Source: Alphaproteobacteria bacterium | GTDB taxonomy: Bacteria; Pseudomonadota; Alphaproteobacteria; Rhizobiales; Aestuariivirgaceae | Assembly: GCA_028868695.1 (NCBI GenBank) | Contig: JAGWTZ010000012.1 | Coordinates: forward strand, 1,046 to 65,045 | Direction: 5' to 3' | Length of the DNA stretch: 64,000 nt | Shown here: one piece after another, positions 1 through 64,000 of the stretch | Layout: each line of letters starts with the position of its first letter | Numbering within the stretch: the stretch's first letter is position 1 | Made by a program: the position numbers and the translations under genes | The notes under the pieces: model-generated | What the model saw: the letters and a program-made list of their open reading frames with translations, nothing else | The model's database searches: none | Told to the model about the DNA's origin: nothing

Positions 1-1
1 T

Positions 2-352
2 CAGCCTGTGGTCGGCAATTTCGCGCAAGGCATGCTCACCACGGTGCCCCTGCTGGCCAGCCAGATGAAGGCGGGCGTTTCACTCAGGCAAATCCATGAC
101 GTGATCACCGCGCATCATGGCGGCGGCTTTGTGGAAGTCGCACCGCTGGGCACGCAGGAAGCGTTGAACCCGGAAGCGCTCAACAACAGCAACCGCATGC
201 GGCTCTTGACGTTTGGCAATGAAGCGCGCGGGCAATTCGTGCTGATGGCGGTCTATGACAATCTCGGCAAGGGCGCATCGGGGGCGGCCGTGCAAAATCT
301 CAATCTGATGATCGGGGCGGATGAAGCCGCTTCGGTCAATCTTGCTGCTTAA
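2..352 (+). CDS. argC: N-acetyl-gamma-glutamyl-phosphate reductase, C-terminal part (truncated by window start)
   Basis: C-terminal motif [19 protein letters not shown] typical of ArgC. Confidence 0.9.
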
Positions 353-363
353 GGGAAAGTGAC

Positions 364-969
364 ATGCAAAAGTTTGAAGTGCTGAACGGTGTGGCCGCGC
401 CACTGAACATCGTGAACATCGACACCGACATGATCATTCCCAAGCAGTTTCTCAAGACCATCAAGCGCACCGGCTTGGGCAAAAGCCTGTTCTTTGAAAT
501 GCGCTACACGCAGGACGGCAAGGAACTGCCGGAATTCGTGCTCAACAAGCCGGCCTACCGCAAGGCGGAAATCCTGGTGGCGGGCGACAATTTCGGCTGC
601 GGCTCCAGCCGCGAGCATGCGCCTTGGGCATTGCTCGACTTTGGCATCCGCTGCGTGATTTCGACGAGCTTCGCCGACATTTTCTACAACAACTGCTTCA
701 AGAATGGCATCCTGCCGATCAAGGTTTCACCCGATGACCTGAAGAAGCTGCTGGATGACGCCTCGCGCGGCGCCAATGCCACGCTCACCGTTGATTTGCC
801 CAACCAGGAAATCCGTGGGCCGGATGGCGGCAAGGTGAAATTCGAGATCGACGCCTTCCGCAAGCATTGCCTGCTCAATGGCCTTGATGACATTGGCCTG
901 ACGATGGAGAAGGCTTCCAGCATTGATGCCTTCGAGAAGAAAGCGGCCGCCGCACGGCCCTGGGCCTAA
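364..969 (+). CDS. leuD: 3-isopropylmalate dehydratase small subunit
   Basis: [13 protein letters not shown] and [15 protein letters not shown] motifs. Confidence 0.97.
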
Positions 970-970
970 T

Positions 971-1327
971 ATGCAGAGGCTGCCAATCAATCTGGGTGAA
1001 AAGCTTGCGAAATTCCCGGAGCATTGGTCACCCAAGATTGTTGGCGGCTACAATGGCAACGATCTGCTTGTTGTGAAATTGCAGGGCGAGTTCAACTGGC
1101 ATTCGCACCCGGAGACTGATGATTTCTTCATGGTGCTCAAGGGCCGCCTCACCATCCAGATGCGGGATGGCAATGTGGTGCTAAACCCTGGTGAAATCTA
1201 TGTCGTGCCCAAGGGTGTTGAACATTGCCCCAAGGCCGATGAAGAGTGCCATGTGCTGCTGATTGAGCCGCGCGGCACGCCCAATACTGGCGATGAAAAA
1301 ACCGCTGCCAAGAAGGTGGCGATCTAG
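971..1327 (+). CDS. Cupin domain protein
   Basis: WHSHPETDDFF and VVPKGVEHCP cupin motifs; ATG at 971 follows leuD stop. Confidence 0.85.
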   Translation: MQRLPINLGEKLAKFPEHWSPKIVGGYNGNDLLVVKLQGEFNWHSHPETDDFFMVLKGRLTIQMRDGNVVLNPGEIYVVPKGVEHCPKADEECHVLLIEPRGTPNTGDEKTAAKKVAI

Positions 1328-1330
1328 GCT

Positions 1331-2278
1331 GTGAACTCTGTCCTCACGACAGTCCTTCCCGTTTTTGGCCTCATCGTGCTGGGCTATCTCTTTGCCAAGG
1401 CCAAGGTGATTGATGCTGCCGCTGGGCGCGGGCTGGCGTTATTTGTCTTCAACGTGGCCATTCCCGCCTTCCTGTTCCGCACCATGGCCACGCTCTCATC
1501 CGCCGAAGCCGCACCCTGGGGCCTGTGGGCCGCCTTTTTCGGTGGGCTGGCGATTGCCTGGGTTGTGGCTGCCTTGGTGGCGCGCAGGATTGCCAGCCTT
1601 AAAGTTTCCGGCGGGGCGGCGGCGGCGATGGCCACGGGCTTTGGCAATGTGGGCCTGCTGGGCGGGCCGCTGGCCATGGCGCATTTTGGCGAAGGCGTTG
1701 GCGTGCCACTGGGCCTCATTCTTTCCGTGCACGCGCCCATCCTGTGGACGGCGGCAACCCTTCACCGGGAGATGGCGCGCAATGCAGGCGGCCCCAACTG
1801 GGCTTCAGTGGGGCGGGAACTGCTCAAGAACCTCGGCACCAATGCCATTGTGCTGGCGCTGATTGCGGGTGCGCTGTGGCGGGTGACGGGGCTTGGCCTG
1901 CACCCCATTCCCGACAAGACGCTGGCCATGCTGGGCGACGCATCGGTGCCCACGGCACTCTTTGCGCTGGGTGTTTCGCTTTCCGCCTATTCGCTCAAAG
2001 GTGCCTGGGACGGGATGTTCGCGCTCATTGGCCTCAAGATGTTTCTGGTGCCGCTGCTGGTTTATGTGCTGAGCCATTTCGTGTTTCAGGTTCCGGCCTT
2101 CTGGGCGCGCATTGCCGTGCTGTTCGCCGCAATGCCCACGGGGGCCAACGCGTTTTTGTTTGCGCAGAAGAATGATGAGGCTGTACCAGCCGTTTCTGGT
2201 GCGGTGGCACTGGGAACGGGGCTTGCGGCGCTGACAGCATCTGTGCTGCTCTATTTGATTGATACGGGGTGGATGTGA
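1331..2278 (+). CDS. AEC (auxin efflux carrier/malate permease) family transporter
   Basis: About 10 hydrophobic segments; FNVAIPAFLF, GNVGLLGGP and AAMPTGANAF motifs. Confidence 0.88.
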   Translation: MNSVLTTVLPVFGLIVLGYLFAKAKVIDAAAGRGLALFVFNVAIPAFLFRTMATLSSAEAAPWGLWAAFFGGLAIAWVVAALVARRIASLKVSGGAAAAMATGFGNVGLLGGPLAMAHFGEGVGVPLGLILSVHAPILWTAATLHREMARNAGGPNWASVGRELLKNLGTNAIVLALIAGALWRVTGLGLHPIPDKTLAMLGDASVPTALFALGVSLSAYSLKGAWDGMFALIGLKMFLVPLLVYVLSHFVFQVPAFWARIAVLFAAMPTGANAFLFAQKNDEAVPAVSGAVALGTGLAALTASVLLYLIDTGWM

Positions 2279-3447
2279 TGAAGCATTTTGACGTGGTGAT
2301 TGTGGGCGGGGCGATTGTCGGCTCTTCCACGGCCTATTTCCTGCGCAAGAACGGGTTCAAGGGCTCCATCGCGGTGATTGAAAAGGACCCGACCTATGCC
2401 AAGGCCTGCACGCCCTTATCCTGGGGCGGGGTGCGCAAGCAATTTTCAACGCCGGAGAACATCCGGCTTTCAACTTTCGGCTTCAACATCATCAGTGATG
2501 TGAAAAAGGAATTCGGGCCGGAGGCCGACATCAGTTTCCGCGAAACCGGCTATCTGGTTCTGGGCAGCGAGGCTTCTATCCCCGTTCTTGAAGAAAACGC
2601 CAAGCTGCAGCGCTCCATGGGCGCTTTTACCGAGCTCTATTCTCCTGCCGAGCTTGCCCGGAAATTTCCGCATGGCAATTTCGAAGGCATCGCCATGGCC
2701 AGTTTCGCGCCCAAGGGCGAGGGCTGGTTTGACCCTTACGGGCTGATGAACCTGGTGCGCAAGGGCGCGGCCGCCAAGGGCGCAACCTATATCGCCGATG
2801 AGGTGGTGGCCATCGAGGCGGGCGATAAAGTTTCGTCCGTCACGCTCAAGTCCGGCGAGAAGCTGGGGGCAGGTGCGGTGGTGAATGCGGCCGGCACGGC
2901 TGGCGGCGCCGTGGCGGCGATGGTGGGCTTCAACCTCCCTGTCTCTGCCGCCAAGCGTTTCACCTATATCGTGGATTGCCCGGCGGCACCTGATGCACTT
3001 CGCAAGGGGCCGGCCTGGTTCAATACGGACGGCACCTATTGGCGGCCTGAGGGGCGCAATTTCATGTTCGGCTTCACGCCCTCTGAGGATGAAGAGCCCA
3101 AGGTTGCGGATTGGGAGATGGAACATCACTGGTTTGAAGAGAAGATCTGGCCTTCAGCCTTTGAGCGCGTGCCGGTGTTTGAATCGCTCAAGGTGATCAG
3201 CGGCTATGTGGGCCATTATGATTACAACTGGTTTGACCAGAACGGCGTCATCGGCCGGCACCCGGCCATCGAGAATTTCTATTTCGGCAATGGCTTTTCC
3301 GGCCATGGCATCCAGCAAGGGCTTGCCACCGGCAATGCCATTTCCGAGCTGATCATGCATGGCGAATACCGGACGATGGACCTGAAGGCCCTGGGCGTGG
3401 AGCGGATTGCCGCCAACAAGCCGCTTTTTGAAAAGAACATCTTTTAG
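2278..3447 (+). CDS. FAD-dependent oxidoreductase (DAO/sarcosine oxidase beta-like)
   Basis: N-terminal GGAIVG dinucleotide fold; GFSGHGIQQG near C-terminus; TGATG coupling to upstream gene. Confidence 0.88.
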   Translation: MKHFDVVIVGGAIVGSSTAYFLRKNGFKGSIAVIEKDPTYAKACTPLSWGGVRKQFSTPENIRLSTFGFNIISDVKKEFGPEADISFRETGYLVLGSEASIPVLEENAKLQRSMGAFTELYSPAELARKFPHGNFEGIAMASFAPKGEGWFDPYGLMNLVRKGAAAKGATYIADEVVAIEAGDKVSSVTLKSGEKLGAGAVVNAAGTAGGAVAAMVGFNLPVSAAKRFTYIVDCPAAPDALRKGPAWFNTDGTYWRPEGRNFMFGFTPSEDEEPKVADWEMEHHWFEEKIWPSAFERVPVFESLKVISGYVGHYDYNWFDQNGVIGRHPAIENFYFGNGFSGHGIQQGLATGNAISELIMHGEYRTMDLKALGVERIAANKPLFEKNIF

Positions 3448-3530
3448 AAACCAAACAGTGTCGGAATGCTTTGATCCGGCCGGGCGGAATCGTCTATCAG
3501 GCTGGCCCAAACCCTTTCTTGCGAGTTGCC

Positions 3531-4427
3531 ATGCCTCATCACAACGCCCTGCTGGGCAAGCCAGTTGCAGACGACATTTTTGCCAATGTGCAGGATGGCG
3601 TGAAGGCGCTGCAGGAAAAGGGCTGGAACCCCAAGCTCGTTTCCATCACAATTGGCGATGTGCCGGCGGTGAACCTCTATGTGCGCAACCAGGCGCGCGG
3701 TGCGGCCCGCGCCGGCGTGGGCTTTGAAGAGCGCAACCTGCCGGAAAACATCTCTCGCGTGGAAATGCTGGGCCTGCTGCAGGCGCTGAACACAGACCCG
3801 CGCGTCACCGGCATCATCATCCAGCGGCCCATCCCCAAGCATCTCTCCATCAAGGAGCTTCAGGCGGCGGTGCATCCACTCAAGGATGTGGAGGGCATGC
3901 ACCCGGCCTCCATCGGCAACATCGTCTACAAGGATGTGGCGCTGGCGCCCTGCACGGCGGCGGCCTCGGTGGAATTGCTCAAGCGCACCGGGCTGAAGCT
4001 TGAAGGCCTCAATGTTGTGGTGATCGGGCACTCGGAAATCGTGGGCAAGCCCATCGCCTTTCTCCTTCTGGCAGAGGGTGCCACTGTCACTGTCTGCCAT
4101 CACATGACGCGCAACCTGGCCGTCCACTCACGCGCGGCGGATGCTGTTTTCGTGGCGGTCGGGCGGCCGCGCTTCATCACTGCCAACATGATCAAGCCGG
4201 GGGCCGCCGTGATCGACATCGGCATCAACCAGATCGAGGAAGACGGCAAGACGCTCACCGTTGGCGATGTGGATTTTGGCCCTTGTGCCGAAGTGGCGGG
4301 CTGGATCACGCCGGTGCCCGGCGGGGTGGGGCCAGTGACGGTTTCCATCCTCATGCGCAATGCGCTAGTGGCCGCGCAGACTCAGGCCGAGTTCTACGAA
4401 CGCCAATTTGGCGGCGCGGCGGAATAG
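3531..4427 (+). CDS. folD: FolD-family methylene-THF dehydrogenase/cyclohydrolase with atypical catalytic motifs
   Basis: PCTAAA, IVGKP and ITPVPGGVGPVTVSILM motifs; but YVRNQ, KDVEG and GHS replace the usual YxxxK, KDVDG and GRS. Confidence 0.85.
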   Translation: MPHHNALLGKPVADDIFANVQDGVKALQEKGWNPKLVSITIGDVPAVNLYVRNQARGAARAGVGFEERNLPENISRVEMLGLLQALNTDPRVTGIIIQRPIPKHLSIKELQAAVHPLKDVEGMHPASIGNIVYKDVALAPCTAAASVELLKRTGLKLEGLNVVVIGHSEIVGKPIAFLLLAEGATVTVCHHMTRNLAVHSRAADAVFVAVGRPRFITANMIKPGAAVIDIGINQIEEDGKTLTVGDVDFGPCAEVAGWITPVPGGVGPVTVSILMRNALVAAQTQAEFYERQFGGAAE

Positions 4428-4430
4428 GCA

Positions 4431-5123
4431 GTGGGTGATACGGTCATCGGCGTCGATGGCTGCCGCGCGGGCTGGATTGCCGCCATCTGGCAGGGTAGCC
4501 AGATCCACACCAAGCTATTTCCGCAATTTGCGGAGATCCTGAATCAGGAAGCCGAGGTCATCGCCGTGGATATTCCCATGGGCCTGCCCAATGCCCACGG
4601 GCGGCAGGCGGAACAGTTGGCCCGCAAGGCGCTGAAGGGGCGGGCTTCCAGCATCTTTGCCGTGCCATCGCGCGCCGCTGCCGCAGCCATGGACTATCCG
4701 TCTGCTTGCGCGATCAACCTCCGTCATTCCCATCCGCCCCGCAAACTGTCGAAGCAGGTGTTCCACCTTTTTCCAAAAATCCGCGAGGTTGATGCGGCCT
4801 TGACGCCTGCCTTGCAATCACGCGTTTTTGAAACCCATCCTGAATTGGCCTTTAGTGTGATGAATGGCGGCATTGCCTTGCGCCACAGCAAGAAGACGCA
4901 AGAGGGCGCGCACGAACGCCTTGCTCTTCTGGCGCAGCAGGGCCTGCCACCACTTCATCACTCATCCTTTGATTATTTGCGCAATGATGTGCAGCGCGAT
5001 GATGTGATAGACGCCTCTGCCGCGGCCTGGAGTGCGCGGCGTATTTTTGAAGGCAAAGCCCTGCATTACCCGGAAAGCCAAGAGCGGGACGCGCTGGGTC
5101 TCCTCATGCGCATCCACGCGTAA
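4431..5123 (+). CDS. DUF429 family protein (predicted RNase H-fold nuclease)
   Basis: IGVDGCRAGW, AVDIPMGLP, FETHPEL and DDVIDA motifs. Confidence 0.8.
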   Translation: MGDTVIGVDGCRAGWIAAIWQGSQIHTKLFPQFAEILNQEAEVIAVDIPMGLPNAHGRQAEQLARKALKGRASSIFAVPSRAAAAAMDYPSACAINLRHSHPPRKLSKQVFHLFPKIREVDAALTPALQSRVFETHPELAFSVMNGGIALRHSKKTQEGAHERLALLAQQGLPPLHHSSFDYLRNDVQRDDVIDASAAAWSARRIFEGKALHYPESQERDALGLLMRIHA

Positions 5124-6026
5124 TCACGCCTTGGGTGCCTTTACATATTTCCGCCAGTTGTGCTCTTCCCTAAAGCCGAGCACTTCGCGGATCTTGCGGT
5201 TGCTCAGCGGCGCTTCATCACCCACAAGCTTGCGGCGGTGTGGCGAATTGGGCGCATGCTTGTTGAGGAAAGCTTCAGTGGGCTCGTAAGCGGTGATGGT
5301 GTCATTCACGGCGTTGAAAACCTGATAGCCTAGGCCATCCTTGCCGAGGCACAGATGCACGATCTGGCCAAGATCACGCGCGTCGATGTAGCTCCAGGCG
5401 TTGCGCTTGCGAGCCAGCGGGTTGGCCATGAAGCCGGGGAAACGGTCATACTCATGTGGCTCAATGACGTTGCCAATGCGCAAGGCATAGATATCGGCGT
5501 TGAAGCGGCTGGCAAATGCGCGGGCGGTTTTCTCGTTCACCACCTTGGAGAGGCCGTAGCTGTCCATCGGGTCCACGTCATAGTCTTCCTCCAGCGGAAA
5601 ATGCTGGTAGTCCTTGTCGCCCTCCGCAAAGCAAACGCCATAGGTTGTTTCGCTTGAGGCGATCACCACCTTGCGCACGCCCAATTTCATGGCGGCTTCA
5701 ATGACGTTGTATGTGCTTGTCACATTGGCGGCGAAAGTCTTGTTGTCGGGCTCCAGCAAAACGCGGGGGATGGCGGCAAAATGGACAACTGCGTCCGGCG
5801 GACCGGCGGCGCGGCCCTTCTCGAAATCATTAAAGTCAAAATGCTGGGAAAGGGCATTGAAGGTCTGGCCGCTGTCGGTGAGATCAGCGGTGAGATTTTT
5901 AACACCCGGATGCTGCAAGGGTTTCAGGTCCACATTGAGAATGTCATAGCCCTTGCCCAGAAGCCAAGGAATGACGTGGCGGCCCGCCTTGCCAGAACCA
6001 CCTGTAAACACAATGCGTTTGCTCAT
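5124..6026 (-). CDS. NAD-dependent epimerase/dehydratase (extended SDR)
   Basis: TGGSGKAG, HFAAIP and YGLSK motifs. Confidence 0.9.
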   Translation of the reverse strand: MSKRIVFTGGSGKAGRHVIPWLLGKGYDILNVDLKPLQHPGVKNLTADLTDSGQTFNALSQHFDFNDFEKGRAAGPPDAVVHFAAIPRVLLEPDNKTFAANVTSTYNVIEAAMKLGVRKVVIASSETTYGVCFAEGDKDYQHFPLEEDYDVDPMDSYGLSKVVNEKTARAFASRFNADIYALRIGNVIEPHEYDRFPGFMANPLARKRNAWSYIDARDLGQIVHLCLGKDGLGYQVFNAVNDTITAYEPTEAFLNKHAPNSPHRRKLVGDEAPLSNRKIREVLGFREEHNWRKYVKAPKA

Positions 6027-6047
6027 CGTTTATCCTTTCAAAACTTG

Positions 6048-7895
6048 TCAGCCGAAGGCCTTCGCCATGATGGCGTCGAGCCGCCTGGCGAAAGCCGCGG
6101 GGTCTTGCACCACTTCGCCCTCCATCATGGTGGCCTGGTCGAGCAGCAGGTGGGCCGCATCCTCGACTGCGCTTGCACCTTTGGCCTTCAAGGCCGCGCC
6201 CAGTGCCTTGATGAGGCCGTGGGACGGGTTGATTTCCAGCACCGGTGCGGAAACAGACACGCCGGAATCCTTCTGGCGTGAGAGGAGCTTTTCCAAGGTG
6301 CGGTCCATCTGCCCGTCATTCACGATGCAGCAGGCCGATTCGGTGAGGCGTTTCGAGGCGCGCACATCCGAAACGCGGGCCCCCAAGGCCTGCTTGAATG
6401 CGGTGATCAGCGTGGCTGTCTCGGGCGTGTCCTTTGGCTCATCCTTTTTCTCGTCAGCCGGCTTGATGCCGTCGAGATCAGCAGCGCCCTGGGAAACGGA
6501 TTTGAAAGGCTTGCCTTCAAAGCCCATGGCGGTGCGCACCCAGAAGGCGTCCACCGGGTCGGTGAGGAGCAGAACCTCAATGCCACGGGATTTGTAGCCC
6601 TCAAGCTGCGGACTGGCGGCCGCCTTGGCGGCATCTTCGGCAGTGAGATAATAGATTGCCGTCTGGCTTTCCTTCAGGCCGGCGGCATAGTCCTTGAGCG
6701 TGACTGAATCGCGCGTGGTGGATTTGAAACGGCAGACTTCAAACAGCGCATCGCGCCGCTCCCAATCCTCATAAAGGCCTTCCTTGATCACGGGGCCGAA
6801 GGTTTCCCAGATTTTGGCGAAGGTGGCGGTGTCGCTCTCGCCCAGCTTTTTCAGCTCCTGCAGCACCCGGTTGGTGACCGCCTTGCGGATGGCCGCCACA
6901 TCCGGATTGTTCTGCAGCATCTCGCGGCTGATGTTCAGCGGCATATCAGAGGAATCGATGACACCGCGCACGAAGCGCAGGTAAGGCGGCAGCAATGCCG
7001 CGTCATCGGCAATGAACACGCGCTTTACATAGAGCTTCTGGCGGCCCTTGCGCTCAGGGTCGTAAAGGTCAAAGGGGCGTTCACCCGGCACATAGAGCAG
7101 CACATTGTATTCCTGCTTGCCTTCGGCGCGGTAGTGGATGGTGAGTGCGGGGGCCTCGCTGGTGTGGCTGAGCGTGCCAAAGAATTCCTTGTGCTGCTCG
7201 GCCGTCACCTTGGCCTTGGGCTGCATCCAGATCGCCGAGGCTGAATTGATCTGCCGTGAGCCTCCTTCTTCCACCAGCATGATAGGGTGAGTGATGTGGT
7301 CGGAATAGGTTTTCACAACCTCTTCGATCTTCCAGGCTTCAAGATAGTCCGCCGCGTCGTCGCGCAAGTGCAGGACAATCCTGGTGCCGCGCTCCAGCTT
7401 TTCCGCTTCATCGACCGTGAAGGTGCCTTCGCCCTTGGAGCGCCAAACGTTGCAGGCTTTGGCGCCCGCCTTGCGGGAGAAGACCTCAACCTCCTTGGCC
7501 ACCATGAAGGCGGCATAAAAGCCCACGCCAAACTGGCCGATGAGCTCTGGCGCATCCTTGGCCTTGGCGGCGAAGGCCTGGGTGCCGGAGCGGGCGATGG
7601 TGCCGAGGTTGTCGGTCAATTCCTTGGCGGACATGCCGATGCCGGAGTCTGTGATGGTCAAGGTCTTGGCCGCCTTGTCGGGCGTGATGCGGAGTTCAAG
7701 CCTTGCGTCCTGTTCCAGCAGCTCTGGCTTGGCGATGGCCTCATAGCGCAGCTTGTCCAGCGCGTCGGAAGAATTGGAGATCAATTCGCGCAGGAACACG
7801 TCCCGGTCGGAATAGACTGAATGCACCATCATGTGCAGCAGCTTGCCGACTTCGGCCTGGAATTCCTGCGGTTTGGATGTGTTGTCCTTGCTCAT
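6048..7895 (-). CDS. htpG: Molecular chaperone HtpG (Hsp90)
   Basis: FLRELISNSSDA, NLGTIARSGT, IGQFGVGFY and LPLNISRE-like motifs; start placed at MSKDN. Confidence 0.97.
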   Translation of the reverse strand: MSKDNTSKPQEFQAEVGKLLHMMVHSVYSDRDVFLRELISNSSDALDKLRYEAIAKPELLEQDARLELRITPDKAAKTLTITDSGIGMSAKELTDNLGTIARSGTQAFAAKAKDAPELIGQFGVGFYAAFMVAKEVEVFSRKAGAKACNVWRSKGEGTFTVDEAEKLERGTRIVLHLRDDAADYLEAWKIEEVVKTYSDHITHPIMLVEEGGSRQINSASAIWMQPKAKVTAEQHKEFFGTLSHTSEAPALTIHYRAEGKQEYNVLLYVPGERPFDLYDPERKGRQKLYVKRVFIADDAALLPPYLRFVRGVIDSSDMPLNISREMLQNNPDVAAIRKAVTNRVLQELKKLGESDTATFAKIWETFGPVIKEGLYEDWERRDALFEVCRFKSTTRDSVTLKDYAAGLKESQTAIYYLTAEDAAKAAASPQLEGYKSRGIEVLLLTDPVDAFWVRTAMGFEGKPFKSVSQGAADLDGIKPADEKKDEPKDTPETATLITAFKQALGARVSDVRASKRLTESACCIVNDGQMDRTLEKLLSRQKDSGVSVSAPVLEINPSHGLIKALGAALKAKGASAVEDAAHLLLDQATMMEGEVVQDPAAFARRLDAIMAKAFG

Positions 7896-7920
7896 CTTGA
7901 TATCCCCGATTTGGCGGCGG

Positions 7921-7949
7921 ATATTGGAAATGTTGGCTGATCCGTCAAG
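7921..7949 (-). promoter_or_regulatory. RpoH (sigma32)-type promoter of htpG
   Basis: Minus strand reads CTTGAC-N16-CCAATAT, 26 nt upstream of the ATG; fits a heat-shock gene. Confidence 0.7.
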
Positions 7950-7977
7950 AGGCAGGATGGCACAGCGGCCTGCGCAC

Positions 7978-8008
7978 AAAAAAATGGCGGTTGCAACTGG
8001 CAACCGCC
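7978..8008 (-). terminator. Rho-independent terminator
   Basis: Minus strand GGCGGTTGC-CAGTT-GCAACCGCC followed by ATTTTTTT; no CDS ends nearby. Confidence 0.75.
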
Positions 8009-8128
8009 TTAGGGATGCTCACAGACTCACAAACGCAAGTCTTGGGACACAGGGGAGCCCGGCCAGTTATCTGGGCTTCGAGGGGCTGGGGGGCTGTAAC
8101 GAAGCCAACCGGCCGGGCCGTCGAGGCA
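7978..8128 (-). ncRNA. Candidate ~150-nt small RNA
   Basis: TATAAC -10-like hexamer (8140-8135), long hairpin 8057-8118 with C-rich loop, CUCCCC segment, then terminator. Confidence 0.55.
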
Positions 8129-8254
8129 ACGGGTGTTATATTGACCTGTATCTTGTCCAAGGCTTGAAGGAATTGAGGCGAAACTTGGGTATTTCTGCTC
8201 TTGCAATAAAGTCATCCCCGTCTCATGTTACGGGGCGATGACGGGCATGTTTCG

Positions 8255-8602
8255 ATGAGTGGTGACAGTCCTGAAATTTTGCGGTTTCCCCAGAAATCGC
8301 AAAGACCGGTTGTGTTTGACCGGGCAGAGCTTTCGCTGATCCTCAATCTCTACGGGCGGCATGTGGCCGAGGGCGAGTGGCGCGACTATGCCATGGATTT
8401 CGGCAAGGAGATGGCCCGCTTCGACATTCACCGCCGCGCCTCTGAACAGCCGCTCTATTCCGTGGTCAAGAATCCGGCTCTGGCAGGCAAGGGTGGCCTT
8501 TTCTCGGTGGTGGCGCCAGGTGGCCTGATCATGCGCCGCGGCAATGATCTGGCGCAGGTGCTGCGCGTTCTGGAAAAGAAGCCGAAATTCGAGACAGTCT
8601 GA
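8255..8602 (+). CDS. DUF2794 family protein
   Basis: VFDRAELSLILNLYGRHVAEGEWRDYAMD resembles DUF2794. Confidence 0.8.
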   Translation: MSGDSPEILRFPQKSQRPVVFDRAELSLILNLYGRHVAEGEWRDYAMDFGKEMARFDIHRRASEQPLYSVVKNPALAGKGGLFSVVAPGGLIMRRGNDLAQVLRVLEKKPKFETV

Positions 8603-8665
8603 GGTCTCAAAGGAAAACGCCGCTGACGGGGCCAGCGGCGCTTGCAACAGTGCCCAAAGATGGGT

Positions 8666-9400
8666 TCAGCGGCGGTCGCCGAACAGGCGCAAGAGGCTCA
8701 GGAACAGGTTGATGAAGTCCAGATACAGCCGCAAGGCACCCATGATGGCCAGGCGGCCAATGGCTTCGCCGTCACGGCCCGCATAGTAATACATGTTGCG
8801 GATGCTCTGCGTATCCCAGGCGGCAAGGCCGGTGAAGACCAAGACGCCAATCACCGACAGCGCGAAGTTCACAGCCGAGCTCATGAAGAACAGGTTGATG
8901 AGCGAGGCGATCACCAGGCCAAACAAGCCCATGAACAGGAACGAGCCGAAGGATGTGAGATCACGCTTGGTGGTGTAGCCATAGAGGCTGGTGGCCGCGA
9001 AGGCTGCCGCCGCGCAGAAAAAGGCGCGGGCAATGGAGCCATGGGCGTAGACCATGCCCAAGGTCGAAAGCATAACACCATTGAGGATGGAATAGGCCCA
9101 GAAGCTCAGTTGCGCGGTGGCGGCGCTCATGCGGTTGATGCCGAAAGACAGGAACATCACCAATCCGAAGGTGGCCAGCATCAGCAGCAAGCTGGCCGGG
9201 CCGCTGAACAGACTGGCGCCAAAGGGCGTCAGGCCATTGGGGCCAACGGCCATGCTATAGGTGCCCACGGCCGCAAGGCCGGTGAGCGCCAAACCGCCCG
9301 CCATGTAGTTGTAAACCTTCTGCATATAGGCCCTGAGGCCCAAATCCATCGCTGTGCCAGCGCGCTGGCCAGACTGTTGGAAACCCCGGAAATCAGACAT
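8666..9400 (-). CDS. Bax inhibitor-1/YccA family membrane protein
   Basis: Seven TM segments; YGYTTKRDLT and GALRLYLDFINLFL motifs. Confidence 0.93.
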   Translation of the reverse strand: MSDFRGFQQSGQRAGTAMDLGLRAYMQKVYNYMAGGLALTGLAAVGTYSMAVGPNGLTPFGASLFSGPASLLLMLATFGLVMFLSFGINRMSAATAQLSFWAYSILNGVMLSTLGMVYAHGSIARAFFCAAAAFAATSLYGYTTKRDLTSFGSFLFMGLFGLVIASLINLFFMSSAVNFALSVIGVLVFTGLAAWDTQSIRNMYYYAGRDGEAIGRLAIMGALRLYLDFINLFLSLLRLFGDRR

Positions 9401-9430
9401 TGCATACTCCTTTGAGCGGTTTGACAGGGA

Positions 9431-9459
9431 ATATGGGTGTGCGGCCGCGGCGCGTCAAG
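9431..9459 (-). promoter_or_regulatory. RpoH (sigma32)-type promoter of the yccA-like gene
   Basis: Minus strand CTTGAC-N16-CCCATAT, overlapping the stop region of phhB. Confidence 0.65.
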
Positions 9460-9736
9460 GCTTGGCGGCGGCGAAGCTTTCCATGGCTTTGGCAAGCTTA
9501 ATATCGAGCTCGGTGACGCCACCGGCCGAATGGGTGGTCAAAGTCACGTCCACCCGGCCATAGACATTGGACCATTCGGGGTGGTGATCCATCTTTTCGG
9601 CCGTGAGCGCCACTTTGGCCATGAAGCCGAAGGCGTCGGTGAAATTCCGGAAGCGGAAGGATTTGCAAATGGCTTCGCGGCCCTCGGCCTTGCTCCAGCC
9701 CGGCAACTCCTGAAGTGCTGCCTCAAGGCCGGTCAT
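9455..9736 (-). CDS. phhB: Pterin-4-alpha-carbinolamine dehydratase
   Basis: [24 protein letters not shown] motif. Confidence 0.95.
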
Positions 9737-10281
9737 GCGAAGGCGTGGCGGGCCGCGCCGTAGGATTCCTCAACATTATAGGGCCCGCCGCCGCGCGATG
9801 GCTTGGACGAGAACAGGACAAAGTGGTTCACGAAGAACGGGCGCGAGCGGTAGAGCGCGTGACTCTCGATGAAGGAGCGCAGGGCGCGCGGGTCCGGGTC
9901 ACGCAGCCGCGCCAAGGTGACGTGGGGGATGAATTTGCGGCCCTCGGGCGCCAGCCCGTGCGATTGGCAGATGCGCTCATGGGCCAGTTGCAGGCGGTTC
10001 AACTCGCCATTCTCCTCCACGCGGGCGATGATGGCATGGGGCTTGTTGCCGCCAAACACGTCAATGCCCTTGAGGGATAGCGAAAAGGGGTGGATGTCGG
10101 CCTCATCCAGCGCCAGCGCCACATCGCGGCCCGTGGCATCATCAATATCGCCGATGAAGCGCAGGGTGATGTGGAAGCTTTCCCGGTCAATCCAGCGGGC
10201 ACCGGCAATGCCGCCTTGCATGAAGTTCAGATCGAGGGAAATGTCGGCAGGAAGTTCCAGTCCGGTAAACAAGCGCATCAT
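9733..10281 (-). CDS. thpR: RNA 2',3'-cyclic phosphodiesterase (2H family)
   Basis: Two HxT motifs (HITLRF, HVTLAR). Confidence 0.92.
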
Positions 10282-10327
10282 GTCGAAGCCCTCCCCGTTC
10301 GAATCATGAATTTATATGAACGGTGGT

Positions 10328-10942
10328 TTATGGCAACTTCGCTACAAGCTGCTTCACCAGAGGCACCAAACGGGGCACAATCGCCGCCACGCCCTTGTCG
10401 TTGGGATGCATGCCGTCCGCCTGGTTCAGCTCTGGCCGGGCGGCAACCCCTTCGAGATAAAACGGGTCGAACAGCGTGCCATATTCCGCGGCCAGCCGCG
10501 GGTAGATGCCATCAAAGCGTGTGCGGTAGTCCTCGCCCAGATTGGGGGGTGCGCGCATGCCGAGCAACAGAACCGGCAGGTTTTTGGCCTTTGCCTTGGC
10601 GAGAATCTGGCGCAGGGCAGCTTCCGTCTGCTCCGGCGGCAGGCCGCGCAAAGCGTCATTGGCACCCAGCTCGAGGATCACGGCCCTGACATCGGGGGTG
10701 AGCGCCCAATCAAGCCTGGCCGCCCCTTGCGCCGCCGTGTCGCCCGAGACGCCGGCGTTGATGATGGTGATATCCTGCCCGTCCTGCTTCAGGGCCGCTT
10801 CAAGGATGCTGGGCATGGCATGGCCGGCTTCGAGGCCAAGGCCCGCCGTCAGGCTGTCGCCCAGCGCCAGGATGGTGGTCGTGGCACCGGCAGGCAAGGC
10901 CAGCAGCATGATGCCAAAAAGAAATATGAAAACTGCGCGCAT
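10328..10942 (-). CDS. tesA: Arylesterase/acyl-CoA thioesterase I (GDSL/SGNH)
   Basis: GDSLTAG, GVSGDT, GANDALRG and DGMHPN blocks; signal peptide; divergent from ybbAP. Confidence 0.92.
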   Translation of the reverse strand: MRAVFIFLFGIMLLALPAGATTTILALGDSLTAGLGLEAGHAMPSILEAALKQDGQDITIINAGVSGDTAAQGAARLDWALTPDVRAVILELGANDALRGLPPEQTEAALRQILAKAKAKNLPVLLLGMRAPPNLGEDYRTRFDGIYPRLAAEYGTLFDPFYLEGVAARPELNQADGMHPNDKGVAAIVPRLVPLVKQLVAKLP

Positions 10943-11002
10943 CCGCCCTATATCTTCATTTCATCATCCTGAAACAAGCCCCTGCAAAAAGCCCTGCCTG
11001 AA

Positions 11003-11680
11003 ATGACTGATGCGATTGTTCTTGACCATGTTTACCTGACGCTGAATTCCCAGGCCGGGCCGGTGGAGATTCTGAAGGATGTCTCGTTCCGCATCCAGGC
11101 GGGCGAGGCCATCGGCATCATTGGCCCATCCGGCTCTGGCAAGACTTCGCTGCTGATGGTTGCCTCCGGGCTTGAAGGGGCCAGCAAGGGCGGCGTTGCG
11201 GTGGCGGGCCTGTCCTTGGCGGGCAAAAGCGAGGCGGCGCTGGCGCAATTCCGGCGCGACCAGATCGGCATCATCTTTCAATCCTTTCATCTCATCCCCA
11301 CCATGACGGCGCTTGAGAACGTGGCCGTTCCGCTGGAGTTCAAGGGCCGGGCCGACGCGCTGGCCAAGGCCGAGGAAGGCTTGCGCCGGGTGGGGCTTGG
11401 CCACCGGCTCACCCATTATCCCAGCCAGCTTTCGGGCGGAGAGCAGCAACGCGTGGCGATCGCCCGGGCTGTCACGGCGGGCGCGAAAATCCTGCTGGCG
11501 GATGAACCCACCGGCAATCTTGACCAGGAAACCGGCGCGGCGATCATTGACCTGTTGTTCGAGCTGCAGGCCAAGGAGGGCGCCACGCTGCTGCTGGTGA
11601 CCCATGACCGGCTGCTGGCGCGGCGCTGCAACCGCATTCTCGAAGTGCGCGACGGGCAGGTGAAGGAGGGCCGCGCGTGA
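11003..11680 (+). CDS. ABC transporter ATP-binding protein (YbbA-like)
   Basis: Walker A GPSGSGKT, LSGGEQQR signature, LLADEPTGNLD. Confidence 0.93.
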   Translation: MTDAIVLDHVYLTLNSQAGPVEILKDVSFRIQAGEAIGIIGPSGSGKTSLLMVASGLEGASKGGVAVAGLSLAGKSEAALAQFRRDQIGIIFQSFHLIPTMTALENVAVPLEFKGRADALAKAEEGLRRVGLGHRLTHYPSQLSGGEQQRVAIARAVTAGAKILLADEPTGNLDQETGAAIIDLLFELQAKEGATLLLVTHDRLLARRCNRILEVRDGQVKEGRA

Positions 11681-14187
11681 GACTTTGGCTCAGGCTGGCG
11701 TTTCGCAACTTGCGCTCAGGCCTGCGCGGGTTCTGGATCCTGCTGGTGTGCCTGACTTTGGGGGTGAGCGCCATTGCCATGATCGGATCGCTGGCCTCCT
11801 CAGTGTCGCGCGGCATTGCCGAGCAGGGGCAGGTGTTGCTGGGTGGCGACATCGAGTTTTCGCTGGTGCAGCGCGAGGCTTCCGCGGATGAATTGGCCTG
11901 GATGGCGAGCAAGGGCGTGGTAAGCCATGTGGCTTCGATGCGGGCCATGGCACAGGCGGGCGGCGCGTCAACACTGGTGGAGCTCAAGGCCGTGGATGAA
12001 GCCTATCCGCTCTATGGCAAGCTGGATGTGGCGCGTGACACCAAGCTGCTGTTCATGTCCAGCGATGGGCGCATGGGTGTGGGGGCCGATGCGGTGCTGC
12101 TGTCGCGCCTCAACATCAAGGTTGGTGACAGCCTCAAGCTGGGCAAGGCGGACTTTGCGCTGCGCTCCACCATCAACACCGAACCGGACCGGATTTCCAA
12201 CGGCATCATTTTCGGGCCGCGCGTTCTGCTCAGTCATCAAGCTCTGGCCACTACTGGCCTCGTCCAGCCGGGCAGCCTTGTCACCCATGCCTACCGGGTG
12301 CGCTTCACCGGCGCGCAGGGGCTGGCTGCCGCCAAGGCCGTTGAGCAGGAAGCAAAGACGAAGTTCCCAGAAGCGGGATGGCGCATTCGCACGCCGGACA
12401 AGGCGGCGCAGGGGGCGGATGAATTCGTGGGCCGGCTTTCAACTTTCTTGACGCTGGTTTCAATTTCGGCGCTGGTCATTGGCGGGGCGGGCATTGCCAA
12501 CGCCGTTTCGGCCTTTGTTGACAGGCGGCGCGAAACCATTTCCATCCTGAAGTGCCTTGGCGCGCAGAATGGCGATTTGGTTGCGATTTCGCTGATCGAG
12601 ATCCTGTGCGTCAGCCTGCTTGGCATTGCGCTGGCGCTGGTTCTTGGGGCGGCAACGCCGGCCTTGGTGAAGGCCTTGTTCGGCACCATCCTGCCCTTGC
12701 CGCTGTCGATGACATTTGACGGCAGGCCGCTGTGGTTTGCAGCTGTGCTGGGGTTGCTGATCACCATCGGCTTTTCGCTGTGGCCGCTGGCGCGCATTAC
12801 CGGCATCAGCGGCGCCGCCTTGTTCCGGGCGCAGGGGTTCGACACGGGCCGCTGGCCCTCGGGTCGCTATGTGTTCGCAAGCCTTGGCCTGCTGGCGCTG
12901 GCTGCGGCCGGGTCGATCTTGTCGTTTGAGGACAAGCGGGTGGCCGGCGCCTTTATCGGAGGGCTGGCCGCGAGCTTCGTGGCGCTGTGGCTTTTGTCGC
13001 TGGGCATCGTGAAGCTGGCCAGCCTGATGCCCAAGCCGCGCAACCTGTTCCTGCGCCAGGCGCTGACAAGCCTGCACCGGCCGGGTTCAGCGAGCCAGTC
13101 GGTGATCATGGCGCTGGGCCTTGGGCTTTCGCTTTTCGTCACACTGGCTCTCACTGACCAGACGATCAGCCGCGAATTGACCTCCGCCCTGCCGGAAAAG
13201 GCGCCGGCGTTTTTCTTCATGGATGTGCAGGGTGCGGATTTTGATGGCTTCAAGGCCACGCTGGCGGCACAGCCGGGGGTGAGCGACATTTCCAACACGC
13301 CGATGCTGCGCGGGCGCATCTCGAAGGTGAAGGGCATCACCGCCGAACAGCTGGCGGCCAAGCCGGATGGCTCCTGGGCCCTGCGCGGTGACAGGGGGCT
13401 GACTTTTGCCGACACGGTGCCGCGTGGCTCAACCCTGGTTTCCGGCCAGTGGTGGGCTGCGGACTATGCCGGGCCGCCCTTGGTTTCGATGACGGACGAC
13501 ATTGCCGCGGCGCTGGACATGAAGCTCGGCGACACCATCACCGTCAATGTGCTGGGCCGGGATGTGGAGGCGAAACTGGCCTCCACCCGCAAAGTCAATT
13601 GGAAGGGCCTTGGCATCAACTTCGTACTGGTGTTCAACCGCGCGGCACTGGAAGCAGCGCCGCACACCGAGCTTGTCACCGCGGAAATGAAGGGCGGTGA
13701 TGAGGGGCAAGTTCTCAATGCCATGGCGGCCGCTTTCCCGTCAGTCACTTCGGTGCGGGTGAAGGATGCGCTGCAAACGGTGGGCGACCTCTTGGGCAAG
13801 ATGCTGGGTGCGGTGCGCGGTGCCAACGTGATTTCGCTGCTCACCGGGGTTCTGGTTCTGGCAGGCGCGCTCGCTGCAGGGCTTTCGGCGCGCAGCTATG
13901 AGGTTGTGGTGCTCAAGACCTATGGTGCCACGCGGCGCCAGTTGCTGCAAAGCTTCGTGATTGAATATGGCTTGCTGGGGCTCGTGGCAGCACTGTTCGG
14001 CATGCTGGTGGGCGGGCTCGCCTCATGGTTCCTGGCGCGCTTTGCGCTGGACATGCCCTTTGAGTTTTCCCTTGGCACCGCGGCGTTGACGGCGGTGCTG
14101 GCCATGGTGATCACCATTGTGGCGGGGCTAATGGTGACGGTGCGGGCGCTTTCGGCCAAGCCTTCCTTCTATCTCAGAAACGAGTAA
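11677..14187 (+). CDS. ABC transporter permease (YbbP/FtsX-like)
   Basis: Duplicated FtsX-like architecture; LLGGD and APAFFFMDVQ motifs; GTGA overlap with the ATPase. Confidence 0.88.
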   Translation: MRLWLRLAFRNLRSGLRGFWILLVCLTLGVSAIAMIGSLASSVSRGIAEQGQVLLGGDIEFSLVQREASADELAWMASKGVVSHVASMRAMAQAGGASTLVELKAVDEAYPLYGKLDVARDTKLLFMSSDGRMGVGADAVLLSRLNIKVGDSLKLGKADFALRSTINTEPDRISNGIIFGPRVLLSHQALATTGLVQPGSLVTHAYRVRFTGAQGLAAAKAVEQEAKTKFPEAGWRIRTPDKAAQGADEFVGRLSTFLTLVSISALVIGGAGIANAVSAFVDRRRETISILKCLGAQNGDLVAISLIEILCVSLLGIALALVLGAATPALVKALFGTILPLPLSMTFDGRPLWFAAVLGLLITIGFSLWPLARITGISGAALFRAQGFDTGRWPSGRYVFASLGLLALAAAGSILSFEDKRVAGAFIGGLAASFVALWLLSLGIVKLASLMPKPRNLFLRQALTSLHRPGSASQSVIMALGLGLSLFVTLALTDQTISRELTSALPEKAPAFFFMDVQGADFDGFKATLAAQPGVSDISNTPMLRGRISKVKGITAEQLAAKPDGSWALRGDRGLTFADTVPRGSTLVSGQWWAADYAGPPLVSMTDDIAAALDMKLGDTITVNVLGRDVEAKLASTRKVNWKGLGINFVLVFNRAALEAAPHTELVTAEMKGGDEGQVLNAMAAAFPSVTSVRVKDALQTVGDLLGKMLGAVRGANVISLLTGVLVLAGALAAGLSARSYEVVVLKTYGATRRQLLQSFVIEYGLLGLVAALFGMLVGGLASWFLARFALDMPFEFSLGTAALTAVLAMVITIVAGLMVTVRALSAKPSFYLRNE

Positions 14188-14195
14188 GAAGGGCC

Positions 14196-14783
14196 ATGGT
14201 CAAACTCAACAAGATTTACACCCGCACCGGCGATGGCGGCGAAACCGCGCTGGGCACGGGGGAGCGGGTGTCGAAAGCCCACATCCGCATTGCCGCCTAT
14301 GGCACGGTGGATGAAACCAACGCGGCGGTGGGCGTGGCGCGGCTGCACACCAAGGATGCCGCGCTGGTCAAGCTTGATGCCATGCTGGCGCGCATTCAGA
14401 ACGAGCTGTTTGACCTGGGCGCTGATCTTTGCGTGCCGGACCGCGGGCAAAAGCTTGACTATGAACCCTTGCGCATCCTGCCGAAGCAGTTTGAGCGGCT
14501 GGAGGCAGAAATTGACGAGCTGAACGCCGAGTTGGCGCCGCTCCGGTCCTTCGTGCTGCCGGGCGGCCATGCCGCTGCGGCGCAATTGCACATCTGCCGC
14601 ACTGTCTGCCGCCATGCCGAGCGGCTGATTGTGGAGCTTGCCAGCCACAAGGGCGAGCATGTGAGCGAAGGTGCCGTGGCCTATGTGAACCGCCTTTCAG
14701 ATTTCTTCTTTGTTGCCAGCCGGTGGGTCAACGCCACGGCGGGCAGCGGTGATGTGCTCTGGGTGCCGGGAAAGACACGCTGA
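14196..14783 (+). CDS. Cob(I)yrinic acid a,c-diamide adenosyltransferase (PduO type)
   Basis: KIYTRTGDGGET, SFVLPGG and YVNRLSDFFF motifs. Confidence 0.95.
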   Translation: MVKLNKIYTRTGDGGETALGTGERVSKAHIRIAAYGTVDETNAAVGVARLHTKDAALVKLDAMLARIQNELFDLGADLCVPDRGQKLDYEPLRILPKQFERLEAEIDELNAELAPLRSFVLPGGHAAAAQLHICRTVCRHAERLIVELASHKGEHVSEGAVAYVNRLSDFFFVASRWVNATAGSGDVLWVPGKTR

Positions 14784-15389
14784 ATGCTCGGCGCTGTGCT
14801 GGCCGGGTTTGCCCTTGGTGGCAGCCTGATCATTGCCATCGGGGCACAAAACGCCTTTGTCATCCGGCAGGGGGTGCTCAACCAGTTTGTCTTCTGGATC
14901 TGCCTTTTCTGCTCGCTGTCAGACGCTGTGCTGATCTGGGGCGGCACCTATGGGCTGGCCGGCGTGCTCAAGGCGGTCCCGGCCCTTCTGCCGGTCATGC
15001 GCTATGGCGGCGCGGCCTTTCTCTTGTGGTATGGCGTCAAGGCGTTTCTGCGGGCGCTGCACCCGGAGGCGATGGGCGAAAGCCGCAATGAAACCCAAAG
15101 CCTGCAATCGGCGCTGGCGCTGTGCGCGGCCTTCACCTGGCTGAACCCGCATGTTTACCTTGATACGGTTGTGCTGGTGGGGTCGATCGCCAATGCGAGG
15201 GCGGCGGGTGAACAGGCGCCCTTCGCGCTGGGGGCATCACTGGCTTCCCTTGTGTGGTTTTTTGGCCTTGGTTATGGCGCCAAGGCCCTGCGGGATGTGC
15301 TTTCGCGGCCATCTGTCTGGCGGGGGATTGATTTTGCCATTGCCGCCATCATGTTCTGGCTGGCGCTGAAGCTGCTGATGGGCGGGTGA
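14784..15389 (+). CDS. LysE/ArgO family amino acid exporter
   Basis: IIAIGAQNAFV and TWLNPHVYLDT motifs. Confidence 0.93.
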   Translation: MLGAVLAGFALGGSLIIAIGAQNAFVIRQGVLNQFVFWICLFCSLSDAVLIWGGTYGLAGVLKAVPALLPVMRYGGAAFLLWYGVKAFLRALHPEAMGESRNETQSLQSALALCAAFTWLNPHVYLDTVVLVGSIANARAAGEQAPFALGASLASLVWFFGLGYGAKALRDVLSRPSVWRGIDFAIAAIMFWLALKLLMGG

Positions 15390-15390
15390 G

Positions 15391-16077
15391 ATGTTCGTTC
15401 CGCTGCATGATGACACGACCCTGAAGGTGATCCGCTTCCAATGGGTCACCCTTGCCATCATGGTGGGCAATTGCCTGATCTTCCTGTGGGACCAGTTCTT
15501 CGCCACCGATATCCAGCACAATGCCATGCTGCTGCAGTTCGGGCTCATTCCCAGTGATTTTCTCGACACACTGCGCAGCACCGGCAGCCACGGCTTTGCG
15601 GCAGAACTGGCAACGCTGGCGACCTCGCTGTTCCTGCATGGCAGCTGGCTGCACATCATCGGCAACCTGGCGTTCCTTTGGGTGTTTGCCGACAACATCG
15701 AAGACGCTTTCGGCCACTTGGGGTTCTGTTTCTTCTATCTGATCTGCGGGGCGGCAGGCGGGCTGTTGCATGTGGCGGTAATGCCCGGTTCCAGCCTGCC
15801 GCTGATCGGGGCTTCCAGTGCCGTTGCTGGCATAATGGGCAGCTATATCGTGCTTTTCCCCAAGGCGCGGGTGTGGGTGATGGTGTTTGTGCCGGTGCCG
15901 CTTTCGGCGTCCTGGGCCTTGCTGGGCTGGCTGGCCTTCCAGCTGTACAGTATCCTGACAGCCCCGCCCGGCTCGGACGTTGCCTTCTGGTCCCACATTG
16001 GCGGGTTCGCCACGGGCTTTGCCCTGACCCTGCTGCTCAGGCGGCAAATTGCCCTCAACACCAGAGGTCGGATTTGA
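15391..16077 (+). CDS. Rhomboid family intramembrane serine protease
   Basis: FLHGSWLHIIGN, GASSAVAG (Ser) and SHIGG (His) motifs. Confidence 0.93.
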   Translation: MFVPLHDDTTLKVIRFQWVTLAIMVGNCLIFLWDQFFATDIQHNAMLLQFGLIPSDFLDTLRSTGSHGFAAELATLATSLFLHGSWLHIIGNLAFLWVFADNIEDAFGHLGFCFFYLICGAAGGLLHVAVMPGSSLPLIGASSAVAGIMGSYIVLFPKARVWVMVFVPVPLSASWALLGWLAFQLYSILTAPPGSDVAFWSHIGGFATGFALTLLLRRQIALNTRGRI

Positions 16078-16151
16078 CTGGTCCACGCCGCTGGCGGGTT
16101 TGACTCCGGAGGGCAGTCTCCGTAAACAGCCGCCATTCCAATGAGGTTGCC

Positions 16152-16898
16152 ATGAAAGTACTCGTCGCTGTTAAGCGCGTTGTCGATTACAACGTGAAGA
16201 TCCGGGTGAAGGCCGATGGTTCGGGGGTTGAGCTCGCCAACGTCAAGATGTCGATGAACCCGTTTGACGAAATCGGCGTGGAAGAGGCGATCCGCCTCAA
16301 GGAAGCCGGCAAGGCCACGGAAATCGTGGTGGTCTCGATCGGCCCGGCCCAGGCGCAGGAAACCCTGCGCACGGCACTGGCCATGGGTGCTGACCGCGCC
16401 ATCCTGGTCAAGACGGATGATGTTGTCGAGCCGCTGGGTGTGGCCAAGATTTTGAAGGGTGTGGTGGAGGCTGAAAAGCCGGAGATCGTGATCCTCGGCA
16501 AGCAGGCCATTGATGATGACTGCAACCAGACGGGCCAGATGCTTTCAGCCCTGCTGGGCTGGGCCCAGGCCACGGCCTGCTCGAAGCTCGAGCCCGGTGC
16601 AGGTGAAGCCACCATCACCCGCGAGATTGACGGGGGCCTCCAGACCCTCAAGGTCAAGATGCCGCTGATCGTGACCACCGATTTGCGCCTCAACCAGCCG
16701 CGCTATGCCTCGCTGCCCAACATCATGAAGGCCAAGAAGAAGCCGCTGGATGAAAAGTCGCCCGCTGACTTTGGCGCCGACATCAAGGCCCGCCTGAAGG
16801 TGATCAAGACTGAAGACCCGCCGAAGCGCGCCGCTGGCGTGAAGGTGGCCTCGGTTGCCGAACTTGTCTCCAAACTCAAAGCCGCAGGAGCAATCTGA
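16152..16898 (+). CDS. etfB: Electron transfer flavoprotein beta subunit
   Basis: [12 protein letters not shown] and [15 protein letters not shown] motifs. Confidence 0.97.
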
Positions 16899-17827
16899 TG
16901 GCCGTTCTTCTCATTGCCGAACATGACAACGCATCCCTGAAGGATGCCACGCACAAGGCGCTTTCCGCCGCTGCCAAGATGGGCGGAGACGTGCATGTGC
17001 TGGTGGCCGGTAACAAGGCCGATGGCGCTGCCAAGGCCGCCGCCAAGCTTGCTGGTGTCAAGAAGGTGCTCCACCTCGAAAGCGCTGACCTTGAGCGCCC
17101 GTTGGCCGAACCGATGGCCGCCAACATTGTGGCGCTGGCTTCAGGCTATGACCACATCGTTGCCCCTGCCACCACCAACGGCAAGAACTACATGCCGCGC
17201 GTGGCGGCCCTGCTCGATGTGATGCAGGTGTCGGACATTTCCGAAGTGAAGTCTCCCGACACCTTCGTGCGCCTGATCTATGCCGGCAATGCCGTGCAGA
17301 CGGTGCAGTCCACCGACGCCAAGAAGGTGATCACGGTGCGCACCGCTTCCTTCCCCGCTGCGGGCGAGGGCGGATCCGCCGCTGTTGAAAGCGTGAAGGC
17401 CGCTGCCAATCCAAGCCTCTCGTCCTACGTCTCCGAGAATCTCTCGAAGTCTGACCGTCCGGAACTCACCTCCGCCAAGATCATCATCTCGGGCGGGCGT
17501 GGCATGCAGAATGGCGACAACTTCAAGCTGCTCGACGCCGTGGCCAAGAAGCTCAATGCGGCCGTTGGTGCTTCGCGCGCCGCGGTGGATGCCGGTTACG
17601 TGCCCAATGACTATCAGGTGGGCCAGACGGGCAAGGTGGTGGCCCCTGATCTTTACATCGCCGTGGGCATCTCCGGCGCCATCCAGCATTTGGCTGGCAT
17701 GAAGGACTCGAAGGTGATCGTCGCCATCAACAAGGACGACGAAGCCCCGATCTTCCAGGTGGCGGATTATGGCCTGGTGGCTGACCTCTTCACCGCCGTG
17801 CCGGAGCTGGAGAAGGCGCTGGGTTAA
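16898..17827 (+). CDS. etfA: Electron transfer flavoprotein alpha subunit
   Basis: [17 protein letters not shown] and [12 protein letters not shown] motifs. Confidence 0.97.
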
Positions 17828-18992
17828 GGCTTTTGCCAAGTCTGGTGGCCAGCAGCGACAAGAGCGTTGCGGCCACCAGGAAACCCAAAGACATGAGCGG
17901 CAGGCGCTGGGCCACGCCTGCATCCATCAACAGGCCGCCGATCTTGGCGCCTGCTGATTGGCCCAAATAGACAAAGCTGGTGTTGAGCGCGATGGTCACC
18001 GAGGCGATGGCCGGGGAGAGCTGCGCCAGACGGCTTTGTTGCAGCGAGTTCGACGAGAATGAGCCCAGCCCCCAAAACAAGCCGGCGGCCAGGCCAAGCC
18101 TGTAGTTGCCGAAAAACACGAACAGCCCAAGGAAGCCCAATGCCAGCGCCATGAGGCCTGCGGCAATGACGCTGTCCACGCCGAAGCGGCCCACAATGCG
18201 CGTGGCGATGGAGTTGCCGGCGATGCCGGCGCTGCCCACCACAAGAAACATCAGGGCGATCATGTGGGGCGTGGCGCCAAAGCCATCGCGCAGCAGGGGT
18301 GCTATGTAGCTGAACATGGTGAACTGCCCTGCCATGGAGCACAGTGTCACGGCAAAAACCGTCAACAACAATGGCGAGCCCAGCGCCTTGGCCCAGGCCG
18401 CGGCACCTATGCGCTGCACAAAGAGATTTTTGGGAACGGTGAGCCACACGGCCAGTGCGCCAACAAGCGAAAGCAATGCCATGACGGCATAAACCGGGCG
18501 CCAACCCAATGGCTCGGCCAGAACACCCGCCAAAGGAATGCCTGCCACATTGGCAGCGGACCAGCCGATGAAAATGAAGGCGATCATGGCGGCGCGGCGC
18601 TCCGGCGGCAGCATGACGCCCAGCGTGGCGGCGGCCTGAGGCGTGAACAGCGCAGCGCCGATGACCGTGAAAGCCCGGGCCCATTGCTGCATTTCAAAGC
18701 CGGGCGCCAGGAAAGACCAGAAGTGCCCCAGCGCATAAACCAGCAGCGAAGCGGCCAGCAGGCTGCGCCGCTCCAGCCAGCCTGTGGCCGTGGCCAGGAG
18801 AGGTGCGCCAATGCCCACAACCAATGCGCCAACCAGCGCAAGCCGCCCGGCCTCCGAGGAACTGATCGCATAATCTGCCGCAATCTGGTTCAAAAGGCCG
18901 GAAGGCAAAAGAACCCCGGTGCCAATGAGGAAATTGCCTCCGAGCATGGCCAAAAGCGCCGGAGTGTGGTTGCGGGACTCGGTTGATGGCAT
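17790..18992 (-). CDS. MFS transporter (DHA1/AraJ-like)
   Basis: About 12 TM segments; FTMFSYIAPLL; 3' end overlaps etfA by 38 bp. Confidence 0.88.
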   Translation of the reverse strand: MPSTESRNHTPALLAMLGGNFLIGTGVLLPSGLLNQIAADYAISSSEAGRLALVGALVVGIGAPLLATATGWLERRSLLAASLLVYALGHFWSFLAPGFEMQQWARAFTVIGAALFTPQAAATLGVMLPPERRAAMIAFIFIGWSAANVAGIPLAGVLAEPLGWRPVYAVMALLSLVGALAVWLTVPKNLFVQRIGAAAWAKALGSPLLLTVFAVTLCSMAGQFTMFSYIAPLLRDGFGATPHMIALMFLVVGSAGIAGNSIATRIVGRFGVDSVIAAGLMALALGFLGLFVFFGNYRLGLAAGLFWGLGSFSSNSLQQSRLAQLSPAIASVTIALNTSFVYLGQSAGAKIGGLLMDAGVAQRLPLMSLGFLVAATLLSLLATRLGKSLNPAPSPAPARR

Positions 18993-19084
18993 GGGATTTC
19001 GCAGCTGCACAAAAATCTTGAAGTACGCGCCTCAGGCGCATAGTGTGCCTGCGGTTTGACCAGCTTCCGGGAAACGGCACAAGC

Positions 19085-19960
19085 ATGAATATCGCAAAGG
19101 TTGGGATTATTGGCGCCGGGCAAATGGGTTCGGGGATCGCGCAAGTTTGCGCTGCGGCAGGATATCAGGTTCTGCTGAATGACACTTCCTCTGAGCGGAT
19201 TCAGGCCGGAATCGACACCATCGCCAAGAACTTTGACCGGCGCATCAAGTCAGGCAAGTCGAGCGAGGCTGACAAAGCCGCCGCGCTGGCCAAGATTTCC
19301 GCTGCCGCCGATCTCGCCGCATTCGGCGTCTGTGACCTGGTGATTGAAGCCGCTTCCGAGAAGGAGGCTGTGAAGAAGCAGATTTTCGAGGCACTTGCCC
19401 CGCATGTGAAGCCGGACTGCATCATCGGCACCAACACATCCTCGCTTTCCATCACAAGGCTCGCTGCCTCTTCCGGCCGGCCGGAGAAGTTCATGGGCAT
19501 ACATTTCATGAATCCGGTTCCGGTGATGGAGCTGGTGGAATTGATCCGCGGCATTGCCACCAATGAGGTGGTGTTCAAGGCGGTGAACGAGTTTGTCGGC
19601 ACGCTGGGCAAGGTCACGGCGGTGTCAGAGGATTTCCCCGCCTTCATCGTCAACCGCATTTTGCTGCCGATGATCAATGAGTCGATCTACACGCTTTATG
19701 AAGGCGTGGCCGGGGTTGAGGCCATCGACAAGGCGATGAAGCTGGGCGCCCATCACCCGATGGGGCCGCTGGAACTGGCGGATTTCATCGGGCTTGATAC
19801 GTGCCTGTCGATCATGCAGGTGCTGCATGAAGGTTTGTCGGATTCCAAATACCGGCCTTGCCCGCTGCTGGTGAAATATGTCGAGGCTGGCTGGCTGGGC
19901 CGCAAGGTGAAGCGCGGCTTCTATGACTATTCTGGCGAAAAGCCGGTGCCGACGCGCTGA
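19085..19960 (+). CDS. hbd: 3-hydroxybutyryl-CoA dehydrogenase
   Basis: GAGQMGSG, NTSSLSIT, HFMNPVP and HPMGPLELADFIGLD motifs. Confidence 0.95.
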   Translation: MNIAKVGIIGAGQMGSGIAQVCAAAGYQVLLNDTSSERIQAGIDTIAKNFDRRIKSGKSSEADKAAALAKISAAADLAAFGVCDLVIEAASEKEAVKKQIFEALAPHVKPDCIIGTNTSSLSITRLAASSGRPEKFMGIHFMNPVPVMELVELIRGIATNEVVFKAVNEFVGTLGKVTAVSEDFPAFIVNRILLPMINESIYTLYEGVAGVEAIDKAMKLGAHHPMGPLELADFIGLDTCLSIMQVLHEGLSDSKYRPCPLLVKYVEAGWLGRKVKRGFYDYSGEKPVPTR

Positions 19961-20008
19961 ACTTGCCCGCTCTAGCTTTTACCCCCTGATTTCCCATATA
20001 GAGGCGGA

Positions 20009-20851
20009 ATGACCCTTCCCTTCCGCAAGATGAACGGCCTTGGCAATGATTTCGTGGTGCTGGACGCGCGCCAGCATCCGCTTGCCATCACAGAGGCCGG
20101 CGCCCGCGCCATTGCCAACCGCAAGACGGGCATCGGCTGTGACCAGCTCATCGTGATGGAACCTTCTCGCAGCGCCGATGTGCGCATGCGCATCTGGAAC
20201 GCCGAAGGCGGCGAGGTGCCGTCCTGCGGCAATGCCTCGCGCTGCATCGCCGATCTGATGTTTGATGAACTGAAAGCCGATGTGGCCACCATTGAAACCA
20301 AGGGCGGGTTCCTCTCGGCCAAAAAGGCGGGTGATCATCTCGTCACCATCGACCAGGGCAAGCCCAAGTTTGACTGGAAGGACATTCCGCTTTCCGAACC
20401 TTTTCCCGACACGCGGCACATCGAGCTGCAGATCGGCCCCATCGACAAGCCTCTCCTGCATTCACCATCCGTGGTGAATGTGGGCAACCCGCATTGTATC
20501 TTCTGGGTGGATGATCTGAACGTGGTTGACCTTGGCCGGGTTGGGCCGATGCTTGAGCACCACCCGATGTTTCCGGAACGTGCCAATATTTCGCTGGCCC
20601 AGGTTGTGGCGCGCAATCACGTGCTGTTGAAAGTGTGGGAGCGGGGCGCTGGCCTCACCCAGGCCTGCGGCACGGCGGCCTGCGCCACCATGGCGGCGGG
20701 GCACCGCATCAAGATAATCGATTCCAAATGCAAGATCACCCTGCCGGGCGGAGACTTGTTCATGGCGGTGAATGAAGAGAACGGCCACGTGCTGATGACC
20801 GGCCCGGCGGCGCTGGATTTTGAAGGCACCCTGCCGGAAGGGCTGCTGTGA
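20009..20851 (+). CDS. dapF: Diaminopimelate epimerase
   Basis: GLGNDF, CGNASRC, GNPH and ACGTAAC motifs. Confidence 0.96.
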   Translation: MTLPFRKMNGLGNDFVVLDARQHPLAITEAGARAIANRKTGIGCDQLIVMEPSRSADVRMRIWNAEGGEVPSCGNASRCIADLMFDELKADVATIETKGGFLSAKKAGDHLVTIDQGKPKFDWKDIPLSEPFPDTRHIELQIGPIDKPLLHSPSVVNVGNPHCIFWVDDLNVVDLGRVGPMLEHHPMFPERANISLAQVVARNHVLLKVWERGAGLTQACGTAACATMAAGHRIKIIDSKCKITLPGGDLFMAVNEENGHVLMTGPAALDFEGTLPEGLL

Positions 20852-22092
20852 GCGGAACCCGCATCGAGACATTTGGCTGCCGCCTCAACACCTTTGAGAG
20901 CGAGATCATGCGCGGCCATGCCGAGAAGGCGGGCCTCAATGATGCGGTGATCTTCAATACCTGCGCCGTGACGGGCGAGGCGGCGCGCCAGGCGCGGCAA
21001 GCCATCCGCAAGGCGCACCGGGAAAACCCTGCCGCGCAGATCATCGTGACCGGCTGCGCCGCGCAGACAGACCCCGGGATGTTTGCCAGCATGCCAGAAG
21101 TTTCGCGCATTCTGGGCAATGAGGAGAAGCTGCAAGCTTCCGCCTGGCTGGCACAAAGCAACCGTCCGCGCGTGGATGTCTCCGACATCATGCAGGTGAA
21201 GGAAGCGCATGTGCCGATGATTGACCGGCTGACGGCGCGTACGCGGGCCTTCGTGCAGGTTCAGAACGGCTGTGACCATCGCTGCACGTTTTGCATCATT
21301 CCCTTCGGGCGCGGCAATTCACGCTCGGTGTCCATTGCCGATGCGGTGGAACAGGTGCGGCGGCTGGCTGCCGAGGGGCACAATGAAATCGTGCTTTCGG
21401 GCGTTGATCTCACGTCCTGGGGCGCTGATCTTGAGGGTGCGCCGAAGCTGGGGCGGCTGCTATCTGAATTGCTGCGGCGTGTGCCGGAGTTGAAGCGGCT
21501 TCGCCTTTCCTCAATCGACTCCATTGAGGCTGATGACGAGCTGATCGAGGTGATCACTGGCGAGGCGCGGGTGATGCCACATCTGCATCTGTCGCTGCAG
21601 CATGGCGACAACATGATCCTGAAGCGCATGAAGCGCCGCCACAGCCGCGAGCATTCGATTGCCTTCTGTGAGAGCATCCGTGCCAAGCGGCCGGACATGG
21701 TGTTCGGCGCCGACATCATTGCGGGTTTCCCCACCGAAACCGACGGGATGTTTGAGAACAGCCTGCGTATTGTTGACGAATGCGGGTTGACCTTCCTTCA
21801 TGTTTTCCCGTTCTCTCCCCGGCCAGGCACGCCAGCCGCACGCATGCCGGAAGTAGAGAAGGATGTGGTCAAGCGGCGTGCCGCGCTGCTGCGTGCCAAG
21901 GGCGATGAAAGGCTGCGGCAGTTTCTCGCCGCCGAGGTGGGCAAGACCCATGACGTTCTTGTGGAAACGCCTTCCATCGGCCGCACGCCGCATTTTGCCA
22001 TGGCGAAATTTGAAACGGCGATGATGCCAGGGGCCATCATCAAGGCGCGGGTGACGGGTGCATCGCCTTCTCACTTGCAGATGGGTGTGTAA
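20848..22092 (+). CDS. mtaB: tRNA t6A37 methylthiotransferase
   Basis: TFGCRLN, NTCAVT and radical SAM CDHRCTFC motifs; sits in the dapF-mtaB-ftsY order. Confidence 0.92.
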   Translation: MSGTRIETFGCRLNTFESEIMRGHAEKAGLNDAVIFNTCAVTGEAARQARQAIRKAHRENPAAQIIVTGCAAQTDPGMFASMPEVSRILGNEEKLQASAWLAQSNRPRVDVSDIMQVKEAHVPMIDRLTARTRAFVQVQNGCDHRCTFCIIPFGRGNSRSVSIADAVEQVRRLAAEGHNEIVLSGVDLTSWGADLEGAPKLGRLLSELLRRVPELKRLRLSSIDSIEADDELIEVITGEARVMPHLHLSLQHGDNMILKRMKRRHSREHSIAFCESIRAKRPDMVFGADIIAGFPTETDGMFENSLRIVDECGLTFLHVFPFSPRPGTPAARMPEVEKDVVKRRAALLRAKGDERLRQFLAAEVGKTHDVLVETPSIGRTPHFAMAKFETAMMPGAIIKARVTGASPSHLQMGV

Positions 22093-23597
22093 TGGCGGGT
22101 TTTTTCAAAAAGCTGTTCAACCGCATCACTGGCCGGCCCACCGGGGAAGCCGCGCCTGAGGCGGCAGAGCAGGCGGCGCTGCCCGCGCCGGAACTTGAGC
22201 AGGAGACCGCACCGGCACCGGAGCCAGTGGCTGAAGTTGTGGCAGAACCTGCCTCGTCTCTGGCTGAACCAGTGCAGTCAAAAAAGGCCAAGCCTGCTGC
22301 GCCAGGGAAGCCGGAAACAAAGAAACAGCCGGCCAAAAAGCCTGAGGCCCCAAAGCCAGCCGCGAAGAAGGCCGAAGACAAAAAGCCGCAAGCCAAGAAG
22401 GCAGAGGCTCTGAAACCTCAGCCAAAGAAAGCCGAGCCCAAGAAGCTCGAACCTGAGAAGCCGGTCACCACGGCGAAGGCGAAGCCAGCGGCCCCTGCGC
22501 CAAAACCAATTGCAGAAGCACCTTTGCCTGAGGCCCCGCCGCCTCCTCTTCCTGAAACCCCTGTCACTCCTGTTGCTCCCCCACCTGTTGCAGTGGTGTC
22601 AGAGCCTGAGCCGCAGCCTGCACCTCCGTCCGCCAAAGCCATTGCTCCACCAGCCGAGACGACAGAATCGCCACAACGCAGCGGGTGGCTTTCACGGCTG
22701 CGCGAAGGCCTGAGCAAGACTTCCAAATCGGTTGCCGGCAATATCACGGCGATCTTCACCAAGAAGAAGCTGGACAAGGCAACCCTTCAGGATCTCGAGG
22801 ACACTCTGATCCAGGCTGACCTCGGGCTGCCCGTGGCGGAGCGCATCATCGCCGCTGTTTCCCACGGCCGCTATGACAAGGAAATCGACCCCGAGGAAGT
22901 GAAGCAGATTCTCGCCAGCGAGGTGGCGAAGGTTCTCAAGCCGGTGGAAGTGCCTTTCAACTTTGGCGAAGAGAAGCCCTTTGTCATTCTGGTCTGCGGC
23001 GTGAACGGCGCCGGCAAGACCACAACCATCGGCAAGCTGGGTGCGATCGCGGCGCGCGAGGGCTACAAGGTGATGTTCGCGGCCTGTGACACATTCCGTG
23101 CAGCGGCCATTGAGCAACTGACTGTTTGGGGCCAGAGGATTGGCGCCAAGACGATCAGCCGCCCCACGGGTGCCGATTCCGCCGGGCTGGCGTTCGACGC
23201 ACTCAAGGAGGCCCGGGAAAACGGAACTGATATCCTGTTCATCGACACGGCGGGGCGCTTGCAGAACAAGGCCTATCTCATGGACGAGCTCGACAAGCTG
23301 GTGCGGGTGATCAAGAAACTGGATGCAACAGCGCCTCATGCCGTGCTTCTCGTGCTGGACGCAACGACGGGTCAGAACGCATTGGCGCAAGCTGAAATAT
23401 TCACCAAGGTGGCGGGTGTCACAGGCCTCATCATGACCAAGCTGGATGGCACAGCGCGTGGCGGCATTCTGGTGGCCATTGCCGAGAAATACAAACTGCC
23501 GATCCATGCCGTCGGCGTGGGTGAGAGCATCGATGATTTGCAGCCTTTTGACGCCGATGGCTTTGCCCGAGCGATTGCAGGACTTGAAGACGCATGA
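22092..23597 (+). CDS. ftsY: Signal recognition particle receptor FtsY
   Basis: GVNGAGKTTT, DTFRAAA, DTAGRLQ and TKLDGTARGG motifs; low-complexity N-terminus. Confidence 0.96.
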   Translation: MAGFFKKLFNRITGRPTGEAAPEAAEQAALPAPELEQETAPAPEPVAEVVAEPASSLAEPVQSKKAKPAAPGKPETKKQPAKKPEAPKPAAKKAEDKKPQAKKAEALKPQPKKAEPKKLEPEKPVTTAKAKPAAPAPKPIAEAPLPEAPPPPLPETPVTPVAPPPVAVVSEPEPQPAPPSAKAIAPPAETTESPQRSGWLSRLREGLSKTSKSVAGNITAIFTKKKLDKATLQDLEDTLIQADLGLPVAERIIAAVSHGRYDKEIDPEEVKQILASEVAKVLKPVEVPFNFGEEKPFVILVCGVNGAGKTTTIGKLGAIAAREGYKVMFAACDTFRAAAIEQLTVWGQRIGAKTISRPTGADSAGLAFDALKEARENGTDILFIDTAGRLQNKAYLMDELDKLVRVIKKLDATAPHAVLLVLDATTGQNALAQAEIFTKVAGVTGLIMTKLDGTARGGILVAIAEKYKLPIHAVGVGESIDDLQPFDADGFARAIAGLEDA

Positions 23598-24169
23598 GTG
23601 ACCGGAAATTGAGCCAGCCGCAGCGCCTGGCGCTGGACCTTGGACCATTGCTGGCGTTCTTCGCCGCCAACTGGAAGTTTGGCTTGCTGTGGGCCACGGG
23701 CGTCTTGATGATCACCACTTTCATCGCGCTGGCAATCACTTATTGGCTCACGCACAAGGTGGCCCGCTTCACGCTGGCCAGCGCCCTGTTCATTGGACTC
23801 TTTGGCGCGCTGACACTTTATTTCCAGGACCCCTGGTATCTCAAGATGAAGGTGACCTTGATCGAGTTCACCTTCGCGGGCGTGCTGTTTATCGGCATGG
23901 CCTTCAAGCGCCTGTTCATCAAGGACCTGATGGGCGAGGTGATCAATGAGCTGACGGAGGGCGGCGCTGGCCTGCCTGATGCCGCGTGGCGGACATTGAC
24001 GCTCCGCTGGGGCCTGTTCTTTGTGGCGATGGGCGTTCTCAACCTGATCATCTGGCATTTCTTCCCGGATTCGGTGTGGGTGGCGTTCAAGGCCTTTGGC
24101 TTGATGATCTGCTTCATGATTTTCGCGGCGGCGAATGCGCCATTTCTTGCGCGTTACCTGAAAGACTGA
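23594..24169 (+). CDS. ispZ: Inner membrane septation protein IspZ/YciB
   Basis: DLGPLLAFF and WVAFKAFG motifs; follows ftsY. Confidence 0.88.
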   Translation: MSDRKLSQPQRLALDLGPLLAFFAANWKFGLLWATGVLMITTFIALAITYWLTHKVARFTLASALFIGLFGALTLYFQDPWYLKMKVTLIEFTFAGVLFIGMAFKRLFIKDLMGEVINELTEGGAGLPDAAWRTLTLRWGLFFVAMGVLNLIIWHFFPDSVWVAFKAFGLMICFMIFAAANAPFLARYLKD

Positions 24170-24430
24170 ACAGCCAAATATTCATCCGCGCGCTGATCAT
24201 CCGTATACAGTGGAATCAGAATTGCCGCGATGTCAAGACTTGCAAAGATTGAAAAATAGTTTCTAGCTGCATGAGAATTTTATAAGGAAATTTGCGCTTG
24301 CAGCAGGAAGTTTGAATCGCTAGGACTCCATCGCCTTGACGCCGGTTGCGAGATCTGGCGCAAGGCGGAAGTCGGGCGGAAGCGAACTGTTTCCATCGCA
24401 CGAGAAACAGAACTTCACACAGGACGAGCA

Positions 24431-24937
24431 ATGTCGACATCAAAAGAGGCAAAACAATTCGCGCGTTCTTTCTCGCATCTGCTCAAGCGCGCGGTGCAAT
24501 ATTCCGTACATCTTTACATGAATGAAGTTGGCAAGAGCGGTTTGACACACCGCCAGTTCACCGTTCTTTCCGCGGTCGATTCCTTCGAAGGAAAAAGCCA
24601 GACGGAGCTGGTGAAGATCACCGGCATTGACCGTTCAACCCTGGCTGATCTTGTCTCGCGGCTGATGGCGCAAGGCTATCTGCAAAGAAAGCGCAGCAAG
24701 GAAGATCAGCGCGCCAACACTGTGCGGCTGACGCCGGTGGGCAAAAAGATGCTGAAAGCGTCACAAACCGGGGCCGAGGACATCGACCGGCAGCTTCTCT
24801 CGGTTTTCTCGGCGACGGACCGCCGCACGGTGATGGATTGCCTGTCGGCGCTCGCCAGCGAGATGGACAAGATTGATGAAGTGACGGCCGAGGAAGCGGC
24901 GCCCAAGGTCAAGCTGAAGCGCAAACTGGCCGTCTGA
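24431..24937 (+). CDS. MarR family transcriptional regulator
   Basis: LTHRQFTVL, IDRSTLADLVSRL and EDQRANTVRLT winged-helix motifs. Confidence 0.92.
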   Translation: MSTSKEAKQFARSFSHLLKRAVQYSVHLYMNEVGKSGLTHRQFTVLSAVDSFEGKSQTELVKITGIDRSTLADLVSRLMAQGYLQRKRSKEDQRANTVRLTPVGKKMLKASQTGAEDIDRQLLSVFSATDRRTVMDCLSALASEMDKIDEVTAEEAAPKVKLKRKLAV

Positions 24938-24945
24938 CCAAAACG

Positions 24946-25083
24946 TCAGCTTTTCTTTTTTTCAACTTGCTTTGATGATTGCCTGTCGCGCAGCAGTACG
25001 AGCGCGGCTAGGCCTGCGAGGCAAAGGCCCGAAAGCAGGTAAGAGGCCAGCACAAAGCCGGCGTTGTGGGCGTTCCAATCCAT
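24946..25083 (-). CDS. ccmD: Heme exporter protein CcmD (45 aa, absent from the ORF track)
   Basis: Hand translation MDWNAHNAGFVLASYLLSGLCLAGLAALVLLRDRQSSKQVEKKKS: one TM helix plus basic tail, directly after ccmC. Confidence 0.85.
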   Translation of the reverse strand: MDWNAHNAGFVLASYLLSGLCLAGLAALVLLRDRQSSKQVEKKKS

Positions 25084-25806
25084 CTAAGAGGTCCTGATTG
25101 CAGAAAGGCGCGCCTGGCGCAGCTTGCGGCTGGCGATTTCGGTGCGCAGGGCGTGGAGATGCAGCGCCACAAACAGTGATGTGTAGGCCAGCGCCATGAA
25201 AAGCAAGGGCCAAAGCATGGAGCTGTCAATCGCCGGCCCGCCCATTTTGAAAACGCTGGCGGGCTGGTGCAAGGTGTTCCACCATTCCACCGAGAACTTG
25301 ATGATGGGCAGGTTGAGGGCGCCGACCAGCGCCATGATGCGCGCCAGGCTGGCGGCACGGTGCGGGTCATCCAGGCTTTGCCAGATGGCGATGTAGCCAA
25401 GATACAAGAGCATCAGCACGAACATGGAGGTGAGCCTTGCGTCCCACACCCACCAGGTTCCCCACATGGGCTTGCCCCACAAGGAGCCGGTGGCAAGGGC
25501 AAGGAAGCAGAACATGGCCCCCAGGGGGGCGGCCGTCTTGGCGGCGGCATCGGCCAAGGGGTGGCGGAAGATCAGCGCAATGGCGCTGGCAAAGGCCATG
25601 AGGCCATAGGTGAACATCGCCATCCAGGCGGCGGGCACATGCACATACATGATGCGGACAGTCTCGCCTTGCTGATAGTCTGGCGGGCTGGTGACCAGCG
25701 CGCCATAAAGGCCAAAGGCGAAGAGCAGGAGCGTCACCAGCCACACCCAGGGCAGCAGGGCATTGGCCAGTTTCAGGAAAACCGTGGGGTTGGCGAATTT
25801 TTGCAT
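25084..25806 (-). CDS. ccmC: Heme exporter protein CcmC
   Basis: WGKPMWGTWWVWDARLT WWD motif; HVPAAW; TLHQ. Confidence 0.97.
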   Translation of the reverse strand: MQKFANPTVFLKLANALLPWVWLVTLLLFAFGLYGALVTSPPDYQQGETVRIMYVHVPAAWMAMFTYGLMAFASAIALIFRHPLADAAAKTAAPLGAMFCFLALATGSLWGKPMWGTWWVWDARLTSMFVLMLLYLGYIAIWQSLDDPHRAASLARIMALVGALNLPIIKFSVEWWNTLHQPASVFKMGGPAIDSSMLWPLLFMALAYTSLFVALHLHALRTEIASRKLRQARLSAIRTS

Positions 25807-25882
25807 GATTCGTTGCGCCGTTTAGCGGAGCCTTTCTGACGTTTCACATACAATTGCAGGCGGGGCGCTGCAACAAGGCAGG

Positions 25883-26551
25883 TTAGCGCAGATAAATGCG
25901 CAAGGCGGCGGCTGAAGCCAGCGGCGAAACCACCAGCGCCACCAGCGTGATGGCCAGCAGGATGAGCAGTGAAGGGGTTGAGGATTGCGGCCCCATCATC
26001 AGGGTTGTCGCCGACACGCCGAAAATCAGCACCGGCACGTAGAGCGGCAAGATGAGGATTGACACCAGCAGCCCGCCGCGGCGCAGGCCGGCGGTGATGG
26101 CGCCGCCAATGCTGGCGAGAAGCGACAGGGCCAGCGAGCCGGTGATCATCGACAGCCACAGCACCGGCAGGCTCGTCACATCCAGGTTCATCATCAGGCC
26201 GAGCGGCGGGGCGATGAGGGCGAGCGGCAGCGACACGGTGAGCCAATGGGCCACGGCCTTGGCAAGGGTGACGAGCTCAAAGGGCAGGGCGCACATGGTC
26301 ATCAGGTCAAGCGAGCCATCCTCAAGGTCTTGCTGGAACATGCGGTCGGCGGTGAGCAGCACGGCGAGCAGCAGCGACAGCCACATCAGCCCGGCGGCAA
26401 GGCGCGAGAGCAGGGCAAGGTCCGGCCCCACGGACAGCGGCACCAGCACGATCACCGCCAGAAGGAAGCTCAAGGCCGCGCCCAGCCCGCCGCCCTGTTT
26501 GCGGGCCAGCAGGATTTCGCGCGCCAGCAGGGCTTTCAGGGCGGCACTCAT
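25883..26551 (-). CDS. ccmB: Heme exporter protein CcmB
   Basis: FQQDLEDGSLD and LPLYVPVLIFG motifs. Confidence 0.95.
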   Translation of the reverse strand: MSAALKALLAREILLARKQGGGLGAALSFLLAVIVLVPLSVGPDLALLSRLAAGLMWLSLLLAVLLTADRMFQQDLEDGSLDLMTMCALPFELVTLAKAVAHWLTVSLPLALIAPPLGLMMNLDVTSLPVLWLSMITGSLALSLLASIGGAITAGLRRGGLLVSILILPLYVPVLIFGVSATTLMMGPQSSTPSLLILLAITLVALVVSPLASAAALRIYLR

Positions 26552-27174
26552 GCAGCGGCCCCGATGGTGATGGTGCGGGTGCCGGCAAGGCCAAGGCTGG
26601 CGTGGGTGGCGGCGATGATCAGGCCGCCCGCGGCAAGATGGGCCAGCATCTCGCGGCGCAAATCATCCAGTGCCGCGGCATCAAGCCCCACGGTGGGTTC
26701 ATCCAGCAGCCAGATGGGGCGGCGCGCGGCCACAAGGCGCGACAGCGCCAGGCGGCGGCGCTGGCCTTCGGAGAGCAATTGCGCGGGATCATCGGCGAGG
26801 CGCTCAAGGCGGAACGGCTTCAGCGCGCCATCAGCGCTGCCGCCCATCAGGCTGGCCCAGAAGGCGAGGTTCTGCGCCACGGAGAGGGCAGGCTTCACCG
26901 CCTCGAAATGGCCGATGTAGTGGCTGAGCTCGGGGATCTCCTGTCCGGTGCCTGTGAGCTTCAAGGCACCTTCGGCCGGCGTGTTGAGGCCGGCGATGAG
27001 GCGCAACAGCGAAGACTTGCCCGCGCCGTTGGGGCCGCGCAGTTCCACCGCTTCGCCGCCGGAGATGGTGAATTCAAGCTGGCTGAACACGCGGCGGCCG
27101 CCGCGCTCGCAAGCCAGGTTGATGGCTTGCAAGGCGAGGGTGGGCGCAAATCGCGGTGCCGTCACATCAGCCAT
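26548..27174 (-). CDS. ccmA: Heme ABC exporter ATP-binding protein CcmA
   Basis: GPNGAGKS, LSEGQRRR and WLLDEP motifs; upstream of ccmB. Confidence 0.95.
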   Translation of the reverse strand: MADVTAPRFAPTLALQAINLACERGGRRVFSQLEFTISGGEAVELRGPNGAGKSSLLRLIAGLNTPAEGALKLTGTGQEIPELSHYIGHFEAVKPALSVAQNLAFWASLMGGSADGALKPFRLERLADDPAQLLSEGQRRRLALSRLVAARRPIWLLDEPTVGLDAAALDDLRREMLAHLAAGGLIIAATHASLGLAGTRTITIGAAA

Positions 27175-27239
27175 GCCTTCCGCATATCAGGAGCAGCGGC
27201 GGTGGCACAAGCAACAGATTGGCGAGCAAGGCCGCAGCG

Positions 27240-27965
27240 TCAGGCCATGTATTGGCCGCCATTGGCCGAGAGGGTGGAGCCGGTGATGAAGCCGGCATCA
27301 TCGGCGGCGAGGAAGGCCACGCAACGCGCAATCTCTTCGGGCTCGCCCACGCGGCCCACCGGGATCAGCGGCAGAATGCGCTCATTCATCACCTTCTCGG
27401 GCACGGCCTTGACCATGTCGGTGCCGATATAGCCGGGGCAGATGGCATTGACGGTGATGCCCTTGGCGGCACCCTCCTGGGCCAGCGACTTGACGAAGCC
27501 GATCTCGCCGGCCTTGGCGGCGGCGTAGTTCGCCTGGCCCATCTGGCCCTTCTGGCCATTGATCGAGGAGATGCAGATGATGCGGCCGAAGCCGCGGTCA
27601 CGCATGCCGCCCCAGACCGGGCTGGTCATGTTGAACAGCGAATTGAGGTTGGTGTTCAGGACTTCCTGCCATTGCTGCAGCGTCATCTTGTGGAACATGG
27701 CATCGCGGGTGATGCCAGCATTGTTGACGAGGATGTCCACGGCGCCAAGCTCGGCCTCGATGGCCTTCAGCGTGGCGGCGCAGGTTTCAGCGCTGGTGAC
27801 ATCGCATTTGTAGACGTTGATGCCCGTCTCGGCCTTGAAGGCGGCGGCCGCGGCATCATTGCCCGCATAGATGGCGGCCACCTTGCAGCCCTGGGCTTTC
27901 AGCGCCTTGGAAATGGCGGCGCCAATTCCTCTTGATCCTCCGGTGACAACGGCTACGCGGCTCAT
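27240..27965 (-). CDS. phaB: Acetoacetyl-CoA reductase (PHB synthesis)
   Basis: TGGSRGIG, NNAGITRD and NGQKGQMGQANYAAAK motifs. Confidence 0.96.
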   Translation of the reverse strand: MSRVAVVTGGSRGIGAAISKALKAQGCKVAAIYAGNDAAAAAFKAETGINVYKCDVTSAETCAATLKAIEAELGAVDILVNNAGITRDAMFHKMTLQQWQEVLNTNLNSLFNMTSPVWGGMRDRGFGRIICISSINGQKGQMGQANYAAAKAGEIGFVKSLAQEGAAKGITVNAICPGYIGTDMVKAVPEKVMNERILPLIPVGRVGEPEEIARCVAFLAADDAGFITGSTLSANGGQYMA

Positions 27966-28134
27966 GGTGGTCCTCCTCTTTTTTGGTGATCATGCCGCAG
28001 GGATGGGACGGCGGCAACTGGATTGATGCGGAGGGGAATGGCGCAGCTTCAGCTTCGGAGGTTCTATGCCGTTCTGCGCCGTCCGGCCCCGCCATCTTTT
28101 ACCGTCATTCCACCAAAGCACCGCACCCACAGAC

Positions 28135-28259
28135 CGTCATTCCGGCCGCGATTGCAAGGCAATCGTGGCGAAGTCTGCGAGCCGGAATCCCGCTTGGGCT
28201 GGGTGCGGAAGGTGCAGAGCCTGCGGCCTAGCTGGGCCCCTGCCTTCGCAGGGGTGACG
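28135..28259. repeat. Paired CGTC-tagged REP-like palindromes
   Basis: CGTCATTCCGGC...GCCGGAATCC (28135-28190) and an inverted CGTCACCCCTGCGAAGGCAGGGG ending at 28259. Confidence 0.8.
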
Positions 28260-28336
28260 GAGGTGGGTGAGTTGGATTTGGTCATGGTTGTTCCCTTGGT
28301 TGCCCCGTGGCGTGCGGGGCAGAGGAAAGAAGGGAG

Positions 28337-28700
28337 ACGCGTGGGATAATCCGACGCGGGTGCCACTGTGTTTTAAGTGGCCAGAAGTGCGTTGGGTTGC
28401 CCCACGCGCCGGCAGGAATTGAGCATCAGGTGAACTGTCAGTCCGCCCCTATGGGTCTGGGGTGGTGAAGCCCATTCTGGGCTTTGCCACCCGAGGTGAT
28501 CCATCTCACTTCCTACTCGGAGGAAGCCTGATGGGAGACACCAGAGGCCTTGCCATAGCAGCCCGGGTCTTAGTGCCCGAGGAAGTTCAACCTGGCTCCC
28601 GGTGGAGTTGGGATACGTTATCCCTTCCAGCAGGCCTGCCGCCCCCTTGCATCCGGGTTCACCGTCATGAACCGGACCCCAGTGCAAGGGAGCGGAAGGC
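28337..28700 (+). ncRNA. Candidate large structured ncRNA of unknown family
   Basis: At least 10 helices, long-range pairings 28410-16/28635-41 and 28424-30/28527-33, crossing pairing 28431-36/28584-89; most G-U wobbles favour the + strand. Confidence 0.55.
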
Positions 28701-28755
28701 AGCTAGCACATCCTAGGAATAAAAGCAAGTTAATTCTCTGCCCCCGCCCTAGTTC

Positions 28756-28800
28756 CGTCACCCCTACGAAAGCAGGGGCCCCGCTTGGGCAAGGTGCGGA
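28756..28800 (+). repeat. CGTC-tagged REP-like palindrome
   Basis: CGTCACCCCTACGAAAGCAGGGG plus a CCCGCTTGGGC..GTGCGGA tail shared with the 28135 unit. Confidence 0.75.
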
Positions 28801-28890
28801 ACTTGCTCGCGATGTTTCTTGCGCTTGTGGCGCGCCAAGGTTTAGGCACAATCATCCGCAGCTTTCACTGGATTTTGGCAGCGACATATT

Positions 28891-28926
28891 AAAAACCAAA
28901 ATGGTGGCTGGCGTTTCCAGCCACCA
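28891..28926 (-). terminator. Rho-independent terminator after the small HTH gene
   Basis: 10-bp stem TGGTGGCTGG/CCAGCCACCA, T-rich tail on minus strand, 10 nt past the stop. Confidence 0.65.
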
Positions 28927-28935
28927 CCATCTTGC

Positions 28936-29127
28936 TTAGAGCATCGGAGGATATGCGTCTTTGCTTCCTACGTGCCTCCTACCTTTGATGATTTCGCTAA
29001 TCCGGCCTGGATTAACATCAAAGAATGCAGCAATGCGGTGCTGAAATTCTCCAGCACGAAACATCGCCCAAACCTTTATTGCATCGTCAAAAGTGAGCCT
29101 GCGGCTCGGTCGTTTATCCGCAATCAT
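28936..29127 (-). CDS. Small (63 aa) helix-turn-helix-like protein; alternative start 29205
   Basis: LTFDDAIKVWAMFRAGEFQHRIAAFFDVNPGRISEIIKG has an HTH pattern; own terminator; lower GC than neighbours. Confidence 0.6.
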   Translation of the reverse strand: MIADKRPSRRLTFDDAIKVWAMFRAGEFQHRIAAFFDVNPGRISEIIKGRRHVGSKDAYPPML

Positions 29128-29489
29128 GGCGGCATTTCCTTTTGAAATGCCGTTAAGTGGCTTGACATCGTGACCGAACGGACGCAAGAAAAGCGCCGTG
29201 ATCACAAATGGCCGCCCCTTAACGGCGGTTGCTTTCCAAAGCCGATCCGCGTTAGCGCGTGGATCGGCTTATCTTTTGGCGTAATGCCAAACGACCCATC
29301 GGATTTCATTGAGTCTTAACTTCTTGTCAACCCCCATAAGCCGTTGAAATCGAGTCTTTTTAGGAGTGCCGCATAAGTATTTCCTTATGTGGCGGGCCAA
29401 ACATCTCTTCCCGTGACTCTCATCAAACTGCGCACTGTCTGCTTAGCTTTGCAATCCACCCGCCCGCCGAGAGGAATAGACCGAGCCTG

Positions 29490-29561
29490 TCGCCAAGCGG
29501 GATTCCGTGTCGCGCGCAGACCCATCATGACCTTGCCATGACGTACTTGCACGGAATGACG
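29490..29561 (-). repeat. CGTC-tagged REP-like branched palindrome
   Basis: Minus strand CGTCATTCCGTG...CACGGAATCCCGCTTGGC; same tail as the 28135 and 28756 units. Confidence 0.75.
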
Positions 29562-29648
29562 GGAGTGGGGAGTGGCTCCCCCTCCGGGGAGCAGGCAAGA
29601 TGAGCGAATCCTGTTTCTCCGGGGAGCAGAAGGAATGCGCCTTGCCAC

Positions 29649-29682
29649 AAAAAAAAGCCCGCGCCTTGCGGCGCGGGGGCTT
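29649..29682 (-). terminator. Rho-independent terminator of phaA
   Basis: CCCGCGCC-GCAA-GGCGCGGG stem-loop followed by T8 on minus strand. Confidence 0.8.
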
Positions 29683-29707
29683 GGTCTTCAACGGTTCAGC
29701 TTTGTGA

Positions 29708-30889
29708 TCAGCGTTCCAGGCACATGGCAACGCCCATGCCGCCGCCGATGCAAAGGGTGGCGAGGCCCTTCTTGGCGTTCGACCGCTTCATCTCAAACAG
29801 CAGCGTGTTGAGGATGCGCGCACCCGAGGCACCGATGGGATGGCCGATGGCGATGGCGCCGCCATTGACGTTCACCTTGGCGAGATCCCAGCCCATGTCC
29901 TTGTTCACGGCGCAGGCCTGGGCGGCGAAGGCTTCATTGGCCTCGACGAGATCAAGATCGACGGCATTCCAGCCCGCCTTCTTCAGCGCGGCGCGCGACG
30001 CGGGGATGGGGCCTGTGCCCATGACGGCGGGATCAACACCGGCCGTTGCGAAAGAGGCGATGCGGGCCAAAGGTGTGAGGCCGCGCTTTGCGGCCTCGGC
30101 AGCGCTCATCAGCAACACGACGGCGGCACCATCATTGATGCCGGAGGCGTTGGCGGCCGTCACCGTGCCTTCCTTGGAGAAGGCGGGGCGCAGCTTGGCC
30201 ACGCTGTCCATGGTCACACCCTTCTTGATGTATTCATCAGCATCCACCACCACATCGCCCTTGCGGCCCGAAATGGTGACGGCGGCAATCTCATCCTTGA
30301 ACTTGCCGGCAGCCTGCGCGGCCTCGGCCTTGTTCTGGGATTTGACGGCGAATTCATCCTGCTGTTCGCGGGTGATCTGCCATTGCTTGGCGACATTCTC
30401 GGCGGTGGTGCCCATGTGATAGCCGTTGAAGGCATCCCACAACCCGTCCTTGATCATGGTGTCGATCAGGTTCCAGTCACCCATCTTCACGCCATCGCGC
30501 AGATGCGCGGCGTGGGCGGATTTCGACATGCTCTCCTGGCCGCCGGCAATGGCAATCGCCGCATCACCCAGCGCGATCTGCTGGGCGGCGAGGGCCACGG
30601 CGCGAAGCCCCGAGCCGCAGACCTGGTTTATGCCCCAGGCCGAGGCTTCCTTGGACAGGCCGGCATTGATGGCGGCCTGGCGGGCCGGGTTCTGGCCTTG
30701 CGCGGCGGTCAAGACCTGGCCGAGGATCACTTCATCCACTTCAGCGGCCTCGACCTTCGCGCGCTCCAGCGCCGCCTTGATGGCGATAGTGCCGAGCTGG
30801 GCGCCCGTGAGGCTGGAAAGCGCGCCATTGAACGAACCCACTGGCGTTCTGGCGGCGGAAACGATGACGATGTCCTTGAGGCTGCTCAT
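29708..30889 (-). CDS. phaA: Acetyl-CoA acetyltransferase (beta-ketothiolase)
   Basis: [28 protein letters not shown] and LCIGGGMG motifs. Confidence 0.97.
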
Positions 30890-30935
30890 GCTGTTCTCCC
30901 TGTGGCGTGATGAACAAATTCTAGCGCTGTTTTGG

Positions 30936-30986
30936 GTGCGTTTGCGAGATTTTTTTGCACTTGCAAATGTGCACTGCACGGAGCAG
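30936..30986. promoter_or_regulatory. TGC/GCA-rich candidate PhaR operator between divergent phaA and phaR
   Basis: TTGCACTTGCAAATGTGCACTGCACGGAGCAG; PhaR is known to bind TGC-rich sites; not an exact consensus match. Confidence 0.35.
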
Positions 30987-31017
30987 ATTTTGGGCACGCA
31001 GTATAGGGAGTGAGACT

Positions 31018-31650
31018 GTGAGTGACGAGCAAGCCCCAAACCCGGCCGGCAAAGCCCAGGCCACGGTGATCAAGAAATATGCCAACCGCCGCCTCTACAA
31101 CACCGCCACCTCGACCTATGTGACGCTGGATGACCTGGCGCTGATGGTGAAGAACGGGCAGGACTTCCTGGTTTATGACGCAAAGAGCGGCGAAGACATC
31201 ACACGCTCGGTTCTCACCCAGATCATTTTCGAAGAGGAAAACAAGGGCGGGGCGCAGAACCTGCTGCCTGTCAATTTCCTGCGCAACCTGATCCGCTTTT
31301 ATGGCGACCAGATGCAGGGCCTGGTGCCCGGCTATCTCGACTTCTCGCTCGACAACCTGATGAAGGAGCAGGAGAAGATCCGCAAGCAGATGATGGACGC
31401 GATCGGGGTTGGCGACCAGTTCAAGGGCATGGAAGACCAGGCCAAGCGCAACATGGCGATGTTCAATGACGCCATGAAGATGTTCAACCCCTTTGCCACG
31501 ATGATGGGCGGCGGGATGCCGGGGGCTGGGCCTAAGCCGGGTGCTTCGGGCGCTGCTTCACCTTCACCTGCCGCTGCCAAGGACGACTTGCAGGCGCTGA
31601 AAGACCAATTGGCGGCGATGCAGCAGAAGCTGGACAATATCTCGCGCTAG
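31018..31650 (+). CDS. phaR: Polyhydroxyalkanoate synthesis repressor PhaR
   Basis: [23 protein letters not shown] and [15 protein letters not shown] motifs; GTG start. Confidence 0.96.
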
Positions 31651-31753
31651 ATCAACCTGAGTTTAGACGGAATCGTCTAAAGTCAGATAAGTTGATCGAA
31701 AATCATATCTTAGGGCGAGAATGACTTTCCCAAGAAAAGTCATTCCGCTCTAG
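31647..31753. repeat. ~107-bp double-hairpin palindromic element bounded by CTAG
   Basis: Hairpin 31650-31697, AT-rich spacer, hairpin 31711-31752; CTAG at both ends; left end supplies the phaR stop. Confidence 0.6.
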
Positions 31754-31779
31754 CGGCGCTGAAACTGAACGGATTGTTG

Positions 31780-31819
31780 CGGCACCGGGGCTGAGGCAGC
31801 ACCGGTGCCGTTTGATTTT
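31780..31819 (+). terminator. Terminator between convergent phaR and the EAL gene
   Basis: CGGCACCGG/CCGGTGCCG stem followed by TTTGATTTT. Confidence 0.6.
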
Positions 31820-34110
31820 CAGGCGGCGTCGCGGTCTGGCGTTGCTGCCTGGGCGGCGCTGAGGTCTGCCAGGGCGGCGCGCAGCCTTGCGATGCTTTCA
31901 TCAATATCGGCAAAGACCAGCTCAGGTTCGGCGGGCGCGGCTTCTTCCACGGCGGGCGGCAGCGGCTCTTCCATGGCGATCACCGGCTCATCTTCCGCGA
32001 AAACGGGGGCGGGGGTTTCAACTTCGGGCGGGGCCTCAAGGGCCTCGGTGAACATCAGCGGCTCCGGCTCAAAATCCTTGCCTTCGGTGTGGGGCGTGAT
32101 GTCCATGTTCATTTCGACATAGGCCGTGCCGGGCGCGATCGGCTCATCGGACTGGCCTTCGCCAGCGCCGCTGGCGGTGTGGTGGTGCATGGCGATTTCA
32201 TGCTCGGGATCGCGCTCCGCAGCTTCGGCGAGGCTGGCGGCGAGCGGATCAGGCTGCTCATCGCCGCCAATGTCAAAGCGGTTGGCGCGGGCGATGGTCC
32301 AGGGCGGCAGCACCGAGGCTTCGCCGAACAGGTTGCCTTGCAGGTAGTCGATGCCCCAGGCTTTCAGGGCGGCGGCGTCTTCTTCCGTCTCCACCCATTC
32401 GGCCACGGTTTTCAGGTTGAACTTGCCGGAGAGGTCAATGAGGCTGCGCACCATGTATTCGTTGTCCTTGTCGGTGCCGAGGTTGCGGCAGAAGCTGCCG
32501 TCGAATTTCAGGATGTTCACCGGAAGCTCGCGCAGGTGCTTGAAGGAGGTGAAGCCGGCGCCGAAATCATCAATGGCCACGCTGCAGCCCGCCTCGCGCA
32601 GCTTTTCGACAAACCTGCGGGTGGATTGCATGTCATTGAGCGCCACGGTTTCGGTGATCTCCAGCGTGAGGCGGCTGGCGGCCTGCTGGTTGGCGAAGAT
32701 CACATCGAGCAGCTGGTCATACCAATAAGGGTCGGTGGCGGTGGTGCCGGAGAGGTTCATCGACAGCTGCGCCTCGGGATAGACGTGCAGCGTCTGGATG
32801 ATCATCTGCATCACGGCGCGGTCCACCAGCCGCACCAGGCCCAGGTGTTCGGCGATGGGCACGAGATGCGAGGCGGCGATGAGCTCGCCCGTAGCCTCAT
32901 CCTGCATGCGCAGCAGGGCCTCATGGAACACGGCCTCGCCAGTGCGGGCATGCAGCACCGGCTGGTAGGCGAGCTTGAAGCGGTCTTCCTTCAGGCATTT
33001 GACGATTTCAGTGGCGCAGCGGGCGTTGAGGGCGCGCTCGGCGGTGCGGCGCTCGGAAGGCTTGTAGATCACCTGGCCATCGGAGGGCAGCTTGCGCGCC
33101 TCGTTCAATGCCTCTTCGGCGCGCGACAAGGCGGTGGCGGCGTCATCGGCATCGGCGGGCAGGTTGATGGCGCCGATCGACAGCGTGGCCCAGACGGGGC
33201 CGCGGCCGGTTTCGATGACGTTGTCGCGGATCACCGACAGGTAGCGGCGCAGGGCCATTTCCAGATCGGTCTCGTTGCAGTCATTGAGGATGATGCCGAA
33301 CTTGCCGCCGCCCAAGCGGGCGATGCCGTCACCCACCCGCATCACCTGGCGCAGGCGGCGGGCAGCGGCGACGATCACCTCATCGGCCACGTCAAAACCG
33401 TAAGCCTCATTGACGAGCGGCAGGTTGTTGATGGCGGCGATGACAAAGGCGCAAGCGCCGGCAGCTTTCTTGGCGACGCTGACGGCCTGGTCCAACGCTT
33501 CCATCATGCGGCCCTGGTTCATCATGCCGGTGAGCGGGTCGCAGGAAGAAAGGAAATTGAGGTGCTGGTCGCGGCGGTGGCGCTCATCAACCTGGCGCAG
33601 CGTGCCGAAAACCGTCTTGGGCAGGCCATCGGGGCCTGCCTGCCAGCGGCCAATGTCTTCCAGCCAGATGGCCTTGGCGTTCTGGCGGCCCTCGGGGCGG
33701 AACAGGTATTCAATCTGGAAGGCCACGCCGCGGCCGCTGTCACGCAGCCTGGAATTCATCACGGTTTCATAGCGGGTGGTGACATTTTCAATGTCGAGCA
33801 GGCTGGCGAACTGCTTGCCGGCGCTGATGGCGGCCAAGGGGCAGCCCAAAACCTCGGGCGCATTGGGGCTCCAGATGATTTCGTCGGTCTCGATGTTCCA
33901 GCGGTAGGCCGCCTCGCCGGCGGCGCGCAGGGCCTGGCGCAGGTCAGCCTCTGTGGCGGCCGGGGCCACCGAGGGCGTTTCAATGCCCTGCTGGGTGACG
34001 AGCTCGGCAAAAGCCTCGTTAAAGTCAAAAACCTGATTTGATGAAGATTCCAGCAAGGCCCGCCCTCGTATGAGGCCCGGTTTAGCGGGCAGGCGTAAAA
34101 AATCGGGCAA
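31819..34110 (-). CDS. PAS-GGDEF(degenerate)-EAL c-di-GMP phosphodiesterase; start uncertain
   Basis: DPLTGMMN and GGGKF (degenerate GGDEF); HEALLRM, IDDFGAGFTS and AEWVET EAL motifs; acidic C-terminal tail. Confidence 0.9.
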   Translation of the reverse strand: MPDFLRLPAKPGLIRGRALLESSSNQVFDFNEAFAELVTQQGIETPSVAPAATEADLRQALRAAGEAAYRWNIETDEIIWSPNAPEVLGCPLAAISAGKQFASLLDIENVTTRYETVMNSRLRDSGRGVAFQIEYLFRPEGRQNAKAIWLEDIGRWQAGPDGLPKTVFGTLRQVDERHRRDQHLNFLSSCDPLTGMMNQGRMMEALDQAVSVAKKAAGACAFVIAAINNLPLVNEAYGFDVADEVIVAAARRLRQVMRVGDGIARLGGGKFGIILNDCNETDLEMALRRYLSVIRDNVIETGRGPVWATLSIGAINLPADADDAATALSRAEEALNEARKLPSDGQVIYKPSERRTAERALNARCATEIVKCLKEDRFKLAYQPVLHARTGEAVFHEALLRMQDEATGELIAASHLVPIAEHLGLVRLVDRAVMQMIIQTLHVYPEAQLSMNLSGTTATDPYWYDQLLDVIFANQQAASRLTLEITETVALNDMQSTRRFVEKLREAGCSVAIDDFGAGFTSFKHLRELPVNILKFDGSFCRNLGTDKDNEYMVRSLIDLSGKFNLKTVAEWVETEEDAAALKAWGIDYLQGNLFGEASVLPPWTIARANRFDIGGDEQPDPLAASLAEAAERDPEHEIAMHHHTASGAGEGQSDEPIAPGTAYVEMNMDITPHTEGKDFEPEPLMFTEALEAPPEVETPAPVFAEDEPVIAMEEPLPPAVEEAAPAEPELVFADIDESIARLRAALADLSAAQAATPDRDAA

Positions 34111-34215
34111 GAGTTATGCTTAACGGGCGTTAATGAAGTGAGCGGAATTAAGGCAAGGCGCGCCCGAAAATATGGCAATGCAGCACATGCTATTTGAATT
34201 GTTACGTTTTTATAA

Positions 34216-34260
34216 ATGCATGAAATATTTCATGTATTACTAGCCATGCAAATTTTGCAT
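34216..34260. promoter_or_regulatory. Palindromic operators (LysR-type T-N11-A) upstream of the DUF1127 genes
   Basis: Perfect palindrome CATGAAATATTTCATG (34219-34234) and ATGCAAATTTTGCAT (34246-34260) in an AT-rich region. Confidence 0.55.
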
Positions 34261-34332
34261 TTCTCTTTTTGCTGCACCGCACCTAAATGAGGGGCGTAGA
34301 TCAAGAGAAGAGAACTCGAAAGGAGTTTTAAT

Positions 34333-34482
34333 ATGTTTGAAGTCCTGAAGTCCCGCATCAACACCTGGAAGCGTTATAACCGCACGGTGACTGAGCTCCA
34401 GGCCCTGACCAACCGCGAACTGTCCGACCTCGGCATCGCGCGTTCGGACATCGCCCGCATCGCTCGCGACGCGGCCCGCTAA
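34333..34482 (+). CDS. Small DUF1127 protein (49 aa, absent from the ORF track)
   Basis: MFEVLKSRINTWKRYNRTVTELQALTNRELSDLGIARSDIARIARDAAR; AAGGAG RBS upstream. Confidence 0.9.
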   Translation: MFEVLKSRINTWKRYNRTVTELQALTNRELSDLGIARSDIARIARDAAR

Positions 34483-34487
34483 AGACC

Positions 34488-34634
34488 ATGTTGACCCGGT
34501 TCCTCCGCTTTCACAAGCCGGGGCCGGCGAAAAGACAGGCACGACCCCTGTTTCCGCGCCTGTCTGACGCTGACCTGGCTGACATGGGTATCAAGCGCTA
34601 TCAGCTCGAAAATCCCCTTTCCTCCCGGGATTGA
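34488..34634 (+). CDS. Second, divergent DUF1127-like small protein (48 aa)
   Basis: Contains RLSDADLADMGIKRYQL; starts 5 nt after the first gene; no clear RBS. Confidence 0.5.
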   Translation: MLTRFLRFHKPGPAKRQARPLFPRLSDADLADMGIKRYQLENPLSSRD

Positions 34635-34678
34635 ACGAGCAAATAAGCCCGGCGTCCTCCCACGCCGGGCTTTTTTTT
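34611..34678 (+). ncRNA. Cuckoo-like sRNA (two hairpins with CCUCCC loops; the second is a terminator)
   Basis: AATCCC-CTTTCCTCCC-GGGATT and AAGCCCGGCGT-CCTCCC-ACGCCGGGCTT plus T-run, downstream of DUF1127. Confidence 0.7.
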
Positions 34679-34797
34679 GTCCGTAAACACCGCCGCTTCA
34701 AAAATTGCGACATTCCGCCAGCCAAGGGGCGTTGCCAGCCCCGTTTGACTGTGATAGCAGGCGCTCGCGTCAATCTAACATTATAGAAAGTTTGCTC

Positions 34798-35355
34798 GTG
34801 GCGGCACAACTGATGACAAGCGGGGTGGCGGGGCGTTATGCCAGTGCGCTGTTTGACCTCGCGACTGAAGAAAAGGCGGTTCCCGCCGTTGCCAAGGCCC
34901 TTGACGGCCTTTCCAAGGCAATTTCCGATTCCAGCGACCTCAAGCGGTTGCTTTCCTCGCCCGTTTTCAAGACCGAAGACCAGATGAGCGCCATTGACGC
35001 GCTGGCTTCCAAGGGTGGGCTTTCCGGCCTGGCGCTGAATTTCGTCAGGCTGATGTGCGACAACCGCCGCCTGGCTGCACTTCCCGATGCGATCGCCGCC
35101 TTCCAGGCGCTGGTTGCCGAGGCCAAGGGCGAAGCCGTGGCGGAAGTGACTTCCGCCGAAAAGCTTTCGGCCACACAGCTCAAGGATCTCACTGCCGCCC
35201 TCAAGGCCCGCGTGGGCAAGGATGTGCAGCTGGTGACCAAGATCGATTCATCCATTCTCGGTGGCCTGACCGTCAAGATCGGTTCAACGCTCATCGACAA
35301 TTCACTCAAGACCAAACTTTCCAATCTCAAAACAGCCATGAAGGGAAGCGCCTAA
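34798..35355 (+). CDS. atpH: ATP synthase F1 delta subunit
   Basis: [11 protein letters not shown] and [17 protein letters not shown] motifs; first gene of the atp operon. Confidence 0.95.
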
Positions 35356-35356
35356 T

Positions 35357-36886
35357 ATGGATATCCGCGCCGCCGAAATTTCTTCCATCCTCAAGAAGCA
35401 GATCAAGGACTTTGGCAAGGATGCCGATGTTGCCGAAATCGGCACCGTGCTTTCCGTCGGTGACGGCATTGCCCGCGTTCACGGCCTCGACAATGTGCAG
35501 GCTGGTGAAATGGTCGAGTTCCCCGGCGGCATCAAGGGCATGGCGCTGAACCTCGAAACCGACAATGTCGGCGTGGTTATTTTCGGCGCCGACCGCGACA
35601 TCAAGGAAGGCGACACGGTCAAGCGCACCGGCGCCATCGTGGAAGTTCCCGTCGGCAAGGAATTGCTGGGCCGCGTGGTTGACGCTCTCGGCAACCCCAT
35701 TGACGGCAAGGGCCCGCTGAAGGCCAAGAAGATGGCCCGCGTGGACGTGAAGGCCCCCGGCATCATTCCGCGCAAGTCGGTGCATGAGCCGATGGCCACC
35801 GGCCTCAAGGCCATTGACGCCTTGATCCCCGTTGGCCGCGGCCAGCGCGAGCTGGTGATCGGCGACCGCCAGACCGGCAAGACCGCGATCATTCTCGACG
35901 CCATGCTGAACCAGAAGCCCATTCACATCGCTGGCCCGGAGAAGGACAAGCTCTATTGCGTTTACGTGGCCTGCGGCCAGAAGCGCTCGACCGTTGCCCA
36001 GTTCGTGAAGGTTCTCGAAGACAACGGCGCCCTTGAATACTCGATCGTGGTTGCCGCCACCGCGTCCGACCCGGCCCCGATGCAATATCTCGCTCCGTTC
36101 ACCGGCTGCGCCATGGGCGAATATTTCCGTGACAATGGCATGCATGCGCTGATCGCCTATGACGATCTTTCCAAGCAGGCCGTGGCCTACCGCCAGATGT
36201 CGCTGCTGCTGCGCCGCCCGCCGGGCCGCGAAGCCTATCCCGGCGACGTGTTCTATCTCCACTCCCGCCTGCTCGAGCGTTCGGCCAAGCTGAACGACGC
36301 CAATGGCGCCGGCTCGCTCACCGCGCTGCCTGTGATTGAAACGCAGGGCAACGACGTGTCGGCCTTCATTCCGACCAACGTGATCTCGATCACCGACGGC
36401 CAGATCTTCCTTGAAACCGACCTGTTCTACCAGGGCATCCGCCCGGCCGTGAACGTTGGTCTCTCGGTGTCGCGCGTGGGCTCTTCCGCCCAGACCAAGG
36501 CGATGAAGCAGGTGGCCGGCAAGATCAAGGGCGAGCTTGCCCAATACCGCGAAATGGCGGCCTTCGCGCAGTTCGGCTCGGACCTCGATGCCGCCACGCA
36601 GAAGCTTCTGAACCGCGGCGCCCGCCTCACCGAACTCCTCAAGCAGCCGCAGTTCTCGCCGCTGAAGATGGAAGAGCAGGTGGTTTCGATTTATGCCGGC
36701 GTGAACGGCTATCTTGACGGCCTGCCAGTCAACAAGGTGCGCTCGTTCGAAGATGGCTTGCTGCGCGTGTTCCGCGACAAGCACAAGGACGTGCTGGAAG
36801 CGATCCGCAACGAGAAGGCCATTTCCGACGCCACCATGCCCAAGCTGAAAGCCGGCGTGGATGCGTATGCGAAGTCGTTTGCTTAA
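35357..36886 (+). CDS. atpA: ATP synthase F1 alpha subunit
   Basis: GDRQTGKT and [21 protein letters not shown] motifs. Confidence 0.99.
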
Positions 36887-36896
36887 GGGCTAGCCG

Positions 36897-37775
36897 ATGC
36901 CGTCCCTTAAAGACCTTCGCAACCGCATCGCCTCGGTCAAGGCGACACGCAAGATCACCAAGGCCATGCAAATGGTGGCCGCGGCGAAATTGCGCCGCGC
37001 GCAGGAAGCCGCCGTTTCGGCGCGCCCCTATGCCACGCGCATGGCCACCATGATGGGCAACCTTGCCTCCGCTGTGGCGGGCCGCGATGGTGCGCCCAAG
37101 CTTCTGGCCGGCACGGGTTCTGACCAGGTGCATCTGCTGATCGTCGCCACCGCCGAGCGCGGGTTGTGCGGCGGTTTCAACACCTCGATTGCGCGCCTGG
37201 CCCGCGAACATGCCGACAGGCTGGTGGCCGAGGGCAAGACGGTGAAGATCTTCACCGTGGGCAAGAAGGGCAATGACGCGCTGAAGCGCCTGCATGGCAA
37301 GTATTTCGTTGAAGCCGTGGATTTCCGCGGCCTCAAGGCGATTGCCTTCGAGAACGCCGACGAGGTGGGCAAGAAGGTCATCAGCATGTTCGAGGCTGGC
37401 GAATTTGACGTGGCCACGCTGTTCTTCTCGGAATTCAAGTCAGTGATCCAGCAGGTGCCGACCGCGCTGCAGCTGATCCCCGCGAAGATCGACGCCTCCA
37501 AGGCGCCTGATCTTGGCGGCGCTGTCTATGAGGTTGAGCCAGAAGAAGAAGTGATCCTGGCCGACCTGCTGCCGCGCAACATCTCGGTGCAGGTGTTCCG
37601 GGCGCTGCTCGAAAACGCGGCCTCCGAACAGGGTGCCCGCATGAGCGCCATGGACAACGCCACGCGCAACGCCGGCGACATGATCAACAAGCTGTCGATC
37701 CGCTACAACCGCCAGCGCCAGGCCCAGATCACCAAAGAACTCATCGAAATCATTTCAGGCGCGGAAGCGCTGTAA
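36897..37775 (+). CDS. atpG: ATP synthase F1 gamma subunit
   Basis: [22 protein letters not shown] and [13 protein letters not shown] motifs. Confidence 0.98.
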
Positions 37776-39242
<1,467 letters not shown>

Positions 39243-39257
39243 TCTGATCCAATTAAC

Positions 39258-39327
39258 CGTCATTCCCGCGAAAGCGGGAATCTCTGTTGAACACCAAACG
39301 CAGATCCCCGCTTTCGCGGGGATGACG
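39258..39327. repeat. Inverted pair of CGTC-tagged REP palindromes between atpD and atpC
   Basis: CGTCATTCCCGCGAAAGCGGGAATCT ... AGATCCCCGCTTTCGCGGGGATGACG. Confidence 0.9.
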
Positions 39328-39350
39328 AAACAAGGAATAGAGTGTCTCAC

Positions 39351-39743
39351 ATGGCCGGATTGCATTTTGAACTCGTCTCCCCCGCAAAGCTCCTGTTCTC
39401 AGGGGATGTGGACAGCGTGGTGCTGCCCGGCACTGAAGGCGAAATGACCATCCTGCCGAGCCATGCGCCGCTGCTCACCTCGCTGAAGCCCGGCGTGGTG
39501 ACGGTGACGGGCGCTTCGGGCGCGCAGCGCATTTTCGTGCGCGGCGGCTTTGCCGAAGTGAACCCCAATGGCCTGATCGTTCTCGCCGAGCGCGCCATTC
39601 CCACGGCCGAGCTTGATGCCGCGGCCCTTGCCGCCCAGATCAAGGACGCCGAGGAAGACGTGGCCGATGCCACCGATGGCGAAGTGAAGCGCCGCGCCCA
39701 GGAAAACCTCGATCACCTGAAGGCGCTGCAGGGGGCGATTTGA
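39351..39743 (+). CDS. atpC: ATP synthase F1 epsilon subunit
   Basis: FELVSPAKLLFSG and VRGGFAEV motifs. Confidence 0.96.
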   Translation: MAGLHFELVSPAKLLFSGDVDSVVLPGTEGEMTILPSHAPLLTSLKPGVVTVTGASGAQRIFVRGGFAEVNPNGLIVLAERAIPTAELDAAALAAQIKDAEEDVADATDGEVKRRAQENLDHLKALQGAI

Positions 39744-39768
39744 CAGAACGCGCATTTTGAATTCACAT

Positions 39769-39796
39769 AAACCAGCCTGAAAGGGCTGGTTTTTTG
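39769..39796 (+). terminator. atp operon terminator
   Basis: AACCAGCC-TGAAAG-GGCTGGTT followed by a T-run. Confidence 0.8.
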
Positions 39797-39810
39797 TTTG
39801 GGGGGCGGGC

Positions 39811-40764
39811 GTGGACCAAGAAGCAGGCGGCAGACGTAACGGGGCGGGGCTTTTCTTCGCATGGCTATTGGTTGGCACACCCTCCGTCATGTTGTGGCTG
39901 GGCCGATGGAAACTTGCGTTGATCTATGCGTTGGCCGGGGCGGCTGCAATCATGGTCCCCATCGTTTTCGCGCGGTCTGGCGTGATCCGGCCAATCTCGC
40001 CTCTTGGTTTAGATGATTTTGAGCTGCTCTCTGAGTTGGCATTCGGCATCGGCATTGTTGGTATTGTTCACGCGTTCCGATTGAATGCAACAGCGCAGCC
40101 CCGGCCTTTCTATTCAAAATGGTACATCGCCTTGCCTCTCCCGACTTTGATTCTTCTCGGGATTGCGCTCTTCTTGCGCACATATTTGTATCAGCCATTC
40201 AGCATTCCATCAGCGAGCGGCATTCCGAATCAACTGGTTGGGGACTATGTGTTCGTTTCAAAATTGGCCTATGGGAATGGTGGTGAGCCACAAGCAGGGG
40301 ATGTTGCAATGATTAAATTCCCCGGAGATCCGCGCATCACGTACTTCAAGCGCGTTGTGGGCCTGCCAGGCGACAAAATCCAAATGGTCAATGGCGTGCT
40401 CAATATCAACGGGGCCGCAGTTAAAATGGAGGAAGTCAAATTGCCTCCGCTCGTCACGCGCAATGGTGAACTGGTCTATGAGGGAATCCGGAAATTTTAC
40501 CGGGAGACCTTGCCCAATGGCAGGTCTTACGTGATTGCCGACATGGGCGATACTCCTCAAGACAACACAAATATCTATGTCGTTCCGGAAGGCCACTATT
40601 TCCTCATGGGCGACAATCGCGACAACACGCAGGACAGCCGGTTCTTGGACAAGGTTGGCTATGTTCCGCGCGAAAACTTCATCGGAACAGTCGTTTCGCT
40701 CTTCTGGAACGGTCAAGGCCTGCCCATTGCTGGGCGACCAGATGAAACATATCCGACGAAATGA
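39811..40764 (+). CDS. Signal peptidase I with N-terminal membrane extension
   Basis: PFSIPSAS (Ser), YFKRVVGLPGD (Lys) and MGDNRDNTQDSR boxes; lower GC than neighbours. Confidence 0.9.
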   Translation: MDQEAGGRRNGAGLFFAWLLVGTPSVMLWLGRWKLALIYALAGAAAIMVPIVFARSGVIRPISPLGLDDFELLSELAFGIGIVGIVHAFRLNATAQPRPFYSKWYIALPLPTLILLGIALFLRTYLYQPFSIPSASGIPNQLVGDYVFVSKLAYGNGGEPQAGDVAMIKFPGDPRITYFKRVVGLPGDKIQMVNGVLNINGAAVKMEEVKLPPLVTRNGELVYEGIRKFYRETLPNGRSYVIADMGDTPQDNTNIYVVPEGHYFLMGDNRDNTQDSRFLDKVGYVPRENFIGTVVSLFWNGQGLPIAGRPDETYPTK

Positions 40765-40773
40765 GATTCGGGC

Positions 40774-41634
40774 TCAAGCGAGCCCGCTCATCTTCCACAG
40801 CTTGCCCATCGCACCGGCCACTTCTTTTGCGGCGGCTTCGGGGTTTTGGGCGGCGAGGGCGTTCAGTCTGGCGCTGAAGGGCTCTGTCACCACCGGGCCG
40901 TCGTAACCCAATTTGGCCAGGGTGCGCATGAAGCCTGCAAGGTCGATGCGGCCTGTCTCCAGCGGCAGGCAGCGCACCACGTCGATCAATTCATCCTTGT
41001 TGCCTTCTGGCGCATCGTTGATGTGAACATGCACAATGTCTGTGGCTGCGATCTTGGCCAGATCCTCCAGCGTGCCGCCGGATGTCCACAGGTGCCAGCC
41101 ATCAAGCAGAAGGCCCACATTGCCTGTGCCAATCTCAGCGGCCAGAGCCAGCATGTCTTCCATCCTGCGGATGAAAGGATGGGCATGGCCCTTTTGCAGC
41201 GAGAGGGGACCCAGAAATTCAAGGCCCAGGCTGCAGCCTGAATCCTTCAAAACTTGCGCAACGGGCCGGAACTGCGCGATGTGATAGGCGCGGTTTTCGG
41301 CCATGCTACGGCTGTCATGCCACGAAGGCACCCAGGTGACACAACGATATGCCCCAAGGCTTGCGGCGGTTTTGGCGAGTTGGTGCAGTTCCGCGAGATC
41401 GACATTCCACTCCATCTGCGGGCCGTTGACGGGCAGGCCCCAGGTGCCGGGGCGCTGATTGTGGCTGGCAAAAAGTTCACGCAAGGCAGCGGACGAATGC
41501 GCCTCGGCAAAGCGATGCGCCTCGCGGATGTCAAAATCCACACCTGCAAAACCTGTTGCCTGAGCCAGAGACAACAGCTGCGGCAAGGCCAGGTTCTTGA
41601 TGCCGATCGCGGGCGCGTTGAGGGCCTTGAACAT
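40774..41634 (-). CDS. Sugar phosphate isomerase/epimerase (AP endonuclease 2 TIM barrel)
   Basis: LGLEFLGP, LLLDGWH, HVHINDA and VVTEPF metal-ligand pattern. Confidence 0.85.
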   Translation of the reverse strand: MFKALNAPAIGIKNLALPQLLSLAQATGFAGVDFDIREAHRFAEAHSSAALRELFASHNQRPGTWGLPVNGPQMEWNVDLAELHQLAKTAASLGAYRCVTWVPSWHDSRSMAENRAYHIAQFRPVAQVLKDSGCSLGLEFLGPLSLQKGHAHPFIRRMEDMLALAAEIGTGNVGLLLDGWHLWTSGGTLEDLAKIAATDIVHVHINDAPEGNKDELIDVVRCLPLETGRIDLAGFMRTLAKLGYDGPVVTEPFSARLNALAAQNPEAAAKEVAGAMGKLWKMSGLA

Positions 41635-41655
41635 GGGTCTTCTCCTTGAGGATTT

Positions 41656-42672
41656 CTATGACCAGGGATTGAGGATGATCTTGCCGGATTGGCGCGAGAT
41701 GGAACACTCGAAGGCGCCTTGGATGTCTGACATGGCAAAGCGGTGGGTGATGAGCTTTCCCGCCTGCGGTGAATGGCGGATGACCTGCATGAGCTGCTCA
41801 AAGTCTCCCAGATTGTAGTGCCAGGAGCCGATCAGCGTGAGGCCCTTGCGGATCATGTCGGGGCTGACCTTCACGGGCAGGTCATCCATGCATTCGCCCA
41901 CGAAGGCCACCTTGCCCTTGCGGCGCGCGGCATCAATGCACAGCCTTTGGGCGCCAACAGTGCCCGAGCAATCCAGCGCGCAATCCACCCCGCGGCCGCC
42001 AGTGAGGGCCATGATGCGGGCCAGCGTTTCAGCGCCTTCCGGCGGCAGCACCACTTCGGCGCCCAGCTCCTGCGCCAGGGCCATGCGGTATGGAACGCTT
42101 TCCACCACGATGACGCGGGCACCGCGATAGCGCGCGTTGACGACGGCACCCAGGCCCACGGGGCCTGCGCCCGTCACCAGCAGGGTGGTGAAGGAATCAA
42201 CCTCCATCAGCTGCATGGCGCCGAATGACGCGCCCAGGCCGCAGCAGGCGAGCGCACCCATTTCATAGCTCACATCATCGGGGATTTTCGGCAGCAGCCA
42301 ATCCGGCTTCAAGATATATTGGGCATAGGTGGCCTGACCCTTCACCACTTGGGCGCCGGGGCCTACGGTGATGACATTGCCGCAATGGATGTAGTCACCC
42401 GCAATGCACAGAGCGCAACAGCCGCAGCCATGCAGCGGCATGGCCACCACCCTGTCGCCAAGCCTGAGGCGGCCCGGCTGGGCGAGGCCCACCACTTCGC
42501 CAGCGGCCTCATGGCCCAATTGATCAGTGGGTTCGCCGGACAGGAAGCGCTTGTATTCGGTGCACATGGGGGCGGCATGCACCTTCACCAACACCCAATC
42601 ATCAAAGGGTTCGAGCATGGCGCCATCCACTAGCGCCGCCTTTTTCTCTCCGGTGATGGCTGCCTGCTTCAT
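41656..42672 (-). CDS. Zinc-binding alcohol/polyol dehydrogenase (MDR)
   Basis: MCTE, GHEAAGEV, CGCCALCIAGDYIHC and GAGPVGL motifs. Confidence 0.92.
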   Translation of the reverse strand: MKQAAITGEKKAALVDGAMLEPFDDWVLVKVHAAPMCTEYKRFLSGEPTDQLGHEAAGEVVGLAQPGRLRLGDRVVAMPLHGCGCCALCIAGDYIHCGNVITVGPGAQVVKGQATYAQYILKPDWLLPKIPDDVSYEMGALACCGLGASFGAMQLMEVDSFTTLLVTGAGPVGLGAVVNARYRGARVIVVESVPYRMALAQELGAEVVLPPEGAETLARIMALTGGRGVDCALDCSGTVGAQRLCIDAARRKGKVAFVGECMDDLPVKVSPDMIRKGLTLIGSWHYNLGDFEQLMQVIRHSPQAGKLITHRFAMSDIQGAFECSISRQSGKIILNPWS

Positions 42673-42733
42673 ATGCTGTTCCGCCCGGGTGTTTTTTGTG
42701 AACTATAGGCATGAGTGGCGGGCAGACGCAAAT

Positions 42734-42760
42734 GCGCCGCCCGGGTTGGGGGCGGCGCAC
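42734..42760 (-). terminator. Probable terminator of the helicase gene
   Basis: TGCGCCGCCC/GGGCGGCGCA stem; short T tail on minus strand. Confidence 0.5.
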
Positions 42761-42782
42761 AGATGAGACGTGGTTGCTGGCT

Positions 42783-45056
42783 TTAGCTGGGGCGGCGCTT
42801 GGGGGCGCCAAAGCCGCCCGGCTTGCCGCCGCCGGCTTTCTTGGCGGCGAAATTGCCGGAAGGCTTGCCCTTGAAACCGAAGCTCTTGCGCGGGCCACCC
42901 TCACCGCGCTCGCCACCCTTCATGCCGTGGGACTTTGCATGGAAGGGCTTGTCACCCCTTGGCTTGAAATCACGGCTTTCGCCGCGCGGGCCGCCATGTT
43001 CGCGGCGTTCGCCACGCGGGGCATCGAAGTTGCGTTCGCCGCGCGGCTTGCCATCGAAATCGCGGCGCGGGCGATCGGCATTGAATTCGCGGCGCTCACC
43101 GCGCACTTCAGCGCGGTTCTCCGAAAAATCACGCTTGGGCGCATCGCCATGGTTGGTCCAGGGCTTGGCTTCGCCGCGCGGCTTGAAATCACCGCGGGGC
43201 TTGAAATCGCCACGGGGCTTGAAATCACCACGGGGGCGGTCGCTGCTCCATGGTTTACGCTCGCCCTGCGGACGATCACCACGCGGCTTGAAGTCACCAC
43301 GTTCTTCGCGCGGTTTGAAATCGCCGCGTGCTTCACGCGGTTTGAAATCGCCGCGCGGGCGATCACTGCTCCATGGCTTACGCTCACCCTGCGGGCGATC
43401 ACCGCGCGGGCGGTCATTGCTCCATGGTTTACGGTCGCTATCGCTCCGGGGCTTACGGTCGCCATCACTCCGGGGCTTGCGTTCTGCGCCTTCGGCGCGG
43501 CTTTCCTCACGCGGGCTGTCCTTGAAGCCTTCCGACTTGGCGCGGAAGGGCTTGCGCGGGCGCTCACCACGATCATCGCGGCGGGCGCCGCCTTCGAACT
43601 TGTTGTAGCCAACTTTTTTCTTGAACCAGGGCTTGTTGTCGCGCGGCTCTTCATCGCTGCGCTCGGGCGCTTGCGGCTTCTGATACATCACGACTTCCTC
43701 GTTCTGCATCGGGTTCCAATCGCTGCGCTTGTTAGCGAGGCTAAGGGATTCAGCATCCACCGTGCGCTGCACATCTTCCATGGTGATGGGCGCTAGAGCT
43801 TCAACCTTGGGGGCACGTGCGGGGCGTTCAGCACGCGGGGCACGTTCGGCGCGCGGCTCACGCTCCGGGCGCGGGTGGGAGGGTGGAATGGATTTGCCGC
43901 GGCGTTGCGGCTCATCCACCACGACCATGCCAAGCGCATGCTCACGCACCGGCACTTTCTGGCGGATGGTTTTTTCAATGTCGCGCAGCAGCGGCCTTTC
44001 CTCCGGCGCACAGAAGGCGATGGCTTCGCCGCCAGCGCCGGCGCGCGCGGTGCGGCCGATGCGGTGGACATAGGATTCCGGCACATGCGGCAGGTCATAG
44101 TTCACCACATGCGAGACGTTTTCCACGTCAATGCCGCGGGCGGCAATGTCGGTGGCCACGAGAACCTGGATCTTGCCCTGCTTGAAGCCGGCCAGCGCAC
44201 GCTCGCGGTTGGCCTGGCTCTTGTTGCCGTGAATGGCCACGGCGGTGTAGTCGGCCTTTTCAAGACCGCGCACCACCTTGTCGGCGCCATGCTTGGTCTT
44301 GGTGAAGACCAAAGTGCGCGTCATGTTGGTGTCCTTGAGCAGCTCGTTGAGCACGGCGATCTTCTGCTTGGCATCGACATGGATGACGCTCTGGTTCACG
44401 CGTTCGGCGGTTGTCGCCACAGGGGTGATTTCAACGCGCACCGGATCGGTGAGCAGGCCTGCGGCAAGCCCTGCGATTTCCTTCGGCATGGTGGCCGAGA
44501 AGAAGAGGTTCTGGCGCTTGTGCGGCAGAAGCGAGACAATGCGGCGGATGACATGGATGAAGCCCAAATCCAGCATCTGGTCCACTTCGTCGAGCACGAA
44601 GATCTCAACCTTGGCCAGAGAGATGGCGCGGCGTTCGATCAGGTCCACCAGGCGGCCGGGGGTGGCCACGAGAATGTCCACGCCGCCGCGGCAGATTTCG
44701 ATCTGGCGGTTGATGTTCACGCCGCCGAAGACAACGGCGCGCGAAAGCTTGAGGAATTGGCCATAGGCCTTGAAGCTGTCGCCGATCTGGGCGGCGAGCT
44801 CACGGGTGGGCGAGAGGATCAGCGCGCGCGCATGGCCCTTGGCCACGCGCTCATGATGCAGACTGAGGCGGTGGAGGATGGGCAGCGCGAAGGCGGCCGT
44901 CTTGCCGGTGCCGGTCTGGGCGATGCCGAGCAGGTCCTTGCCATGCATCAGAGACGGAATGGCCTGGGCCTGGATGGGGGTGGGGGTCTCATAGCCCTCT
45001 TTCTTCACCGCATCCAAGACACGTTGATTGAGGCCGAGTTCGATAAAATCTTTCAC
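42783..45056 (-). CDS. DEAD-box RNA helicase (RhlE-like) with long low-complexity C-terminal tail
   Basis: Q motif, AQTGTGKT, PTRELA, DEVD, SAT and HRIGRTAR motifs; GTG start at VKDFIELGL. Confidence 0.95.
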   Translation of the reverse strand: MKDFIELGLNQRVLDAVKKEGYETPTPIQAQAIPSLMHGKDLLGIAQTGTGKTAAFALPILHRLSLHHERVAKGHARALILSPTRELAAQIGDSFKAYGQFLKLSRAVVFGGVNINRQIEICRGGVDILVATPGRLVDLIERRAISLAKVEIFVLDEVDQMLDLGFIHVIRRIVSLLPHKRQNLFFSATMPKEIAGLAAGLLTDPVRVEITPVATTAERVNQSVIHVDAKQKIAVLNELLKDTNMTRTLVFTKTKHGADKVVRGLEKADYTAVAIHGNKSQANRERALAGFKQGKIQVLVATDIAARGIDVENVSHVVNYDLPHVPESYVHRIGRTARAGAGGEAIAFCAPEERPLLRDIEKTIRQKVPVREHALGMVVVDEPQRRGKSIPPSHPRPEREPRAERAPRAERPARAPKVEALAPITMEDVQRTVDAESLSLANKRSDWNPMQNEEVVMYQKPQAPERSDEEPRDNKPWFKKKVGYNKFEGGARRDDRGERPRKPFRAKSEGFKDSPREESRAEGAERKPRSDGDRKPRSDSDRKPWSNDRPRGDRPQGERKPWSSDRPRGDFKPREARGDFKPREERGDFKPRGDRPQGERKPWSSDRPRGDFKPRGDFKPRGDFKPRGEAKPWTNHGDAPKRDFSENRAEVRGERREFNADRPRRDFDGKPRGERNFDAPRGERREHGGPRGESRDFKPRGDKPFHAKSHGMKGGERGEGGPRKSFGFKGKPSGNFAAKKAGGGKPGGFGAPKRRPS
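43160..43480 (-). repeat. Intragenic tandem repeats encoding RGDFKP and RGDRPQGERKPWSSDRP units
   Basis: Six RGDFKP copies and two longer duplications visible in both protein and DNA. Confidence 0.85.
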
Positions 45057-45338
45057 TTGATAACTTTCAATGGAACAAAGGGATTTGGCTCCGCCAGCTG
45101 TTCCTGAAGCTGGTGAAGTTGACGATCCCACGTGAAAGGAAAGTTGCTGGCTGCGGACCCTGACTGTTGCCCATCTTTGAATGGTGGGCACCTCACGTCG
45201 TCGCTTGGGGTGTGGCAGCGATGGGGCTCACTTAGTCATGTTGCAGTGCAATGTCAACCGGCGTGACAGGTTGGCGCGCTGTGGAATAAACGTTCTATTG
45301 GTCTTGGCTTGTTCCGCGGGTTGTGCTGATTTGCGGGC

Positions 45339-46172
45339 ATGAGCCTCACTGATCCGCCACGCGACTTCCAATCCCTGCAACAACTGATTGCCGAGCGGGC
45401 CCAAGACCTGCCCAAGCGGCTGGCGCAAGTGGCAGGCTACGCGCTTGGCAACCCCGACGAGATTGCCTTTGGCACGGCGGCCTCGATTGCCGAGGCCTCT
45501 TCGGTGCAGCCCTCAACCCTGGTGCGCTTTGCCCAGAGCCTGGGCTTCCAGGGCTTTTCGGACCTGCAGGATGTGTTCCGCTCGCGCCTGCGCGAAAGGG
45601 TGTTGAGCTATGATGAGCGGCTTTCGCATTTGCGGGCCGATGACAAGGCGCACAAGGCCAGCCTGATGTTTGCCGGCTTTGCCGAGGCGGCGGAGCATTC
45701 CATCCGCGAGCTGCGCCTGCGGCTGGATGGCGACAAGCTGGAAGAGGCGGTGAAGCTTCTTGCCAAGGCCGAGACCATCTATCTGGTGGGCTTGCGGCGC
45801 TCCTTCCCGATCTCGTCCTACATGTCCTATGCCTTCGGGAAGCTCGGCGTCAAAAACCAGCTGATCGGCGCCACGGGCGGGCTGGCGGCGGAGGATGTGA
45901 GCTTTGCCACGCCGCAGGATGTGATCATGGCCATCAGCTTCACGCCCTATGCCTCGGAAACGGTGAAGCTGACGCAAAGCGCCCATGGCCGGGGCGTGCC
46001 GGTGGTTTCGATCACCGATTCGGCCTTTTCGCCGCTCGCCCCGGTTTCCAAGCTGTGGTTTGAGGTGACGGAATCGCATTTTGAGGGCTTCCGCTCGCTT
46101 TCGGCCACGCTGGCGCTGGCGATGACCTTCACGGTGGCTGTGGCGGAACGGCGCAGCGCCAGCAAAGGCTGA
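45339..46172 (+). CDS. iolR: MurR/RpiR family regulator, probable IolR
   Basis: N-terminal HTH (VQPSTLVRFAQSLGFQGFSDLQ) plus SIS domain; upstream of iolC. Confidence 0.85.
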   Translation: MSLTDPPRDFQSLQQLIAERAQDLPKRLAQVAGYALGNPDEIAFGTAASIAEASSVQPSTLVRFAQSLGFQGFSDLQDVFRSRLRERVLSYDERLSHLRADDKAHKASLMFAGFAEAAEHSIRELRLRLDGDKLEEAVKLLAKAETIYLVGLRRSFPISSYMSYAFGKLGVKNQLIGATGGLAAEDVSFATPQDVIMAISFTPYASETVKLTQSAHGRGVPVVSITDSAFSPLAPVSKLWFEVTESHFEGFRSLSATLALAMTFTVAVAERRSASKG

Positions 46173-46173
46173 C

Positions 46174-46187
46174 GGAATATACATTCC
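46174..46187. promoter_or_regulatory. IolR operator upstream of iolC
   Basis: GGAA-TATACA-TTCC matches the rhizobial GGAA-Nx-TTCC IolR motif; variant GGAATAAACGTTCT at 45283-45296 upstream of iolR. Confidence 0.7.
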
Positions 46188-46241
46188 AACTTGACTTGAA
46201 ATTGGAATTGCTGTTTCATTCGGCAAAAATTGGAGTGCCCC

Positions 46242-48149
46242 ATGTCCGCCGCCTTGCCCGCCCTTGATGTCATCACCATGGGGCGCTGTTCCGTTGATCT
46301 TTATGGCCAGCAAATCGGCAGCCGCCTTGAAGATGTGGCGAGCTTTGCCAAGTCGGTCGGCGGCTCGCCCACCAATATCGCCATTGGCACAGCGCGTCTC
46401 GGGCTGAAATCCGGCCTGATCACCCGGGTGGGTGATGAACAGATGGGCCGCTTCGTGCTGGAACAGCTGGGCCGCGAGGGCGTGGCCACGGATGGCGTGG
46501 TGACGGACAAGCAGCGTCTCACCTCGCTGGTGCTGCTTTCGGTTGAGAACGACAAGACCTTTCCGCTGATTTTCTACCGCGACAATTGCGCTGATTCCGC
46601 CCTGTGCGAAGATGACGTGGACGAGGCCTTTGTGCTTTCGGCCCGCGCTTTGCTGGTGACAGGCACGCATTTTGCCCGCGCCAACACCGACGCCGCCCAG
46701 CGCAAGGCGATGAAGATCGCCAAGGCCCATGGCCGCAAGGTGGTGATTGACATCGACTACCGCCCCAACCTGTGGGGCCTTGCCGGGCATGGCGCTGGCG
46801 AGGAGCGCTACATCAAGTCCGACAAGGTGACGGCGCATATCCAGACCATCCTGGCGGATTGCGACCTGATCATCGGCACCGAGGAAGAAGTGGCCATTGC
46901 AGGCGGCACTGAGGACACGCTGGAAGCGCTGCGCCGCATCCGTGCGATCTCCAAGGGTGTGATCGTGCTGAAGCGCGGGCCGATGGGCTGCGTGGTTTAC
47001 CCCGGCGCCATTCCCGACTCGCTCGACAAGGGGCTGGTGGGCAAGGGCTTCCCCATCGAGGTTTACAATGTGCTGGGGGCTGGCGATGCCTTCATGTCGG
47101 GCTTCCTGCGCGGCTGGCTGAAGGATGAGCCCTATGAAACCTGCGCCACCTGGGCCAATGCCTGCGGCGCCTTTGCGGTTTCACGCCTGCTGTGCTCGCC
47201 CGAATATGTGAAGTGGGACGAGCTGCAATATTTCCTCAAGAATGGCTCGAAGTTCCGCGCGCTGCGCAAGGATGAGGAGATCAACCACCTGCATTGGGCG
47301 CTGACGCGCCGCCCGCAGCCGGACCAGGTTCTCTCCTTCGCCATTGACCACCGCAAGCAGCTGGAAGAGATGGCTGACCGGGTGGGTGCCTCGCGCGAAA
47401 AGATCGCCCCCTTCAAGCGCCTTGCCATGAAGGCCATCGGCAAGGTTTCAGGCGGCAAGCCGGGCTTTGGCACGCTGCTTGATGACACCTATGGCCGCGA
47501 GGCGATGTTTGACGCGGCCAAGCTTGGCCTGTGGATCGGCCGCCCGCTGGAGCAGCCGGGCTCACGCCCCTTGCGCTTTGAATTCAGCCAGGATGTGGGG
47601 GCGCGGCTGGTGGAATGGCCTGTCACGCATTGCATCAAGTGCCTCGCCTTCTATCACCCGGATGACCCCAAGGAATTGAAGGACGAGCAGGCCCAGAAAC
47701 TGCGCACGCTTTTTGAGGCCGCCACCAAGGTGGGCCGCGAGCTGCTGATCGAGATCATCGCTTCCAAGAACGGGCCGATGGACAAGATGACCATCGCGCG
47801 CGCCATGGGCGAGCTTTACGCGCTGGGCATCAAGCCCGACTGGTGGAAGCTGGAACCGCAGGCTGATGCCGGCGCCTGGGACGAGATTGGCAAGGTGATC
47901 GACAAGAATGATCCCTTGTGCCGCGGCATTGTTCTGCTGGGGCTGGAAGCGCCGGCCGAAGAGCTGGCCAAGGGCTTTGCGGCGGTGGCGGGCAAGCGTC
48001 ACGTCAAGGGCTTTGCCGTGGGCCGCACCATCTTCAACGAAGCCGCCGAGGGCTGGCTTTCAGGCAAGCTTTCAGACGATGCCGCCGTGGCGATGATGGC
48101 GGAAAAGTTTGCAGGGCTTGTGAAGATTTGGGATGATGCGCGGGCGTGA
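46242..48149 (+). CDS. iolC: 5-dehydro-2-deoxygluconokinase IolC with C-terminal DUF2090/aldolase-like domain
   Basis: pfkB motifs GGSPTNIA, DIDYRP and VLGAGDAF; C-terminal AIDHR and GFAVGRTIF. Confidence 0.95.
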   Translation: MSAALPALDVITMGRCSVDLYGQQIGSRLEDVASFAKSVGGSPTNIAIGTARLGLKSGLITRVGDEQMGRFVLEQLGREGVATDGVVTDKQRLTSLVLLSVENDKTFPLIFYRDNCADSALCEDDVDEAFVLSARALLVTGTHFARANTDAAQRKAMKIAKAHGRKVVIDIDYRPNLWGLAGHGAGEERYIKSDKVTAHIQTILADCDLIIGTEEEVAIAGGTEDTLEALRRIRAISKGVIVLKRGPMGCVVYPGAIPDSLDKGLVGKGFPIEVYNVLGAGDAFMSGFLRGWLKDEPYETCATWANACGAFAVSRLLCSPEYVKWDELQYFLKNGSKFRALRKDEEINHLHWALTRRPQPDQVLSFAIDHRKQLEEMADRVGASREKIAPFKRLAMKAIGKVSGGKPGFGTLLDDTYGREAMFDAAKLGLWIGRPLEQPGSRPLRFEFSQDVGARLVEWPVTHCIKCLAFYHPDDPKELKDEQAQKLRTLFEAATKVGRELLIEIIASKNGPMDKMTIARAMGELYALGIKPDWWKLEPQADAGAWDEIGKVIDKNDPLCRGIVLLGLEAPAEELAKGFAAVAGKRHVKGFAVGRTIFNEAAEGWLSGKLSDDAAVAMMAEKFAGLVKIWDDARA

Positions 48150-48157
48150 TCCCGCTG

Positions 48158-48251
48158 CCCATGCTTCGAGGCTTTGCCTTTGGCAAAGCACCTCAGCATG
48201 AGGTTTCACTAATACCATACCCTGAGGCGCCGCGAAGCGGCCTCGAAGGGT
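48158..48251. repeat. Inverted pair of CATnCTGAGG...GCCTCGAAG palindromic repeats between iolC and iolB
   Basis: Minus unit CCTCATGCTGAGGTGC..GCCTCGAAGCATG and plus unit CATACCCTGAGGCGCC..GCCTCGAAGGG. Confidence 0.75.
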
Positions 48252-48267
48252 GCGACTGGAGTCAAAA

Positions 48268-49068
48268 ATGCCAAAGTTGCTCGTCAAAGCCAAAAAGAAA
48301 GCCGGCAAGGTGATCGAGGTCACGCCGAAAACCGCCAAGTGGAAATATGTGGGCCATGATGTGTGGAAGCTGGCGCCGGGCAAGATCGCCAAGGGGCTGG
48401 AGGCCAAGCGCGAAACCTGCATCGTGTTTGCTTCGGGCAAGGGCCGTGTCACCGTTGACGGCAAGGACTACGGCACGCTGGGTGAGCGCAATTCGGTGTT
48501 CGAGGGCAAGCCTTGGAGCATTTACATTCCGCCCAAGGCCAAATGGCAGGTGAAGGCCGAGAATGATTGCGTGCTGAACATCTGCACGGCGCCGGCCACG
48601 GGGAAATATCCGCTCAAGGTGATCAAGCCGGATGAGCTGGAAGTGATCACCCGGGGCAAGGGCTCCAACACCCGCTATGTCACCAACATCATGCCGGAGT
48701 GGGACAATTCCGCCGAAAGCCTGCTGGTGGTGGAAGTGATCACGCCCAATGGCTGCACCTCATCCTACCCCAGCCACAAGCATGACCGGGACAACCTGCC
48801 CAAGGAGTCGCTGCTGGAGGAAACCTATTACCACCGCCTGAACCCGCCGCAGGGCTTTGCCTTCCAGCGCGTCTATACCGATGACCGCAAGCTGGACGAG
48901 TCCATGGCGGTGGAGGACGGCGATGTGGTGATGGTGCCCAAGGGCTATCATCCTTGCGCCACCATTCACGGCTATGACCTCTACTATCTCAACGTGATGG
49001 CCGGGCCGAAGCGCGTGTGGAAATTCCACAACGCGCCGGAGCATGAGTGGCTGCTACCCAAGGCTTGA
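48268..49068 (+). CDS. iolB: 5-deoxy-glucuronate isomerase IolB
   Basis: SSYPSHKHD, LEETYYHR, VPKGYHP and YYLNVMAGP motifs. Confidence 0.95.
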   Translation: MPKLLVKAKKKAGKVIEVTPKTAKWKYVGHDVWKLAPGKIAKGLEAKRETCIVFASGKGRVTVDGKDYGTLGERNSVFEGKPWSIYIPPKAKWQVKAENDCVLNICTAPATGKYPLKVIKPDELEVITRGKGSNTRYVTNIMPEWDNSAESLLVVEVITPNGCTSSYPSHKHDRDNLPKESLLEETYYHRLNPPQGFAFQRVYTDDRKLDESMAVEDGDVVMVPKGYHPCATIHGYDLYYLNVMAGPKRVWKFHNAPEHEWLLPKA

Positions 49069-49144
49069 GATTGCTCAAAGTTTAACGGCTATTGGAACGG
49101 TTGCTTAACCAAATCGCAACCGGGCAGGCGCACACTCATGGCAT

Positions 49145-49570
49145 GTGAGTGGAGTTTGGCCCATGCGCGGTGATTTTCCCTTGGCTGATGGTTTTGTCCT
49201 GTCCTGCCCGGTTTCCGGGGCGGGGGTTTCGCCGGTGCGCGAAATCCGCAAGCGCGGCAACATCCCCCTCGTGCTGCAGGACGAGATGGTGGTGGAGTTG
49301 AAGCGCTCCGACATGCTGGAAAGCTGGCGTTCAACCTGTGCCTTGGGCCGCAAGCGCACCCATGCGCTGATGGCGCAGGCGGCGGGGCGGATTTCCTCGG
49401 CGCTGGAAGATGACGAGACTGCCGAAATCGGTGCGCTGGCCAGCGATGTGGCCGCCTTCTTCCTGCTGGCGCTGCATGACAAGGGACTGGATGTGGCGCA
49501 GGCCTCGCGCTTCTGCCAGCTGGCCTGGAGTGCGGGCCGCGATGAGCCGCTTTCGGTGGCGCAGTTCTGA
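49145..49570 (+). CDS. Hypothetical protein; start uncertain
   Basis: Open frame with host-like codon usage filling the gap before the VOC gene; no family recognised. Confidence 0.55.
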   Translation: MSGVWPMRGDFPLADGFVLSCPVSGAGVSPVREIRKRGNIPLVLQDEMVVELKRSDMLESWRSTCALGRKRTHALMAQAAGRISSALEDDETAEIGALASDVAAFFLLALHDKGLDVAQASRFCQLAWSAGRDEPLSVAQF

Positions 49571-49573
49571 GGC

Positions 49574-50011
49574 ATGATGGCTTCGGCCACGCCTTCAGCG
49601 CCCGCCTATGGCCGCTCGCTTGCCGGGCTGGGCTTCAACCTGATTGTCAGGGACATTGAGCAGCAGCTGCGGTTTTGCACGCAAGTTCTTGAAGCTGAAA
49701 TTTTTTTCCGCACTGACCAGTTTGCGGCGCTGCGCCTGTGCGGCATGGGCTTCATGCTGCATGCCGACGCTACTTACCGCGACAATGTGCTGCGCGGCAG
49801 CCTCGCAGACAAGGATGCGCGCGGCGTGGGCGTTGAGCTGCGCGCCTATGAGGTGGACCCCGACAAGGCCGAGGCACGGGCGCGCGATGGCGGCTGGACG
49901 GTTCTGGCCGGCAGCGCTGACAAGCCGCATGGGCTTCGCGAATGCGTGTTGATGGATGACGAGGGCTTTGTCTGGGTGCCTTCGCGGCGGCTTGAGGCCA
50001 ACAGGCCTTGA
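49574..50011 (+). CDS. VOC/glyoxalase family protein
   Basis: FNLIVRDIEQQLRFC, RGVGVELR and DKPHGLREC motifs. Confidence 0.8.
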   Translation: MMASATPSAPAYGRSLAGLGFNLIVRDIEQQLRFCTQVLEAEIFFRTDQFAALRLCGMGFMLHADATYRDNVLRGSLADKDARGVGVELRAYEVDPDKAEARARDGGWTVLAGSADKPHGLRECVLMDDEGFVWVPSRRLEANRP

Positions 50012-50103
50012 GCGTTTACCAGCGCTGCCGATTTCTGCTGCGGCGTGGTGCATGCTGCTGCTAAGCGGTGTTTGACAGTTCAACAGATGTAGAAATCTTG
50101 ATC

Positions 50104-50397
50104 ATGCAGGCGGGGGAATTGGCTGGGGTTTTGGGGGCGCTGGGGCAGGAGACGCGGCTGCAGATCATCCGCATCCTGGCGCCGCTCTCCAAGGGCAAGG
50201 CGCCAGTGGGGCTGGCGGCCGGGCAGATTGCCGCGGCACTTGGGGTTTCACCGCCCACGCTCTCGTTCCACCTGAAAGACCTGGCCTTGCGCAAGCTGGT
50301 GGTGCAGAAGCGCCGGGGGCGCGAGCTGATCTATTTCGCCAATCTGGCGCTGATCCTTGCGGCACTGGGTGAATTTGTCGGGGAACTGGAAATCTGA
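50104..50397 (+). CDS. ArsR/SmtB family transcriptional regulator
   Basis: LGQETRLQIIRIL, TLSFHLKDL and RRGRELIY motifs. Confidence 0.88.
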   Translation: MQAGELAGVLGALGQETRLQIIRILAPLSKGKAPVGLAAGQIAAALGVSPPTLSFHLKDLALRKLVVQKRRGRELIYFANLALILAALGEFVGELEI

Positions 50398-51005
50398 TGG
50401 CGCTGCTTGATCTGCCCAATGGCTATTATGAGCTGCCGCGGGGCAAGCTTGTCAATGTGGTCACCTGCCTTGAGATGCTGGCCAGCCCCGGCGTGGCGCG
50501 GCCCGCCTGGCCGCAAGGCTTCCGCCTGAAACGCTTTGGGCCTTCCGACATTGCCGCTTTCCGCGCCCTGTTCCGGGCGATCGGGGAAGACCTGATGTGG
50601 TTTTCGCGGCTGATCATGGCCGAGGACAGACTGGCGGGAATTCTGGGCAATCCGGCGATCGAGAGCTTCGGCCTTTATCAGGGCGATGAGGCCGTGGGGC
50701 TGCTGGAGCTGAATTTCGAGGAGGCCGGGCAATGCGAACTTGCCTTCTTCGGCCTTGCCAAGGCGCTGGTGGGGCAGGGCCTTGGGCGCCTGTTGATGCA
50801 GGAAGGGCTGGCGCGGGCCTGGGAGAGGCCGATCACCAGGCTTTGGGTGCACACCTGCCACTATGACCACCCGCGCGCGCTGGGTTTCTACAAGGCCAGC
50901 GGCTTTGTGCCCTATGCGGTGATGATCGAAGCCCATGATGACCCGAGGCTTTCGGGGCATCTGCCACTTGCGGCCGCGCCGCATGTGCCGCTGATCAAGC
51001 CCTAG
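50397..51005 (+). CDS. GNAT family N-acetyltransferase
   Basis: VGQGLGRLLM, LWVHTCHYDHPRALGFY motifs. Confidence 0.88.
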   Translation: MALLDLPNGYYELPRGKLVNVVTCLEMLASPGVARPAWPQGFRLKRFGPSDIAAFRALFRAIGEDLMWFSRLIMAEDRLAGILGNPAIESFGLYQGDEAVGLLELNFEEAGQCELAFFGLAKALVGQGLGRLLMQEGLARAWERPITRLWVHTCHYDHPRALGFYKASGFVPYAVMIEAHDDPRLSGHLPLAAAPHVPLIKP

Positions 51006-51067
51006 GCCTTGGGCGGTTGTTAAGGTTTGCGCGATTACACTGCACTTTCAAAGAAATGTGAGACGCA

Positions 51068-52291
51068 ATGATCCAGCTGCTGCAGCATGTCGGCCCTGAA
51101 GTTCCCTTGACGCTGGTGTTGCTGGCGCTGCTGGGCCTGCGCGCGCGGGTGAATTGCAAAGTGGGCCTGTGGGTGAAGGCAAAGCCCGAAACGCTGTGGT
51201 CCATTCTCAACCCCTTTGACGGCAAGGTGGACAATTGGGGGCGCACCACCATGGTGGCGCGGCTGATCTCGGCCGAGGAACAGCTTTATGAAATGACCTA
51301 CACCACGGCCATGGCCAATGGCACGCTGCGGCCCTTCACGGCGCAGTTCCGGGTGAGTGAGAGGCAGGAGGGGCGCAAGCTGGTGATGCAGCGCGCCGGG
51401 CTTGAAGGCAAATCCGAAAACAATGAGCTTCTGGAAATCCACCATGAACTGGTGCCGGGGCCGCAAGGCACCAAGCTGGCCACACGCTATCTCTGGGGCT
51501 CGCGGCCGCTTCTCGCGCAGCTTCTGGCGCGCGCCGATCTGTGGGGCGGGGTTTACCGCATCAAGGGCCTGGCTGAAACCGGCACGCCCGACAACCGGCC
51601 CTATGTGCTGATCAGCGCTGGGGTTGCCGCACTCACCGGGCTGATTTCAGTGGCGGCCTTTGGCTTCAGCCTTGGCTTTCACATTGCGCTGGTGATGGTG
51701 CTGGCGCTTCTGGTGCATGAATTCGGGCATCTGCTGGCTTTCCGGCTGGTGGGCCAGCCTTGGGGGCGTTTGGTGTTCCTGCCTTTCCTCGGGGCCATTG
51801 CCGTGCCCCGGATGCCCTTCCACAGCCAGGGGGAAAGTGTCTTTGCGGCCCTGATGGGGCCGGGCTTTTCCTGCCTTCTGGCTTTTGCCTGCCTCATTCC
51901 CTCCTTCCTGGGGTGGAACCATGCCCTGATGTATTCAGTGATCGGCGCGGTGACGGCGGGGCTCAACGTATTCAACATGCTGCCGGCAGAGCCGCTGGAT
52001 GGCGGCATTGCCTTGCGCTCGGTGCTGAACCGGCTGATCGGGCGCTATGCGGCGCTTGGGCTGATGAGCCTTGGCGTGGTGATTGCCGCGCTTGGCTATC
52101 TGCTGGGGCAATTCGTTCTGGTGCTGTTTGGCGGGCTGGCCATTCTGGCCAATCTCAAACCCCGCAAGATTGACACCGGGCTGGTGCCACTGAGTTCACT
52201 GCAAGTGAGCATTGCCCTGTTCAGCTATATCGCGATTTCGGCGGCACATTACACGCTGTTCTACCGCTTTCTGGATCAGATGGGGCTTTGA
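51068..52291 (+). CDS. Site-2 protease (M50) with N-terminal SRPBCC/START-like domain
   Basis: HEFGH, LMGP and NMLPAEPLDGG motifs; soluble N-terminal region of about 150 aa. Confidence 0.8.
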   Translation: MIQLLQHVGPEVPLTLVLLALLGLRARVNCKVGLWVKAKPETLWSILNPFDGKVDNWGRTTMVARLISAEEQLYEMTYTTAMANGTLRPFTAQFRVSERQEGRKLVMQRAGLEGKSENNELLEIHHELVPGPQGTKLATRYLWGSRPLLAQLLARADLWGGVYRIKGLAETGTPDNRPYVLISAGVAALTGLISVAAFGFSLGFHIALVMVLALLVHEFGHLLAFRLVGQPWGRLVFLPFLGAIAVPRMPFHSQGESVFAALMGPGFSCLLAFACLIPSFLGWNHALMYSVIGAVTAGLNVFNMLPAEPLDGGIALRSVLNRLIGRYAALGLMSLGVVIAALGYLLGQFVLVLFGGLAILANLKPRKIDTGLVPLSSLQVSIALFSYIAISAAHYTLFYRFLDQMGL

Positions 52292-52296
52292 CAGCC

Positions 52297-53325
52297 ATGC
52301 CGCGGCTGGATGAGGCGCAGCTGGCCGTTGGCCGGGCCTTCGACGCCTTGGCCGCGCGGCTGAACCAATTGCCCAAGCCTGGCCTGCTTGGCCGGCTCTT
52401 TTCACGCGGCGCGGCCTTGCCCAAGGGGCTTTATGTGTGGGGCCATGTGGGCCGCGGCAAAACCATGCTGATGGACAGCTTCTTTGCCAGCGTGCAGGGC
52501 CTGCCCAAGCGGCGGGTGCATTTCAACGGCTTCATGCAAGAGGTTCACGCGGCGCGCGCGCGGCTCAAATCCGACGATGTGATCGGCGACATCGCGGATG
52601 GCATCGCCAGGGACACCAAACTGCTCTGCCTTGATGAAATGCAGGTGACGGACATTGCCGATGCGATGATCCTTGGGCGGCTGTTTGAGGCGCTGCTGGC
52701 GCGCGGCGTGGTGCTGGTCACCACCTCCAACCAGCCGCCGGACGGACTTTACAAGGACGGGCTGAACCGCCAGCTGTTCCTGCCCTTCATCGCGCGGCTG
52801 AAAGAGGCGCTGGAGGTGGTTCACCTGGGCGAGGGGCCGGATTACCGGCTGGGGCGCATTGCGGCGCGCCACACTTATGTGACACCGCTGGGGCCGGCGG
52901 CAGATGCAGCATTGGACGCGCTGTGGAGCGACCTGACCGATGGCGTGGGCGGCGAGGCCATGGAAATCACCATTCTGGGCCGCAGCCTGCATGTGCCCCG
53001 GGCCGCCCATGGCTGTGCGCGCTTCAGCTTTTCCGATCTGTGCGAGAAGCCCTTGGCGGCGCCGGACTATCTGGCCCTTGCCCAAAATTTCAGCACGGTT
53101 TTCATCGATCACCTCCCGGTCCTGAAAGCCTCCGAGCGCAACGAGGCCAAGCGGCTGATCCTGCTGATTGATACGCTTTATGATGCGGGCACCAGGCTGG
53201 TGGTTTCCGCCGCGGCGGCGCCTGAGGCCCTGTGCCCGGCCGGGCCGCACCGGCTTGAATTCCTGCGCACCGCCTCGCGGCTGCGGGAAATGCAATCCCA
53301 AAGCTGGTGGCAAAAAGCGGCATGA
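52297..53325 (+). CDS. zapE: Cell division ATPase ZapE (AFG1 family)
   Basis: GHVGRGKTMLMD, RVHF, LDEMQVTDIADAMIL and TSN motifs. Confidence 0.93.
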   Translation: MPRLDEAQLAVGRAFDALAARLNQLPKPGLLGRLFSRGAALPKGLYVWGHVGRGKTMLMDSFFASVQGLPKRRVHFNGFMQEVHAARARLKSDDVIGDIADGIARDTKLLCLDEMQVTDIADAMILGRLFEALLARGVVLVTTSNQPPDGLYKDGLNRQLFLPFIARLKEALEVVHLGEGPDYRLGRIAARHTYVTPLGPAADAALDALWSDLTDGVGGEAMEITILGRSLHVPRAAHGCARFSFSDLCEKPLAAPDYLALAQNFSTVFIDHLPVLKASERNEAKRLILLIDTLYDAGTRLVVSAAAAPEALCPAGPHRLEFLRTASRLREMQSQSWWQKAA

Positions 53326-53346
53326 CGTGCGTCCATCACGAAATGA

Positions 53347-54375
<1,029 letters not shown>

Positions 54376-54383
54376 CGAACTAG

Positions 54384-54497
54384 CCCCTCTCCCCTTCAGG
54401 GGAGAGGGTGCCCCGCAGGGGTGGGAGAGGGGAAGTCTCCTCGCCACGGCCCCTCATCCGGCCTTCGGCCACCTTCTCCCCTGATGGGGAGAAGGGC
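54384..54497. repeat. CCCTCTCCC/GGGAGAGGG-type composite palindromic element between mdh and sucC
   Basis: CCCCTCTCCCCTTCAGGGGAGAGGG... and CCCCTCATCCGGCCTTCGGCCACCTTCTCCCC..GGGGAGAAGGG. Confidence 0.8.
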
Positions 54498-54519
54498 GAG
54501 TTTTGGAGATGGAGTCAAA

Positions 54520-55689
54520 ATGAACATCCACGAATATCAAGCCAAGGAAATCCTGCGCTCTTATGGCGTGGCCACGGGCAAGGGCTCACCTGCCTTCACG
54601 GTGGATGAAGCCGTGAAAGTGGCTGAAGGCCAGCCGGGCCCGGTGTGGGTGGTGAAGGCGCAGATCCATGCTGGTGGCCGCGGCAAGGGCGGCGGCGTGA
54701 AGGTTGTCAAATCCATCGCCGATGTGAAGGCCGAAGCCACGCGCATGCTGGGCATGACATTGGTGACGCACCAGACCGGCCCGGCGGGCAAGCAGGTGCA
54801 GCGGCTTTACATCGAGGAAGGCACGGCCATTGCCCGCGAGCTTTATCTTTCGATGCTGGTGGACCGGGCCACATCCAACATCGCCTTCATCGTTTCCACC
54901 GAAGGCGGCATGGATATTGAGGAAGTGGCGCACAAGACGCCGGAAAAGATCGTCACCGTGCATGTTGACCCGGCGGCGGGCTATTCCGCCTATGTGGGCC
55001 GGCGCATCGCGGCCGCGCTGAAGCTGGAGGGCGATCTCGCCAAGCAGCTGAACAAGATGGTGGCGGGGCTGTACAAGGCCTTTGTCGAGAAGGACATGAG
55101 CCTTCTTGAAATCAACCCGCTGGTGGTGACCAAGGACAACAACCTGGTGTGCCTTGACGCCAAGGTGAATTTTGATTCCAACGCGCTGTTCCGCCACCCG
55201 GAAATCGTGGCGCTGCGTGATCTCTCCGAAGAAGACCCGAAGGAAATCGAAGCCTCGAAGTTTGATCTTTCCTATGTGGCGCTTGATGGTTCGATCGGCT
55301 GCATGGTGAATGGCGCAGGGCTTGCCATGGCGACGATGGACATCATCAAGCTTTATGGCGCGGAGCCTGCCAACTTCCTCGACGTGGGTGGCGGCGCCAC
55401 CAAGGAAAAAGTGACGGCGGCCTTCAAGATCATCACGGCCGACCCCAAGGTGAAGGGCATTCTCGTCAACATTTTCGGCGGCATCATGAAGTGTGACATC
55501 ATCGCAGAAGGTGTGATCGCCGCGGTGAAGGATGTGGGGCTGAAGGTGCCGCTGGTGGTGCGCCTTGAGGGCACCAATGTCGACCTCGGCAAGAAGATCA
55601 TCCGCGAGAGCGGCCTCAATGTGCTGCCAGCCGATGACCTCAACGACGCCGCCAAGAAGATTGTGAAAGCTGTGAAGGACGCGGCGTGA
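54520..55689 (+). CDS. sucC: Succinyl-CoA synthetase beta subunit
   Basis: [20 protein letters not shown] and [12 protein letters not shown] motifs. Confidence 0.98.
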
Positions 55690-56099
55690 AACCGGCTTTG
55701 ATGACGCGAGCTTGCATGCTGGCGATTGGCCTCATGGGCTTGTCTGGCGCTGCACTTGCGGAAGATCTTTATGGCTATGATCTGCCGAAGCGTCGGCCCG
55801 ATATCATGAAGGCCTATCAGGCGATCATGCCGCCAGAAATGCGCAAGATTGGCTGGCTGTATAAGTTTGACGGCACGTCTGATCCCGTGGTGCACAAGCT
55901 GGTGGGCCGCGAGGACTTTCTGTCGATCTGGGTGTGCAAGCCGCATGATTGCGACAATGCGGTTGCCGTTCTTGCCAGGCCTGACGCCAGCCGCGTGGTG
56001 GCGGAAGTGAAAATGCCAAACGAAAATGAAGGGCAAGGCCAATATTTCGGCAATCCAAATGATGCAGAAACTGAGGCGCTTGATGCGCGCCTGCAATAA
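55686..56099 (+). CDS. Ivy-family (inhibitor of vertebrate lysozyme)-like secreted protein
   Basis: Signal peptide ending ALA-E; CKPHDC signature loop. Confidence 0.75.
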
Positions 56100-56119
56100 A
56101 TAAAGGGAGAGAAGACCCC

Positions 56120-57001
56120 ATGTCCATTCTCGTCAACAAGAAAACCAAAGTGATCTGCCAGGGCTTCACGGGTGAAGCAGGCACGTTTCATTCTCAGTCT
56201 GCCATTGCTTACGGCACGCAGATGGTGGGCGGGGTGACGCCGGGCAAGGGTGGCACGAAACATCTGGGCCTGCCGGTGTTCGACACTGTGCATGACGCGC
56301 GCGAGAAGACGGGGGCGGATGCCTCGGTGATTTATGTGCCGCCGCCATTTGCGGCTGATGCGATCCTCGAAGCCATCGACGCCGAGATTCCGCTGATCGT
56401 GGCGATCACCGAAGGCATTCCGGTGGCCGACATGATCAAGGTGAAGCGGGCACTTTCCGGCTCCAAGTCCCGCCTCATTGGGCCGAATTGCCCGGGCGTG
56501 CTGACGCCCGGCGAATGCAAGATCGGCATCATGCCAGGCAACATTTTCAAGAAAGGCTCGGTGGGCATTGTCTCGCGCTCGGGCACGCTGACCTATGAAG
56601 CCGTGTTCCAGACCACCAATGCGGGCCTTGGCCAGACCACCGCCGTGGGCATTGGCGGCGATCCTGTCAAAGGCACGGAATTCATCGACGTGCTCGAGAT
56701 GTTCCTCGCCGACCCCAAGACCAAGTCGATCATCATGATCGGCGAGATTGGCGGTTCTGCCGAAGAAGAAGCGGCGGAATTCCTGCGCAAGAACAAGGTG
56801 AAGAAGCCCATGGCGGGCTTCATTGCCGGCCGCACCGCTCCGCCCGGCCGGCGCATGGGCCATGCCGGCGCCATCATTTCGGGCGGCAAGGGCGACGCCG
56901 GCTCCAAGGTAGATGCCATGAAGCGGGCGGGGATTGCGGTTTCAGATTCACCCGCCATGCTGGGCGAAACACTGGTGAAGAAGTTGAAAAAGCAAAAGTG
57001 A
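56120..57001 (+). CDS. sucD: Succinyl-CoA synthetase alpha subunit
   Basis: [25 protein letters not shown] and MGHAGAII motifs. Confidence 0.98.
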
Positions 57002-57150
57002 ATGGATTGTTAAGCCATTTGCTCCTATATACACAGGGTCAGCGGGTTTTCCGCCCAATGACTGACATACATTTGGTTTACACGGGCATTTGAGCCCGAC
57101 CGGCGAGCAGGCGATTGTGCCTGAAGCCGGAGCTGAACGATGGTGGTGAA

Positions 57151-60129
57151 ATGAACAAGACCGACGTGACGGCGGCGTTTGAGCAGTCGTCTTTTCTCTA
57201 TGGCGGGAACGCCAAATTCGTCGAAGAGCTTTACAACACATTCAAGCAGAACCCGGCCGCCGTGGATGTCCATTGGCGGCAATTTTTTTCAGAGCTTGAG
57301 AACGGCGCGCGCCCGCAAGGCCCCTCCTGGGCCAAGGCCAACTGGCCGCTGCCCGCCGATGATGAACTGACCGCCGCGCTGGATGGCGATTGGGCCGCCT
57401 ATGAAAAGGCGCATGCGCCGCCGCCGGCCAAGGGCGCAAAACCTGCGGCGCCTACTCCTGCCGCGCCTGTTCCCTCTGCCGCAGCAGCACCCGGCGCTTC
57501 CGCCGATGAAGTGCGCAAGGCCACGCTGGATTCGGTGCGCGCGCTGATGATGATCCGCGCCTACCGCATGCGCGGCCATCTTGCTGCGGATCTTGACCCG
57601 CTCAAGCTCAAGGAGCCGGTGGGCCACCCGGAGCTGGACCCCGCTTCCTATGGCTTCGCCGAGGCCGACCTTGACCGGCCCATCTTCCTCGACAATGTGC
57701 TGGGCCTGGAGAAGGCCACCATCCGCCACATCGTGGACATCCTGCGCAAGACCTATTGCGGCACGGTGGGCATTGAGTTCATGCACATCTCCGACCCGGA
57801 GCAAAAATCCTGGCTGCAGCAGCGCATTGAAGGCGAGCACAAGGAAATCAGCTTCACGGCCAATGGCAAGAAGGCGATCCTCAACAAGCTTCTCGAGGCG
57901 GAAGGCTTTGAGCAATTCTGCAATGTGAAATTCACCGGCACCAAGCGCTTCGGTCTTGATGGCGGCGAGGCGATGATTCCGGCCCTGGAGCAGATCATCA
58001 AGCGCGGCGGCCAGCTTGGCCTCAAGGAAATCGTGCTGGGCATGGCGCATCGCGGCCGCCTTAATGTGCTGGCCAATGTGATGGCCAAGCCGTTCTCGGC
58101 GATCTTCCATGAATTCCAGGGCGGCTCCTCCACGCCGGATGAAGTGGAAGGCTCGGGCGATGTGAAATATCATCTCGGCTCTTCCTCCGACCGGGTGTTT
58201 GACGGCAACTCGGTGCATCTCTCGCTCACCGCCAACCCCTCGCATCTTGAAATCGTCGACCCCGTGGTGCTGGGCAAGGCCCGCGCCAAGCAGGACCAGC
58301 GCGGCGACAAGGAGCGCATCACCATTCTGCCGCTGCTGATCCATGGCGATGCTGCCTTTGCAGGCCAGGGTGTCATTGCCGAATGCTTCGGCCTTTCAGG
58401 GCTCAAAGGCCACCGTTCCGGCGGCTCGATCCACTTCATCGTCAACAACCAGATCGGCTTCACCACCTCGCCCATCTGGTCGCGCTCCTCGCCCTATCCC
58501 TCTGACATTGCCAAGATGATCGAGGCGCCGATCTTCCATGTGAATGGTGATGACCCCGAGGCCGTGGTGTTCGCCGCCAAGGTGGCGATGGAGTTCCGCC
58601 AGCAGTTCAAGAAGCCTGTCGTCATCGACATGTTCTGCTACCGCCGTTTTGGCCACAATGAAACCGATGAGCCGAGCTTCACCCAGCCGCTGATGTACAA
58701 GCGCATCGGATCGCATGAGACGGCCGTCAACATCTACAGCCGCCGCCTGATTGCCGAAGGCACGATGACAGAGGCCGAATTCGACGAGATGAAGGCCGAT
58801 TACCGCAAGCGGCTGGATGAGGCGATGGGCGTTGCCTCCGGCTACAAGGCCAACAAGGCCGACTGGCTGGACGGGCGCTGGGCCGGCATGAAGACGGCTT
58901 CGGCGCAGGATGACGCGCGGCGCGGACAGACCGGCGTTGAGGTGGAGGAGCTCAAGGCCATTGGCCTGAAGCTGGCCAAGGTGCCCAAGACTTTCACACC
59001 GCACAAGACGCTGCAACGCGTGCTCGACGCGCGGCGCAAGATGATCGAGGAAGGCAGTGGCATTGACTGGGCCATGGGCGAGGCGCTGGCCTTCGGCACG
59101 CTGCTGAAGGAAGGCTTCAAGATCCGCCTTTCGGGGCAGGACGTGCAGCGCGGCACCTTCTCGCAGCGCCACGCCGTGCTGATCGACCAGCAGACGGAGA
59201 AGCGCTATACGCCGCTCAACCACCTTGTCAAAGAGCAGCAGACCAAGATCGAAGTGATCAACTCCATGCTCTCGGAAGAGGCGGTGCTGGGCTTTGAATA
59301 TGGCTATTCGCTGGCCGAGCCCAATGCGCTGGTTTTGTGGGAGGCGCAGTTTGGCGATTTCGCCAATGGCGCGCAGGTGCTGTTCGACCAGTTCATCTCA
59401 TCGGCCGAGCGCAAGTGGCTGCGCATGTCGGGCCTCGTTTGCCTCTTGCCGCATGGCTATGAGGGGCAGGGGCCGGAGCATTCCTCGGCGCGGCTTGAGC
59501 GTTTCCTGCAGCTTTGCGCCGAAGACAACATGCAGGTGGCGAATTGCACGACGCCCGCGAACTACTTCCACATCCTGCGGCGGCAGATGAAGCGCGATTT
59601 CCGCAAGCCGCTGATCCTGATGACGCCGAAGAGCTTGTTGCGGCACAAGCGTGCGGTTTCCACGCTGGACGAGATGGGCGCGCAGAGCACGTTCCACCGC
59701 ATCCTGTGGGATGACGCCGAGTTCCTGAAGAGCGAGAAGATCAAGCTCGTCAAGGACGACAAGATCCGCCGGGTGATCCTGTGCACGGGCAAGGTTTACT
59801 ATGACCTCTATGAGGAGCGCGAGAAGCGCGGCCTCAATGACATCTACCTGATGCGCGTGGAGCAGCTCTACCCCTGGCCGCACAAGGTTCTGGCGCAGGA
59901 ACTGGCGCGCTTCTCCAAGGCCGAATTCATGTGGTGCCAGGAAGAGCCGCTGAACATGGGCGCATGGAGCTTCGCGCAGCCCAATCTTGAGCGGGTGCTG
60001 GAGTTCATCAAGGCCAAGAACACGCGGGTGCGCTATGCCGGTCGGCCGGCTTCGGCGGCCACCGCATCCGGCCTGATGAGCAAGCACCTGCAGGAACTCA
60101 AGGCCTTCCTTGAAGAAGCAATGGCGTGA
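57151..60129 (+). CDS. sucA: 2-oxoglutarate dehydrogenase E1
   Basis: KRFGLDGGE, GMAHRGRLN, HGDAAF, WEAQFGDF and LLPHGYEGQGPEHSS motifs. Confidence 0.98.
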   Translation: MNKTDVTAAFEQSSFLYGGNAKFVEELYNTFKQNPAAVDVHWRQFFSELENGARPQGPSWAKANWPLPADDELTAALDGDWAAYEKAHAPPPAKGAKPAAPTPAAPVPSAAAAPGASADEVRKATLDSVRALMMIRAYRMRGHLAADLDPLKLKEPVGHPELDPASYGFAEADLDRPIFLDNVLGLEKATIRHIVDILRKTYCGTVGIEFMHISDPEQKSWLQQRIEGEHKEISFTANGKKAILNKLLEAEGFEQFCNVKFTGTKRFGLDGGEAMIPALEQIIKRGGQLGLKEIVLGMAHRGRLNVLANVMAKPFSAIFHEFQGGSSTPDEVEGSGDVKYHLGSSSDRVFDGNSVHLSLTANPSHLEIVDPVVLGKARAKQDQRGDKERITILPLLIHGDAAFAGQGVIAECFGLSGLKGHRSGGSIHFIVNNQIGFTTSPIWSRSSPYPSDIAKMIEAPIFHVNGDDPEAVVFAAKVAMEFRQQFKKPVVIDMFCYRRFGHNETDEPSFTQPLMYKRIGSHETAVNIYSRRLIAEGTMTEAEFDEMKADYRKRLDEAMGVASGYKANKADWLDGRWAGMKTASAQDDARRGQTGVEVEELKAIGLKLAKVPKTFTPHKTLQRVLDARRKMIEEGSGIDWAMGEALAFGTLLKEGFKIRLSGQDVQRGTFSQRHAVLIDQQTEKRYTPLNHLVKEQQTKIEVINSMLSEEAVLGFEYGYSLAEPNALVLWEAQFGDFANGAQVLFDQFISSAERKWLRMSGLVCLLPHGYEGQGPEHSSARLERFLQLCAEDNMQVANCTTPANYFHILRRQMKRDFRKPLILMTPKSLLRHKRAVSTLDEMGAQSTFHRILWDDAEFLKSEKIKLVKDDKIRRVILCTGKVYYDLYEEREKRGLNDIYLMRVEQLYPWPHKVLAQELARFSKAEFMWCQEEPLNMGAWSFAQPNLERVLEFIKAKNTRVRYAGRPASAATASGLMSKHLQELKAFLEEAMA

Positions 60130-60163
60130 ATTGAGACTGATGGCGACTCTTTTTCTTCCTCCG

Positions 60164-60253
60164 CGTCATTCCCGCGAAAGCGGGAATCTGCGTTGCCTTT
60201 CTGGCCCCCACGCCTTGCCCCAAACAGAGATGCCCGCTTTCGCGGGCATGACG
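60164..60253. repeat. Inverted pair of CGTC-tagged REP palindromes between sucA and sucB
   Basis: Left arm CGTCATTCCCGCGAAAGCGGGAATCT identical to 39258-39283; right arm ATGCCCGCTTTCGCGGGCATGACG. Confidence 0.9.
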
Positions 60254-60291
60254 GATTTTAGTTTCTCCTCTCTTCAATTCAGGATCGAACA

Positions 60292-61494
60292 ATGAGCAAA
60301 GACATTCGCGTGCCCGCATTGGGCGAATCGGTGACCGAAGCCACCATCGCCAAGTGGTTCAAGAAAGAGGGCGACGCCATCAAGGCTGATGAGCCGCTGG
60401 TGGAACTGGAAACCGACAAGGTGACGGTGGAAGTGCCAGCGCCTGCCTCAGGCAAGCTGGAAAAGATTTCTGCCGCGGCGGGCAGCACGGTGGCAGTGGG
60501 CGCCTTGCTTGGCTCCATCCTTGAAGGGGCGGCGGGGGCGGCACCTTCTGCTCCGGCGGCCAAGCCTGCCGCAGCGCCCGCGCCTGCAGCAGCCAAGCCT
60601 GCGGCAGCCGAACAGGTTCTCTCGCCCGCCGTGAGGAAGGGCGTGGTTGAGAACAATCTCAACCCGGCCGACATCCAGGGCACGGGCAAGGATGGGCGGA
60701 TTCTCAAGGGTGATGTGATTGCCGCTGTTGAGGCCAAGCCTGCCGCCGCACCTGCGCCCGCCGCGGTTTCAGCGCCTGTGCCTGCGGCCCCGCAGGGCGG
60801 CGAAGAGCGCGTGAAGATGACACGCCTGCGCGCCACCATCGCCAAGCGCCTGAAGGACGCGCAGAACACCGCCGCCATGCTCACCACCTTCAATGAGGTG
60901 GACATGAGCGCGGTGATGGCGCTTCGCAACCAATACAAGGACGTGTTCGAGAAGAAGCATGGCGTGAAGCTGGGCTTCATGTCGTTCTTCGTGAAGGCCA
61001 CCATCCAGGCGCTGAGGGATGTTCCCGCGGTCAACGCCGAGATTGATGGCGAAGACATCGTCTACAAGAATTTCTACAACATCGGCGTGGCCGTGGGCAC
61101 CGACAAGGGCCTCGTCGTGCCGGTGGTGCGCAATGCCGACATGCTTTCCTTCGCGGGCATCGAAAAGACCATTGCCGGCTATGGCAAGAAGGCGCGGGAC
61201 GGGCAGTTGCAGATCGCCGAAATGCAGGGCGGCACTTTCACCATCACCAATGGCGGCATCTATGGCTCCCTGATGAGCACGCCGATTTTGAACGCGCCGC
61301 AATCGGGCATCCTCGGCATGCATGCGATCAAGGAACGCCCCATCGCCGTCAATGGCCAGGTGGTGATCCGCCCGATGATGTATCTGGCCCTTTCCTATGA
61401 CCACCGCATCGTGGACGGCAAGGAAGCGGTGACGTTCCTGGTGCGCATCAAGGAAGGGTTGGAAGACCCGCAGCGCGCGATCCTGGATTTGTGA
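60292..61494 (+). CDS. sucB: Dihydrolipoamide succinyltransferase E2
   Basis: Lipoyl [10 protein letters not shown]3-binding GTGKDGRI and catalytic DHRIVDG motifs. Confidence 0.98.
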
Positions 61495-61515
61495 GCCTTT
61501 TGCGCAGAGGCGATC

Positions 61516-61926
61516 ATGTCAAAACCATATGTCGTGAATGAATCGTCCCTGCCCCTCGAGGGTTGGGACGATGTGGCGCGCGGCACAACGCTTTGGCGGA
61601 CGATGATCTCAGCCGACATTGCGCCGACTGACACATTTTCCGCGGGCATTGCCTATTTTGCACCGGGACAGACTTTGGAGCCGCATCGGCATTCCCATGC
61701 CGAAGTCTATTTCATTCTCGAAGGAGAGCTTGAAATAACGATAGAGGGCACAACGCATGTGGCCAAGCCCAACACTGCGCTCTTTATCCCCGGCAATGCA
61801 GAGCACGGCACTCTCAATGCGTCGTCCGCGCCCGCGCGCATCTTTTATTGCTTCGCGACGGATCGCTTCAGCGACGTTCAATATCAATTTTCAGCTCCAG
61901 CCAAGCCTGTGCTCGCGCGCAGCTAG
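61516..61926 (+). CDS. Cupin protein resembling DMSP lyase DddW
   Basis: PHRHSHAEVYFILEG and ALFIPGNAEHGT cupin motifs; N-terminal LPLEGWDDVARG..WRT recalls DddW. Confidence 0.7.
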   Translation: MSKPYVVNESSLPLEGWDDVARGTTLWRTMISADIAPTDTFSAGIAYFAPGQTLEPHRHSHAEVYFILEGELEITIEGTTHVAKPNTALFIPGNAEHGTLNASSAPARIFYCFATDRFSDVQYQFSAPAKPVLARS

Positions 61927-61941
61927 AGGAACGTTTTTATC

Positions 61942-63324
61942 ATGTCCCACGATCTCATCATCATCGGCACTGGCCCGGGCGGCTATGTTTGCGCCATCCG
62001 GGCGGCACAGCTTGGGTTGAAAGTGGCTGTGGTCGAAAAGCGCGCCACGCATGGGGGCACTTGCCTCAATGTGGGCTGCATTCCCTCCAAGGCCTTGCTG
62101 CATGCCACGGAACTGCTGGCTGAATCTAAGCACGCCTTCGCCAAGATGGGGCTGATCTCTGAGACGAAAGTGGATTTCGCCCAGATGATGGCCTTCAAGC
62201 AGGAGGCGATTGACGGCAACACCAAGGGCATCGACTTCCTGTTCAAGAAGAACAAGGTGGATGTGATCCGGGGGTCCGGCACCATAGTTGGCCCCGGCAA
62301 GGTGAAGGTGGGTGAAACGGTTCACGAGGCCAAGGCCATTGTGATTGCCACGGGTTCGGAATCCGCCAATCTCAAGGGCGTTGCGGTGGATGAAAAGCAG
62401 ATCGTCACGTCCACCGGCGCGCTGGTGCTGGAGAAGATCCCCGCGACGCTGACGGTGATTGGCGCAGGTGTCATTGGTCTGGAGCTGGGCTCGGTCTATG
62501 CGCGGCTGGGCACGAAAGTCACCGTGGTTGAATATCTCGACCGCATCCTGCCCGGCATGGACAGTGATGTGGCCAAGGCGTTCCAGCGGCTTCTGGAAAA
62601 GCAGGGCTTCACGTTCAAGCTGGGAGCCAAGGTGATGGGCGCCAAGCTTTCGGCCTCCGGCGTTGCGCTCACGGTTGAGCCGGCGGCGGGCGGGGCGGCG
62701 GAAGAGATTGACTCCGAGGTGGTTCTTGTGGCGGTGGGCCGCGTGCCCAACACGGAAGGCCTGGGCTGCGAGGCTGTGGGCATCAGGAAAGACGCGCGCG
62801 GGCGCATTGAGGTGGACGCGCATTTCGCCACTTCGGTTCCCGGCATCTATGCGCTTGGCGATGTGATCCGCGGGCCGATGCTGGCGCACAAGGCCGAGGA
62901 TGAGGGCGTGGCGGTGGCCGAACTGATCGCGGGCCAGGCCGGGCATGTGAATTATGATGTGATTCCCGGTGTGGTTTACACCACGCCGGAACTGGCCAGC
63001 GTGGGCAAGACCGAGGATGAGCTGAAGCAGGCAAATGTTAACTACAAGGCCGGAAAGTTCCTGTTCCTGGCCAATGGCCGCGCCAAGGCGAACCAGACCA
63101 CGGATGGCTTCGTGAAAATCCTGGCTGATGCGAAAACCGACCGGGTTCTGGGCTGTTCGATCCTCGGGCCGCAGGCGGGAGAGTTAATTCATGAAGTGGC
63201 GGTTTTGATGGAATTTGGCGGCTCTTCGGAGGATTTGGCGCGGATTTGCCATGCCCACCCAACCCTGGCGGAAGCGGTGAAGGAAGCTGCACTTGCAGTT
63301 GCAGGCCGGGCGATCCATTCCTAA
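61942..63324 (+). CDS. lpdA: Dihydrolipoamide dehydrogenase E3
   Basis: [19 protein letters not shown] and HAHPT motifs. Confidence 0.98.
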
Positions 63325-63394
63325 AATTTGAGGCGATCATTTAAAGGGGCAAAAAAGTCTTTGTGTCATACAGGTTGTCATAGGGAATGGGCAC

Positions 63395-63787
63395 ATGACA
63401 AAAAGAGATATTGATATCCTCATCCTCGACGATGACATCGACCTTCTGACCAGCGTTGCGGAATTGCTGGCCGACAGCGGCTACAAGGTCAAAGGCTTTG
63501 CCGACCCGGAAAGTGCCGTGGAATTCGCCGTGGACCAGACTTTCGCGGTGGGCCTGTTTGATTTCCGGCTGGGCAGCGTGAAGAACGGCCTCGATGTGGT
63601 GGAAACCCTGCAGGTGATGGGCGCGCATTCGGCCTATGTGATGGTGACGGCGGATGTGGAACGCTCCACCCAGAACCGGGCGCAAGACCTGAAGGTTTTC
63701 GAATTCATGCGCAAGCCCGTGCAGCCGCAAGAATTGCTGGACACCGTGCAGCGCGCCATGGCCCAGGCCGAGAAGATCGCCGCCTAA
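63395..63787 (+). CDS. Single-domain response regulator (receiver only)
   Basis: ILDDD acidic pocket, LFDFRL (phospho-Asp), VTA and RKP motifs. Confidence 0.88.
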   Translation: MTKRDIDILILDDDIDLLTSVAELLADSGYKVKGFADPESAVEFAVDQTFAVGLFDFRLGSVKNGLDVVETLQVMGAHSAYVMVTADVERSTQNRAQDLKVFEFMRKPVQPQELLDTVQRAMAQAEKIAA

Positions 63788-63796
63788 ATACTGCTG

Positions 63797-64000
63797 CTAA
63801 ACGCCAGTTGTCGGCACTGGCCTTGAGCCATCCCTGAAACGCTCAAAGCGGAAGGGCGTGGGGTCAACACAGGGTTTCTCCCCTGTGATGATTTCGGCCA
63901 TCAGCTTGCCCGCACCCGGCCCCAGCCCGAAGCCATGGCCTGAATAGCCTGAGGAGACATAAAGCCCGGCGAGGGCCTGAACCGGCGCGATGGTGGGCAC
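63797..64000 (-). CDS. FAD-dependent oxidoreductase (DAO family), C-terminal fragment
   Basis: SSGYSGHGFGLGPGAG and FRFERF C-terminal motifs; runs off the window end. Confidence 0.85.
   Translation of the reverse strand: MPTIAPVQALAGLYVSSGYSGHGFGLGPGAGKLMAEIITGEKPCVDPTPFRFERFRDGSRPVPTTGV

Follow-up and report, generated by a model that had tools for sequence, protein, structure and literature searches.

What does a FolD-family protein do once the residues that serve cyclohydrolase activity, pterin binding and recognition of the NADP 2'-phosphate have all been replaced? The question is raised by a FolD paralogue encoded on an alphaproteobacterial contig (JAGWTZ010000012.1 of assembly GCA_028868695.1, Aestuariivirgaceae), within what we call the window, the whole stretch of 64,000 nucleotides that was analysed. 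The initial annotation had read YVRNQ, KDVEG and GHSEIVG where YxxxK, KDVDG and GRSxIVG are usual, and all three are present exactly as described. The gene, its motifs and its immediate neighbours are as follows, with residue numbers 50, 54, 98 and 121 being those of Pseudomonas aeruginosa FolD.

2278..3447, plus strand: upstream neighbour, a DAO-family flavoprotein gene, not part of the FolD system
3531..4427, plus strand: Gln54/Glu121-type FolD paralogue gene, 298 aa, both FolD domains
3678..3692, plus strand: Y50-V-R-N-Q54, cyclohydrolase Lys replaced by Gln, Tyr kept
3822..3830, plus strand: Q98-R99-P100, catalytic Gln kept, Leu99 replaced by Arg, fixed in the window's branch
3882..3896, plus strand: K118-D-V-E121-G122, Glu instead of the pterin-binding Asp, a change that goes together with Gln54
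3951..3965, plus strand: C141-T142-A-A-A145, lineage marker: A-x-A instead of P-x-G after the retained Cys and Thr
4026..4046, plus strand: G166-H167-S-E-I-V-G172, nucleotide-binding loop, 2'-phosphate Arg replaced by His
4095..4109, plus strand: C189-H190-H191-M192-T193, His-Met instead of Ser-Lys/Arg or Arg-Phe at the second site for the 2'-phosphate
4383..4409, plus strand: last helix, extended in the window's branch only and bearing conserved Gln285, Tyr289 and Phe293
4431..5123, plus strand: downstream neighbour, a DUF429 gene beginning 3 bases past the folD stop, common only to close kin

Fixed changes thus extend beyond the three motifs first noticed, to L99R beside Gln98, CTP to CTA at 143, and His191-Met192. 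The ATG start of the gene is consistent with the N-termini of its relatives, and both Pfam domains (PF00763 and PF02882) score far above their cut-offs, placing the protein in the FolD (THF_DHG_CYH) fold family. Its AlphaFold model (pLDDT 90) matches solved FolDs along its whole length (Foldseek TM 0.85-0.90). In the clade alignment, whose 201 rows are partly redundant, Gln54 and Glu121 each occur in 200/201 rows and His167, Arg99 and His191 in 201/201, and dN/dS between orthologues is 0.02-0.17. Motifs that are ~99% invariant, together with dN/dS values in this range, rule out a pseudogene, decay or a sequencing artefact; the variant FolD is under purifying selection and its fold is intact. 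GC and GC3 of the gene match those of its neighbours and give no sign of recent foreign origin, and a promoter and terminator scan at the locus returned nothing above chance.

A canonical folD had been predicted to exist elsewhere in the genome, and the search found one. Only one further FolD gene occurs in the genome (3.09 Mb; completeness 99.7%); it lies on contig C54 directly downstream of fhs, and its product is 46% identical to the window's paralogue, with YVANK, KDVDG and GRSNIVG in the same columns and HSK at the second phosphate site. This second gene rules out the window gene as the genome's sole folD. Other carriers likewise hold two FolDs: a second FolD, 34-49% identical to the query, is found in 8/8, 48/50 and 5/5 carriers, and its motifs, read in the window's genome and in the carriers at L061, L073 and L084, are canonical in all.

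Relatives of the variant are encoded by at least 578 stretches in GTDB genomes, and the best 80 of these are from Alphaproteobacteria, plus some Gammaproteobacteria, Deltaproteobacteria and Verrucomicrobia. Carriers in culture include Paracoccus aminovorans, Ponticoccus alexandrii, Dongia soli and Fodinicurvata. Searches of the ESM Atlas matched only FolD clusters and unnamed DAO clusters. A profile search of representatives at 50% identity yielded 141 full-length FolDs, a set that is enriched by the search profile and contains kin that are not independent, so that counts within it are not frequencies. Lys54 is paired with Asp121 in 81 of these and never with Glu121, while a residue other than Lys is paired with Glu121 in 55 (Gln in 51 of them) and with Asp121 in five. 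By this comparison, the residues at 54 and 121 change together with hardly an exception throughout FolD, and the Gln54/Glu121 pair is the mark of a single old lineage. The 55 proteins form one branch (starred in the tree of representatives), and with 12 trait columns dropped and a mixture model applied all of them still lie inside one starred set of 59 rows, the tree being unrooted and its support being SH-aLRT only.

In the long proteins of the lineage, the fusion partner of the variant is MetF, FolB or homocysteine methyltransferase, the last sometimes followed by a MetF-like tail, and the two long canonical FolDs scanned are both fused to formyltransferase. In P0196 and P0270 (~920-940 aa), a homocysteine methyltransferase domain is attached to a FolD of the Gln54/Glu121 type, and P0196, from a Planctomycetota MAG, shows an additional weak MetF-like match in its tail. 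In P0126 (L085:7001-8896), which lies among unrelated housekeeping genes, the variant is joined to the homocysteine methyltransferase domain alone. At L086:2-2538 (P0148), next after metV comes a gene for MetF fused to a FolD that bears the variant signature. P0122 and P0141, a fusion to FolB (dihydroneopterin aldolase) and one to a response-regulator receiver, are single records and possibly artefacts of assembly or gene calling.

The YxxxK lysine has a catalytic role in FolD (PMC3338484, PMC5688156). In E. coli it is essential for cyclohydrolase activity, and the K54N enzyme retains ~19% of its dehydrogenase activity with cyclohydrolase activity nil (PMC5688156). Seven substrate or catalytic residues are listed for the human enzyme (PMC3368264); the window protein keeps four of them, as Tyr50, Gln98, Gly264 and Gly267, and has Gln54, Arg99 and Glu121 in place of human Lys56, Leu101 and Asp125. 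Also kept as in canonical FolD are Thr142, Ser168, Ile170, His190, Asp229, Gly231 and Asp246. Gln98, the partner of the lysine, and the substrate-stacking Tyr50 are present, and the lysine itself and Asp121 are absent. The change from Asp121 to Glu is conservative and is fixed in the clade. Of the substitutions of Asp125 in the human enzyme, D125E is reportedly the only one to be tolerated; in yeast Mtd1, which lacks the catalytic lysine, Glu121 is reportedly essential.

The deep members of the lineage carry this argument further. Among metagenome loci, fchA, which encodes a stand-alone cyclohydrolase (PF04961), lies directly upstream in 7/18 Gln54 loci and near 1/68 Lys54 loci, there ~1.5 kb off (Fisher p 4e-5, overstated by kinship, with many contigs short). 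Complete fhs-fchA-folD-metF strings occur at L097 and L106 and partial ones at L087 and L091, and within the sampled deep strings the variant is the only folD. The methyl branch of acetogens has the same gene order, with FolD as the dehydrogenase and FchA as the cyclohydrolase, and nothing else points as strongly to a lineage that has kept dehydrogenase activity and lost that of the cyclohydrolase. The K54N data and the fchA contexts together make loss of the cyclohydrolase with a kept dehydrogenase the best reading, as the initial annotation had proposed, and we predict from the residues and gene order that the window protein is very probably a methylene-THF dehydrogenase without cyclohydrolase activity.

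Which pyridine nucleotide such a dehydrogenase would use is less clear-cut. The human enzyme binds the NADP 2'-phosphate through Arg173, His196 and Ser197 (PMC3368264), and the corresponding positions in the window protein are His167, His190 and His191. Both basic 2'-phosphate ligands are gone, and neither the NADP-type Arg/His/Ser set nor His-Arg is present; Arg or Lys at 167 or 191 occurs in 70/81 canonical rows versus 10/59 variant rows. The arginine of GRS, which had been taken as a cofactor marker, is not diagnostic alone, since several solved bacterial FolDs read GAS there, some of them with His-Arg at the second site. The H. pylori FolD (PDB 6APE), a Lys54-type enzyme, has GAS and HIL at its phosphate sites and is likewise without a basic 2'-phosphate ligand. 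An acidic, NAD-selecting residue at the end of strand beta-6 (189-193) is absent from the clade alignment. Nor is the loss of basic ligands proof of NAD use, because histidine could still bind phosphate: His167, His191 and Lys134 of the partner subunit could between them still hold it, position 134 being Arg or Lys in 143/203 rows. At slightly better than even odds, the remodelled pocket is predicted to favour NAD, or at least no longer to select NADP.

The same residues lend themselves to a rather unlikely alternative, a monofunctional dehydrogenase that is still NADP-linked and adds capacity or NADPH supply, with the two histidines, Ser168 and the other subunit's Lys134 holding the 2'-phosphate. 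His190 and Ser168 are indeed kept, a basic residue at 134 is common, a partner-subunit lysine of the Leishmania enzyme is placed to reach the phosphate, some lineage members keep GRS and HS, and the acetogen T. kivui has a methylene-THF dehydrogenase specific for NADP. However, the basic ligand at 167 or 191 has been lost in most of the lineage, and an NADP-linked enzyme would be for the most part redundant with the canonical FolD, which carriers retain, even one with a genome of 1.2 Mb.

What surrounds the variant in its carriers suggests where its substrate comes from. The window's genome encodes 10 full-length GcvT-domain genes, two SoxB-type clusters, five MttB matches, MetF, Fhs and an Fdh, which makes a large inflow of methylene-THF probable; FchA and PurU were looked for in this genome and neither was found. 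FchA is present in just 4/50 carrier genomes of the window's branch, the proteobacterial branch being mostly without fchA, and fhs is present in 45/50. Among 251 alphaproteobacterial genomes, fhs occurs in 9/9 carriers against a baseline of 116/251 (46%; p ~0.01, the nine carriers spanning six families). A C1 gene lies within 8 kb at 21/63 loci outside the Aestuariivirga synteny block, compared with a rough background of 6% of random positions in the window's genome, and two thirds of loci, the window locus among them, are without a C1 neighbour.

The C1 neighbours of distant loci include Tdm, soxBDAG, Fdh, MttB and MetF. In Ponticoccus the order is fdh-fhs-folD-variant-tdm; L016, L020 and L021 group tmm, a Tdm-like gene, a TMAO permease, the variant and a SoxG/A/B-type cluster; MttB is near the variant in L065 and L076; and verrucomicrobial loci place it near MetF, an AcsE-like gene and fhs. 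At L049, L055, L060 and L066, all verrucomicrobial, the cluster holds, together with fhs and the variant, genes for a pterin methyltransferase resembling AcsE and for a 538-aa MetF protein, part of which is MetV-like. At L026, L035 and L173, an FdhF-like (formate dehydrogenase alpha-like) gene immediately precedes the variant and is read in the same direction. The variant at L171:9343-10236, from a streamlined alphaproteobacterial genome (G235; 1.2 Mb, 35% GC) that also holds a second FolD and fhs, is convergent with a soxBDAG-type operon and divergent from thyA-folA. The earlier suggestion that the C1 units come from amine demethylases is thus upheld at the level of the clade, for soxBDAG, Tdm and other GcvT-domain enzymes, but is not supported for the flavoprotein upstream of the window gene.

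The variant is not a stand-in for a missing MetF, which is present in every carrier checked. Within the genus, MetF is present with or without the variant, as is MttB in all 36 genomes, so no specific substrate co-occurs with it. A second, partial MTHFR-family match lies beside a sarcosine-oxidase-type cluster in the window's genome (G000:C76:2224-2730), and similar weak matches are found in almost all genus genomes.

In the sea, in fresh water and in soil, many bacteria use the folate pathway to oxidise methyl groups derived from choline, betaine, sarcosine and trimethylamine; demethylases load C1 onto tetrahydrofolate as methylene-THF. We hypothesize that the variant is an accessory, dehydrogenase-only paralogue, leaning towards NAD, that oxidises such methyl-derived C1 units; this is overall the best explanation, with a probability of roughly 0.58. 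The enzyme would pass hydride between methylene-THF and a pyridine nucleotide, releasing methenyl-THF, which would be opened to 10-formyl-THF by the canonical FolD or by spontaneous hydrolysis; Fhs would then release formate, and Fdh would oxidise it to CO2, giving NADH. Methenyl-THF hydrolysis can proceed spontaneously (PMC5688156), and in Ruegeria pomeroyi methyl oxidation requires Fhs (PMC4744692). Methyl oxidation by this pathway is assumed to yield NADH (PMC4744692), yet the FolD of the scheme is of the NADP type, and a FolD running in both directions is still only proposed (PMC4543880). In the aerobe that carries the window, the variant would drain methylene-THF from many folate-linked demethylases, alongside a canonical NADP FolD serving biosynthesis. 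Deep members from anaerobes would run the reaction the other way, between FchA and MetF.

A more radical idea, which we consider quite doubtful, is that the FolD fold of the Gln54/Glu121 lineage has been re-purposed, either as a flavin-free methylene-THF reductase that supplies methyl transfer or as a heterodimer partner that sets both direction and cofactor of the canonical FolD in bacteria burning methylated amines. Taken more broadly, the second of these describes a non-catalytic or regulatory FolD-like protein, a folate binder or heterodimer partner tuning the canonical enzyme. The variant almost never occurs without a second FolD, sits right beside the canonical folD in Ponticoccus, Solirhodobacter and L061, and differs by numerous fixed substitutions at the dimer surface and at catalytic and cofactor positions, all of which a regulatory role would accommodate. 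Such a role is nevertheless very unlikely, as the residues of the dehydrogenase scaffold are conserved as much as in canonical FolD and the variant is the sole folD in the deep strings described above, where a working dehydrogenase is needed.

Other chemistry, such as flavin-free reduction of methylene-THF to methyl-THF or use of another C1 carrier, seems still more improbable. A reductase might be hinted at by the fusions to homocysteine methyltransferase, one of them without a MetF domain (P0126), and the folate pocket has a longer acid at 121 and a new Arg99. Yet MetF adjoins or is fused to the variant, which suggests that the two act in series, and each carrier examined encodes MetF. The initial annotation's different C1 carrier is likewise unsupported: the recognised C1 partners are enzymes of the tetrahydrofolate pathway. 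The match of the model to FolD over its full length also speaks against other chemistry.

The initial annotation had also called the upstream gene sarcosine-oxidase-like and looked to it as a possible source of C1 units. Its product is a DAO-family flavoprotein and not a sarcosine oxidase beta subunit, its SoxB score of 53 bits lying far below the cut-off (529); no soxDAG genes lie beside it in the window, the SoxB-type genes sitting on contigs C81 and C76, and a domain scan found no folate-binding GcvT domain in it. The flavoprotein presumably resembles FOXRED1-type proteins. It belongs to an unnamed, widespread group, with MaoC-like and CitE-like genes nearby in kin. The two genes are on the same strand, 83 bases apart with no clear terminator between them, as might be expected if the variant were the dedicated partner of a flavoprotein that demethylates an amine and passes on C1. 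However, an orthologue of the flavoprotein gene is near the variant in 15/80 loci, all of them close kin in which 834-1565 bases and other genes intervene, and in 0/63 distant loci, and within the genus a close homologue occurs in 32/36 genomes and the variant in six. These distributions largely refute the coupling, hardly credible also for a protein without a GcvT domain, and the direct adjacency in the window looks recent and incidental. The DUF429 gene lies upstream of the variant in kin and downstream in the window, which points to a local rearrangement.

Equally hard to credit is a normal bifunctional FolD in which Arg99 or a histidine, for example, functionally replaces the lysine: databases name clade members bifunctional and Gln98 is kept, but the window protein falls under every curated NCBIfam FolD cut-off listed (best 286.9 bits versus 396), Lys54 is essential in E. 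coli, and the lineage is associated with fchA.

If the accessory, NAD-leaning dehydrogenase that we favour is real, it would explain how one cell separates oxidation from biosynthesis. The Gln54 and Glu121 signature would allow hundreds of genes annotated as bifunctional to be corrected, including those in Wood-Ljungdahl-type operons of uncultured anaerobes, and NAD use, if confirmed, would supply an additional part for the engineering of formate and CO2 assimilation. Monofunctional FolDs are already known; the Gln54/Glu121 lineage and its signature appear undescribed, and the literature searched, with most subscription journals outside the search, held no description of the lineage or of the coupling between the two residues.

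The bifunctional FolDs of E. coli (1B0A), P. aeruginosa (4A5O) and H. pylori (6APE) have the same two domains and fold as the window protein (TM 0.85-0.90), and Tyr50, Gln98 and the glycine motifs are common to both. The window protein differs from them in Lys54Gln, Asp121Glu, Leu99Arg, histidine at both phosphate sites and a longer last helix. Closer in function would be the monofunctional FolD of clostridia and acetogens, reportedly the subject of Aluri et al. in 2016. The clostridial enzymes lost the lysine in another way. In clostridia and acetogens the activities are likewise separated between FolD and FchA (fhs-fchA-folD), and the deep members of the lineage share this gene order, whereas the window's branch is mostly without fchA and leans on a second FolD. 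Yeast Mtd1 (PDB 1EDZ), said by Wagner et al. in 2005 to be an NAD-dependent monofunctional methylene-THF dehydrogenase, supplements a multifunctional NADP enzyme with dehydrogenase activity alone, just as the variant would under the best reading. Mtd1 is far in sequence (profile E 8e-17, against 1e-56 or better for other FolDs) and is therefore a functional parallel rather than a close relative. MtdA and Fch of Methylobacterium extorquens also divide dehydrogenase and cyclohydrolase between separate proteins in an alphaproteobacterial C1 pathway, but MtdA is of a different protein family (E ~0.5 to the variant profile).

Follow-up and report, generated by a model that had tools for sequence, protein, structure and literature searches.

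The phaA-phaB spacer and its palindromes

The window, as we call the whole 64,000-nt stretch of DNA that was analyzed, contains phaR (31018-31647, + strand; TIGR01848 match), the acetyl-CoA acetyltransferase gene phaA (29708-30889, - strand; Thiolase_N and Thiolase_C domains), and the acetoacetyl-CoA reductase gene phaB (27240-27965, - strand; TIGR01829 match at 1.4e-108 and adh_short domains). The gene order phaR/phaA/phaB(/ccmA) is retained. As in alphaproteobacterial phaAB operons, phaA and phaB are co-oriented and a divergent phaR adjoins them; the phaA-phaB spacer alone is enlarged, to 1,742 nt (27966-29707). Among 80 related Hyphomicrobiales, this spacer is mostly 15 to 190 nt long, which agrees with the starting point of a preliminary description of this DNA, that the two genes are usually adjacent. 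The layout in that description could also be confirmed. phaA has its own intrinsic terminator (29649-29677, - strand), with an 8-bp all-GC stem (29677-29658) followed by T8, and the spacer further holds REP palindromes, a structured stretch on the + strand, another REP, a two-way terminator, a helix-turn-helix (HTH) gene on the - strand, and a region of lower GC content. The drop in GC, placed around 28700-29400, was measured as 0.49 to 0.54 over 28700-29500 versus 0.61 to 0.70 in the surroundings; AT-richness is therefore only moderate, and the term "AT-rich promoter region" holds for the drop itself but overstates its extent.

Upstream sequences of phaB were compared between the window and its two nearest relatives, L014 (the closest genome) and Aestuariivirga sp. 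GL92 (L015). A promoter-like motif, TTGCCG-N17-CATGAT, lies 5' of phaB in the window (27989-28017, - strand). In the form TTGCC[G/T/C]-N17-CATGAT, it stands 20 to 50 nt before the gene in both the window and L015, and insertion-free L014 has it as well. It is plausible, given this candidate, that phaB has its own promoter, as had been proposed, but not that the insertion brought about the need for one: because L014 has the motif without the insertion, the motif is no product of it. The promoter-like element of phaB would be older than the insertions and would have been retained through them.

REP palindromes of at least two types are present in the spacer. Repeat search found R1 (28134-28215, + strand), which consists of the palindrome CCGTCATTCCGG...CCGGAATCCC (28134-28191) and a 27-nt tail in common with R3; R3 with its tail (28754-28806, + strand; 35-nt unit at 28754-28788); and R4 (about 29493-29560, - strand), an R1-type palindrome in inverted orientation. 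R2 (CCGTCACCCCTGCGAAGGCAGGGGCCC; 28227-28261, - strand) stands tail to tail with R1 and is the inverted partner of R3, the two forming 35-nt inverted repeats that are 89% complementary and bracket the structured stretch. A small palindrome of another type, with two copies of CTCCGGGGAGCAG (29582-29631), was read directly from the sequence and is of the same kind as the fillers of short spacers in three relatives (L020, L021, and L022). Being short, imperfect, extragenic palindromes with inverted doublets (R1-R2 and R2/R3), clustered after operon genes and of very high metagenome copy number, these units behave as REPs and REPINs (or BIME-RIME) do: the R2 unit has a depth of 1022 to 1179 in metagenome X1 and 349 in the groundwater metagenome X5, versus about 8 for unique flanks. 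They differ from such families in their restriction to one site, since within the 64-kb window the R1-R4 types are confined to the phaA-phaB spacer, where the chance expectation of REP matches within the window is 0.

In relatives, the spacer has been filled in different ways. In L014 (PhaB identity of 91%), it is 187 nt long and its content is a REP-like hairpin alone; the short spacers of L020, L021, and L022 contain REP palindromes of other kinds. The few long spacers among the 80 relatives carry unrelated genes, such as a 358-aa membrane-protein gene in L016 and L062 and a 326-aa gene in L024, and blastn found no DNA similarity of the window spacer to any of the 80 phaB loci. Judged from these comparisons, the phaA-phaB spacer appears to be REP-rich and prone to insertion, which supports the REP-associated hotspot put forward in the preliminary description. 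Its other suggestion, a compact module of RNA and protein, is not supported; unrelated fillers at this site in relatives, and hence independent accretion, were what it had itself named as refuting evidence.

A dispersed repeat with selectively maintained hairpins

Between R2 and R3 lies an element that we call S (approximately 28280-28744, ~460 nt, + strand), a dispersed non-coding repeat and candidate structured RNA, as judged from its fold, its depth, its junctions, and its L015 homologue. It has six hairpins, H1 (28294-28335), H2 (28338-28408), H3 (28453-28495), H4 (28501-28535), H5 (28602-28632), and H6 (28634-28703), which resemble neither one another nor the REPs, and a conserved linker (28409-28458), which as the unpaired stretch unchanged between copies measures 59 nt (28400-28458). 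The stretch 28262-28740 folds at -225 kcal/mol (z = -5.3) on the + strand and at -208 kcal/mol (z = -5.35) on the - strand. Over 28291-28745, the + strand has a stability advantage of 6.5 kcal/mol, with 17 G·U pairs in the fold versus 9 on the - strand; H6 is an exception that folds better on the - strand.

S is non-coding. Neither Pfam searches in six frames nor a comparison of the concatenated six-frame translation with a protein collection for miscalled open reading frames gave a protein signal, and the copy in X5 has indels of +6, +1, +4, and -1. An origin as a protein-gene remnant was rejected on account of the frameshifting indels together with the lack of domain matches. Compared with Rfam, the whole window had no match at the gathering threshold, and 27900-29800 gave only noise of 14 to 20 bits at E ≤ 10; ARAGORN found no tRNA or tmRNA, and identities as RNase P, 6S, or tmRNA were rejected for lack of a model match. 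By sequence and model comparison, S thus matches no described RNA family, and no description of it was found in the literature on large structured multi-copy RNAs in Alphaproteobacteria. A sequence scan found neither a promoter nor an intrinsic terminator for S.

S occurs once within the 64-kb window. At ≥99% identity its depth was 136 to 159 in X1 and 72 to 149 in metagenome X4, versus 7 to 15 for ccmA, phaB, phaA, phaR, and the HTH cassette. In the home soil metagenome, S is 10 to 20 times deeper than its flanks at this identity. This copy number comes from k-mer depth, and the extra copies could belong to other organisms or replicons of that sample. At least six distinct sequences follow S at 28736/28737/28744 in one soil sample. 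The depth and these different 3' junctions together identify S as a dispersed, probably mobile, repeat. It occurs in soil in many near-identical copies, and metagenomes from groundwater, mine drainage, and plastic biofilm contain it at lower depth. Subfamily variants were seen in the home soil sample and in metagenome X6, and one variant skips 28410-28554. Two other copies, one from soil and one from mine drainage, also have a REP 3' of S, across a different 10-nt spacer, whereas the 3' REP is missing from some copies.

In genomes, a diverged homologue of S was detected in L015, a metagenome-assembled genome, by a covariance model alone; blastn missed it, and the L015 contig stops within S. 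It lies some 230 nt 5' of phaB and is oriented relative to that gene as in the window, a position that could mean a locus-specific function rather than mobility. S is absent from L014 and from L016-L024, and blastn found no match in plasmids and phages. An exact 20-mer from the linker (28422-28441) had 0 matches in 185,579 GTDB species genomes, L015 ending before that position; its two matches in JGI metagenomes were both dismissed as chance, inside a giant open reading frame. Another 20-mer (28550-28569) had no match in viral contigs. S breaks short-read metagenome-assembled genomes, which may explain its absence from genome collections.

Comparison of copies points to constraint on structure. 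The homologues from X5, X6, and X8 were reconstructed by hand from difference tables. Differences between the X5 and window copies cluster in two hairpin tips (15/25 and 7/25), and the linker is identical in X5. Compensatory changes are located in H2 to H5 and include the pairs 28514/28521, 28612/28622, 28613/28621, 28611/28623, and 28347/28399. They affect 7 of 129 pairs across three sequences, and 5 of 33 pairs in H1 and H2 once L015 is compared, both being raw counts from few and closely related sequences. H5 exists in three sequence versions with pairing in all of them, and the apical helix of H2 differs between L015 and the window in two pairs, both compensatory, and three G·U pairs of this helix stay unchanged across the four versions on the + strand. 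S retains its base pairing by compensatory change, as a conserved structured RNA does. As judged from the aligned copies, the hairpins are maintained by selection, which the compensatory changes show together with the G·U/G·T pairs conserved on the + strand.

These observations also bear on whether S is a mere cluster of DNA palindromes, that is, a large BIME/RIME-like mosaic of REP-type units acted on as DNA with no RNA role. We regard this as unlikely. The three invariant G·U pairs become A·C mismatches if read on the other strand, which counts against a palindrome-only reading, and the 59 nt of unpaired linker are conserved, in contrast to the variable hairpin tips. The dissimilarity of the hairpins to one another and to REPs is a further objection. 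With its length of about 460 nt, its conserved unpaired linker, and six hairpins of unrelated sequence, S goes far beyond a REPIN spacer or BIME in size and complexity. Consistent with such a cluster are the REP-flanked, dispersed occurrence of S in subfamilies, the z-score of about -5.3 on both strands, the variant skipping 28410-28554, which suggests modular build-up, and the lack of a terminator or promoter in the sequence scan.

Likewise unlikely is the alternative in which S would be a non-coding RNA gene resident at and specific to this locus, transcribed divergently from phaB and tied to PHB metabolism, with the high depth reflecting many related strains that share this conserved gene. 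The syntenic L015 homologue, which covaries and keeps G·U pairs, and the conserved linkers would fit a resident gene. Orthologues in related strains, however, cannot yield a depth 10 to 20 times that of phaB and phaA at ≥99% identity, and S is missing from the closest genome, with its 187-nt spacer, and from L016-L024. The six or more 3' flanks within one sample also argue against this alternative, as does the identity of 93 to 97% among the soil, groundwater, and mine-drainage copies, versus about 75% for the syntenic copy in L015.

The HTH cassette and its transposase remnant

Within the lower-GC region of the spacer lies the HTH cassette (28855 to ~29395). It begins with the 3' remnant of an IS1595-family transposase gene (28855-28890, + strand), the last 12 codons, recognized by tblastn with the transposase of locus L001 (residues 314 to 325 of 327, 8 of 12 identical). 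The remnant amounts to 12 codons of evidence only, and it is embedded in a continuous DNA alignment to L001 of 85% identity. That S might be the body of the deleted IS1595 was also considered and rejected, as tblastn with two transposases recovers just the 12-codon end. The two-way terminator, a hairpin with T-runs on both sides (28900-28928), lies between the remnant and the HTH gene; it is conserved in L001 and retained through compensatory changes in L004. The small HTH gene of the preliminary description (28936-29127, - strand) is real but encodes 63 aa (29127-28936) rather than the 89-aa open reading frame, since 22 of 22 homologues have 61 to 83 aa with an equivalent Met start. Its 5' region (29128-29395, - strand; GC content of about 0.50) contains conserved hairpins at 29239-29270 and 29211-29226, the palindrome TGTGATCACA, and a TTGACA box. 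In an alignment with L001 and L004, the hairpin at 29239-29270 is retained in L004 with a different sequence.

The stand-alone HTH protein belongs to a family of 649 clusters at 50% identity (E ≤ 0.001). Its AlphaFold model is a three-helix HTH (pLDDT 79.5), with the CENP-B N-terminal and DeoR DNA-binding domains as closest folds, all at E of about 1. No Pfam family was above the gathering threshold for the window protein, the best among 23 members being E = 0.0065 to 0.05, and no sequence relative of the family had a solved structure in a PDB sequence search. It was assigned to none of the named HTH families (XRE/HTH_3, CENP-B_N, HTH_7, and others), and the predicted fold is generic. Profile matches of the 63-aa family include HNH_3 and GIY-YIG proteins, in their tandem HTH arrays, and PHROG 517, 59, and 6156 gave weak matches; the three-helix fold is common to these phage HTH modules. 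Unlike phage homing endonucleases, resolvases, or Mor, the window protein is stand-alone, with 63 aa.

The window DNA at 28863-29296 aligns at 85% identity with L001-L003 and at 77% with L004 and L005, all in other contexts. An IS1595 transposase gene adjoins the HTH homologue in L001, L003, L006-L009, L096, L097, and L099, and a truncated one does so in L095. In four independent element lineages, the homologues directly adjoin a transposase with Zn_ribbon_IS1595 and DDE_Tnp_IS1595 domains. Between L096 and L099, conservation of the transposase-HTH block is 71 to 73%. Full transposase genes stand beside homologues elsewhere; in the window, the transposase has been deleted with its 3' end left, and the 12-codon C-terminal remnant does not make an IS1595 insertion sequence. 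A divergent DUF6471 gene is also present there in L001, L096, L097, and L099, and genes for RecT, Sipho_Gp157, a holin, an amidase, and a GcrA-like protein are found nearby; the cassette homologues are often within phage-like DNA. IS1595 subgroups carrying passenger genes are known from the ISfinder literature. No description of this cassette was found in the literature on IS1595 passenger genes. The HTH gene may lie inside the IS, and its orientation relative to the transposase varies (L001 versus L096, L099, and L006).

The preliminary description had suggested a compact RNA-plus-protein module, which had it held would have been a new regulatory pairing. A single functional unit of S RNA and HTH protein, co-inserted between phaA and phaB with the protein binding the RNA or its locus, is very unlikely and largely refuted: although the two are neighbors that converge on one two-way terminator between REPs, a REP and the transposase remnant separate them, their depths in the home sample differ 10- to 20-fold, X5 carries S with zero depth across the entire HTH cassette, S is absent from the HTH loci examined (L001-L011 by blastn; L001, L002, L004, L006, L008, L009, and L095-L102 by a covariance model of the S core), the recurrent partner of the HTH gene elsewhere is the IS1595-family transposase and not an RNA, and the predicted HTH fold resembles DNA-binding domains. 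The co-occurrence of RNA and HTH homologues, which that description had proposed as a check, was not seen in the loci and metagenomes examined.

Origin of the spacer

We consider it likely that the spacer is a mosaic from separate insertions into a REP-rich, insertion-tolerant spacer of an Aestuariivirga-related bacterium, not one functional cassette. The pieces would be the REP palindromes, S, and a broken fragment borne by a phage or IS, the last comprising the final 12 codons of an IS1595-family transposase, the common two-way terminator, and the 63-aa HTH gene with its structured 5' region. The HTH protein may regulate its own module, the transposase and neighboring genes, through DNA binding. 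S would be a non-autonomous mobile element that lands beside REP clusters. What matters in it would be a strand-specific folded form, most probably that of a transcript but perhaps that of single-stranded DNA in the course of mobilization. The locus is then a clear example of a conserved operon spacer gathering unrelated mobile debris, namely, REPs, a dispersed repeat, and an IS/phage fragment. Both strands of S fold equally well by z-score, and neither terminal inverted repeats belonging to S nor a target duplication or partner transposase was found; these observations weigh against the mosaic with a mobile S.

Comparison with known mobile elements gives a mixed picture. S resembles MITEs and PATEs in being short (about 460 nt), non-coding, and dispersed in near-identical copies that break short-read assemblies, with hairpins near both ends and strand-specific structure. 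H1 and H6 are about 10 to 40 nt from the ends of S, and its flanks on either side vary too much, and are too scarce, to give a target. S differs from MITEs and IS200/IS605 derivatives in that no terminal inverted repeats belonging to it, target-site duplication, recognizable parent IS, or partner transposase was found; the only inverted repeats around it are the flanking R2 and R3, and no direct repeat flanks S or R2-S-R3. Its interior is kept by compensatory change even in the 75%-identical relative, which is unexpected for a passive MITE.

There is some resemblance, and resemblance only, to the HEARO/IscB omega RNA, the TnpB reRNA, and the IS110 bridge RNA, as S has a large structured RNA-like scaffold in many copies with no adjacent open reading frame and a conserved body followed by a variable tail. 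It differs from those RNAs in that no Rfam HEARO or IS605-orfB match was obtained even at E ≤ 10 and no nuclease or recombinase gene is nearby, and in that the variable tails have a common C-rich consensus, unlike arbitrary flanks. It is a speculative and rather improbable proposition that S represents a new class of mobile-element-borne structured RNA, with a ~460-nt scaffold and a variable C-rich 3' tail, present in many copies near REPs and acting in trans with an unlinked protein. Such an RNA might, for example, serve the nuclease or recombinase of a transposon in the manner of a guide or bridge, or be required for its own mobilization. Should S prove to be transcribed and to act with a partner protein, the few large bacterial RNAs known to occur in many copies would gain a new family; as a DNA repeat and nothing more, S would be unusually elaborate.

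Independent pieces in the phaA-phaB spacer

The spacer between phaB (27240-27965, - strand) and phaA (29708-30889, -) is 1,742 nt long, with phaR (31018-31647, +) divergent and ccmA and ccmB downstream. Read on the + strand, a phaB-proximal region is followed by REP palindromes R1 (28134-28215) and R2 (28227-28261, inverted), then by a stretch with strong folding that we call S (~28280-28744), REP R3 (28754-28806), a short piece of a transposase gene (28855-28890), a bidirectional terminator (28900-28928), a small helix-turn-helix (HTH) gene (28936-29127, -) whose 5' region extends to ~29395, REP R4 (29493-29560), two CTCCGGGGAGCAG palindromes, and the phaA terminator (29649-29677). GC content drops to 0.49-0.54 within 28700-29500. 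This agrees with the preliminary description, in which phaB, phaA, the REPs, the folding stretch, the terminator, and the HTH gene on the - strand were called correctly. All four copies of both REP types in the 64-kb window lie inside one 1.4-kb stretch (28134-29560), with none elsewhere; despite this confinement, metagenomes contain the R2 unit in extremely high abundance. Beside phaR, a 763-aa open reading frame (ORF) (31819-34110, -) has, by eye from its translation, features of a GGDEF-EAL signalling protein.

A search of GTDB species genomes with the PhaB protein yielded 80 loci, the nearest being from Aestuariivirga-clade Hyphomicrobiales (PhaB identity, 81 to 91%). The gene order phaR-phaA-phaB-ccmA is kept across this clade, and the phaA-phaB spacer is mostly 15 to 190 nt (187 nt in L014, the closest genome), with small REP-like palindromes inside the short spacers. 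The few long spacers have unrelated contents; a gene for a 358-aa multi-pass membrane protein lies between phaA and phaB in L016 (3026-4102) and L062 (4848-5927), and a 326-aa gene does so in L024 (4940-5920). The window spacer showed no blastn similarity to the 80 loci. Such unrelated fillers, the outcome that the preliminary description had itself set against its proposal of a single inserted module, indicate that the site accretes insertions independently. Nor was S found in the loci of HTH homologues, either by blastn over L001 to L011 or with a covariance model in L001, L002, L004, L006, L008, L009, and L095 to L102, and the specific idea of an RNA working with the HTH protein is not supported. 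The spacer is a mosaic of pieces distributed independently of each other; nothing about the REPs or the IS/phage fragment is unusual.

A promoter-like motif, TTGCC(G/T/C)-N17-CATGAT, lies 20 to 50 nt upstream of phaB in the window (27989-28017, -) and in the two closest genomes, L014 (about 5935-5965) and L015 (about 305-340), but is absent upstream of phaB in the more distant relatives compared. L014 has it even though its spacer is only 187 nt. A promoter of its own is therefore plausible for phaB, as had been proposed, but the motif predates the insertion rather than resulting from it.

Structure and conservation of S

S folds strongly on the + strand (-225 kcal/mol; z = -5.3) and on the - strand (z = -5.35). 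Over 28291-28745 the + strand is the more stable by 6.5 kcal/mol (-223.5 versus -217.0) and has 17 G·U pairs against 9; hairpin H6 folds better on the - strand. No Rfam family matches S, and no match was obtained for S as a tRNA or tmRNA. A six-frame search found no protein signal, and a copy from a groundwater metagenome (X5) differs from the window by indels of +6, +1, +4, and -1 within both longer ORFs, so S does not encode a protein. S was not found in plasmid and phage collections.

Homologues of S were rebuilt by hand from difference tables of single-contig runs, and small errors in them are possible. The X5 copy covers 28330-28737 with 25 substitutions, 15 at the tip of H3 and 7 in H5; virtually nothing changes in the 59-nt linker (28400-28458) or across 28487-28606. 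In a further metagenome run (X6), the H4 pair 28514/28521 changes from U-A to C-G. Among the copies compared, H5 occurs in three versions with pairing kept in each (GGGAUA/UAUCCC, GGUG/CACC, and GCGCUA/UGGCGC). RNAalifold on three sequences of S reported 7 compensatory pairs. A covariance model built on the core (28332-28462) detected a diverged copy in L015, the metagenome-assembled genome (MAG) Aestuariivirga sp. GL92 (PhaB 88% identical), with 39 bits and an E value of 6e-5. The copy sits upstream of phaB at a distance of about 230 nt, oriented relative to the gene as in the window, and the contig ends within the copy. Two pairs of its H2 apical helix are altered on both sides (CG to GC and AU to GC), and in all four versions the lower helix of H2 retains the same three G·U pairs. 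Across these few, closely related homologues, compensatory changes thus preserve the structure of S, which is under selection and, by the G·U pairs and relative stability, specific for the + strand. The pattern fits an RNA, and single-stranded DNA hairpins of the kind acted on by Y1 transposases would also be compatible with it.

Copy number and affinities of S

Copy number was inferred from assembler k-mer depth, restricted to contigs with ≥99% identity to the window in two home soil runs, X1 and X4. Depths of ccmA, phaB, phaA, phaR, and the HTH cassette were 7 to 15 in X1 and mostly 4 to 8 in X4; over its whole length, S reached 136 to 159 and 72 to 149, respectively. Orthologues in related strains cannot be 10 to 20 times deeper than flanking housekeeping genes at this identity, so S is a dispersed repeat that was recently amplified or homogenised. 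This likewise accounts for the breaks of short-read MAGs at S and for the absence of an exact 20-mer of the S core from GTDB genomes. Contigs of the window strain stop at 28171 and restart at 28713, and within one soil sample at least six different continuations follow 28736/28737/28744, some entering a REP and others without one. Subfamilies whose H6 arm differs are also present in the home soil sample, X6 has four variants of 28555-28640, and parts of S are present in groundwater, mine-drainage, and plastic-biofilm metagenomes. S is both non-coding and multi-copy.

Several continuations open with a related C-rich tail and then diverge. At window 28737-28753 and the metagenome junctions, these tails read GCTCCCACCC.ACT.CCCACCT, TCTGCCCCCGCCC, and TCCCACACAC; CTTCCATAATTATCCTTCATC continues a subset of them, including one in X5. 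A rut-like site, a target, or a longer S variant could each account for these tails.

Like MITE/REPIN/PATE-type repeats, S is short, non-coding, and dispersed, but it is unusually long, complex, and structurally conserved for such a repeat, and with neither terminal repeats of its own nor a target duplication it does not qualify as a MITE on either count. Multi-copy mobile-element RNAs (HEARO/omega, reRNA, and bridge RNA) resemble it in outline only, since S matches no model and has no partner gene in view. S is probably a mobile element of the non-autonomous kind that inserts next to clusters of REPs, with the folded + strand as its putative functional form.

The HTH cassette and its relatives

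The HTH gene encodes 63 aa from a Met start that is equivalent in all homologues, with AAGGAA ahead of it. Its family comprises 649 clusters (50% identity; E ≤ 0.001), nearly all of stand-alone proteins of 60 to 110 aa. No Pfam family reached threshold for the protein or its homologues, and no sequence relative was found in the PDB. The predicted structure is a three-helix HTH (pLDDT, 79.5), closest to CENP-B N-terminal, DeoR, paired, and resolvase DNA-binding domains, all with weak E values; matches to phage HTH proteins in PHROGs were also weak. The family profile also matches HTH repeats arrayed in tandem in homing endonucleases of the HNH and GIY-YIG types, which links the small protein to their DNA-binding modules. 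Proteins P0054, P0155, and P0126 (380 to 680 aa, with HNH_3/His-Me or GIY-YIG nuclease domains) carry five to eight such repeats.

DNA identity to window 28863-29296 is 85% in homologue loci L001 to L003 and 77% in L004 and L005. In L001 and L003 the HTH gene and an IS1595-family transposase gene are convergent; in L006 to L009, L096, L097, and L099 the transposase lies directly upstream on the same strand, and in L095 it is truncated. L001, L096, L097, and L099 also carry a DUF6471 gene in divergent orientation to the transposase, and the DUF6471-transposase-HTH block is 71 to 73% conserved between L096 and L099. With RecT, Sipho_Gp157, holin, amidase, and GcrA-like genes nearby, these contexts point to an IS/phage module. 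Window 28855-28890 encodes 8 of the 12 final residues of the L001 transposase, arranged as in L001, and the HTH cassette (28855-~29395) is therefore a broken piece of an IS1595/phage-associated module. The HTH protein probably binds DNA to regulate the module it belongs to, and the transposase would have been lost by deletion during or after the arrival of the REP and S material.

The trio of DUF6471, IS1595-family transposase, and 63-aa HTH genes recurs in L096 (3457-5192), L099 (3279-5031), L097 (459-2194), and L001 (1509-3056), sometimes within phage-like DNA (RecT, Gp157, holin, and amidase), and the HTH gene occurs in both orientations relative to the transposase 3' end. The cassette's 5' region has two hairpins and a TGTGATCACA palindrome that are conserved in three contexts (window 29205-29300, -; L001 1342-1440; L004 249-330). 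In L004 the first hairpin differs in sequence but not in shape, pointing to a structured leader or an operator array.

Follow-up and report, generated by a model that had tools for sequence, protein, structure and literature searches.

The window analysed here, a stretch of 64,000 nucleotides, comes from an Aestuariivirga-like alphaproteobacterium, the PhaB protein of which returned no exact match in a protein look-up and is 90% identical to that of A. litoralis. Within it, phaA (29708-31039, minus strand) and phaB (27240-27965, minus strand) are separated by a gap of 1740 bp, compared with 115 bp in A. litoralis, and this gap contains the structured element examined here. Also present in the gap are REP copies, an intrinsic terminator for phaA at approximately 29650-29685 (minus strand), and a small ORF that has a terminator of its own. 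The small ORF (28936-29205, minus strand, 63-89 aa) is HTH-like by eye and is followed by a canonical terminator at 28900-28928; searches of Pfam and NCBIfam with this ORF returned no significant match, the best being to the HigA antitoxin (E = 0.14). Pfam domains identified in the products of the window's neighbouring genes were of the SDR, thiolase, ABC and Ccm types. REP-type palindromes with the core CCGTCACCCC..GCAGGGGCC, at 28133-28275 and 28754-28805, flank the element. In metagenome runs that hold the window, the bin at 28229-28275 has a depth of ~1000 versus ~8 in unique flanks, indicating a copy number for this REP of the order of one hundred. The 64-kb window contains only one copy of the element, and no operator-like palindrome or promoter module was found elsewhere within it. 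The features of the unit are given below in minus-strand order, followed by the flanking REPs, which had been recognised already in a preliminary description of the locus.

28281-28745, minus strand: whole repeated unit, ~465 bp, from promoter to 3' motif
28723-28728, minus strand: −35-like hexamer, TTGCTT here (weak); family consensus TTGACA
28706-28722, minus strand: spacer of 17 nt, containing the palindrome TCCTAGGA
28700-28705, minus strand: −10-like box TAGCTG, placed by alignment; predicted start near 28693
28639-28695, minus strand: P1 and P1b, 5' hairpin, with stem CCGCUCCCUUGCA/UGCAAGGGGGCGG and conserved apex UCAUGACGGUGA
28635-28641, minus strand: P2 closing helix, 5' strand CGGCAGG; partner at 28410-28416
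28599-28633, minus strand: P2a (CCUG/CGGG) and P3 hairpin (GGGAU-AACGU-AUCCC); loop (A)AACGU conserved
28584-28594, minus strand: long-range helix X, 5' strand CAGGUUGAACU; partner at 28427-28436 (AGUUCACCUG); present in the minimum-energy fold
28562-28581, minus strand: P4 hairpin, CUCGGGC / loop ACUAAG / ACCCGGG; covariation
28445-28540, minus strand: four-hairpin expansion, subfamily-specific, 95 nt, including the 14-bp GGTGGTGAAGCCCA/TGGGCTTTGCCACC
28410-28416, minus strand: P2 closing helix, 3' strand CCUGCCG; covariation in 14 sequences
28337-28409, minus strand: long GC hairpin; outer 10 bp invariant, inner 10 bp with conserved A.C, apical 6 bp covarying
28322-28336, minus strand: C/U-rich tract UCUCCCUUCUUUCCU, after the long hairpin; family form (C/U)UCCCUU
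28301-28321, minus strand: small 3' hairpin, UGCCCCG / loop / CGGGGCA; covariation
28281-28300, minus strand: end motif AACCAAGGGAACAACC-AUG-ACC, an SD-like stretch and start-like codon
28240-28261, no strand assigned: flanking REP copy, outside the unit; inverted partner at 28754-28775, 91% complementary

Family alignments give a unit of ~450-500 bp, and the nhmmer family match in the window spans 28275-28806. The edges of the unit were also apparent from sequencing depth, which in runs X1 and X2 climbs from ~8 to 130-400 between ~28276 and 28745, with loose ends at 28744. A sigma-70-type promoter (TTGACA-N17-TAnnnT) is predicted to open the unit on the minus strand, with the start site placed near 28693 from the sequence. 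Of the 21 aligned copies, 18 keep the motif CTTGAC(A/U/G), followed after 17 nt by a TAnnn(G/C/U) box, and several paralogs have the palindrome TCCTA(N0-3)TAGGA within the promoter spacer. The promoter of the window copy, with its weaker −35 hexamer, was not called by a simple promoter scan. The body of the RNA comprises a 5' clamp hairpin, P1, followed by P2 (family form GGCAGG/CCUGUC), which encloses a branched core of P2a and P3, P4 (family loop ACUAMG), a tetraloop hairpin, and arms that vary by subfamily. In the computed fold the C/U-rich tract pairs with AAGGGA (28292-28297) in the end motif. The 3' end of the family reads A(A/C)CAAG(G/C)G..GAG.., then mostly AUG or GUG, then YCC, at which point similarity stops; no conserved ORF follows the end motif in the family alignments.

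Searches for related sequences recovered ~40 homologs, from Aestuariivirga and Hyphomicrobiales metagenomes and MAGs. A metagenome scan with a 19-mer from a conserved hairpin arm gave 25 loci, of which 24 were true, whereas a two-block pattern applied to genomes gave 90 matches, including 15 true copies. The latter were all from Aestuariivirga or from Hyphomicrobiales or other Alphaproteobacteria MAGs, with nine of them on separate contigs of a single MAG. BLASTN comparison of the element with plasmids and phages returned no match, and three scans of viral contigs returned nothing, or a single chance match. The absence of a recognisable RNA family, as put forward in the preliminary description, was borne out: Rfam gave no match in the window at gathering thresholds, and at E <= 10 the region 27900-29000 yielded chance matches only, at or below 24.6 bits. 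When seven homolog loci were searched at E <= 1, the sole match was the tRNA-Leu that adjoins one of them (L027). The Rfam 15 families covered by these searches, among which HEARO, group I and II introns, RNase P, tmRNA, 6S, SRP and riboswitches, all returned no hit, and no description of this RNA was found in the literature. The element therefore constitutes a new RNA family, absent from Rfam 15 and from the literature searched. The window copy belongs to a short-core subfamily, together with the copies at L007, L021, L027 and L041.

The ORFs of this stretch had been judged to be non-coding, and this assessment holds. Peptide similarity between homologs is seen in all six frames, with the frame differing from one homolog to another; indels among homologs have lengths that are not multiples of three; and the local ORFs of the flagged stretch have no Pfam match. 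A small protein-coding gene was rejected on these grounds, namely the lack of a conserved reading frame and of a Pfam match.

The predicted folding of the 364-nt stretch at 28337-28700 is exceptionally stable on either strand (−186 kcal/mol, z = −6.1, for the plus strand; −179 kcal/mol, z = −6.6, for the minus strand), with no shuffled sequence equalling it, although the z-score of the window's own body is inflated by a few perfect hairpins. Further evidence for a highly structured RNA comes from covariation in the homologs. Since RNAalifold over the whole length returned partial structures only, helices were checked module by module. In an RNA-sense alignment of 21 copies, 88% of cells in P1, P1b and P4 combined are paired, and 22 of 28 pairs have changed on both sides; 0 of 500 shuffles were as good, and sliding the partner columns reduced pairing to 36-53%. 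Taken individually, both partners have changed in 11 of the 13 pairs of helix 1 and in five of the eight of helix 2, the two helices of the P1/P1b hairpin, 87% of cells being paired in helix 1; the figures are six of seven for P4 (95% of cells paired) and all seven for the small 3' hairpin (98% of cells paired, in 29 sequences). Six pairs of P2 are kept in 14 sequences, with positions 5 and 6 alternating between G-C, G.U and A-U. Changes in the remaining modules were read from the sequences by subfamily: P3 stems take the forms GGCCGUG/CACGGCC, GAUAAAGC/GCUUUGUC and GGUGU/GCACC; P2a changes from CCUG/CGGG to UCCG/CGGA or UCUUG/CAAGG; and helix X occurs as CAGAG..GAACU/AGUUC..CUCUG (L007 and L027), CCGAC/GUCGG (L041) and CAAG..GAG/CUC..CUUG (L021). 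These helices are maintained by compensatory substitutions.

These comparisons also allowed the structure first proposed for the stretch to be assessed. The helices named in that proposal are all present where they had been located, and several correspond to family modules. The outer helix CGGCAGG/CCTGCCG is the family closing helix, P2; the terminal hairpin at 28639-28695 is P1 and the CGGGT../..GCCCG hairpin is P4, both of which are kept in homologs; and the three upstream hairpins, kept likewise, together form the one long hairpin at 28337-28409. The TGAACT/AGTTCA pairing is retained within the window's subfamily, as part of helix X, by way of the CCGAC/GUCGG and GAG/CUC replacements. However, the pseudoknot into which it had been drawn finds no support in the family, since the helix CATCAGG/CCTGATG, which would have to form at the same time, competes for CCUG (28427-28430) with the conserved CAGG/CCUG pairing. 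The multiloop of four hairpins closed by that helix fared similarly as a family feature, being missing from L007, L021, L027 and other subfamilies, whereas the region itself is found in further copies from runs that hold the window (X1, X2, X5 and X6). Within this expansion, copies from the window's own metagenome have C-G in place of T-A at the pair 28514:28521. Contigs from X1 and X2 were also observed in which 28409 is fused directly to 28555, representing paralogs that lack 145 nt of the core.

The preliminary description favoured an RNA read from the plus strand, on the basis of G.U pairs. This argument applies to the long hairpin, but elsewhere in the structure the wobble pairs fall on the minus strand, where P1, P1b and P4 contain 97 G.U versus 25 A.C oppositions and P2 contains 13 versus 0; 24 of the U.G pairs are in P4, and P1 also has many. 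The folding energy of the body is lower for the minus strand in all 21 homologs examined, by a mean of 17 kcal/mol, and for the consensus fold the figures are 62 pairs at −61.7 kcal/mol (minus strand) compared with 41 pairs at −46.5 kcal/mol (plus strand). In addition, the only promoter conserved in the family is on the minus strand, at the edge of the unit; a conserved plus-strand promoter was not present in the homolog alignments. Promoter, wobble pairs and folding energies all indicate that the core RNA is probably read from the minus strand.

That the element is transcribed was evident from metatranscriptomes. Contigs from six runs, from soil, root and freshwater, fall on the element (L008 4463-4774, L024 6047-6325 and L026 4461-4802), and depth is zero immediately to either side of it; these contigs are undirected. 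The L024 contig, in two runs of ~60 Mb, is 100% identical to the element and has a depth of 7-8. In L008 and L024 the RNA contigs begin 10-12 nt past the predicted start, whereas the L026 contig already starts 9 nt upstream of the −10 box. A single read from a paralog covers part of the small 3' hairpin and continues into the long one, indicating that the latter is not a complete stop. RNA from the element is therefore abundant in soil, root and freshwater metatranscriptomes, and RNA from its flanks is not.

The number of copies per genome was estimated in two ways. Firstly, nine contigs of MAG GFS_7532 carry the element, i.e. at least nine copies. Secondly, in X1 and X2, the best runs for the window, the flanks have a depth of 7-10 and the element a summed depth of 120-400, which is 15-50 times that of the flanks, although such ratios in a metagenome may pool the copies of several organisms. 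Single pieces of 69-84 nt with no more than one mismatch have depths of 95-185, one 84-nt piece with a single mismatch reaching 185 versus 8.8 in the flank, which suggests some 10-20 near-identical copies in addition to more diverged ones. Many contigs end inside the element, i.e. assemblies break there. Copies occupy unrelated intergenic sites, next to unrelated housekeeping genes in either orientation. Clustering of flanking ORFs from 41 loci revealed no recurrent protein outside syntenic loci, in which the recurrent proteins were housekeeping ones, and no recombinase, reverse transcriptase, nuclease, iscB/tnpB or IS200/IS605 TnpA gene was found beside copies at ~40 loci. Terminal inverted repeats joining the unit ends were absent from the five copies inspected (L014, L017, L023, L007 and L085), and the apparent inverted pair around the unit in the window corresponds to the two REP copies. 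A MITE was rejected for want of such repeats. The suggestion that the stretch is the RNA part of a protein-less, multi-copy element situated among REPs accords with the copy number, with the contigs that break inside the element and with the absence of terminal inverted repeats.

The phaA-phaB spacer itself provides a further view of how copies are distributed. A contig with a 91%-identical PhaB (L004) has a related element upstream of phaB, in the same position as in the window; its terminal hairpins are conserved, and its middle has diverged while retaining a similar length. The two sites hold different subfamilies, and the A. litoralis site is empty. In a third relative (L002, 1-583), the start of what appears by eye, from its N-terminus, to be an IS5-like transposase gene (MGRFDLSDDEWSIIEPHFPKAG) lies upstream of phaB, at which point the contig stops. 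The spacer looks like a recurrent site of insertion.

Several classes of dispersed repeat resemble the element in some respects. The ERIC/IRU, Correia/NEMIS and REPIN sequences are likewise intergenic, of high copy number, folded and sometimes promoter-bearing, and they too break assemblies. However, these repeats are 35-160 bp in length, with terminal inverted repeats or simple palindromes, in contrast to the asymmetric ~450 bp of the element, with its many distinct covarying helices and conserved loops.

Collectively, these data establish a new, conserved, expressed and structured non-coding RNA, carried on a protein-less, high-copy unit of ~450-500 bp that has its own promoter and is restricted to one lineage. 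The preferred reading of its origin and function, to which we assign a probability of roughly 45%, is that the unit derives from a larger element composed of an RNA and a gene, and that the RNA works with a protein made elsewhere. The element would then be an internally reduced derivative, in which the RNA was formerly the leader of a protein gene in the larger unit, and this would explain why the unit terminates in an SD-like motif and start codon with nothing conserved thereafter. The RNA could feasibly serve as the folded partner, either as scaffold or as guide, of a protein whose gene lies elsewhere in the genome, with copies being made at the level of DNA by means of help supplied in trans. 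No parent element with a protein gene was found, nor any pair of empty and filled sites with clean junctions.

The main rival is that the copies form a host gene family, i.e. paralogous, non-mobile, trans-acting regulatory or scaffold RNAs under a shared, repressor-controlled promoter, as in the multi-paralog sponge sRNAs. The conserved promoter, with a palindrome in its spacer, speaks for such a family, as does the high abundance of the RNA. The conservation, moreover, has the −35 box and the 3' motif as its exact limits, which is the pattern predicted if only the functional parts stay alike. The paralogs are, in addition, old relative to the divergence of strains: those of GFS_7532 differ by 7-31%, each having a closer counterpart (91-98%) in other samples, and some element loci are syntenic across strains. 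Old paralogs at syntenic loci also fit an old, stable gene family as opposed to an active mobile element. The same promoter module (−35 to −10, palindrome included) was observed at L008 4414-4447, in DNA contigs of two runs, fused to an unrelated downstream sequence with a strong SD (TCTCGCACTGAACCTGAAAGGAGGGAACCA), and the element's promoter may accordingly be shared with a protein-coding gene, judging from this arrangement. A family of static genes is, however, difficult to reconcile with element depths of 15-50 times those of the flanks and of 10-20 times for the near-identical pieces in the window's own metagenome, with the assemblies that break at the element, or with the different subfamilies at the same intergenic site. 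Motifs of the A-rich type bound by Hfq or Crc were not enriched either (19 observed versus 14 expected). On balance this explanation seems unlikely, albeit one to be taken seriously.

The large orphan bacterial RNAs OLE, GOLLD, ROOL and raiA, together with the multi-paralog sponge RNAs CsrB/RsmZ and CrcZ, are similarly long, elaborate and abundant, of unknown or protein-binding function, and combine a conserved core with variable peripheral arms and an own promoter. The element differs in having no sequence or structure match to these in Rfam, a far higher copy number, no detectable repeated GGA or A-rich binding motif, and a very narrow taxonomic range so far.

A second alternative holds that the unit is a portable, cis-acting cassette that supplies a promoter and structured leader to the downstream gene, in the present case phaB, cut off from phaA. 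The phaA gene of the window has acquired its own terminator, such that a new promoter may be needed for phaB. In ~10 independent loci the unit and the next gene run in the same direction (phaB and genes for an SH3 protein, FAH, LptB, a VOC protein, a Mo-oxidoreductase, AbrB, enolase and tRNA-Leu); the C/U-rich tract is able to pair with the SD-like motif; and an RNA read passes through the long hairpin. Nevertheless, the downstream genes have no function in common, and each starts from a site of its own a further 30-250 nt away. In ~5 loci the unit is followed by a convergent gene, the stop codon of which, in one case (L077), is ~20 nt from the end of the unit. RNA depth also falls to zero in the space that separates the unit from the gene after it. 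We regard the cassette as improbable. A riboswitch or other cis-regulatory leader was rejected for related reasons, namely the unrelated downstream genes and the convergent orientation of about a third of the loci.

It is doubtful, too, whether the plus strand is used, either alone or in addition to the minus strand, with the long hairpin functioning, for example, within a transcript of the plus strand, in single-stranded DNA or in a cDNA resembling that of a retron msd. The case for this centres on the long hairpin, which is more stable on the plus strand by 11.6 kcal/mol in 21 of 21 homologs, with high z-scores on both strands. Its inner stem, on the minus strand, has 55 A.C versus 2 G.U oppositions, the former being would-be G.U pairs on the plus strand, and a CUUCAC variant keeps its pairing on the plus strand only. 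The L026 RNA contig, moreover, overruns the −10 box. Against this, the search pattern itself dictated one arm of the hairpin, which leaves few independent events behind the strand counts, and mismatches selected in a sense RNA would arise mostly by transitions and so mimic G.U pairs on the opposite strand. In the body helices, by comparison, G.U outnumbers A.C on the minus strand by a factor of approximately four, the plus strand has no conserved promoter, and no reverse transcriptase gene is near any copy.

The preliminary description had also suggested a remnant of an IS110/IS1111-type element, in which the RNA would be a bridge or seek RNA of a non-autonomous derivative that targets REPs. 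There are evident parallels of layout. The bridge RNA of IS110 and the seekRNA of IS1111 are structured RNAs encoded in the non-coding part of multi-copy elements without terminal inverted repeats, and they stand before an SD and start codon; the SD and start codon at the end of the present unit appear as though they had once opened a gene that was since deleted. REPs serve as insertion sites for some IS110 members, and REP hairpins lie 10-25 nt from the end of the unit in many loci, although REPs are very abundant in these genomes in any case. The resemblance nonetheless is one of layout only, since the recombinase that defines these elements is absent: ~40 loci hold neither a DEDD recombinase nor any other recurrent neighbouring protein. 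The promoter, furthermore, is entirely inside the unit, and the RNA, at ~360-410 nt, has a branched core as opposed to two guide loops. Described bridge RNAs, such as that of IS621, are about half this length. A crude screen for complementarity of 7-9 nt between the element's ends, which are known to ~10 nt, and its interior found no match that recurs at homologous positions. Membership of IS110/IS1111 is consequently very improbable.

Elements of the HEARO type, i.e. IscB omega-RNA loci without an ORF (RF02033), provide another partial likeness, having a large (~300 nt) structured RNA, sharp unit boundaries and copies that number in the dozens per genome, many of them with no protein gene alongside. 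They are set apart from the present element by the lack of an Rfam match (at E <= 10 for the window and E <= 1 for homologs), by the lack of IscB, TnpB or TnpA nearby, and by a promoter that forms part of the element's conserved unit. Guides of omega-RNAs come from the flank.

A more speculative variant, which we consider a long shot, is that the element is a giant, multi-copy relative of retrons that lacks a reverse transcriptase gene, its self-promoted RNA having the 3' long hairpin copied to single-stranded DNA by an enzyme encoded elsewhere. Copying of this kind would explain why the body is constrained on the minus strand and the hairpin on the plus strand, and dozens of template RNAs would then be served by one enzyme. 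Like the msr-msd of retrons, the element gives a promoter-driven structured RNA, with a long 3' hairpin that folds better on the complementary strand, as an msd-derived cDNA would. The differences are that no reverse transcriptase gene lies downstream of the element, that its body has four to five times the length of an msr and its copies number tens per genome, and that no a1/a2 repeats closing the RNA have been established, the 5' strand being firmly paired in P1. Lastly, chance folding of GC-rich sequence, a decayed repeat or a small protein gene has a negligible probability, for while the sequence is indeed GC-rich, it is refuted by compensatory changes among the ~40 homologs, by the RNA evidence and by the frame tests.

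Large, elaborately folded bacterial RNAs without known relatives constitute a rare class, and earlier cases, among them omega-RNAs, bridge RNAs, OLE and ROOL/GOLLD, led to new biochemistry. The element described here presents an unusual combination of a complex structure backed by covariation, very high expression, and tens of protein-less, promoter-bearing copies per genome. If the RNA does partner a protein made elsewhere, it may be the sign of an RNA-guided or RNA-scaffolded system that has so far gone unrecognised; if it is instead a host regulator, both its size and its amplification are unusual for such an RNA. In either event it offers a defined experimental target in an understudied soil and freshwater clade.

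Two individual copies show additional peculiarities. The L075 paralog has an insertion of ~57 nt (1475-1532) within the 3' strand of P1, indicating either that the RNA tolerates insertions in P1 or that this copy is dead. At the SH3-protein locus (L008, ~4890-5000), the terminal GUG opens a frame of 34 codons, the UGA of which overlaps the AUG of the next gene (AUGA); this arrangement, read by eye and seen at this locus alone, is probably a coincidence.
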